Source of the DNA: Bugula neritina
Taxonomy: Eukaryota > Animalia > Bryozoa
DNA length: 64,000 nt
Reading direction: 5' to 3'
Assembly (NCBI GenBank): GCA_964035545.1
Contig: OZ037767.1
Coordinates: 26,986,628 to 27,050,627, forward strand
In this document: positions 1 to 64,000 of the stretch, piece after piece
How positions within the stretch are numbered: the first letter of the stretch is position 1
Layout of the letters: every line of letters starts with the position of its first letter
Translations under genes and position numbers: made by a program
Notes under the pieces: model-generated
Databases searched by the model: none
What the model was told of the DNA's origin: nothing
The model's input: the letters and a program-made list of their open reading frames with translations, nothing else

Positions 1-47
1 CAAAATTCCTTTTAAACAGTAAACTTTTATAGCTATGAAATGTTCAC

Positions 48-11849
<11,802 letters not shown>

Positions 11850-11943
11850 GATTAGTCCCACAGTAACACTCACTTGCAACTTTCACCTCAAAAACTGAAC
11901 GATGATAGCTTACACTAGTGGTAATAAAGTCGCACCAGCTAGT

Positions 11944-12066
11944 CTTTATAGGTTCGATAGATAGGGTGCTATGAGCTTCACCTTGCAGATGTGAATATTG
12001 ACCAATCAGTGGCCTTTATTATAATATTACAGTTGACACAGGTCAGACGAAGCTGATTGTATTGGC
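11944..12066 (-). promoter_or_regulatory. Putative promoter of the aminopeptidase gene (TATA + CCAAT boxes)
   Basis: TATAAAG on the minus strand at ~11944-11950, about 95 nt upstream of the ATG. CCAAT at 12002-12006 and ATTGG at 12061-12065. Confidence 0.5.
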
Positions 12067-15000
12067 TGAGTTTATGACATAATTCAGTCTTCAGCCTATC
12101 ACAGCAACACAATAATTATACGTAAGCTGTTGCCAGACCTGAACGGTAGCACATGTTTTGCATAACTTCTATTATTTGTTTTATAGTTAACATTGCCAAC
12201 ACGAACAGACCTGCTGCAGTGCAGTATGTGTTACAGTGTAGCAGTGCTATCATCTGAGCCTAATAAAGCATTATAACTTTACATACATTCTAGAGATGAA
12301 GTATTTAAGCTTGCAAAATAGCATGGACATGCTATAAGTATGGTTTAGTGTATAACTACCCTGTGTGCATAAAGCTTTCATAGCATAATATATATGCATA
12401 TAGTTTGGTTTTCACATTTAAATCTGTTCCAGTGCCTAAAAGATATGTTATATTACTAACATGTTTAAATTATTTAATTTTTTGGTATAAAATATTTAGT
12501 ACAGGGTGTCAACAAAATGTGAAGTCGATAACTTCGCTGTATTACTTCTCAATGTGAAATTTTTAATGTTATTGCTACAATTACATATGCTACATGCTTG
12601 TGTTTCAGAAACTCATAAGGTCTACCTGTTATAGTGAGTGGTCGCCTTATTTGAAATGCAGTAGGAAGTTATCTGCTCAACACAGAAACTTCAATTCTTT
12701 GACAGTACAAGTTACAGCTGTGAAAAATTAGTATATATACGATATTATTAAAAAAATATGAGTTTAATTATATTTTCTATTCTCAAAACTGTTGCAAAAT
12801 TATCTTTAAAAAAATATATAACAAGAATACAAAATAGTAAAAAATACGGCCGAAAATGTATAGTCTCATTTTTATCATGTTACAAATTCAAACTACATAA
12901 ATTTGATAAAAATAAAAATACATTCAAGTTAAATATGTTACCAAGAATATAGGCTAAAAAAATCTCACAACTTATAGTTAAGTACATGATGGGATGAATG
13001 CATATTATCTAAAGCAATGCTCTAGATTCTAGAATCTAATATAATGTAACTATAATATTATTTACAATAATGATATCTTTCACTGCAGCTAGAAAAAATG
13101 CAGTATATACACACAAATTAGTGCTAATATAATTTTAATAAAGCTCACGCTGACACTTGTAGAAGCTATAAACCTATTTGATTTTAAAACCTTAAACTGT
13201 TCGGCATCATCAAAGATCTAATAAAGATAGAAAAGATAACTCCAACAAAGCACGTCAACTTCTTGCTTGTAATGCACCCAGCTTCAATTCAAGCTGCAAA
13301 ATGTCAATAGTACACGCAGCTCAAATATGAGAAATAATATAAATGTTATGTCATATAACAATCAATCTGCATTTCTAGAAAATTTAAGAATAATAATATA
13401 TAATTTAAGAATAACATGCTATTGTATAGGTAATGCTAGTAAAACAAGCATTATGTGCAACACACACAACACGCAAAGAACTGATAATTTCTATATATTT
13501 CAATCAGCGAAAGATGTGCTGCCTTCCTATTAAGCAGCTGAAATTTTATCTAATTAAATTTTCTGCAGTTACGATTTAGCTATAATGATGAAAGCAAGAT
13601 AATAATATTTTGTCAGTGCATGGGTAATTGAAGCTTTATTGTAAAATAATATATAAAAAGCAACCTTGGTTTAGCAAAGAAAAATACTGGGTTGGAATGG
13701 TTGTGCAATAAGGCTAATGGCTGTATAATGTCTAGAAGAGAGGCTATAAATCTTTCCGCGTTGCAGCAAAAATTTCAAAGCTTTGTTGCTAGTACTTAAT
13801 GTTTTTTTTAAGCTTTTTACATGGCTTTTCATTAGTTTTTATAATTGTTAAATGTGATACAGTGGACAAGAGCAAGCTGTAAGTAAAAGAGTTGTCTTGC
13901 TAAAATCTAAGCCTAAGTTCTGTTACAAAATATATAAGAAATATGGGGCTCCCCATTCTAAATTAAAAGCAATTACTTTATGCTAACCCCAAACGCCGGA
14001 AATGGAGATGAAAAAATAACACATAGATTATTCAAGCAGCAGTGATGGTCTAATAGTAGCAATATTTACTTACAGTTACTCTTTGTGTTATTTTTTACTC
14101 AAATTGTAAGTATAACAGTGTCTGATCACATTGAATACGATAGACTGCTTTAGAGTATTGTAGTTGACTAGTTGTACTCTTATTCAATTTTGGTTGAAAA
14201 TGAAAACAAAATGAAAATTATTTAAAAACTAAAACTTAAACTAAAAGAAAATAAAAGTGTAATCACAATGATAATCATAATCCTAATGATAATAATAATC
14301 TAAAAGTAAATCATAGTCATAGTGATGGTATAAATTTATTACTATTGTTATACTCATATTAAATGCATTTGTAATGCTAATACTAATACTAATAGTCGTA
14401 TCGGTATTCATAAGTCGCAGCGATGCCGGTAGTCATAGTCATAGTCATACTCATACTCATAGTCATAGTGATGGGCATTAAATTTAGTTTTAAATTTAAT
14501 GTATTTTAAAATCAGTCTCAACCTTTAAGACTCAGGTTTTTGGTCTAAAAGTTAAGAGTAATACTAATTCTAAGAATCGGAGTAAGAGTGAGTCTATGAG
14601 CATTAATTATTTACTATAGAATTTAATGTTATGTGAAACACTAAATCGAATAGTAATAGTCTTACTTATAGTTTAAACTTGAAGTTTTAACTTGCAGTAA
14701 CAGTTAGAATGAAAATAAGTATGGGCGTATGATTATCACTATGATCGCCAGTGCTGGTACATACTACATAACTATTAGTATATCATTTTCATTGGCATTA
14801 AATAATTACTGATTACATAAAGTTAATAATTATTAATTGAAACTTATTCAGTTATGTGGTTTACTAATATTACATTACCAATAGCAATAGTACTACTACT
14901 AGGCTTGGCTTTTGTCAATTTCAGGCTTAGGCTTAGTGACTATGAGTATTATAATTATTAATATATAGGCCTATTTGTTTTTTTTTTAAATTATATGTAG

Positions 15001-15411
15001 AAGTTATTTTTTAGTAGCTGTTGAGTCATTTTTAACATATGTGCTTTTACAAAAGTGCAAGGTGATACTGTTAACACTACCATTAGGGAAATTAGTTATT
15101 ATATTAATTTTAACACTAAAGTTATAGAGTAATTGATTAAATTTATTTAGCGTTCTGGTGATTTTGAGATATATTGGGTCTTGAAATTTAAAACTTAGAA
15201 ATACGGATAAGGCAAAACTTATTTATATGTTGTTATTGTAAACATTTTTAAAAATTTGCAGGAGTTTTTGGCCGAAGCAACTCTGTACTGACGGTACTGC
15301 TTGCTGGTTTTGATAACTCAGTGTCTTGTCACTCTCCGGTAACACAGAACTGGTTGTGACAGCGAGTTTTGCATAAAAACTTATATATTCATTTCTAATC
15401 TCGGCTTCAAA

Positions 15412-18400
15412 ATGTGTTCTCTAAAGCAAGTGCCAATCAATTGTCCAGGTCATTCACGGCCAGTAGTTGACCTTGCTTTTAGTGCAATCACACCACATGG
15501 TTACTTTCTAGTCAGTGCTTGCAAAGGTTAGTTCTTTCTATATGCTAGTTTTAATTAATAATTCTGTATAAAGTTTCTGTTTTAAATGTTTTACTGCTAA
15601 AATAAACCTGTTGGTGTCCTTATTTTCTAAACCAGCATCAAAATTTTATGGCGAAATTTTAATTTAGTTTTTGTTAAATTGACTTCATACTGCTATCTAT
15701 CAACGAGAAGTCTGGTACTGGTAACTATTAAGTAACTTGGGGTAGACAATGCTGTACTAAAACTGTTAATTACGCTATAAGTTGATCATTAAATCATCTT
15801 GAATTTACTAGGATTTTTTAAATAACACAAGTTTGTTTATTACCCTTGAATAGTATATCTGTTGAGTGTTGTCTTAATTGGCTATTTTCAAATTGATATA
15901 GTTGATGGGATGAAAATCCAGCAATGGATTTGTTGACATAGCATATGTTTTATGTAGATGGTTTACCTATGCTGAGACAAGGTGATACTGGTGATTGGAT
16001 TGGTACATTTTACGGACACAAAGGTGCAGTTTGGGGGGCAACTATAAATAAAGAAGGGACCAAAGTGGCCACTGCTTCTGCTGATTATTCCGTGTAAATT
16101 GAAATTATTACATATCACACAACTTGCACATAATGTAAAAATGAGATGGAAATATGCGAAATCTGTTGTGTTTAGTTTTAGCTTTGTTCATGTTATAACG
16201 GAACCACTAAAATCACTCTTATTGTAAAACTGCATGTTGACATTTTTCTACTGTTGAATAACTCGTCTCTGTTACTTCTTGCAACTCTCTACACTTGCCA
16301 CACTCGTGTGTTTGTAGAATTATCTGGAACGCTGAGAGTGGGGAGGCTGAACAGACCTTTCTACATAAACACATTGTCAGAAGTGTAGACTTTCGCTCAG
16401 ACTCAACTCAACTGGTTGCGGGCAGCAATGAAAAACTAGTCAAAATATTTGATCTGAATCAGCAGAGCTCAGGTGAGTTGGAAAACTTGAAAATTTGTAA
16501 GTCAATAGATTGACTTTTTTGCCTTTTTTGTGTAATTGTATCAAAGTGAATGTAACTAGCTATTACACTGCTACTACTAAAGGTGTAATTTTGCTATGGT
16601 ATAATTTCATCAATATATAAAGTGGTTACTTGTATTGTACATGCGTGCTTTTCTTATATTATATGCAGCTTCGTCTACAAGTTGTTTATGTGAAATAGAC
16701 TCTTTCAACTTTGTAAGAAATAATTGAAGAGGAATTGTTGTTAGGCTTAACACTGTATCTTATTTCATCATCACCACTCTCATCTCTCATTTGAGTGCAT
16801 ATTTTTTATATTTGGATCAATAATGCTCGGATTGTTTTGAAAGATGACATTACCTATTCATTTATTCTGTGGGTTGTTGTAGAGCCACTAGTAGAGTTGA
16901 AAGGTCATACGGGAAATATTAAGGCTTGTCGGTTCATATCAGATGGTAACGCAGTAGTCAGCGCCTCAGAAGATGGAACATTAAAGTCAGTATTACATTC
17001 TTTAGTTACTGTAGATCACAAATGTATACACGATCCAAGCATTCATCACTACACTGGGTAGGCTGACTTTAGCTAACAGCCTTAGAATTTAGGTTAGAGT
17101 AACGAGAATTGTGTTCTTTCTACTTGTAGGGTGTGGGATGTTCGTAACCAAAGTGTAGTTCAGTCATTGACGTTCCCGTCCTCACCTTGTAGTCTCGAAA
17201 TCTCAGCTAATACTTCACGCCTTGTACTTACGCATTCTAACAAAGTCTGTTTCTACAATACTGATACGTAAGTCCAATATATGATTTTAAATAATCATCA
17301 CCTTTATTCTACTACTGTGGAATTAGATAAGACAATGTACTTTAATGTATACTTCACAAGTAATAATGTATTGCCAATTTTCTACTTTACTATAATGTAC
17401 ACTCTACCACATCTACTCTATCTTTATCCTACACTGCCTTATGTTTTTCTGTAGTTTGCTATGAGTTTTTAGTACTCTACTCTCCATTCTAGACTTTACT
17501 GTACATTTTACCAACTGTAACATACTGTCTCATCAGCTTTAATACGCAATGTGCTCTATGTTGTAGGTGGGATCTGGTGAAAGAATTTACTATCCCAACC
17601 AATGTATACGCAGCATCGTACTTACCTGATAAAAATATATTTGTATGTGGAGGTGAAGACTTTGTTATATACAGATATGAATATTCATCTGGGGAAGAGC
17701 TGGGTATGTTGTTGCTACTTAGTGCAATACACTACTACATACAATGCACTACTACATTCAATGCACTAATACATTCAATGCACTAATACATTCAAGGCAC
17801 TACTACATACAATGCACTAATACATTCAATGCACTAATACATTCAATGCACTAATGTATTAGTGCATTAAATGCATGACGTAACGTAAGGGAATCTCACA
17901 CCAATTACCAACTCTGTATATTCTCGTGTCTACAGAGGCAGCGAAAAGCCACCATTTTGGACCAGTTCACTGCATGCAGTTTTCACCAGATGGAGAAATA
18001 TTTGCTAGCGGATCTGAAGATGGAACCTTACGACTCTGGCAGACTACTGTAGGTAAAACATATGGTAAGTCAACTGTGCCAGCATCATTTTACTAATGAA
18101 AGTTTCCTTATTTATTTCACCATTACTACATGCAGTAGTTGTGCAATTATTATCTTTGTGATGTCTTAGTATAGACAGCACCACGTTAACTGGTTGCAGC
18201 ATGTAGTGTTAAACAGGACAAGTGGAAGCAACTATAAAAACAGTTGGCAAGTTTTTTGTGGAAACTTGGTCTGGATTATCGAATGCATTCAAAGCAGCTT
18301 GCTATTCGTGTTCTATTTTATGTTCAAATCAATTTAGTGAGGGATAAAATATTCACATAATTACTAATACTGTGTATCCGTTTCATTTTACCAAACATTC

Positions 18401-18515
18401 TGTAGGATTGTGGAAGTATGACAGTGGGCCAGCAGGAGATAGTGATGGTGTCACCACTTCCTCTCCTCCAATGGAGAATGGTACAGCTGATAGAGTAGCA
18501 GCTGTGGAAGGCTGA
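15412..18515 (+). CDS. STRAP: Serine-threonine kinase receptor-associated protein (WD40; UNRIP), ~340 aa
   Basis: Exons 15412-15526, 15958-16093, 16318-16472, 16883-16985, 17130-17267, 17567-17703, 17936-18064, 18406-18515. Diagnostic [128 protein letters not shown] at 18603. Confidence 0.97.
17724..17870. repeat. 17-bp minisatellite (AATGCACTAATACATTC) ending in an inverted copy
   Basis: About 8 copies in STRAP intron 6; terminal AATGCACTAATGTATTAGTGCATT is a hairpin. Confidence 0.9.
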
Positions 18516-18884
18516 GTCATGGCAGAATAGTACATAACTTTATGTACTGATAAGTCAAAGTATTTTTCTCTGTTCTTTAAAAAATTCTCTATGTGTTATG
18601 TTAATAAAAATATTTTGTAAGCAAAACTCTGAGAAGATATTATATGATATGTAAAAAAATATTCATGCAACACTAATTATAGGACGGAACAAATGGAAGT
18701 ATCTCAGCAAATATCCTATTCGCTAAATATAAAGATTTCTGAGAATTCGTTAGTTTGTTGAATGCTAGTGGCACCATAACTATTGCACAGTTTTGCCTCG
18801 AGTCATTCTCTACTATATAGTAGACAGTGTTTTCAACTGACTCGTCGTCAGATCAGAATAACATGCAGTTCTTGTTTAAGAATC

Positions 18885-21800
18885 TTATTCAGAGATGTGA
18901 TTTGACTGAGTAGCGATTGCAAGGAACTCTTCATCGTCCTCACTTGAGAAGTCAACATGTGAGTCAACACTGTAAGACACGGTTTCACCACATGGTGGGG
19001 TGCAGCTCTTAAATGTCTGTTTTATTCTGTCCAACTCCTCAAATGCATTACTGACTGCGGACTACAATGTATTACATAACCCATTAGATCATGAGTACCA
19101 GAGACTAGAGTATTGTATATGCTAACAAATTGCTTATACATGGCAATTTTCTAGAAAGACTATTGGCAATATTTGAATGTTTGAGATATACTCTATATTT
19201 TCAGTGCATTTGTGTACTTTGTTCATTGTATAATATCAAAAGAATGCTTAGTGCTGAGTGTTTGTGAAACCATTGTGCAACTTACAGTTTTCCTTCTTTT
19301 TGATGAAACAGGCGGCGTAGATGGTTGAGAGGGTGGGGGCGCATCATAATAGTCTTGGTCTCCCCAAACCACATCCTCTTCAAGTCTCAGCAGTTCCTAC
19401 ATATAAATATAGACTAAATACTGAATAAATATTCAATATAAACCTTTTAGTACCAGCAGCTGAAAATGTTAGTGAATTTTGTCATATCCATACTCAGTTA
19501 AACCTGAATGACAAAATTATCATAAAAAAGAACATAAAACTCTTACTATTTAAATAAATAAAATTGTACACTTAAAGCAGAGAGGTTTGGCAATATTAAT
19601 TGTACCACCATTCTTTTTGCAATAATGCTGATATTGTAACTCCAAAAACATAGCTGATGACTTCAATTTGTCCACAAGTCAAAGCGAACACACCAAATAG
19701 AACTAGCTAACTTTTGCCATTATAAATAAAACATGACACAATGCTGAACAGGGACACACAACTCCCACCAAATTCGCTGCTACATACTTGATACCTAGCT
19801 ATATATGTTTATATGTGTATGCATGTAGTAATTACATCTAACTCGTCATCAGATGTAGGATGCTGTGAATACACTGGTCTTGATTTAACAGCTTTTGTTT
19901 CTGACAAGTCATTTCTCTTTGACCTGGAATCAACATCTGGATTCTCCCTGCATACTTTCACACCAAACAAGTCCAGCAACCTCTCTTTGAGAGACGAAAA
20001 TCTGAACCAGAATGACATATATCATACTCAACATAAATAGCACAAAGTATGGTTTGTATATGTGTAACAAAGCAATTGTAATGTAACAAAAACAATTCAG
20101 TCTATAGTGAATATATGAAATCTACATGTGAATTAGTATGTCTACATTACAAGTGCAGACAGAGATACTTATAAAATCTAAAAAATATTATGAATGAACA
20201 CTTTTAATTAATATTTTTCAATAACCGCTCAATGGATAATGACAGTGTTGGGTGGCTAGCTGTTTGAAACTAGAGAAAACCATTAGGAGTTATTTTCCCT
20301 TGTCTTTTAGGTGCTCATAGAATAAAAACATTAAAAATAAAAACTAGCAAGTTATTAGTGCTAAACACCAATCACCTTTTATCACAGTTAGTATTGATAG
20401 TTTTACGGAGGGTTTCATCTTCACCGATAATAGTGACAGAGAATTTCCCTCGCGTCACAGCAGTATAGGCATGCTGCCAGTTCTGTCGGCCGGCAGCACC
20501 TATAGCGTAAGCCAAATGTTCGACCTCTGAACCCTGGTAGGTGTGTATAGTTCTACACCAGCAGGGCTTCATGCGACACTCTTTCATCAGGTTCTTTCTT
20601 AGTACAGACAACATCAACCCATCCTCTCCTTCAATAATCCACCTTTCCTTTTCTCCCTTTTTTGTTTGCTGCTTAAAGATCTATAGACAAGAGTAAACAT
20701 GTGAAACTGTCAGGCAGTTAAAAGTATTCTGGTAAAATGACATTTTAAAAGTCGAAAAGTTAAAATATAGGAAAAACTGTGTTAGCATGTGTACTATACA
20801 CTATACCGATTTTCAATTACTCGGGCTATCTAATTTTACAAAAGAATGGGGAAGGTGGAAGGAAACCTCCAACATAAATTTCTTAACAAGGTATAGCCAC
20901 ATATCCTAATTTGTATAATTACAGGTTAAATGTTGTTTGAGATACCTGTAAAAATTTTTCAACTTCTGAAAGACAAAAATCCTTGAACTATTAAAATGGC
21001 TGTCTACAGAAGGTCGTGCACGAGAAAATCAATAAAAATTGTGATTGCATTGAGCAACGCACCTCTCTGATGTAGAAGATTTCACCATTACAGAGACGAA
21101 GGTGACAGTTTTTGGGTATCTTCTTTTCTTCCTTTTGACTTGGAGAGTTGAAAGTTTCTTCCATTTCAATCTGCTCCTCTATACACTTGGTTTCATCATC
21201 TAACAGTCAATAATTGATTAAAAACTAAATAGCTACAAACCATAGCACTAACTTTAGTTACTATCTAGATGGTAACTTGACTCTTTTAAAAATTATATAG
21301 AATATAAAATATATACTGTGATGCTTATTAATGGGATTGAGTAAAACCATTGGAGATAAAAATTTCTGTCATCCTCACATCTGTTGTTGTCAACTTGGCT
21401 GCTGCTACTACTGCTGTTATTACTACTACTACTGGTACTGCTGCTACCACAACCACAACCACTACCATTACCACTAATGACACTACTAAAACTCGTACCA
21501 CCATCAATAAACTATTACTGCAACCATTATTCACCTGTCAATTTTTCTGTATTATTCTGTTGTTTCACCAATTCCATGTATTTGGCTACTTTATCTCTAA
21601 TTTCTTGAGATTTTCTTTCTGTTTCAACAATCTTGTTGTCAACATGCTTTTCAGCTAAAACATAGAACTATTATGAAATTCAAAGTTGTTAGAATATACA
21701 TATGGCCATTGCCGCAATGATTTAACTTGAGACAGACAATTGCACGCAAGAAGACACTGAAAACATTTAATTTATAAAACGGCTCCCATTTCTAGCAAAA

Positions 21801-24800
21801 AATAATGCCCAAATATCACCAAAACAAACTTTAATTCAGCGTCATGAGTCACAGTTCCATTGAAACACAACCACAGCAAATTGCACCCCTACCAGCTGTT
21901 TGAGGGGGCATTAACATCTGACTAGTGGGATCAAGTACCAAATCCTTCGCCTCATTTGCGGGGTCGTGTATGATGATGACTTCAACTGTGCCGTTTCGCG
22001 TGCAGCAAATTTTAAATTTCTCGTGAAAAATAGACTTCTTACTAGATGGATCTGTGCAGAGGTGGCCAGTGTACAGCTTTGAGCAGATGTTGTTGATGGC
22101 TTCACAGTCAATTCTAAAAATGCAACTAGCGAGAATTGAAATGGAAGATTCTGGAGCTATGCCAAAATAGAATTTAGAAAAGAAATTAAAAAGAGAATAA
22201 AAAGTGGCTTTCACTTGCAGAAATAGAATGAACTGTTTGTAAATATACTAAACCACAATAAAAAATGATAACACTTGGAAAAAAATAAAACGATTTAATT
22301 ACAAAAGACGTCAGTTGTAAATAATTCATAACACTAACCTTCTGAAAGCAACAAACTGACTCACTCTGTCAGATTTGAAGATATCTGTCCCTATCAGCTT
22401 CCTGACTGCTTCATCTCTTTCTAAGGAAGAATCAGTTTAACTGGTCAAAATTAAATACACGAGACTCAGTCTGGCATTACAAGCAATGGGGATGCACGAG
22501 AAGTGGTGCAATTGAAAACTTTGTTACTAGTTGTATGTAAAAAAAGGTTAGCAGATGTAAAAGCAGCAGTACATCACAAAATATAACCTGTTTACATTTT
22601 GCACCCTGCAGAAAACACTGCAAATAACAGCTACAATCTAATCACAGGACACAAATTTACAATAACACAGTGCTGGGGGGTTACGCAAAGAACCTTGACC
22701 TTTGTTCACCTAATTCCAGATGTTCCTTGTCCTTCAGTGACATCATCGAGAAATTTTGTCGCTCATCAAATTGAGGTAAACACTGGTTGCCTATTCTAAT
22801 GGCATTCTCAACAATCAGTCTACCTTCTGACCTGTGATTGGTGGTTAGTGTGATTGCACAGTCTCTGTGTGACAGGGCTTCATACACATCGCTGAGGAAA
22901 TTCCCTAAAATATAAATTAATTTGCTCTCTAGATGTTTCTCCATCTGCTACATTCTACTTTATAAATAGAATATTACATTAGAGGTCTATATTGCGGAGA
23001 TAACTCTATAAGTAAAAGTTAAATAGCTCGTCTTTATATAAAAATGACATTTAACTAGCATCAGCTGTTTATTGCAGCGTGAAACACCTTGAATTTAACA
23101 GCAAAGACGCCCCGAAACAAGAGAGTGTAAAAAATTATAGCATACAGTTAGGAAAAATAACTCCACCAGCTAAACCTCTTGACTTGTGTCTATTATGTGA
23201 TGCATATATTCCCAGCCTTTAGTATAAAGAGATCAATGGGATCACACACAGAGTTGGTTATACCTGGCTCTATGCTAGGAAGCTGTTGCAAGTCTCCAAG
23301 GAATATGATACGTCGTAGACTGGCGTGTTGTGTGAGGATACTGAGTAAGAACCAGAGATTGCTTACAGCCACCAAAGAGCACTCATCCACCACCAGAATC
23401 TGCACATCCTTAAATGGGAACGGCCCTTGCTCCAGCTGCTTCCTCCACGTCATAAACTTGAACATCACCTGGTAGATATAATCAGTAAATAAAACACTCC
23501 CATAAGTTTATAGTTACTATCCCTGTGAGAACCTCTGATCAAAATAATGTTTTAAATCGGGCTAAAGACTGGATGCTCTTCATAACATCACCCCTGAACT
23601 TAAACCACTACACCACGGCTGCTCCCTTGAAACCTTCAGCAAATACATATTTAAAAATATTGGTTAAAAAATTGCAGGATAACAATTATTTGCTAGCATA
23701 AGCATTATTAGCAGCTGAAATCTACAAAACAACTTGATATAATTAACTTATTCCACATGACTGGAAGAGAAACTGACTGAAGAATACTGGAGAGTAAAAA
23801 CTAAGCAGAGTAAAACATGCCTGATGAAGAGTGAAGCCTGTGTAACCAGTTCTGCTGCCAAGCACTTTGGCAGCTTTACCAGTAGGAGCCGTCAACAAAA
23901 TGTAGCTTCTGTGGGTTGGGTCGGGAATAGGTGGGTGGTCATCATCTTCATTATGGAAGGAGCTACGAGACAGAATAAGTTATAATAGTATTATGTACAA
24001 CAATACTAGAGTAAAGCATTATATTATAATGTACTGCAACAATACTAGAGTACAATACTATATTATAATGTACTGCAACAATACTAGAGTACAATACTAT
24101 ATTATAATGTACTGCATCAATACCCACAAATACTAGCATATACAAACTCAACACTAGTATACTTCATCATTACATATCAGCTGTTTTACACTGGTATACA
24201 TATACTGCTGTGAGGTGTCTACAATGTACACTACAGAGTACATTGTACACTACAGAGTACATTGTACACTACAGAGTACATTGTACACTACAGAGTACAT
24301 TGTACACTACAGAGTACATTGTACACTACAGAGTACATTGTACACTACAGAGTACATTGTACACTACAGAGTACATTGTACACTACATAGTACAACATAT
24401 ATTACAGAGTACATTGTACACTACAGAGTACATTGTACACTACAGAGTACATTGTACACTACAGAGTACATTGTACACTACAGAGTACATAAACATTATG
24501 ATGGCACCAAGTGGCAGCTAAGCAGGATGGGGAATCACAGCGTCACAATGAATTAGACTCTACGGTTCCCAATCCTACACAACACAACATAAACCCACAC
24601 TAGGAGCACATTTATGTTATATCGTCTGCCACAACCTGCATAAGAATTTAGAGTCCTTTTTTAATACATCTTATTATAAGACAAACTGCAGTAAAATGTT
24701 TAGTAGTATTAACACTAGTATTAGCAATAGTATTAGCAGTAGTGTTAGTAATAGTATTAGCAGTAGTGTTAGCAGTAGTATTAGCAGTAGTATTAGCTCT

Positions 24801-27800
24801 AGCATTAGCAGTAGTATTAGCAGTAGTGTTAGCAGTAGTGTTAGTAATAGTAATAGTCACAATACTCACAATGAGGCTGAACTCTCTTCTAACATATTAT
24901 CGTTTTGTTTAGTTGAAACTCTAGTATTAGCAGCTGTTGGAGGACATCCTGAATCTTTCACGTGAGTAAAGGACTCACAACTCCAACTACTATCATCTGA
25001 ATCCTCAAACAAGTCACTTACACTATCATCTATTGATTTGCTTTGGAGTTGATTGCCGACAACTTTTTCTGCTTTGACATCAATGTTCCTACGTGCGCTA
25101 TTTTCGATTTCTCCTTTCACACTAGAATATATGCTTTCACCAACTTTTTCATGTATACCGACTTTGCTATTGTTATGTGTGTTTAAATTGAGATCTCTAC
25201 CCCCTTCAAAATGATCCCCGTGTGTGTTTGTTAGACTGCCTTCAAGTACATAGTCCCGGGGTTCCTTCTTTACTTTAACGTCTGCGCAAGTATTTGAGGA
25301 GTTATCTTCTACAGGACCAACACCACAGTCAAAGCTTCTGTCTTCTTATATATGAAATATTAAATATAAAAAGAGTATTTAGTTACAGTTCAAAATAAGT
25401 CATCAGAATAATTACCAATAGGTCATTGAGAACTTGTGATTGCATTAGGTGTGGGTATATCTAAGAGACACATACATGACGAATTATTGCTGCAAATTTC
25501 CTCATTTTAAAACTTGAACAATCATAAATAACTTAATCCAAACAACATTACAACATATTCTTTTACATTATTGTTTCTAGGTTTGTAAACTGGGCAAACT
25601 TTGGTGAGTGAATCAAACTAGAAGCTTCATTACTCACTGGTATTAGTTGCAACTGTAGCAGTCATAGCTTCCTTGCGCCTGCAAACAGATATTATTAAAT
25701 CTTACATTTATAACTATTGGAATTAAATTATACTGTATAGTTGAAATACATCATTTTATGGTACTAACCTGTTGATTTCCTTTCTAGCTTCTGTTCTAAC
25801 AAATCTTTGATACCCCTCCAGTTTTTCCTGATAGAGGGCGTCTAACGCCACCCGACAAATTCTAGAAACCACCTCTGTCTTCCCACAACCCCCTCGGCCA
25901 CACAACACAACAACCGGCTTCTGACTGATCATTTCAGCAGCCCGTCTCTGCTCCGTGTCCCGAGACAACATGACGAGGTTATCACTGGAGAAGTCAGTTT
26001 GAAAGGTGAAGGGGTCGGATTGGCACATCATCTCATGCAGTGTGTCGGCTATGTTCACCTCACATTCATACAGTCTCTTGAGATATATCCTTCCCTCTTC
26101 TTCCTTCACACTCCAGGTTGATATCAAGTATTCTAAAGCTAACAGCAAACTCAACAACCTCAGAGTAACAAATAAATTCAATGACACAGACTGTCCAACA
26201 ACTTGCCAATGCCATATGCTAGACAACTTAGCACACACTATTAGAGACACAGTATAACAACAATGTGTTCCCACACTCGATGCAAAAGAGAAAAGATGAA
26301 TTAGAATAAAAAATGAACAAAAAATTATGTGACCGAAAGGCTGTTACAGAAAGAATCTGAATATAGACTGAGATGCACTGATATAGACTGAGAATGCTGA
26401 ACATGAACATGTGTGGTAATGAAGTGCTCACCTTCTGAGAAATGTGTGAGAACATAGCCTTTGTACCTTGGAGTTTGCCCATTTAACCTATTTCTAGTCA
26501 TGTACGTGTCGCCAGTATTAAAGCAATGTTCTTTTAGCACATTGTATATCTTTATAGCATCTTTGTAAGGCTGTCTGATCCCCTTCCATAAACCAGCTTT
26601 CTCAAAGTTACAGATCTTTCCTTCAGGAAATGATCGTTTAGTCTTGGATTTTATGGTCTAAATGTACACAGAGAAATAAAAATGAAAAGTAATAATAAAA
26701 ATGAACAAAAATGCATATGATTTGATTGCAATTGTTTTAAATTTTGCATTGCTAAAGATTGTCAATTTTCTTTCCTTGCTTTGCTATACAATCATTTTCC
26801 CAAGCTCTAAAATTTTCTAGTTACTTTGTCTAATATAGCATTAACAAATCACTCCGGCACCTCATGGAGCATGATAAAACTTTAAATAATTACAGTACAC
26901 ACAAAAGCATGATAGAAAATGACAAATACAAGCATTGGTTATAAGTGCTTTCTGTAACACCCAAAACAACATAAAGACACAAACACTAATTATTGAGGTA
27001 ATAACTACCATGTCAAATTTAACTTGTGAGGTTGTCTTTCCTGAACTAAAGTACTGTAGCAACAATGAGTTACTATACATACAAGCATATTAAAACTCAC
27101 AGAAGCAAATGCCAGTTCATAAGGACGTTTTGTAATCATATCCTCAACAGCAACTTGGAATTCTTTAGATTGATACCCGTGTTTTATTATTGCTGGTGCC
27201 AGACGAGGCTGTAACCATGGCAACATTGCCATAGTAACTGGGAAATTGAGTGCGACATTAATTTGTGTTAACTCTTCACCTGATAAAAGTAACATAATCA
27301 TGAGGTGATAGTATGAATATAGAATATATAATGTAGAGGTAAAATAGTAATGGTATAAATATAACAGAATATATATAATATATGATGATAGTATAAATTA
27401 AACGGTGAAAAAATTTGGGCAATTGAAATAATTACAGCTTAACCACACACAACGCTTTTTTATAACGTCAAATATTTATTAATATGAAGAATAAATTAAT
27501 TGGGATTGCCTGACAAAGGTGGAAATACTACTCACTGTTATCTAGATGGTGTGTCAGCACGAGAATAGAGTCTCGGAGTGGCTCTAATGACTGCTCAGCT
27601 GCACACGACTGTATAAGTTGGACTAAATTCTCTTTCCTGTACAGAATACTATAGTCGGTAATTTGCTGCCTGTCAATGAATGAGAACAGCATCTTGCTCT
27701 CCGCTGACTGAGTTAGTGAAGATGTATTCTCTCTTTTCAGTACCATGCTAACAAGTCTTTTGAATATCTGACTACGCTCCCCCAAGTCAGGGCGAAATCT

Positions 27801-28561
27801 GCAACAAAAGATGTCAAAATTGTGTTACATACTTAGCAACATATATGCTACAAAACAGAATGTTGCTACACAGTTATTTGAAGTGTTTTAATAGCATACT
27901 TATAGGAAGGTAGACCTTGGGAGTACATAACTCCATGATAAACCTTGACCTCTACAGTGATGTGCCACCACTGACCAATGTAAGGAAACTTGCCGTGTAT
28001 ATACGCCATTGATGACAGCTGCCCTTTGTCGTCTATCAGCTGAACAAGTACTAAAGGACACAAAATGAGACATTACTTTAAAAAGTTTACGGCAGCAGCA
28101 GCATATGTAATTTTTATGTCTCTGCTATCCGAACAGGACAGAGCGGAGATAGGTAAGGATATATAGTTTTAATGTTGCATTCTTTAAAGCTTGATTGTTT
28201 GGTCTAATAGCTACAGCTACCAGATAGTCATGTATTTGGTCTCGCATTTTAAGCCATCATCACAAAGTATATACCACAAGGTATACCCGAGAAAGAATTT
28301 TTAATTACCATACAATTATTTTTATTATAGATATTTAATACTTCATAAGTATCCCAATATATTATTTTCTTAAAAGCCAATCAAATAACCTTTTTTCTTG
28401 AAAACAGTTAGTTTTTCAACAGAAAATGGGTCAAATGAAAAATCGTCGTCATCACTAAAAACTTCATCGTCTGTTGCTATCAACTGCTCCTCCCGAACAA
28501 TATAACCTTGAACTCTTTTAACAGAGCTCTGTTTAGACTCCGTCTCTTTTCTACGTGACAT
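18885..28561 (-). CDS. HELB: DNA helicase B (SF1B, RecD-like), ~1245 aa
   Basis: 19 phase-consistent exons: 28390-28561, 27900-28050, 27536-27798, 27101-27279, 26432-26657, 25769-26138, 25638-25678, 24870-25344, 23821-23962, 23264-23468, 22710-22904, 22339-22420, 21893-22113, 21535-21654, 21063-21199, 20376-20680, 19836-20001, 19286-19396, 18885-19061. Motifs: Walker A GRGGCGKT, Ia LTAPTGKAA, Walker B VVDECSLV, III GDLQQLPSIEPG, LTTNHRSE, SQFVAFRR, LCNGEIF, RTIHTYQGSE, YTAVTRG. Confidence 0.95.
21391..21520. repeat. Imperfect (CTA/CCA/CTG)n trinucleotide tract
   Basis: Intronic low-complexity run. Confidence 0.85.
23990..24120. repeat. 39-bp tandem repeat (~3.5 copies)
   Basis: GTACTGCAACAATACTAGAGTACAATACTATATTATAAT repeated. 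Confidence 0.85.
24223..24490. repeat. 19-bp minisatellite (CTACAGAGTACATTGTACA)n, ~13 copies
   Basis: Head-to-tail identical units with one interruption, in a HELB intron. Confidence 0.95.
24699..24857. repeat. 12-bp repeat (GTATTAGCAGTA)n
   Basis: Directly visible next to a HELB donor. Confidence 0.9.
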
Positions 28562-29929
28562 GCTGCATCACATATTCTTGACTAAAACCCATAAAAATAA
28601 ATTAATTCTGCAAGTTTAGACTCTAATAAAATATATGGATATGCATGCTATCATATTATACTCTGAATGTGAGTTGGGCACCCAAGTAGACAGATGGTAC
28701 CTCTAAATCGATACATTAGTAAATTAATTGCTATAATTGTTATCATGAGTTTTTAGAAACTAATCAACTTAAAAGGTCCGAATCAAAAAAAATTAAAATA
28801 GAAACATGTCATTCTATTACTTCAACTATAAGCATAAGCAATTAGTAATAACTGATATTGATAGCAAGAATAATAATAGTTTACATAAGTATAACTATTA
28901 GCAATATCTGATAGGAATGCTAACAGCCAATGAGCATAGTAATCAGATTTAGCAAATATAACTTTTAGTTGTTGATATTTAGAGTAAATGTAATATCACT
29001 ATTAGCCATGGACTTGTAATCGTATTGACATTACTACAACTATCACTATGGTATATGAGTAACACTAACTGAGTGAAAATAACAAAATTACTAAAAGTTA
29101 AAGTAAGTTGCTAATTTATACCTGCGTTCATTACACTAGCTGCCACTGAGTCATACTTATACTAACAGTAACACTAACTGTGACAGTGACACTGGGCCTG
29201 GCTGACCTGACTGCCACTGTCGACTGTGACTTGCGAATTGTGCAAGTGCTTCCGCTTTTAGTTTTACTAGTAGTATTAGTAGCTTTACTAGTAACAGTAG
29301 TAGTACTACCAGTACTACTACTACTAGCCACTGCCACTATGACCATAAGTAAGACTAGGTTTAGTACTTCGACTTAAACAGTTGACGTTGGTAATTATAA
29401 TTTTAATAATAATGACTAATTATTATAACTATTAGTATCATCAACTTGAACTCAGAACTATTATGTGAGTATGATATTAATAATCATAATTATTATGAGT
29501 TATTATTAATAAATATTATGATAATATTTATTAATATAAAACTCACAACCATGATCATAATCATTAATCATGATAACGAAATATGATAATCCTAATAAAT
29601 ATGAAAAATTTTGAATATGATAATCACTTATGATAATGTTCGATTTTTGCATTATGATTATCATGATGATGATTCATCATAATGATAATGATGATCACTT
29701 CATTATGATTATGATTATTAATATTATTTATTATTAATATTATCATTTAATGATTTATAATAAATAGCTCAATTATCAATTTTCAAAAACATCACTTAAC
29801 TGTTACATATTGTTCCTTAATTGATTAGCAACATTATTGGTAAAAGGTATTATGAGTGGTCCATGCAAACTCAAATTGTCTTACTAATAGTAATACTAAT
29901 AGTAATGAGTACTAATACACTTTTTGCAT

Positions 29930-30130
29930 GATCAAAAAATGAAGACTGTTAACCTACGTCAACGTCTACGTGAAACTGAAGAAAGACGGTCAAGGCGTAT
30001 GCAACCCGCAATTTAACTTTAGTCATAGTGCGCACTTTAGAAAAAAACTAGCAACTTACACTAAACTTTATTTCACAGTTTTCCTGTTTTATGTTGCAAC
30101 ACACGTTGAATCGGTCATTTTTTATGTCTG
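29930..30130. promoter_or_regulatory. Candidate bidirectional promoter/5' non-coding exon region between HELB and ZNF593
   Basis: Only complex, CpG-containing patch within a low-complexity intergenic tract between divergent genes. Minus-strand donor GTAGGT at ~29952-29957. Confidence 0.35.
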
Positions 30131-32065
30131 AAATATTAATACCTGATCACACATTGACATACTCATACTGATTTAATCATATATATTGTCATATTTATAT
30201 TTTTATTAAATATTGATATTCTTATTTTGTATTTAGTAAGTTTTGCTGGCACAAATTGAAATACAATCACAATGAATATCAATATGAGTGTAATCAGTAA
30301 TGGTGGATGGTTTTAATGACTTAATCAGAATGATTGATTGAATATTAATATTAATAACAATATTAATAATATTATTATTATTTATATTAATTATGATAAA
30401 CTAATGGCGCAATTCTTATAAGTTATAATAATTAAATATAGTAAAGTATAGATCAAAGTGTAGTGATAAAGATTAACTGATTATATTTATGATGATTAAG
30501 TCTTTAACTCATATTGATATTGATATTGACTATTAGTATTACTAATAGTAATACTAATGGTATTAGTATTACTATTAATATTAGTATTGATAGTCATTAT
30601 CATTATGATAAACTTAAAGTGATTATGATTGTCATAATAATGATTATAATAATCTTATATTTCATAGACACAAGGATTAGGAAAATGTTAATGATGATCA
30701 TTACCAAATTCAATATGATTGATAATCAATTTGAATATCAGATTGATACTATAAAGTATAATGATACTGATGGTTATTAATAATAATAATATTATTAATT
30801 ATTTTAAAATCAAATATAATAAATAAGGATTGATGAATAAATACTCGTACTGTCAGTCTGAGTCTGTCACTGAGAGTGAATTAGTAGGACATCATGATCA
30901 TGTTGATACACTCGTATTCAGACTAACACTGATACTCATAGTCATAGTCATACTAATATTCAGTCTGAGTTTCATAAGTTGCTGCTAGTGTTATAGACTA
31001 TAGTTGGCAGTTCTAGTTTCATATTATTAGATTTATAAGTAATAGTACAAATATATAGTTAGTGTAAGTATTAGTATGCAACTGCAAAAAGTTGAATATA
31101 CTGCCAGGTATAAATACTGCAATTTCAACCAATACTATTATCAACTAGTGGTGAACAATTATTAAAAGTTATGTCAATTACATGGTTGTATTTGTAATTT
31201 CCTTTAAATTAGATCTCTGAGATTACAATATTTGTACAACAAACTTTTTCCAGATATCAATTTTAGGCTATGATTACATTAATATTAAAAATCTGTGGTT
31301 ATGTAATCAGGCAATTGGTCAGTATTTATATCTAAATTATCAAAAAAACAAAATCAACTTTTTTAATTGTTATTTTGTTAGATTTTTTGCAGTTTTCATT
31401 TATTTTAATTCGTTTTGACTGAAAAATCAGCAAGCTTGTTTGTTACATAACAACTAAATGCAGCATTTCATTTCTAAACGTCAAAGCAATGCCAGGATCA
31501 ATATAATCAATTTTTAATGTATGAATTTACCGTATTAATTGTTGCAAGTTTTACTCACTTTAAATCTTTAGGCTTTCCTTTAAAGTATTTGCAGTTGACG
31601 TTCACTTTTCACAAGAAAACATGCATAAATACTATTAATGATTATTACTAACCTTCAACAAATCTAAAATGTTTAGTAAATCTATGAAAATATAAAATAT
31701 TTTGTTTTGAAAGGTGTGTTTACATAATGTAACTATAGATGGATGGATGAGGTTAAATAAGAATAAGGTGTACATGTAAAACTGCTCATTTAGATTCTAT
31801 CTGCTAAGAAATTGGGAGGAAATGTGACTTTGCTTGTAATCTAAGTTATAAATTACACATCCTATTTAATTACTTTCATCTGTTTGGACCAAATTAAATT
31901 CTTAATCTTTACATTGATTTTCGTAGGTCATTGCTGCTATTGTAAGAGGTTAGGTTTACTTGTAGGTTTTAATAGTGTTTGGTTTTTTTTTTCCTGTAAA
32001 TTTTTGGGTACATCCATTTAATCATATTGATATTAATATTTTATTACAGTTTATATTTCACAAAC

Positions 32066-33160
32066 ATGGGAACTGGAAAATACCGCCGGAAGAAAATGAA
32101 TAAAGGAGATCATCCAATCAAAGAGAAATATAGAACTAAAAGAAAGACAAAAGATCTGGATGAGATTCAAGATGACATGAAGCCTGGGAAGGTAATAGTT
32201 AACTACTAGCAGTTAATATAACTAGTTTCGTGTGTCTAGTAAGTAAGGTAATAGTTAACTACTAGTATTTAATACACCTAGGTTATTGTCTCTACTAAGT
32301 TAACTAATAGTTAGTATATTTGTTTTAGTTTTTCTTGGCAAGTAGTGTAGTAGTTTACCATGAGTTTTATATTTTCAAATAACCTTCCTACCAGCAAACT
32401 GTAGGTAGCATTTGCCTGTGTATTCAAAATAGCTTTTATTTTCTATTGTATTGTGGGTTTGCAGGTTCAAAAATTGATGTCCCAGGAAGTAGATGAAGAT
32501 AAACCTGGTGCAGCCCAACATTATTGTGTTCACTGCGCGTATGTATTCTTAACTAGCACACCTTGATTAAATGATGTATCTTGTAGTAGCCTGCAAATTG
32601 ATGGAAAACCTTTTATATTTCACATAATAATGTAATAAAGAGATCTAGTATTGTACTGCTTTGTATATGGTGATGGTGTGTGGGAGCGTTCTTAATGTAT
32701 GCTTATACCAGTACTGTAAATCATTTTAACTTTTTTCAGAAAATACTGTGTTAATGAGAAGGCATTAAAGGATCATTTACGTGGAAAACCCCACAAAAAG
32801 AGGTAAATCATGCATATTGGTGTAGTTTTGCTAGTTGTTGCCTAGTATTATAGTTATAAGTTGTGTTGGTGTATAATGTGCTATTTCTCACCTTTCTCCG
32901 CCACGGCCTGATCGGGTGGCAAGGTGTATAATGTGCTATTCCTGAGTATTATCCATGTATAAGGTGCATAGGTATTCATAAATACTTTTTTTTTATTTCA
33001 CAGGATTAAAGCCCTTCAAACTGAGGCCTTCACTCAAAAAGATGCAGAGATGTGTGCCGGTATGGGTTCATTTACAGCACCCAAATCTTTCAACACTGAT
33101 TTACCGACAATGGATGTTGAAGAAACAAGTTCAACAGCTGAAACTGCTGCCCAAGATTAA
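32066..33160 (+). CDS. ZNF593: Zinc finger protein 593 (BUD20 homolog, 60S biogenesis), 139 aa
   Basis: Exons 32066-32191, 32465-32538, 32740-32802, 33004-33160. RTKRKTKDLDEIQDDM, DEDKPGAAQHYCVHCAKY...LKDHLRGKPHKKRIKAL-TEAFTQKDAEMCAGMG. Confidence 0.96.
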
Positions 33161-34392
33161 ATGAGCCACATATATTACGCAGGATTTTTGCAATAATACT
33201 GAGTTTCAGGACAATTCGTTTTTTGCTGCAAAAACTTGAAACTTTTGAAAATATTTGCTTCTGAAGCATTGCAAAATGAAACATTCAGGCAGCTTTAAGT
33301 AGACTGGACTTTAAACATTGTTCAGCTGTTTGCTGATTTTAACTCCTGCTAGACTGTTTTGAGCAATTAGGTTCAATCAGTTATATTTTTAACTCTGATT
33401 TTTTATAGCAAAATCGATAGACTTGATGAAAACTTTTATTTAAACTGTAAATAAATGTTATATTTTAGATAAAGCTATCTTTGTTTTATTCCCAACTATA
33501 TAATATTTACATCAAGTGCAATTCCACTGATTTAATAATCAAAACATTATAATGATTCACGGGTTGTCATCACCCCCACCCCTAACGTTGCACTTGGATC
33601 ATACAGATATTGAAATAGATTCGGAGTTGTTCTTGCTGAAGATAAACTCTTTGGAAACTGATTATGTTTTTCCGCAGCTTTGAAAGCACTTGAAAAGATG
33701 TTTTGCTATTGCAGAACTTTTGAATTTTGTATTGCAGTATTCAGTGTCAGTACATATAAGTAATTACATTGCTTTCTTTTGAATATAACTGGGAAACCAT
33801 TAGTTAAATTATAAAATTTAATCTCAAATATCCTACATTATTGATTCTTTTCTATTTTCTTTCAAGCTTTTGCGGTCATTTTGAACTCTTATCAAAGTAA
33901 CATTGAGTGCTTTGATCCATTTTTGTGTAAGTCATGGTTACATGAAACTAATTATTTTATTCCTAATAGTTTTGAGTAGAACTCGAGCCGTTTGATTTTA
34001 ACAACAAAGTTCTGTTTAAGGGTATACTTACTTTAATCAACAAACTGTATTGGGAAAAACTTTCAACATAAAAATATAATTTATTGAAGTTAAATATTCT
34101 TGTGTTGGCTGGCAGACTATATAGTTGTGCCAAAAACCTGCCATTCCAACTGATTTACTTTGCTTTGAAAAGTTGGACTGAAGGAAAAATGAGAATGCTG
34201 AGGTGCATCATCCTAATGCTTGGTATACATAGCATTGGTGAGTAAATTATTATAGTTATTTACTCTCCCAATTATTCAGCTACTCACTTACTTTCGTACT
34301 TGTAATGCAAGTTGAATGAAGGTTATAGGTGTAGTAATGGAGAAATTGAGAAAATTCTGTGTTCTAGATTAAAAATGCAGCAAAAGAAATTA

Positions 34393-34463
34393 CGTGTTCT
34401 AAACCAGAATTTAATAATAAAATTAAAAAACTTAGGCTATCTCAATTTCTCCGCTACTGCTCC
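34393..34463. repeat. Dispersed ~70-bp element, copy 2
   Basis: Near-identical 3' half to 11385-11456. Confidence 0.75.
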
Positions 34464-35267
34464 TAAATAGTTGAATGGCTATTTTGAAAATATTATATAT
34501 AAGCATAAAACTGATATTTGGTTTACTTTGAAGAACTGACTTTTGGATGATTTTAAACACTTGTCTTCTGTGTTGTAATAAGGGTTTTTGTTAACTTTAG
34601 ACTCTTATATGTTTACTGTGTCTAATGAGGTAGCATCACTATCCAACTGGGCAACATTCAATGTAACTTTGACTCCTAATCATTTATCCATTTGCTTTTG
34701 GTGGAAAACATTTTCTGAAGGTGTAAACTCAGATGCACCAGCTATTATCAGCATTGCAAATGAAGGTAAGATGTTTCTATACATAGGCTAAATTAACATG
34801 TATGGCATTTTTGACAGCTAGCTTATATATAAGTGTTTTACATACATTCGTATTATATTAGTGCTTATTGGTGATGATTTAAAAGTCTAAAAACATTTTT
34901 ATAATGCTGTAAAGTAATTACCAACGATGTATTTCTAGGATGTAAAATCTATGTGAAGTAAAATTAGAAAGACTGTTGACTATGTTTGCGGTGAAAGATA
35001 AATAATGTTAATTAGCACTTATAAAATATGAATAGAACAAAATAATAAAAGTTGTTCAATATGACAGGAAGAAAGTATACAAAATTAACTTGTTTAGTAA
35101 AGCTGTTCTACTATGAACACTGGAAGATTTATCAGCTAATAAATTAAACTAAACAATCACGTAAATGTGCCAAATTCAATTAAACAAACAAACAAACGCC
35201 CAGTATGAGTAAATTGCAATTAAATTGTTTTATGTTTATATGTTGTGTAAATTAATTGCTCCCACTA

Positions 35268-35318
35268 AAACTCGAACCCACCACCAGCTTGTAAGCTAGC
35301 CGTGCTAACCATTGCAGT
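35268..35318 (-). mobile_element. tRNA-like SINE head remnant
   Basis: Minus strand TGCAATGGTTAGCACG (A box) ... GGGTTCGAGT (B box); no cloverleaf. Confidence 0.4.
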
Positions 35319-38300
35319 TTACACTGTGGGAGCCTCTGGGAAATCGTAACAGCTATAGCCAACTTTTACTCCCGTTTCAGATTGTGATAACATTTTTCTT
35401 ATGATGCTGAAGAAGGCACAAGGCCTTCTCACGATGTGGCTGGGGAAAAAGGCTAGATATTTCAGTTTCTTTCCTAAGGACCATGAATGGGTGTATTACT
35501 GCGCAGTTTTCAATGCTACTGGCTCAGGAGCTTTCATCAACCAGGTCTTGTTGCATTACTCTTTGATCATTACATAACATATAATATGTTTATACTGATA
35601 GCTGGTATAAAATGTGTTATTTATTACTTGCTGTGTAAACTCTATTGGTAAATACACTTCTCAAGCTGCTTGCAATGAATGATTGCCAATAAAAACCATA
35701 CTGAAAGTGAAGGTAAGAAAACTGAGCAACGTTATATGTAGAAGTATAAATTGTAAACTATAGTAAAATTTTGAGCAAAGTTCTTCAAATAGCATTTCCA
35801 ATATGTTCATATCTAATAATTACTTGAATTCTGTGGCTGAGAAAGATGTTCTTTGTTTTCCAGGCTACCATTTTTCCATAACCATAACTTGAGTAATTTA
35901 TTTTGTTGAAAGGATGTTTTTTTATTATTTTTTTTGCATTTGATATGTATTTTAATGGTCAGAAGAATTTTTTCTGATGCATGATTAGATGGAACTTGTA
36001 AGAGATTATTTTTACATAGCCTGATTACGAGCTCAAAGCATAGAACAGCGAGTAAATTTAATTAGAGTTTAGAAATGCACAGGCTTTATTATTTTCTTGC
36101 ATTCAAGTCTAGTTTCATGCACAAGTTTGCAATGCAATCTATAGATTGAATTTTGAAAGCACTTAGAAAGAAATTGTTAAGAACATAAAGTAAATAGTTT
36201 TCAGTAAATAATTTTGTCACATTGCATTCTTACAGATTTATGCCACCACCATTATGAATAGTTCCAGGTCAACAACTTCGAAGTTATTTCACTTGGATGC
36301 ACCTCAATTTTGTTCACCAGCAAAAACAAACGCTTCAGTTGTACTATACAATGATCAAGATATGTTGCTTGGTAATGTATATAATAGACAAATGTTGGGT
36401 TTGTATAAGTATTATTGTTCTTGTATAAACTTTTATAGATGATTCTTGTTAAAAGAAGATATTATAGTATCATTTAAGATATACAAGTATGAATAGTTTA
36501 AAAAGTGTTGAAAACTTATGCAAACATTTAACCATAAATGAGAGTTTAAGAGAGTGACATCTACATGTTTACTCTTTCTGCCAACTTTAAGTTCCCACAG
36601 GCCACAGGTAGTTCCATTGTAATGAGATCAAACTTGGATCATATATTGCAGTCTCAAATGTGGTTAACGAACATAATATGTGATTTATATGCATGCAATA
36701 TTGTCAAAACCAACAGAAACACAACATACCAGTCATCAAGTAATTTTCAAATTTAAATGTTAGATAAAGTATACAACTACTCAATACTTTTGACACCACC
36801 ACTAAATATAATATAATATAAGCTGTTGATTTGATAATACGTGCTAATTTAATGAGAAAATAGAAATATATGGAAAAGAGCCGTAGCATATGTTGAAACA
36901 ATTTGGGTCTTCAGATTTTTTAACTTCAAGATGCCGGAGGTTTGTTTGTATCTTTTCCATGTACCTAGTCAAAAACTTTGAAAGAGAAAAATATACTTAC
37001 CCCCTGCATAGTTCTGTCTTACAGACATTAGATTTAAGGTCAAAAATTTAAAAAATGATGCAATTAGTTGACATTTTTAACCTCCTGAAAGGATAGGAAA
37101 CAAGTTGGGTTCAGGTACAAATTTTTTCAATTTGAATGCAAATGCATTTCAATTTCCTAGCCATTCTGTATTTTATTTTCGAAGCAATAATAACTAAATT
37201 TTTGCTTCTAAAATCTTATAGTCTGCTTTTAAAAGTGTGCAACATGTTCCATGGATAAGATTTACAAGGAAGAATATTTTCTATATGAATGAATAATTTT
37301 TTCAGGCGGCTTCTAAAGAGACCAAGCTGCTGTCGGCGAAGTACAATGTCTGAACATCTGGAGCACCTCTCTTTCAGTTAACCAACTACAAGCATATGCT
37401 GACTGCCAAACTAAGGGTGATGTTTATCACATGACAGCTCATACACTGAGTGTGTGGGGTGATGTACAGAAGATTTGGCAGGATACCCCAATGGCACCTA
37501 CAGTTTCTCTTAGTGCTGACGCAAGTAAAAATGTTACTCACTACTAAATTTCACATTATTAAATGTAATTGTACTGCTTTAGAAGAGTATAATATATTGG
37601 CATTGATGGATGCTTTATTTCTTGTTGGAGAAGCATTATTTTAGATCTATTTATAGGTTGCTTTTTGTTAATAATGTCAATTATTTCTTTTAATCATATA
37701 TCTGGCTTGTAAAACATTTGCCCTCTCCCCCTCCTAGCTATAAGAATAGCTAATTGGGTACTGAGGCTACTGGATAATTTCAAAATTACACAGCTAGCTG
37801 ATGTTGAGACCACAATACATTTGATTAAAGCTACAATTGCTGTTCATGTAAGCTTGAGTGTTTGTGCATTGCCTCAAGTTGATATATGAGTCATTATAAT
37901 ACGCAGTAGAGAGTGAAGAATGGAATGGGTTCATGAAACTTGAAAACTTGAGAATGGTTGGTTTAGCTGAAAGCTCATCAAGCTACTCTACTCCTCTAAG
38001 TTGCCTGGGTTTCTGCATTCTTAAGCAGTGTGTCTACGTCAACTTTGATAAAGAAAGAAAGATCTGTGAGATTGGAAGAACCAAGGCTTATTATATATAT
38101 AATGAAAATAGTATGCACTATTATATTCATTAGACAGCCGGCTTGAATTGAATATACTAAATAAATAGTAAAGATAATGATTTAGGCTGATGAAAATAAC
38201 TTTCAATTATTTGTTCTTTATATATACCTAACATATAGATTTGTTGTTGCTTTTTCTTTTAAAAAGTGGCGTGTTTTGATACAAACTTTAAGGAAGTTGT

Positions 38301-39747
38301 AAGTTTTCGGCCACATGAGTTCAAAGTACTTGTTAGTCATGTTTTAGCATTTCATTATATAATTAATGTTTTTAATGGCTGCATGCATTATTGCTGTAAT
38401 TTTCTAACCATGTACAATTCATGAAAAAGTCAGAAACTGCCCTGCATATGTGGGGTTAAAGTTTTGGTAACAAATCAGATAATCTGATAGCAATTACATC
38501 TTGTAAGCTTCTCTGCACTACAGAATTTAATGAATTTTGGCCATAGCAACCTCTGATAGCTTTTTGTTGTGAATCTGTACAGCTGTTGAAGTGATGTTTC
38601 TTTTCTATATTTTATTTTCATAAAACATTTGCATTTATGATCCACTATGTTGGAGTACATATATATGTTGTATAAGGGGTATACATGCATTTTACTTTGA
38701 ATTTATTATGCTATACGTATTGTAAATTTGTTTAAACTAACCCCAAATATATACAATTGTTTTCATTTAATTCACTTTATTTCATTACTTGGAAAAAAAC
38801 AGACATAAAACATAGAGAAGGGTATAAATATCACAAGTTAAAATTAAGTTATGACATTATATAATAATTTATTTTTTGTTATATTTTTGTGTCAAGTAAA
38901 TTAGAACAACAAAAAATATTCCACGAATTAAATATGCTAAGACAATAGCTAAGACACATGGAGGCATGTTATGCATCATATAATAAGTATGAAGACATGG
39001 TAAACACTGATAAAACAATCTTTCTCTCTGGGTGTAGACTTATACAGTATTGCTGCCAGCAAATGTGTACTAAATTCTAGTAGCCGGTGCTCCGGGAAAT
39101 AATTAATATAAAACAAACATGATCAAGTAAAAATATACCTATATATAACACAAATTATCAGCCAACACTGTTCCACAAAAGTTGCTGTAATTTTTGTAGT
39201 TTCCCGGTTTTATTCTAAGCTTTCAGACTCGAAATCTGTCTGCTCATCATCTTCAAAAGTGCATATAATAGTGTAAATAAAAACATTCATTATTATACCT
39301 TCAACTCTACACTTGCACTCTCATAGTCATTTGTTTTAAATAGACATATGTAGCCCATGTATCTGGGCAAGCAAGCAGCAAAATTTGAATTTATTGATTA
39401 AAATTATGTTGCATAACCACCTTTTTTATGAAAATTACATTATAGAGTATTAAAGGTTTATTTAAACAGCATGACAAAATCATCAATTTGTTGAATGTAT
39501 TTTCGTGGAAAAGTAAGCTTTTCTGCAACATTTGGCATTGAACAATGCTAAAATCAATGCAGTATATCAACAACTCTGATTTTGAAACAAATATCAGCTC
39601 AATAGTACAAACAAGCAAGCAAACTGTTAAATTGATTTTTTGTTGGCAAACAAGAATTCAAGCTTTGAAATATAATAGTACTGTGAATGAAGTAATATTC
39701 TATCCCCAATGCCATAGTGCTATATATAGCGGAAACTAATAATTTTG

Positions 39748-42700
39748 CTACTGTATCGTTAACTCAACATCCTCTCTGTCTTACCTCTGAGTTTGCAAAT
39801 AAAATTTAAATACAATTTATGCATATTATAGCCTTTGCAACTTGTTGTGTGTATAAATAAATAATAATGATCAGTACTTTAGTTTGATAAAAACATACCC
39901 GTTGGTGAATTTTCACAATTGTTGGAGAGTGCTACGGTTCTAGAAACTTGATTTGCATCATTAGATCTTTTAGTAAAACTGTTACAATTGCGAAACAGCA
40001 TTGTGCACATTTCCTTTCTGCAAAACAGTTACAGTCATTCTGTTAAACTAAAACTCAACTTTTCCTATAAGTCATAGACAAAATATACATGAACAAACAT
40101 TAAACAACACTTAAGGTAAATGCAAGTAAATACTGTAGATGGGATATAAAGCAATTTAAGTTCCAAATAGAACGTGAGGTAAAATACTCAACTACAACAT
40201 TTTTATATTTTAATCTGGTACTTAAAATTGACGAGAGAATGTGTATGCATGCGTGCGTGTGTGCGTGTGCGTGTTGTATGATTGTGGGACCATTGAGTAA
40301 TGAAATAGTAATGAAATCACAGCTTTTAAAGTACTGGAAAAAGGGTTTTGTAATAACTTCGAATCTAAAACAAATGTGGAAGAACTTAACCCATTTAAAA
40401 AAAACTGATAACCTTACAGCTATAACTAATTACTGACCTGTACTGAGCGTTCATTCCTACGTAGAGCAGAGGGTTCAGCGTGAATGAGAGCTTTGCAAAG
40501 AATGCAGCTGACGAAAGGAGAATTGATGAAAGAGACTGTGGATAAATTGTAGCCCACACACTTATGATTCCGTATGGAGTCCAGGCCAAAAGGTAAAAGA
40601 CTACAACATACTTGTAATGTACTTTTATTAAGTTTATTGATTTTTTTTTCTAATGTAACATTGCATAATGCAGAACTTACGATGGTATTTTATTGCTACA
40701 ATATTTTATTACAATATTATTATTGCAGTCACCAGGTTACCGGTAGGCCCTGTGGTGCAATGGTTAGAGAGCCTGCTTGAGAGCCGGAGGTCTCAGGTTC
40801 GAATCCCAGTGGAGGCAAAATATTTAAATAATCATATTATATTATATTAATGTACAAAGTACAAGAGTCATATAAGTCTATATTATTATATTACTGTACC
40901 TATATATTATCTTTGGCAGTAATTAGGAAATGCTGAAGTGTTTAACATTGATATGATGAGATGTAAGAAATTCAGAGTAGTATCAATAACTGTTCCATTA
41001 AACCATTTAGTTCAAGTATTTTAGAATATGTACCGCATGTATGTACTGCTGAAAGATCTGATCAAAAATAATAATTATTCAATAAAGCAATAATCACTAG
41101 CCAGACCTTTAGAATAGAACATTTTCCTGGCCAATTCCAATTCTCTTTTTACATACTGCCTATCTTTTCCCTTTACAACTGCTCCGCTAACCTAAAAGAG
41201 TTGCAAAAACTTCAAAATTCCTACATATACTGCTTTTTGGTTTGCGGACAATTATTATATAATAATGCCTGCATAGATACTAACCATATGCTTTATACTA
41301 TAACATATTGTAGGGCGCATTTGTTAAAGTAAACTTTTATAATACCTTATAACACTGTGCTATATACCAACAAGCAATTTTGTTTATGCACTTTATTAGT
41401 GATCACCTTTCACCACCATGCTCTGATTGAGTGAGTGGTAAGAACTTTATAATTAAAAACACAAATATAAAAGAAACTATAACTTTCTGTTCATTTACTG
41501 CTAGAGATCACGTAACAGAGTTTAAAAGGAACTTACAATTTTAAAAATGACAACGTTGGTAGCAGTGATAATTATGCCTGGAATGATGAACACTGTGACA
41601 AAAATGGTGATATTATAGACTTTGTGTGCAGCAGATCTGCTAAACCAGTCAATTGAACACGAGACTCTTCCTGCGACTGTATAACTTTGGAAACCTGCAA
41701 CATGCTACACTCATTGAGGTTTTGCTACATGCAATACTCAGTAAGGTTTTGCTACATGCAATACTCAGTAAGGTTTTGCTACATGCAATACTCAGTAAGG
41801 TTTTGCTACATGCAATACTCAGTAAGGTTTTGCTACATGCAATACTCAGTAAGGTTTTGCTACATGCAATACTCAGTAAGGTTTTGCTACATCTTGTGAT
41901 GTGTAGACAACAACTGTAAACTTACAACTTATATTCACGCTTTGAAGCGTATAGGTAAATGTATCACACTTACACTGAAATGACCTCCAACTAGGTAAAG
42001 CAATGGCAGATTTATAGTGAAAAACTTTTAACAGTCATTTATGCATCTGATACTGAGGTTTGTTTTACCTTACTAAAATATTCCCAAGTACTTTTGCAGC
42101 TCACTTTCAGTTATATAATAATTATTATTCGGTTATATAACACATTTCAACAGATGACTACTGTCTAACTAAAAATGAGATGCAATATATTTAACCCATG
42201 CATTCAATTGAACATTTATAAAAATTTTGAGCTTTGATATGTAAACATTATTCTTTTTCCTTTATCTTATAATCGGATGACACTAATGTTTAGTTATTAT
42301 GCTTATCGAATAAACAATAATGACTATGGCTCCTATAATGCAAATAACTACAATTATTCCAATAGTATGTTAATGTTGATTTCAGTTAAAACTCCTCATA
42401 AAGTATTATTAAATTATTCAATGCTTTACTTGTTTTGTGCTTCAGCATTTTTGAATACATCAGGTTATATATGACTTGATGTGAGTTTAAAAACCACTTT
42501 AGTTTTATGTTCTTACATTGCAAATTTTGTCTAAAATAATTTAGGAACTTTAAAGCTTTGATATTTGAAAAAACTCATACTCCTTATAACTACCACAACC
42601 TTTGCCAAAACTCATTAAGGCCATTATTTCATGCAAGCCATTGCTTTTGCCACAAACATATTTTGCTAGCATGACTAAATATTTTTAGTGTTATACAGAA

Positions 42701-44618
42701 GTGATTGCAACCAAATATTTTTTCTAATTTCTCTGTGGCTTGATTTACCAGCCTAACGCAGCAAGCGTTATGCTCTGCCATGGCTCTTCATACAATTAAA
42801 GACCACAAATCTTCTTTTATTTAAGGTGCTCATTTGCAATAATTAAAAGCTTGATATGAGAAATATTACAGCATTTTAAAAAGAGTTGAACAAAGCTTGC
42901 ATATTTCCACCCAACTAAACAATTACATATAAACTTTGTTTTTTTAGTTTTCTTTAAATAGAGCAACATTGCAACAACATGCAACATGAGCAACAATTAG
43001 AATTGTAGGAAATGGTTCCCCCTCATACCCTATAACTTCTTAAATGCTAAATCAATATTTTAACAGGGGGGTGTATTGTCAATATAGCAGAAGTTACAAC
43101 TACAGCGTATGGAATATAATAATGCTATACTGTCACCTACCAAATTGAGGTAGGATGGCCCAAAGAAAGCCATACACCCAGCATACTACTTGTGCTATAT
43201 AGACGTGCGCTGTAATTTTCTTTTTATTAGCTACAGACCACTGGATATGCGTCATGGTGTACCATCTCTCCAATGAGATGGTACAGAGATGTGCAATCGA
43301 TGTTGTACCACACCAAAGCATTATTATGCCATGTGCCAAACACCCTGCAATATTCACATTTGAGATTAAAACTCACACTCCATTTCAGTATTCTTTAATA
43401 TTTGTAGTGAGATACACACTTTTATATACTACCAATAATAAATGATTTATATTTAAAGCTATTTTTAAAAGATGATGCACGAGAGGTTTAATCACATGAC
43501 CTCATGTTAATATTTAAATACAGTTCAACACAAGATAGAGCAGAAAAATTGAGATGAGTGGTCTTATACTGTAAGTAAGTAACTAGTAAAATAATGCATG
43601 TGTCAAAAACAACTAGTGTAGGCAAACTAAGCAACATATTGAACAGCATAGAAAACACTGATTATAGTAAAAAAAGAAAATGTCATTATATACTGTAACT
43701 GTGAAACGAATAAAGACTTAATCCATTTAAAATTATATGAAATGAAATAATTTTATTATAAGAATTTAATTGAAAATCATGTGTCAAAATAATAAAAAGA
43801 AATATTTGAATATGGTATTTCTGTAAGCTAAGCTAAATAAATGTTGAGTGCCTACAGCTTATAACATAATTAGAAAATTGCAAAAACAAAATTTCTCAGA
43901 AAAAAGTATGTTAGAGAAACAAACTTTACCAAAATTTACCTACCAGTTCTGGAAAACACCCATCTGTGGTAGAAACAGTTGACAGAGAACATGGTACCTC
44001 CCAAGGCAGCCATTACTCCGTCACTCAAAGCTAGACTTCTCAGCAGATAGGTAACTCTCGACTGGATGCGCTTTTTGCTTGCTTTTGTAAACAACACTAT
44101 TACACAGATATTGACAAAAACACCCACTAGTGTCAGCAGCCCCATCAATGAACCTAAAAGCAGCACCATGCATGTGCAGTAGAGTTTCAAAGGAACAGCT
44201 ACTGCTAGTTATAGGATGAAGAAAATTTGTCTTACAGCACTTCACCAATACTTTTTGCACATAACTTTACAACTTTGTCTTAAATTAACACTTTAAAAAG
44301 GAATTATATAGAAATTTGAGTTTTTTTTAAATGAGTTGATTGACATGTAAAATAAAAATGTGTTGTTGGTAGAACTGGTTTTAACAATAATGCTGTAAAA
44401 CATTTTGATTATAGAAGTTGGAAAAACCAACTTTCAGGCATTGATAACTACCATGCAGCAGTTTTAAATTAATAACACATTATGTTTCATAACAAGCGTA
44501 CGTAGTGAATAGAAAACTTACCCAGCACATAATGTGCGTAAAATTCTTCAGCGGTTATCTCTCCTTCTAGAGGGAAAGAATTAAAAGCAGAAGTAGAGTT
44601 ATTGAATGAAGTAGACAT
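39748..44618 (-). CDS. Opsin, copy A (355 aa; K296 present, A181, H113, NAQ motif; xenopsin/c-type-like, clade uncertain)
   Basis: Exons 44522-44618, 43944-44153, 43141-43344, 41537-41694, 41107-41191, 40438-40600, 39899-40017, 39748-39779. TM2 SLALSD, C110, ERW, ECL2 YTVAGRVSCSIDW, TM6 AWTPY, TM7 FFAKLSFTLNPLLYVGMNAQYR. Confidence 0.92.
40746..40817 (+). mobile_element. tRNA-derived SINE head / tRNA pseudogene in an opsin A intron
   Basis: TGGTGCAATGGTTAG A box and GGTTCGAATCCC B box, but the anticodon and acceptor stems pair poorly. Absent from the paralogous intron of opsin B. Confidence 0.65.
41700..41892. repeat. 27-bp minisatellite (TTTTGCTACATGCAATACTCAGTAAGG) x~7
   Basis: Abuts the acceptor of opsin A exon 4; single unit at the same place in opsin B (~49129-49159). 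Confidence 0.95.
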
Positions 44619-46448
44619 TGTTGGAGAGAAAACTAAAGTTATGTAGTTTGTGTTTGAAAGCTCGTGTAGGTATGGATGTATTTGCAGAATGCAACAAATA
44701 TATATGGTGACATGAATACAATGCTTTTAACTTTAAATGTGAAACACATGTATTATAAAAATAAAGTGAAAAGCTTTTAGAGATCCCAGGCTATGTGATA
44801 AATCAATGCTGTCTATAAGATGCAGGTTCTATTATATCATTGGTAAGGAATAGCAAGATTTGATGCTGTATAAACGTTGAGTTATTCAATGTGGTTGTAA
44901 TTTAGAAGCTCAGTCTAAGCTTTAGTACGTTATAATTGTACCTAAGGTTACTTTTTTCATTCAGATTACAAGTTCATGTTTGTGCTAATCTGCATTAGCA
45001 TTTGGAATACCAAAATTACCAAAGTCAATGTTGAATTCTGAGTATTTTGGTAAATTATTGGTAACAGTATTTTGGTTTTGGTATTTATTTTTATTGTTTT
45101 GTATTTTTGGTCCTTCACTTCCCTATGTTTAAGTAGTTTCTTAACCATTATCTTTTTTATTAATATATATTTTTCCTGTTTCAGATGAAAAGTGGTGCGT
45201 GATCTCCCCTCTGTAATAATTTTGCACGCTGATAATTGTTTTTTTTTGTTTACTTGAATATATATAATGTAAATTATATAAAACTGTTTCAAAAACCGTC
45301 CTGCATATACTATAAGTTATAACAGGTTTTCAATCTAATATAGCAAATAACTCCAATAGACTCATAGCGATTAAATTATAATATTTTTGTAAGCTGCTCT
45401 GCATTACATAATTTAATATAAATTGGCCATAGCAACCTTTGATGGGTTTTTGTTATGAATCTTTACAGCTGTTGAAGCTATGCGTTGTTTCTACATATTT
45501 TTACCTTTAGTAAAAACTTGCATTTTTGATCCACTGTGTTAGAGTATACGAATAGATTGTATTATAAGGGGTGCACATGCATTTTATTTTTGAATTTATT
45601 ATGCTATACGTATCAAAAATTTGTTTGAACTAATCCCAAATATATACAATTGTTTTCATTTATTTCACTTTATTTCATCACTTAGAAAACAACAGACATA
45701 AAACATAGAGAAGGGTATAAATCTTACAAGTTAAAATTAAGTTATGACATTATATAATAATTTATTTTTTTATTATATTTTCGTGTCAATTAGATGTGGA
45801 CAACAAAAAAATATTCCACGAATTAAATATGCTAAGACAATAGCTAAGACACATGGAGACATGTTATGCATCATATAATAAGTATGAAGACATGGTAAAC
45901 ACTAATACAACGATACTTCTCTCGGTGTAGACTTACAGTATGTCAACTAGCAAATATGTGTAGCCTGTGATTCATGAAACAAAAATAAAACAAACAAGAA
46001 TCAAATAAGACTAAGTATACATAATGTATCAATAAAATGTTAGTCTAAGCCCCTCCCCCAAATTTTCTTGTCAATTTTGCAACTTTCTGGTTTTATTCTA
46101 AGCTGTCAGATTCAGACTCCGTCTGCTCATCACTTTTAAAAGTGCATATAATAGTGTAAATAAAGACATTAATAAAGCTGGCAAAGCTTGCACCACTACA
46201 GTTATCTGCACTGAATAGATATGTAGTATTTTAGAAAAGGAAGCATTAAAATTTGAATACTGGTTAAAATTATTTAACATACCATGTCATTAAAACTACT
46301 TTATAGGGTATAAAATGTTGTTCAAATTAAGCTAAAAACTAAATAAAATGACAAAATCATTAGTTTGCTAAATGTATTTTGGTGTAAAAATGAGCTTTTT
46401 TGTGATATGTGTGGCATTGAATAATGTTAGCAGAAACTAATAATTTTG

Positions 46449-49400
46449 CTACTGTATGGTTAACTCAACACCATCTCTATCTAACCTTTGAATTTCCAAA
46501 TAAAATTTCTATACAATTTATACATATTATAGCCTTTGCAACTTGTAGTGTGTATAAATCAATAATAATGATTAGTACTTTATTTTGATGACAACATACC
46601 CAATGGCGTGCATTCATAAATGGTGGAAAGTTCTACAGGTCTAGAAACTTGATTTGCATTGCTTGATCTGTTAGTAAAACTGTTACAATCAGAACACAGC
46701 ATTGTATACATTTCCTTTCTGCAAAACAGAGTCGTTCTGTTAAAAATTTCTTATAAATTATAAATAAAATATATACGAGAAAGCATTAAATAATACAACA
46801 TGAATGCAAATAGTAAGATGTGATATAATGTAATTTAATTTTTAAATATATCTAGAACTTTGAAATACTTAACTACAATCCTTTTATATTTAAATCTGGT
46901 GTTTAAAAATGTGTGTGTGTTTTTGGTGTGTGTTTTTGGTGTGTGTGTGTGTGTGTTTGGTGTGTGTGTGTTTGGTGTGTGTGTGTTTAATTGGTGTGTG
47001 TCTGTGTGGTGTGTGTGTGTGTGTTTGGTGTGTGTGTGTGTTTTTGGTGTGTGTGTGTTTTTGGTGTGTGTGTTTTTGGTGTGTGTGTGTTTGGTGTGTG
47101 TTTGGTGTGTGTTTGGTATGTGTGTGTTTGGTGTGTGTGTGTGTATTGTTATAGGATTGTGGAACAAGTGTAATTTAATTATCTGGAGTAAAGACATAGC
47201 AGCTTTCAAAGTGCTGAAAAGTTTTGTGATAACTTTGAATTTAAAGCAAATGTAAGCTTCATGGAACTCGACTTACTTTCTTACAGCTATAACTAATTAC
47301 TGACCTGTACTGAGCGCTCATTCCTACGTAGAGCAGAGGGTTCAGCGTAAATGAGAGCTTTGCAAAGAATGCGGTTGACGAAAGAAGAACTGGTGGGAGA
47401 GACTGTGGGTAAATAGTAGTCCACACACTTATGATTCCATATGGAGTCCAGGCCAAAAGGTAAAAAACTACAACATACTTTTAATGTATTCTTACCAAGT
47501 TTATTGATGCTTTCTTTAGTGTAGCATAATATAATGTAAAACTTATGACTGTTTTTTTAATAGTGCATACAATATTATTATATTATAATACATTAGGCTA
47601 CAAAGTTTAAAAGGCACATAAAACTATTATATAGTATACTTTTTTGGCAGCTAAGTCAAATACACAATTTTGTAATTCTGGCTAGATACATTGTATACTA
47701 GTACTAACCAATACTTAAATGAACTTATGATTTATGTGCTAATAATTAGTAATAATAATCTAGATAATATAGTTAGCAAAATTTGCGTTATATGAGCCAA
47801 GCTTGTACATGCCATCAGACAGTAAATAATTTTGTGAAAATTGTCAAATATTTTTGAAAGTTTTCTTCTTTCTCCTAAAAGTCTTATATAGAGAAGACAA
47901 ATCCCACCTTTTAATTATTTTTACTTGCTCATTGAAATTGGTCGCCAATAATCGAAAGCTTTTGTTTAAAAGATAAAGTTTCTTTTTAAGGAATTTGATA
48001 GGATGAAAATTCATCAAATTTTTAAATACGCATATTCCAAATCAAGGTTGTTTCCCACTATTTAGTATTTTATCAGCATGGTATTGTTGCACAATAACAT
48101 TAACAATTGCATTACATGGTGTAATGTAAAACATTTCCACAAAATAGTAATAGTTATTATATTATTACTTATTATACAAATATATTACAAATATATCAAA
48201 ATATTGAATGTATATGCTTAAAGATTTAGCTAAAAATGATACTTAGTTAATAAATTAATAATCACCAGCCATACCTTTAGAATAGACCATTTTCCTGGCC
48301 AATTCCATTTCTCTTTTCACATACTTCTTATCTTTCCTCTTTACAACTGCTCCGCTAACCTAAAACAGTTGCAAAACCTCAAAAGCAATATACTGGCGTA
48401 ATAGCATTGACTTAACATAAAATTGTAGCTTTTAACATAACCTTATATTTAATAACATTCAGAGCAAAAACTGATCTTACTGTTTTATGCACGTGTTAAG
48501 CTAAATTACTCAAAATAAAACTGGTTTATACTAATCATAAAACTAGTTGAATTACAAAAAGTAACTTCTGTATAATATTTGATAAAATGTGCAATATAAG
48601 AAATAAGTTACAAGTTTTTTATTTGTAACATATTACTGTGAATGCAAAAGTTTCGCTATGAAGTTTTACATTCTTACTTATATTGCCTTTTGCTTTATAA
48701 TATAGTGCTTGCATAGATATTAACCATCTACTTTATATTGTAACATATTGCTTAAAACTTCACATCTTCTAACCAATAATTACTTGCTGTATGGTTTTAG
48801 AGTAAACATCGAGACTACACACTGTTTTATATATAGGTAAAAAATGTATAATGATACTTTCTTGCTATATGCAAAAATTCAAAATTAATAAACTGGTATT
48901 TATAATTATAATTTGCTCTTCTTTTACTGTTAAAAATCAAGTGGCAATGTTTAAAGGAAACTTACAGTCTTAAAAATAATGATATTGGTAGCTGTAATAA
49001 TTATGCATGGAATGACGAAAGTGGTTACAAAAATGGTAATATTATAGGCTTTGTGTGCAGCAGATCTGCTAAACCAGTCAATTGAACAAGAGACTCTTCC
49101 TTCGACTGTGTAACTCTGGAAACCTGCAACATGCTACACTCATTGAGGTTTTGCTACAGGCTGTAGACAGCAACAGTAAACTGAAAATACCACCAATTAA
49201 GTAAAGTAGTGACAGATCTGTATTGAAACATTTTCAACAGCAGTTAATGCACTTGTTACTTGAGTTTAATTTACTTTTAACTTCAATATTTGACTTTTAC
49301 CTCACATTTCGGTTACATAATATAAATCATTCAGTTATATAACACTTTCCAACAGATAACCATTGGCTAACTGAAAATGAGATGCAATATTTTCAACTCA

Positions 49401-51882
49401 TTTAATTATATTTATAAAATTTTGAACTTTGGCATGTGACATTACTTCTTTTTCTTTTATTTAGTGTTGAATGACACAAAAGTGCCAAGGTTTAGTTTTT
49501 ATGCTAATTGAATAAATAATGACTATGACTCCTATAATACAAACAATTGTAATTATTTTAATGGTATATAAATGTTGATTTCAGTTAAAACTCCTTATAA
49601 AGCATGATTAAATTGGTCAATGTTTTACTATTTTTGTATTTCAGCATTTTTAAATATAAAAGCTGCTGTGACTTGCTTGGGGTTTAACAACTGGTTTAGT
49701 TTGGTGTTCTTGCATTGCAAGTCTTGTTTAAAATGCTTTACTGAAAAGTTTCGATATTTGAAATTCATACTCCTTATAACTGCCACAATCTTTGCCAAAA
49801 CTCATTAAGGCCATTATTTCATTGTTTTTGCTAAAAGCTATTAGATATTGCTAGCATGACTAAAGGTTTTTTTTAGTACTATACAGAAGTGATTTTAACC
49901 AAATATCTTTATTCTAATTTCTCCATAGCTGAATCTATTATACCAGTCTAACACAGCAAACGTTATGCTGGTCTAGCTCTTCATACATTCGAAGACCACA
50001 AATCTTCCTTTTTAATTTAGGTTTTCACTTGCAAAATTTAAAAGCTTGATGTGGGAAAGATTTATACTGTATGTTTTTTTTTATAGAAAGGGAGCAAAGC
50101 TAATAGATTAAATGCTGATGTATAAATTTTTTTCTTTGAATAAAATGATATGAACAACATTTCAACTTATAGGAAATGATTTCTCCTCATGCACTATAAG
50201 TTCTTAGATGTTAAATTAATATTATAACAGAGAGAGGCATTGCATTATTAATAACATAAATTGCTAATAATACTAGAACATATTGTTAAAACTACATGTA
50301 TGAACATTAATAATATTAGACTGTCACCTACCAAGTTGAGGTAGGATTGCCCAAAGAAAGCCATATACCCAGCATACTACTTGTGCTATGTAGACATGCG
50401 CTGTAATTTTCTTTTTATTAGCTACAGACCACTGGATATGCGTCATGGTGTACCATCTTTCCACTGAGATGGCACAGAGGTGTGCAATTGATGTTGTACC
50501 ACACCAAAACATTAACATGCCATGTGCCAAACAGCCTTCAATATTATCGTACATGAAATTAAAACTCACACTCCATTTCAGTACTTTTTAAATTATAAAT
50601 TGAAAAGTTATTGATGCCATGAGATCTAAAATTTCAAATACTATCATTTATAAAAAATTTATATTTAAAGCTATTTTTATAAAATGATACAAGAGAAATT
50701 CAGTTCATGTCATCAGGCGTCATGTCTAAATGTTAATATTCAAATACCTATAGCATGACGCAAGATTGAGTAATATTTCAACTGAGAAGAGTGGACTTAT
50801 ACTGTGTGTAAGTAATTAGTATAGTACTGTAAGTAGGTAACTAGTATAGTACTGTAAGTAAGTAGCTAGTGTAATACTGTATTTGTCAAAAACAACTAGT
50901 GTGGTCAAATTAAACAATATTATAAACCAGATAGAAAACACTGAATTTAGTAACAAAAGCTAATGTAATTATATAACTATAAGATAGAAAATATTGCTTA
51001 GAATAATATAGACCTACTCTAATAACTACATCTGCTTTATTAAAATTTTAATCGAAATCATGTGTTAAAATGATAAAAACTATTTTTGTGAGTTTAGAAA
51101 AGTAGACGTTGAGTGCCTACGGTGATAACAATAATAAAAATGCAAAAAACAATTTTCAAACAAAAATATTTTAGAAAAATAAGTATGATGAAAATTTACC
51201 CACCAGTTCTGGAGAACACCCATCTGTGGTAGAAACAGTTGACAGAGAACATGGTACCTCCCAAGGCAGCCATTACTCCGTCACTCACAGCTAGACTTCT
51301 TAGCAGATAGGTAACTCTTGACTGGATGTGGGTTTTGCTTGCTTTTGTAAACAACACTATTACACAGATATTGACAAAATCACCAACTGGTGTCAGCAGC
51401 CCCATCACTGATCCTAAAAGCAGCACCATAAGCTCAGTGTCAAATGTTCAGTTACTGCTAGTTTCAAAAACAAAATAGTTTGTGTCGAAACCTTTCCACA
51501 ATATAATATGTCTTGTACATATAATAAATTTGTCTTAAAAGTGAACTTTTAAAGAAAGAAATTATATATAAACTTTTGCCACTTTTTCAAATAAGATAAA
51601 TAATGTTCTTAATATGTAAGGTAATAACATGCATTTATGTTTTTAACAGGCCACTTTTTTAAAAAGTTTGAAAATTTTTGATAGAAATTGAAAATAATCT
51701 TTATTTAAATGTAGATATTGAAAACAGTTTTCAAAGTAATCAAAACATTATGCTAAATTGCAAGCATAGTGAATAAAATACTTACCCAGCACGTAATGTG
51801 CATAAAACTCTTCAGCGGTTATCTCTCCTTCTAGAGGGAAAGAATTAAAAGCAGAAGTAGAGTTATTGAATGAAGTAGACAT
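46449..51882 (-). CDS. Opsin, copy B (355 aa; K296, E181, H113, SAQ motif)
   Basis: Exons 51786-51882, 51204-51413, 50332-50535, 48966-49123, 48275-48359, 47305-47467, 46600-46718, 46449-46480, all the same lengths as in copy A. ECL2 YTVEGRVSCSIDW, TM7 FFAKLSFTLNPLLYVGMSAQYR. Confidence 0.92.
46909..47145. repeat. Compound (GT)n/TTTGGTGTGT microsatellite
   Basis: Directly visible in opsin B intron 6. Confidence 0.95.
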
Positions 51883-52120
51883 TGTTGGAGAGAAAACTAA
51901 AGTTATACAGTTTGTGTTTGAAAGCTCGTGTAGGTATGGATGTATTTGCAGAATGCAACAAGTATATATATGGTAACATGAATACAATACTTTGCCTTTT
52001 ACACGTGAAACACATGTATTATAACAATAAATTGAAACAGAAGACTTTTAGAGATCCCAGGCTATGTGATAAATCAATGCTGTCTATAAGAAGCAGATTC
52101 TAATATATTATTGGTAATGG

Positions 52121-52221
<101 letters not shown>

Positions 52222-52451
52222 CAGTACATATTTAGTTAATTAAAATTGTATGTAGCGATAGCAATATTTTATGCTGCATACATGATGAGCCATTTTGCAG
52301 CCATAATTTAGAAGCTCAGTTGAAGCTTTAGGTCATACGTGTAAAAGAGTAAGTACAATATAATGACATCTACAGTTACCTTTTTTATTAAGACTACAAG
52401 TTCATGTTTGTGCTTACAGCCTGCATTAGTATTTGAGATATCAAAGATATT

Positions 52452-52521
52452 GTGTGTTTGTGTGTGCGTGTGCGTGTGCGTGTGCGTGTGCGTGTGCGTG
52501 TGCGTGTGCGTGTGCGTGTGT
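52452..52521. repeat. (GTGCGT)n hexamer microsatellite
   Basis: Directly visible, next to the duplication breakpoint. Confidence 0.95.
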
Positions 52522-53079
52522 ATTTCATCATAGACATTTACACTGATTATAAAATAGATGAAAAAAGAAACGACAATAATTATCAAAAGAAAGCGTAACA
52601 AGGAAAAAAATTATTTTGAAGATGATGATGGGGCCCATTGTGAAAAGGCAAAGCCAGCAAGAACGCCAGCCCGAGTTGTTGACACTAACTGCTAGCATTT
52701 AGTATTTCTGGTAATGGTATAATATGGTAATGACAGTATTTTTAAAATCTCAACATTCAAACTAAACACTGACTTATCACTAGCCCATGCATTGTGCAAG
52801 TTAAGCTCATGTATTTACAAACATAAAATGCTATAGCTGGGCCTGCATGGCAAAATAATTAGAGTTATCTCAACTAGCTCAGTAATAAAGTAAAGTTTTG
52901 ATAATATTTGAAACTTTCTAAGAAACTTTGTATTTTTACAACACATTTATGTTGGTTAAAAGTTTGACCTATTTGCAGAATAACTTTTCATAAAAAGTTG
53001 AAACCAAATCATTTTTAATGACATCTATTTTTCTTGTCTTAATCATGTTTTAACTCCTAACCACAAGCAGCCAAGTTGT

Positions 53080-53231
53080 TTTATAAACAGCTACAGGTTG
53101 GGGGTGATTGAGTGCAGTTGTTTAAAGTTCTCAAGTTTGAAGCTGAGGTTTAATGAAACCTCCTTTTTTAAACTTAAAAGCTGCAAACTATTGCACTCAG
53201 TCATCCCCCCAACTTGAAGCTGCTTATAAAA
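53080..53231. mobile_element. Hairpin-like MITE (long imperfect inverted repeat)
   Basis: TTTATAAACAGCTACAGGTTGGGGGTGATTGAGTGCAGT ... ATTGCACTCAGTCATCCCCCCAACTTGAAGCTGCTTATAAA. Confidence 0.7.
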
Positions 53232-54017
53232 TAATTCAAGCAGCGTAGTATATTATAATATTTTCTTTTCGGTCTCTAACCCTTTGACCTCCAATTATGT
53301 ACAACTAAAAGCAATGAACCAGAAAATACTAGTTCAGTGACTAGAAGTTACATTATGCTCTCGCAAGAATTTCTACTCGCGCCCCAAACAAAAATGTAAA
53401 AATCAAATTGAAGAGCTCGGGTTATCATTATTTCTCTGCTACTGCTATCAGCGTGATCTATTAATTTTAACCCTTTGCTGCTCATAAGCGCGTAACAGCC
53501 TTAACTAGAAATATTTTCCATTTCATTGCTCATAAATAATAATATTATCTCTTCCAGTACTAATACTAATAGTAATGCTAATAGTAATAGTAATACCAGA
53601 TATTAGATTACTTATATTTTTAATTAACTTATAGTTATACTAGTCATATTCATAGTGATACTTATACTAGTGATACTACCAGTACTACTACTACTGTCTA
53701 CTAGTACTACTACTAGGGATACTATTAGTATTACTAGTCATAGTGATAATATTACTATTAGTAATAGTTGCTACTTAGTGAGTTAGAGTTAATAAATAAC
53801 TGTAAGTATTTAAATTAAAATTGAATTATTAATACACTAAATCTAATACTAATAGTAATAGTAATAGTAATACTGATGGTCATAGTGATAGTCGCACTCA
53901 TTGTAATTGTTGTTAGTTGTAAGCTTTTACTGTTCACTTTTTGTTAAACACAGGTAATGCTAAAAGTAAAAGACAAAAGTTGTAGAAAGGACTTTTCCAT
54001 GACTTGAACTAAATATT

Positions 54018-57000
54018 ATGGGATTTATTAGGAGAGCTAAAAGGTGGGGAAAGTTAATCTTTGCTGGAGGTCTATTCATCTTAATTATAGCATATTACAG
54101 GTTAGTTACTATGTAGCTGTTTCATTTCTATTTGCGTATGGTAAACTTAATGTAGATGAGTTAGTTTAAGATTGTGAGTCAAGTGATATGTGTCTTCTGA
54201 GTTTGTCATCTTTTCAAGTAAATGTTTGCAAGTACTAGTAGTGATTCTCAACTGTTTGTGCTTTACAGAACTATCTATCTTATTAAGTTCATAACTTTAT
54301 TGTGTTGATTGAATGATGAGCATTTCTATTGCATGTCTGTCATTTAATAGGGTTTATTTAATTTTAGCCTCCGTCCAGATATTGTTTCCACTGATACTGA
54401 TGACACTGCTTCTTTCACAAGCTATGGTAGGCTATGCATAAATTTCTAATTCTCAATGCTATCTGCATTGTATTGGCAGCTCTGTTGTATTTTGTTAAAA
54501 TTAATCTCTTAGACTCTAGATTTTTAAACTTCAACCGATGTCGTGAGTGACAGCATGAAAAAGGAGCAATAAGTATGTATAAAGATAAAAACAACTAACT
54601 GTGTATGAAGTGTTGTTTAACTCAAAGCAAATAATAGTTGAATACTCAGCTGCAAAAACTTGTTGGCTTGACTTTTCAATTTATCTCTATTGGATAAAGT
54701 TTGAATTTTCGAATTCAAATAATTTAAATCGTGGGTTCCTTGAATTATTCTTAGTCATGATTTCATTAATTATTTGTATGCAGTATTCTTGCAAAAGAAC
54801 CCAATTTCAACTATTATTTATAATCATTGTTGGTTTGTCATTAGTTTTCATTTCATCACACTTACTAAATTACAAAATGTCATATAGGTTATAAAATGTG
54901 TTTCATAGCCATTTATTTAAAAAAAAGAAGACAGTTATGTATAGTTTATGCAGCTTATGACATATTACATACCAATATCATACATGTTTCATTATTGTAG
55001 TTAATGGAAAAAAATGTGAAAAGCAGCTGAACTTTCACTTGACTAAAGTGGAGAAGACTGGTTCATCTACTTTGGCAGCCATTTTGTCTCGGTTTGTATT
55101 GCGACATGGCAAACAGAATTTGATGGTTATGACTATCGGAGGTCATTTAGATATAACAAAAGTTCAAGGTCAAATACCTGGTAATTGCTGCGTTGGTTTC
55201 TGATTTGGCTGCTGCTCTGGTTACTATTAGACCTGAAGTAGGGATATTTCTCCATTCACTTTACATTTAAATTTTTTATAGCTTTAGGCTGGGGGTTCTT
55301 CACATTAACCTGTGTTACTACTTGGATGTAATATCGCCACTTTACCCAATATTGCCTCTGCATTATAACTTCGATTACCTCTAACAGCATCATATCTGCT
55401 GTTTTTGAGTTGAAATATTGTGTTGTGATTTCTTTAAATTCTTTGTATTCTTTTGTAGCATTAAATAGGTTTTTATATTATAAGTTTACATTTCCTTTCT
55501 GTTTTCAGGTTGGGATATTGGTCCAGCGTCAAATAGAAAGGCACAGGTATTGGTTGATCATGCTAGGTTTAAGGAGAGTTTTATAGAAGAACATTTTGTA
55601 CCTGGAATTCAGCGCATCACCTTGGTACGGGAGCCTGTTTCATGGTTTCTGTCAGCCGTTAGATTTTGGAAACAGGTATATTCAGCAGTATATGCACAAT
55701 ACGCAAGTTATACAGCTAAAATCAGAGTAACGTTAAAAACACTCGTAATATACAGTACAACCATTTTGTGTCCTGTAATTGCTAGATAACTATTAGAGTG
55801 AAAGGCAGCTGTGGTTAAAGTGGCTGTCGTAGTGTTACACACATAGTAGGTTATCGGTTCAGATGCTTACAGAAAGGGAGGACGTTTAGTCATAATTGTT
55901 CTTGTGCTGCTTTGAAAGGCCCCCCCCCCATGCACTCATGGGGTTTTTCACAGAAATGGAGGCTTTATTTAAAATGATTTTAGTAGTGTTAGGTCTTAGT
56001 TTACATAAACCTCATTTTGTTACCCCCCTTCCCCAAGTAGTATCTTATGCAGCTATGCTTATCACTAGCTGGGGTGTTGAATATTCCTTTAGGATGCAAC
56101 TTCTGTGCTAAAAAACAACCTAAACATGGGTCTTCGAAATGACTATAGTGGGGTGGAAACTCTGTTTCACCTTTCACAACTGCAGTGGCTCGGCTTTAAC
56201 TATGCTCAGCGGAATGATCTAGAAAATATCAAGAAATATGTAGAATATATTGTCGGCAAGTAAGATTTTAATGTGCTTTCTTAGAACAACCAAATAAATA
56301 AAATCAGTTTGTTAATGTTTTGTTCAAATGAGTTATTACTGGCACCCTGGTATTTTTCCTACTAACAATTTCAATTTTTATCCCTAAATGACTAACCGGA
56401 ATTTTGCAAAATATGATTCACAGAGTGTAGCGTAATACTAAGGAGCTTTTGCCATATCTGTAAATAATGTGGTTTTGTACTTCTCAAAATTAAGTTATCA
56501 TTCCATGAAAATCTACAAGTAGGTGTATTGTAGTGAACAGTAAGCGTGCAACTTTTAACTAAACTTACAATACATTTCATAGTATAACCAGATAGAGGTA
56601 CTAAGTTTAAACTTGCATAATGCATTCAGCAGACACATACTCTTCAGTACTACGGAATTGTGTTTCCTGCTGCAGTTTTCTACATGCTATGTTCATTTAT
56701 AGAGTTGTGAGCTTTCTAACACACAGTTTTATTAGCACTCTTCTTGGACTTGACTCACATTCTAGGTTGTTCTATATGCTTAAAGCATTAATTTTAAATT
56801 AAAATTAATTAAAAGTCAGCTGTTAGGTTTTCAAAGTTGACTGTTTTATTTTTTGAAGGTGTTTTTTCGTTATCAAGTGTTCACAGGTACACTACATTTC
56901 CAGCTGCAGCCACAGTTGTGTATCTTGTGATTTGATTGGATGTCTGATGGTTTTCTAGAACTATAATATCTTTTTGGTGACAGCATATAATACAATACAA

Positions 57001-58558
57001 TATATAATGTAATACACAACTTTGTAACCAACTCAATAGCTCCTATATGCTTGCTGTGTCTGTAATGTTGTAATCTAGTATTATGTTTAACTTAGAGCTT
57101 CATGCTTTAGCATGGTTTCCACAACTTGGTGAAGTACATCTGTTAAACTACACATGTTTGATGTGTATCAGGTTGCACTCACAGCCTGAAGAGAGTTAAT
57201 GTTATCTTTAGGCGTATTATCTGTTGGTATATTTTCAAGTATAATATAAAAGTATATAAGTATGTATCAAGTATAAATTTAAGCATATGTTTAGTTTTAT
57301 GTTTAGGTTTGATATAATTTACCTGACTGATCAGTTCAATCCATCACTGATAATAATGAAGCGGAGGTTTTGCTGGGATCATGGAGATATATTTTACAAG
57401 TCTATGGAAGTTTATAGCAAGTCTCATCATTTGACACCAGTAGAAGAAGACAAGCTGTTGTCTTCAGATATGAATTTGGGTGATAAGCTACTATATGAAG
57501 CATTTAATAATTCTTGGTGGAAACAACCAGAAGTAAAAAATCCTGATTTTTGGCAAGAGGTTGGTTTGGTCTCAATTCCTATTCTATCAGTTACACTTCT
57601 TTCTCGCTATTCAGTTATCAAGAGCTTTTATATTGCAACAAACTAACAATTTAATTTAATATATACATGATTACTAGATGTTTGAATTTGAAACCTCGAA
57701 AAAGAGTTGGTCACCAATTTGCTATAAACTTGAAATTTGGTTAAAGTGAATACATTTCTTACTTATTGGTTTACTTGTTTATAGTTTGTGAACAAACATT
57801 ACATGCTATAGCCCTCAATGAATTGTGAACTACTGCAACCAGTTATGGGCTCTTCTTTTAGTTCTTACAATGAGGTCAATATTTTCATTCTGTTATATGA
57901 CTGTGTATGACATATGTTTTGGCCACACCATGTAGAATGCTTTCTAAAACTAAATTTGGCGCAAGATTTTCAGTTTTAGATTTTGTCCATAGAAACATAA
58001 TATTATACCGTAATATTAAACAGGTCAGTTGTTACAATATATTATATACGTATTATAGAGCTAACCACTGGGCAAGCAGAAGATGCTTTTTCACAACAGC
58101 ACTTTTTGCTCTTTGTGATAATTATATACATGTATTGTTGAGCATAGTTAATATAAGCCATGACCCCACTTGGCCTTTATCCTTTTCTCTGCAATGTTTT
58201 TGTTTTTTTTTTCACAGGAAACTCTGCAGTTTAACAATTAGCTGTCAGATTTCTTTGGAATGTGATCTGTTGAATGAGATTTCACTTATTCTTGCAGGTT
58301 AAACATTTTCAGAAAATTAATCAGCTACAAGCTGAGAAATGCAGAGTGATTTTGAGGTCAGGCAAGAAAACTTACAGTTATACAATAGAGGCTTCAAAAT
58401 GGAGTCCAGCGATTCAATTGACCTATGACAGGTGTGACCTACTTACTATGAACAAATATCCTCTCATGAAAATGCTATCCCAGTATGCATTGGGCTACAA
58501 ATATTACATTTATCAAGTGTATCATTACTTGACTGCCAAAGTTTCTAATCTCTTCTAG
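54018..58558 (+). CDS. Galactose-3-O-sulfotransferase-like (GAL3ST family) type II Golgi membrane protein, ~416 aa
   Basis: Exons 54018-54100 (basic tail + TM, MGFIRRAKRWGKLIFAGGLFILIIAYY), 54368-54426, 54513-54542 (tentative), 55001-55180 (5'-PSB-like KVEKTGSST), 55509-55726 (DHARF; 3'-PB ITLVREP..FLS), 56093-56259, 57307-57559 (FDIIYLTDQFNPSLIIMKRRFCWD-GDIFY; D-LLYEAFN), 58298-58558. Confidence 0.88.
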
Positions 58559-59434
58559 TCACAGGATACACTAGTTCTAAGTATTGAGCCTTTTTTGTTC
58601 TATTGTTGACTTCTTTTGGAGTTATCTGCTCATGCCTATTGCAAATATTCTATACTATACACCACTGAACTGAAACCGATTATAGTTCAATGCTATACAC
58701 TATACATAAGTCCAAAGATAAATTCTGTGCCATTCAAATTTCTTTACTCTTCAAATAATATGTTTAGCTGTATAATTCATAGCTTAAGTTTTATTATATT
58801 GTTGTGATACTATGGCATTTTAAATTTCTGTTATTGCCTTTTCAGCCTATACAATTAATTAGATTGCTTAATTTATTATTGTTTACGGCAAATAAACTAA
58901 ACTTAAAAACTATGCAAAATACTAACGTTAAAAGGATTTTTTTTCTAGATATTATTTATTTTACAATTTTTTCCACCTATCTCAGCTTTGTTCTGTTGGG
59001 TAGCGGATTATTTATTTTACAATGGCTACACTATATTGAGACTTTTTGGGCATAATATTCAAGTGTTGCAAATTTAATTTTCAAAATAAATTTATATTTG
59101 AATACTTATTGTAGAGTGAGCAAATGAAACCTTAAAAACAAACAGAATACTCTTAGCAATATCAAAATAAAAACAGAAACGTAAATTACAATAAAAACAT
59201 TAATGTGAATAAATCATTTCCCCTAAAGCTATCGGCTGAAACAGAGTTCTACAATCTCAGTAAGTTACAAAATATAAAAATAAATGGTTATTCACTGTTC
59301 TAACATGAACAGAAACAGTGAAGGACATTAAATATTAAACAATAATATATTAAACACAGTGTATGGTGCAAGTGTGCACATTATTAACAATAAAAGGCTT
59401 ACAGCAAGCTACAGCCTACTTATTAGAATAAATA

Positions 59435-62400
59435 CTAGATATAGTAAGATTCAGTTTGACTAATAATGAGTTGACGCAGGTTTTGGGTAGTGCCAACTAC
59501 AGTTTGTGTGCCAGATCTCATGAATATGCGGTTATCAGACTTGAGTGTGTATCCAGTATCACTCGCACTGGACTGGATAGCAATTTCTACAACAGGCGCC
59601 CCACTTTATCCAGTAAACACCATAAAGCATCCAATATTAAGGAACAAAAATTATTTATTTATTGACAGCATTAATTCATTTATAAATTTAGATAACAATT
59701 CAACTAAACAGCTAACTCAAATCAATATTAACTAATTGTTGCCAAGTCCTATCCAATATCCATGAGATGGTTTTTAAAACTAAATTTACTATCATCACAA
59801 CTTTAAAATAATGTACACTAGTGGTGAATATCTTTTATATATGTGAACAGATAAAAAGTCATCATTACATATCAATACACACGCGCACACACATTTTACT
59901 CACCCACAACATATCTGTTTGGGATGTAACAGCGTAAAGCATCATTATCTGCTTCATCAGGACAGCAGATGGGTATGAAGTATAGCGTAGGCATGTTGCA
60001 AGTAAGAGCTGGTTGAATGTCTTGACATATTCTATCTAAACCTAACCTCAGCTGGTCTCTCTTCTCTCTGTACATAAGTATGACGTAATATCATATTTAT
60101 ATCTGATTATCAACTCAAAAATGTGCAGAACTAGTTTAGTTACTATCAGAGCTTGAAAGAGCAAATGAAAAACATATTTATGAGTGAATGAATAATTAAG
60201 TATTGAGTGTTGTCTGCTCATGTAAATGGTAAAATATTTGCTGGGAGTTCTTAGAAATATTTGATAGGAAGAGCAACTTTGCTTCAGTTTATCAAACTTG
60301 TCCAATAAAAACATTGGTGGATTAAATGTCTCCTGTATTCATAATTAGTGAGTAGCCTTACGGAAGATTTAGACCTCCTGGATCTCTTAGCACCCGGATA
60401 TAAAATACAGGACACCTGAATTTAAGTAGCACTCATATGAGAGGCCAACTCCTACATCTTTCATATAAAGCAGCTGGCAATCATATTTTAAACAAGCTGC
60501 TCGATCCAAGAGGTAGGTCTAGGAGCCAGGTAGAAATTATCACAGTATATTCAGTGTTACTAACTAACCTGCTAACGCCTACACCAGCAACTATACCATC
60601 GGAATTTATACCATAAACAAGATGACCTTCGATCCCTACAGTAGATACAAGTATATAATTATATTAACTTTATTGTCATGGCTTTAATCTAAAATGCAAC
60701 ATCAGCCATTGAAAATACACGATATCTCGGCACCAAATCATAATAGAGAATCACAACTTGTATTGCCAAGAGCCAAGAGATATAACACACATTTTTGTCT
60801 CAGTGGATATAAAAATATTATATTATGAGGAAAAAAATATTATTTCTAACTCTCTTATTTATTTTTGCATTTCGATATATTTAGGAAGCTACTTGTCAAC
60901 TAAAATATAGCCTCTTATGCATTACGTCTGTAAATGGATGATTTGACCTTAACATCAAGTATGAGGTGCATAGATAAAATTACTTCTTTCAAATGAAGGG
61001 TCACCCCTCTCACATTAGACATGAGTCGGCAATATCTAAGGCTACACTGTAGCAATTAGCAAGAAACTAACCTGCATTAAGAAAGCCCATCAGTTCCTTC
61101 TGCACACTCACACAGTTCATGCAAGTATCCAGTTCATACACGGAGTAATTATCTGATGTCTTCAGAGTTGTTCGCTCACCTAGACACAATTGCCCATAAC
61201 ATAGCTTAGAATAGCCCGAGATCATACATTCAACTGCAAGTTTGGAAATAGGATTTATTCAGCGAGATGAATCAACAAGATTATCTAATTATAAGTTTAG
61301 TTGAAAACTGTTACTCTGCTTGAATTTAAGTGATATCTCAACTGTGAACTATAACTTCCTAATAGAAATTATAGTTCAATGATCTCAACTGAGAAACTAC
61401 AATAAACTATTACCTAACTTGTAGAAGTCCTTGTGCGAAGAGTTTCTAGTAACTACAGATTGTTGAGAAGCCTGGCCACCATGACAATCCTGAGTGAAAA
61501 CAAACATGAAGTGAACTGCCCTGTTACTCTGCTGGAAACTTACAGCTGAGCTAATCAAGTTAAACAAATTGCTGCAGATAACAAGTCAATTCCAATCACA
61601 CTAATATATGATATACAAATTAACTTTACCAAAACATTTTACTATTTTGCCTATAATCTCCTGTTTGAAGCTACTTTGACTAACAGTAAAATTCAGCAAC
61701 AAACTGTATAATAAAAAATTTTCCAAGAAGTAAAATGCTTAATCAACAAGAATGGCAAGCACAAAATACTATGCAGTGAAAGATTGTAGTCACTGCGTTT
61801 CTAAGTTTCAAATTATGCTAATGGATTTTCATTTGATGTTTGAAAGCAGTTGCACCGAATGAAACTCCAAGCGCGCGAACCGAAACGGGAGATTCATTTG
61901 CACGAGCATCAATTGGTATAATGTGAAGGAATGGAAACGCAGTGAGTATAACTGATGAATGATAAGCAAGTAAAATAACAAATTTTAGTACATGTTACAT
62001 CAGTGTAACTGTGGCAACAGATTAGCAACTATGACCTATGTAATACATATAGCTAAGCATGCAAAGGTTATCTGGTAACACCTGTATTTTAAGTTCCTCA
62101 AGATCTATTTGGCGGTGTTTGCAACCTGATTGACTGGTTCTTGTTCTTTCCTCTGTCTCCAGAGAAGAGTTAGAAGTGAGAGCTACTCCCTTGGAATAGT
62201 TAGAGTTGAGGTTGGAAGTTTTCACATCTGTAGGTTTAGAAGTCGGGGGAGAGGCTAGTGATGATCTGAAGAAGTAGAGAAACGTACACGCTACTTATAT
62301 AACACAGTAATAAGAGTAATTTATATTGAGAATAACAGTGCTCTTAGTATAATTAACACTACGTAGCCCCATAGAAAGAAGGGAATGTTACTCTGACTTA

Positions 62401-63899
62401 TTCTTATCAAATCTGAAAGAAAGCACAGGTATATTTTAGAAGAATATATTTTTAATACATAAATCCAAGTATTTCCTTTAGAACATTGTACTGTAGCCGT
62501 TCACTAGAGGAAATGATGTGTCACTATAGGTTTCTACAAAATTGCATACTATTTTTCCTTCAACACAAGAGAGAGCACACACCGTGATGACGATATCTCA
62601 CAGGAAGCGCTAGCGAGGTCTTGATTGCCAAGATAGTTCTTTAGAGTTTGTAGCACAGCTGCGCAGACTTCCTGGTCATTCTCATACTCTGAAATGATTT
62701 CTACTAGACTTTCCAGACCTGCAAAATTAAAAAATAAAAAGAAAAACATACATTTGAAGTGATATTATAATATGATATTCTAAATTTATAGCTTAAGAAT
62801 CATTTATAAATCCATAAACTGAAAATGCAAAGCAAATACATAAATTATGAGATTTGAACATAAACTAAATTTTATATTTGAATATCTCAAGTTTGCAACA
62901 CCAGTTTAAAGTATAGATATGCAGCTTAGTCAAATTCATGGGTGGGCGACAGACAGCAGACCTATCTCAAAATAACTCAGGACCACGGTCTTAGCCATAT
63001 AATAGTCAAGACAGGTATTTATATGCTTAATAGATAGATTTATCCACATTAAAGCCTGCTAGACTCGAGAGTATCAATATTTTATCCTATTTCATAACAA
63101 ACCTGGCTCTAGCTGAGGCGAGGCAGAGGGGTTCTCAAACAGCATCGCTGAGAGAGCGTGGCAAGCTGCTATGACGGCCTCCTTCCACCCCTGTTTAGCG
63201 AATCTTTTAAGTAGATCCATTGTTTTACCTACGGCGTCGTCTGCAACAACTCTGCTTGTTCTCACACGGCTAGAAATGTGACCAGGACAAATGGAATACA
63301 TCTCACAACCGCAACAACCTACACCCAAACTTCAATGAAACATATGCATATACATAAACTTAATTACCTACCAAAACACTTTACTAACTAGTATGAAGAT
63401 ATACTAACTTGAATAGAAATGTAGAGCCAACATGCATGGCGATATATACAGGTATTTCTTAACTGCATATAAACAAGAATTACACTTCATCAAAACTTAT
63501 GCATATTAAGGGTTTCAATAAATAAATAATGTTACTATCTTGCATGCAATATTATATGATATTTTACAAACACACATATAACGATATTACTAACTTCTTA
63601 GATATATCACTGACCTACATAGAGAAACATGCATGAATATGACCATAATCTTTGTACATGTTTGCTGATGGGGTGAGATGAGAGCCAACTGAGAGAGGAC
63701 ATAGAAGGCTGACCACTGACCCACAATATTCTCACTAATAGTGAAGTTGCCCACAGTGAGGGTCTGTAGGATAGACAGTGATAGATCCAGAAGTTTCAAC
63801 GAGTACGGGCTGGGCTGTACACCTGCCGGTAAACAAAGGGCTGGTTGTTGAACAACTGCTATTACACTCCCTTCCATAGTACACATTATTGTACGCCTT
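59435..63899 (-). CDS. 3' part of a protein with ARM-like helical repeats, a Ser/Thr-rich linker and a C-terminal Schlafen/AlbA_2 domain; 5' end beyond the window
   Basis: Phase-consistent exons 63615-~63899, 63103-63269, 62583-62718, 62082-62265, 61414-61489, 61072-61179, 60569-60635, 59904-60067, 59435-59586. C-terminus KELMGFLNAGIEGHLVYGINSDGIVAGV--SREKRDQLRLGLDRICQDIQP...LYFIPI...YVVEIAI...IFMRSG fits the AlbA_2 pattern (AFLN-GG-L-GV-D-G-V-G ... F-PV ... V-EI-V). Confidence 0.8.
61790..61945. mobile_element. MITE, second copy of the 6868-7025 family (inverted orientation)
   Basis: TIRs TCACTGCGTTTC...GAAACGCAGTGA. Internal GTTTCATTCG-TG-AACTG and AATGAAAATCCATT-GCATAAT are shared with copy 1. 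Confidence 0.8.
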
Positions 63900-64000
63900 C
63901 TTCAGCGCATATACTTGTACAATGCATACTACTACGTTCCCATTTTCTAATAACATGCAGCCACAAAGTATGTGACTCAATTTGCATGTCACACAATGAA

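Follow-up and report, generated by a model that had tools for sequence, protein, structure and literature searches.

The window, by which we mean the whole analysed stretch of 64,000 nucleotides, carries two opsin genes in tandem on the minus strand: copy A (44618-39879) and copy B (51882-46580). Since the part between 40 and 51 kb contains no open reading frame of at least 150 aa, the opsin gene must be spliced, and exon models were built from exon-sized reading frames, conservation between the two copies and splice signals. Each model has seven exons, whose lengths are equal between the copies, and yields a protein of 351 aa; all introns (12/12) have GT-AG borders. The preliminary description had assigned copy A an uninterrupted ORF of 355 aa: the spliced model is indeed uninterrupted, but no such frame is present in the DNA itself and the length comes to 351 aa. 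Comparison of the region with itself showed that the whole gene was duplicated in tandem together with its introns, at 74-85% identity.

The exons of copy A (all on the minus strand) are the following: exon 1 (44522-44618), with the ATG at 44618, NNS/NST glycosylation motifs in the N-terminus and a GT donor; exon 2 (43944-44153), encoding TM1-TM2 with N55 and D83; exon 3 (43141-43344), with C110, H113, TM3, the ERW motif and TM4; exon 4 (41537-41694), with TM5 and an ECL2 that includes A181, R183/184, S186 and C187; exon 5 (41107-41191), encoding ICL3 and lying in a block 85% identical to copy B; exon 6 (40438-40600), with AWTPY in TM6 and A292, K296, NPLLY and NAQ in TM7; and exon 7 (39879-40017), encoding helix 8 and the C-terminal tail up to a TAA stop. 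In copy B, likewise on the minus strand, exons 1-4 lie at 51882-51786, 51413-51204, 50535-50332 and 49123-48966, and exons 5-7 at 48359-48275, 47467-47305 and 46718-46580. Of the six introns, the first interrupts codon 33 after its first base, the second and third fall in the Gly codon that precedes C110 and in the Gly174 codon, and the fourth lies after TM5, the fifth in ICL3 and the sixth in the Arg314 codon. A tandem repeat (41696-41892; 27 nt x 7.3 copies) that is missing from copy B occupies part of intron 3 in copy A. It extends to the AG of the acceptor (41695-41696), at a distance of two bases from the start of exon 4.

The 216-Mb assembly holds five further paralogues: on C9 (two), C3, C6 and C2. 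These were informative for the 3' end of the gene, where exon 7 is the least certain of the exons: copies A and B both have an open frame there, and its constraint is weak (pN/pS 0.68). The donor of exon 6 is common to all seven paralogues of the genome and the sequences beyond it are unrelated, which supports the last intron. A read-through of exon 6, ending in '...SVISYSCKVISFF' and a stop, was rejected on the same grounds, the AG/GT donor being found there in 7/7 paralogues.

Both copies have the features of animal (type II) opsins: a 7TM fold, Lys296, opsins as the closest solved relatives, the C110-C187 pair, an E/DRY motif and NPxxY. The searches behind this identification were run exon by exon; exons 2, 3, 4 and 6 matched Pfam 7tm_1 in profile order (E 5e-7 to 9e-3), each of these single-exon matches lying below the whole-protein cut-off. 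For the TM6-TM7 exon the top match was bovine rhodopsin, with AFFAK placed on the bovine AFFAK(296) and Ala at 292, and the family profile of this exon scored bovine rhodopsin at 6e-10 versus 5e-4 for the first non-opsin. The profiles of the TM3-TM4 and TM1-TM2 exons had squid rhodopsin as top match, and the third residue after C110, His in copies A and B, aligned to Tyr111 of squid, the equivalent of bovine 113. The K296 column is invariant in all seven paralogues, and C110, C187, ERW (the E/DRY motif) and NPLLY are present in both copies; copy A keeps K296, S186, D83, C110/C187, ERW and NPxxY.

With respect to subfamily, bryozoans have been reported to retain xenopsins only (PMC10097855), and an NxQ tripeptide is a feature of xenopsins (PMC6805122). 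As the genome is that of a bryozoan and positions 310-312 read NAQ in copy A, we consider both copies, on these indirect grounds, to be probable xenopsins and presumably part of a xenopsin expansion in this bryozoan. The same positions are SAQ in copy B, and NKK, NRT, NEQ and NKE occur in the other paralogues. The C-terminal VxPx ciliary-targeting motif that has been reported for some xenopsins is absent from the tails of both copies, and the nearest solved structures alternate by exon between r-type and c-type opsins. When exon 3 was compared with the whole library by phmmer, the matches were limited to exon-sized fragments from other assemblies, with no named full-length opsin among them; a search of the ESM Atlas with the same exon recovered only generic opsin/GPCR fragment clusters. 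In a search for homologous proteins, fragment P0008 matched itself alone and exon 4 of copy A had no match, results that stem from the length window and word index of that search and do not indicate that homologues are absent.

Within ECL2 the two copies differ at one residue. The 5' end of exon 4 of copy A (41660-41694, the exon starting at 41694) contributes to the peptide FQSYTVAGRVSCSIDW, the counterpart of which in copy B is FQSYTVEGRVSCSIDW, and the rest of the motif is the same in both (FQSYTV[A/E]GRVSCSIDW). Reading and translating the sequence confirmed the difference pointed out in the preliminary description: copy A has YTV-A-GRVSC, with the codon GCA at 41672-41674 (minus strand; tgc on the plus strand), and copy B has YTV-E-GRVSC, with GAA at 49101-49103 (minus strand; ttc on the plus strand). 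The top matches of the exon-4 family profile were spider Rh1 and bovine rhodopsin, rYtvEG.rvSCS being aligned with RYVPEGSmTSC and RYIPEGmQCSC; this places the Ala/Glu column on E181 of bovine rhodopsin and jumping-spider Rh1, and the Ser-Cys pair on S186 and C187. The spacing from Glu/Ala to Cys187 is one residue shorter in the two copies than in bovine rhodopsin, so that the assignment to 181 rests on the alignment of the Y-x-x-E-G and S-C motifs, and the Arg two residues past 181 aligns to spider 183 or bovine 184.

Alignment to the solved opsins agreed with the earlier assignment of H113, A181, A292 and K296 in copy A. The F94 of that assignment is less certain, since the placement of a one-residue gap in TM2 decides whether the residue is F or M, although neither is acidic and no acid occurs in the outer half of TM2. 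Copy A is therefore devoid of a carboxylate at all established counterion positions (94, 113 and 181), as had been proposed, and has none at 292 either; it gained no acid in the helices or outer loops. In the family as a whole, position 113 is H, Y or N, position 292 is A or G, E181 is conserved and S186 is invariant. From this layout we infer an arrangement in which E181 would serve as counterion via a network of S186 and water, in keeping with spider Rh1, where S186 belongs to the E181 network (PMC6513861). The combination that goes with a Glu181 counterion (Glu181, a polar residue 186 and no Glu113) is found in copy B and the relatives, and copy A departs from it.

The direction of the change could be read from the relatives. 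The five further paralogues all carry Y-x-x-E-G-[RA]-x-S-C-S, and Glu181 is therewith present in six of the seven paralogues of the genome, the exception being copy A. The relatives recovered from metagenomes (five contigs, four distinct sequences, 46-51% identical) all have Glu as well; two other metagenome matches (L033 and L034) were discarded as GC-rich bacterial chance matches. In total, Glu occupies the column in all 10 distinct family members recovered besides copy A, with identity over exon 4 being as low as 33-40% for some of them, and parsimony with three outgroups, all E, places an E>A change on the A branch. Given Glu in all other family members recovered, Ala181 is on these alignments derived, and within this set it is confined to copy A. 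The statement that the twin keeps Glu181 while copy A has lost it thus holds, and can be sharpened to a derived loss on the A lineage.

The same conservation bears on the question whether the family depends on Glu181 at all. Asp83 is invariant in the seven paralogues, and it could be Asp83, or else a network of water and His113, that stabilises the protonated Schiff base throughout the family, in which case E181A would have a slight spectral effect. The crustacean Opn5b opsins, which have no acids at 94, 113 and 181, have been reported to use an Asp83 counterion (PMC12221356), and the mutation equivalent to E181Q in Drosophila Rh1 (E194Q) shifted the sensitivity by only 4 nm (PMC4571949). We nevertheless consider this explanation very improbable: the use of D83 in Opn5b is tied to a remodelled ECL2, with S186 deleted and Phe at 181, whereas ECL2 and S186 are otherwise unchanged in copy A, and the retention of Glu181 by all other family members recovered points to a requirement for it.

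Another possibility is that the GCA codon is an error of the assembly or consensus, or a rare allele of the sequenced individual. A search of public sequencing runs yielded a single run with the locus, X1, in the form of contigs by which every exon of copy A was matched. These short-word contigs break at 41649 and resume at 41863, and the codon at 41672-41674 falls in the uncovered part (41650-41862). The gap is, however, accounted for by the adjacent 27-nt repeat and by words shared with copy B. Two runs of the same study, X2 and X3, contain exon-like pieces only, with 1-6% divergence, and look, by this divergence, like a sibling lineage. No conflicting letter was reported at the codon in any of the three runs, and a contig of X2 lies somewhere in 41604-41767 with no difference listed; this contig is suggestive of Ala181 in the X2 lineage too, short of showing it. 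Moreover, the change is a transversion in unique sequence, outside homopolymers. The assembly contains no second copy or haplotig of exon 4 of copy A. All in all, we regard an error or a rare allele as very improbable.

The two copies differ at 49 of 351 residues (86% identical), with a dS of about 0.23 and a dN of 0.069, and the pairwise dN/dS is 0.30 for the whole CDS and 0.23 for the 263 codons that could be aligned to the outgroups. The pair had been described as recently evolved and as created by a single substitution. Neither qualification is supported, in view of the 49 differing residues, which include the pocket positions 118 and 211, of the dS and of introns that are only 74-85% identical. 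Judged by this divergence, the pair is not very young, and far more than one substitution separates its members.

The branches leading to the two copies were compared by parsimony polarisation and three-taxon branch lengths; as dS to the outgroups is saturated, the rates of A and B were compared on dN. Over the 263 codons, the branch dN was 0.027-0.028 for A and 0.023-0.024 for B, and the polarised non-synonymous/synonymous changes numbered 12/8 for A and 9/9 for B (Fisher P = 0.74). Tested against neutrality, the A branch gave a binomial P of 0.06 on strict counts and of 0.003 when ambiguous changes were shared out. The dN/dS between the copies, a calculation that the preliminary description had called for, accordingly amounts to 0.2-0.3 and indicates purifying selection overall, although for the A branch alone the strict counts stay at P = 0.06. 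Copy A departs from otherwise invariant family columns at two places only, E181A and one Pro in ECL3, and copy B at one, N310S in the NxQ tripeptide; the other changes in copy A are conservative, two of them being at the pocket positions 118 (F>L) and 211. Copy A is, by these measures, constrained about as much as its twin and still under selection, the estimate being an average for the A branch in its entirety; function may have been lost very recently, after E181A.

Such a loss would mean that copy A is no longer a working photoreceptor but silent, mis-spliced, unstable or light-independent, the intact frame merely reflecting how recent the loss was. Several observations fit: no RNA run with the gene was found in the search of public sequencing runs, in copy A alone the 27-nt repeat has expanded until it abuts the acceptor of exon 4, the A-branch dN/dS on strict counts is not significantly below 1, and E194Q in Drosophila yields an unstable pigment that makes photoreceptors degenerate (PMC4571949). 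On the other hand, opsin expression confined to the larval eye is easily missed in RNA data, the 38 nt directly before exon 4 are the same in copy B, and the seven exons show no stop, frameshift or lost splice site. The A-branch dN equals that of B, and two departures from invariant columns, as against one in copy B, are few. We consider a non-functional copy A unlikely; the 'decaying' state that had been put forward as one option is disfavoured by the intact splice sites and frame, the similar dN of the two branches and the small number of invariant-column departures.

Taking the above together, we tentatively favour, with somewhat less than even confidence, the reading that copy A is an intact paralogue of the Glu181 type that is under selection, has lost its counterion and would be UV-shifted unless an anion fills the site. 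Tandem duplication would have been followed by a single A-to-C change in copy A (GAA to GCA), and E181A would have left the extracellular side of the retinal Schiff base without its sole carboxylate. The Schiff-base pKa would then be lowered by several units, as it is in engineered E181Q mutants: in spider Rh1 E181Q it fell from 11.0 to 6.1 and the visible peak was gone at pH 7.4 (PMC6513861). At physiological pH the dark state of copy A is predicted to be largely unprotonated and to absorb in the UV/violet (about 360-380 nm), whereas a solute anion in the vacated site would prevent this shift, and copy B would go on absorbing visible light. One ancestral gene would in this way have given rise to two sensitivities, spectral or ionic, to which the 48 other differences may add tuning. 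The UV shift is not guaranteed, given that Drosophila Rh1 E194Q moved the sensitivity by those 4 nm only in vivo, where physiological chloride possibly compensated (PMC4571949). Likewise, chloride at about 0.5 M in a marine animal may re-protonate the Schiff base of copy A, counter to the UV reading.

The latter consideration leads to the alternative that chloride or another solute halide, held in the pocket vacated by Glu181 (R183/184, S186 and H113), is itself the counterion and that copy A is a visible pigment depending on chloride and pH. The Arg of copy A that aligns to bovine 184 or spider 183 is of relevance here, as the chloride site of vertebrate LWS opsins has Lys184 as its second residue. 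The site also comprises His181 (PMC12824042), and H113 and S186 are both present in copy A. Chloride rescues bovine E113Q and retinochrome E181Q, it is the native dark-state counterion of the coral ASO-II opsins, and its binding persists in the E292A mutant of Antho2a, at a Kd of 12.7 mM (all PMC12401545); the animal, being a bryozoan, is probably marine. Against these points stands that spider Rh1 E181Q was almost without a visible peak at pH 7.4, buffer salt left aside (PMC6513861), and that copy A has no Glu292, the residue that in ASO-II opsins holds the chloride and serves as photoproduct counterion. In addition, a free Arg or a protonated His near the Schiff base could lower the pKa, like R113 does in the UV-sensitive Antho2e (PMC12401545). 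We regard a halide counterion as unlikely, though it is the leading alternative to a UV shift; that copy A is a bilaterian opsin with ambient chloride as counterion, held by Arg183/184, Ser186 and His113 without a Glu292 helper, seems to us slightly more doubtful still. If true, the chloride reading would imply a second, independent and young origin of a halide counterion, with a state like that of the Glu181 ancestor kept in the twin.

The way in which the Schiff base is stabilised decides between visible and UV sensitivity of opsins, and shifts of the counterion (from 181 to 113, 94, 83, or to chloride) count among the landmarks of opsin evolution. To our knowledge, all known shifts of this kind come from clades that are old and have diverged deeply. 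Here, a loss of Glu181 appears to have been caught fairly early, in adjacent genes that are 86% identical and of which only one lacks the ancestral Glu181. The pair lends itself to a direct test of how the absorbance maximum, the Schiff-base pKa, anion dependence, bistability and the activation of G proteins respond when Glu181 is lost naturally, and it could reveal whether the 48 other differences compensate. Bryozoan larvae are strongly phototactic, and the opsin pair may matter for larval behaviour.

The analogy with counterion-less opsins that the preliminary description had drawn is apt, in that copy A has no acid at 94, 113 and 181. Natural counterion-less opsins were already known, and copy A is, from its sequence, an additional natural case, with loss of Glu181. 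The closest equivalents with respect to the mutated residue are the engineered E181Q mutants of spider Rh1, amphioxus Go-rhodopsin and peropsin, and squid retinochrome, in which the same position was neutralised and which, like copy A, have no Glu113 and keep S186. Their outcomes were the drop in pKa in spider Rh1 (11.0 to 6.1) and rescue by halides in retinochrome (PMC6513861, PMC12401545). In copy A, by contrast, the change is natural and to Ala instead of Gln, the gene is under constraint, and Arg183/184 and His113 are present. The vertebrate LWS cone opsins (His181/Lys184) share with copy A a non-acidic residue 181 and a basic residue around 184 in ECL2, but they keep the Glu113 counterion, which copy A does not have, and chloride tunes only their absorbance maximum.

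The xenopsins of Bugula neritina, Tricellaria inopinata and Leptochiton asellus have the NxQ tripeptide and a multi-exon gene in common with copy A (PMC10097855, PMC6805122, PMC7529461). The only one of them with a reported counterion, that of L. asellus, uses Glu113 (PMC12221356), whereas the family of the two copies combines His, Tyr or Asn at 113 with Glu181. Crustacean Opn5b (e.g. Rimicaris RhOpn5) resembles copy A in having no acid at 94, 113 and 181 and in the presence of Asp83 (PMC12221356); it differs in its Phe181, the loss of S186 and the remodelling of ECL2, while copy A keeps S186 and has an ECL2 that differs from that of its twin only at 181. The coral ASO-II opsins (Antho2a/2c/2e) are, like copy A, wild-type proteins without an acid at 94, 113 and 181, and include both visible, chloride-dependent and UV members (PMC12401545). 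They have a conserved Glu/Asp292 and no E/DRY motif, where copy A has Ala292 and an intact ERW, and their loss of the counterion is clade-wide, whereas here one paralogue lost Glu181 and its twin kept it.

The synonymous divergence between the tandem opsin genes, copy A (Ala181) and copy B (Glu181), was found to be distributed unevenly over the exons: exon 2 has a pS of 0.09, exons 1, 3 and 6 have values of 0.14-0.18, and exon 4 reaches 0.37, all of them based on small counts. Such a pattern would fit if the 5' exons had undergone gene conversion, or if exon 4 had an unusual history. The public sequencing runs X2 and X3, which are labelled as the same organism, yielded only exon-like pieces that were 1-6% diverged. 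Their exon-2 piece (window 43952-44128) showed 11 differences to copy A and about 12 to copy B, and is thus nearly equidistant from the two. These observations suggest that X2 and X3 represent a sibling lineage; copies A and B may also have undergone partial gene conversion in the assembled genome.

Directly beside exon 4, intron 3 of copy A has its 3' end filled by a tandem repeat (window 41696-41892; 7.3 units of 27 nt, 97% matches), of which the end point coincides with the exon-4 acceptor AG (41695-41696), whereas copy B carried the 27-nt sequence only once. Every unit in copy A includes a branch-point-like CTTAC as well as TGTAG, and the units could therefore act as decoy acceptors. The final 38 nt upstream of exon 4 were unchanged between the two copies.

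Intron 6 opens with 25 nt (copy A, window 40413-40437; copy B, 47280-47304) that were 100% identical in A and B, whose introns were otherwise around 75-80% identical. This stretch was also covered by contigs of X2 and X3, and it was not found in the remaining paralogues of the family. It could constitute a splicing element or be part of an alternative 3' end, in which case the protein would read '...SVISYSCK'. Further along intron 6, copy B contained an imperfect TG/CA microsatellite that spans about 235 nt (window 46910-47144) and produces long spurious ORFs on both strands.

Five more opsin paralogues were recovered from the same assembly, G000: L023 (C9:6.77 Mb), L024 (C9:6.99 Mb), L025 (C3:5.00 Mb), L026 (C6:11.83 Mb) and L027 (C2:4.68 Mb). 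All have K296 and E181, and position 113 is His in L023 and L025 and Tyr in L024 and L027. In L024, ERC replaces ERW and the ICL3 exon is strongly diverged; a better conserved relative of an L024 exon, with ERW retained, was encountered on JGI metagenome contig L001. Fragment P0003, encoded on JGI metagenome contig L002, corresponds to exon 3 of L023 and is identical to it across the overlap. Together, these two matches indicate that this animal, or one closely related to it, is present in the underlying JGI samples.

Copy B deviates from the otherwise invariant columns of the family at a single position: its NxQ tripeptide begins with Ser at 310 (codon 302 of the model, window 47311-47313), as compared to Asn310 in all six other paralogues. 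Copy B thus reads SAQ in place of NAQ, in a tripeptide that has a role in G-protein coupling.
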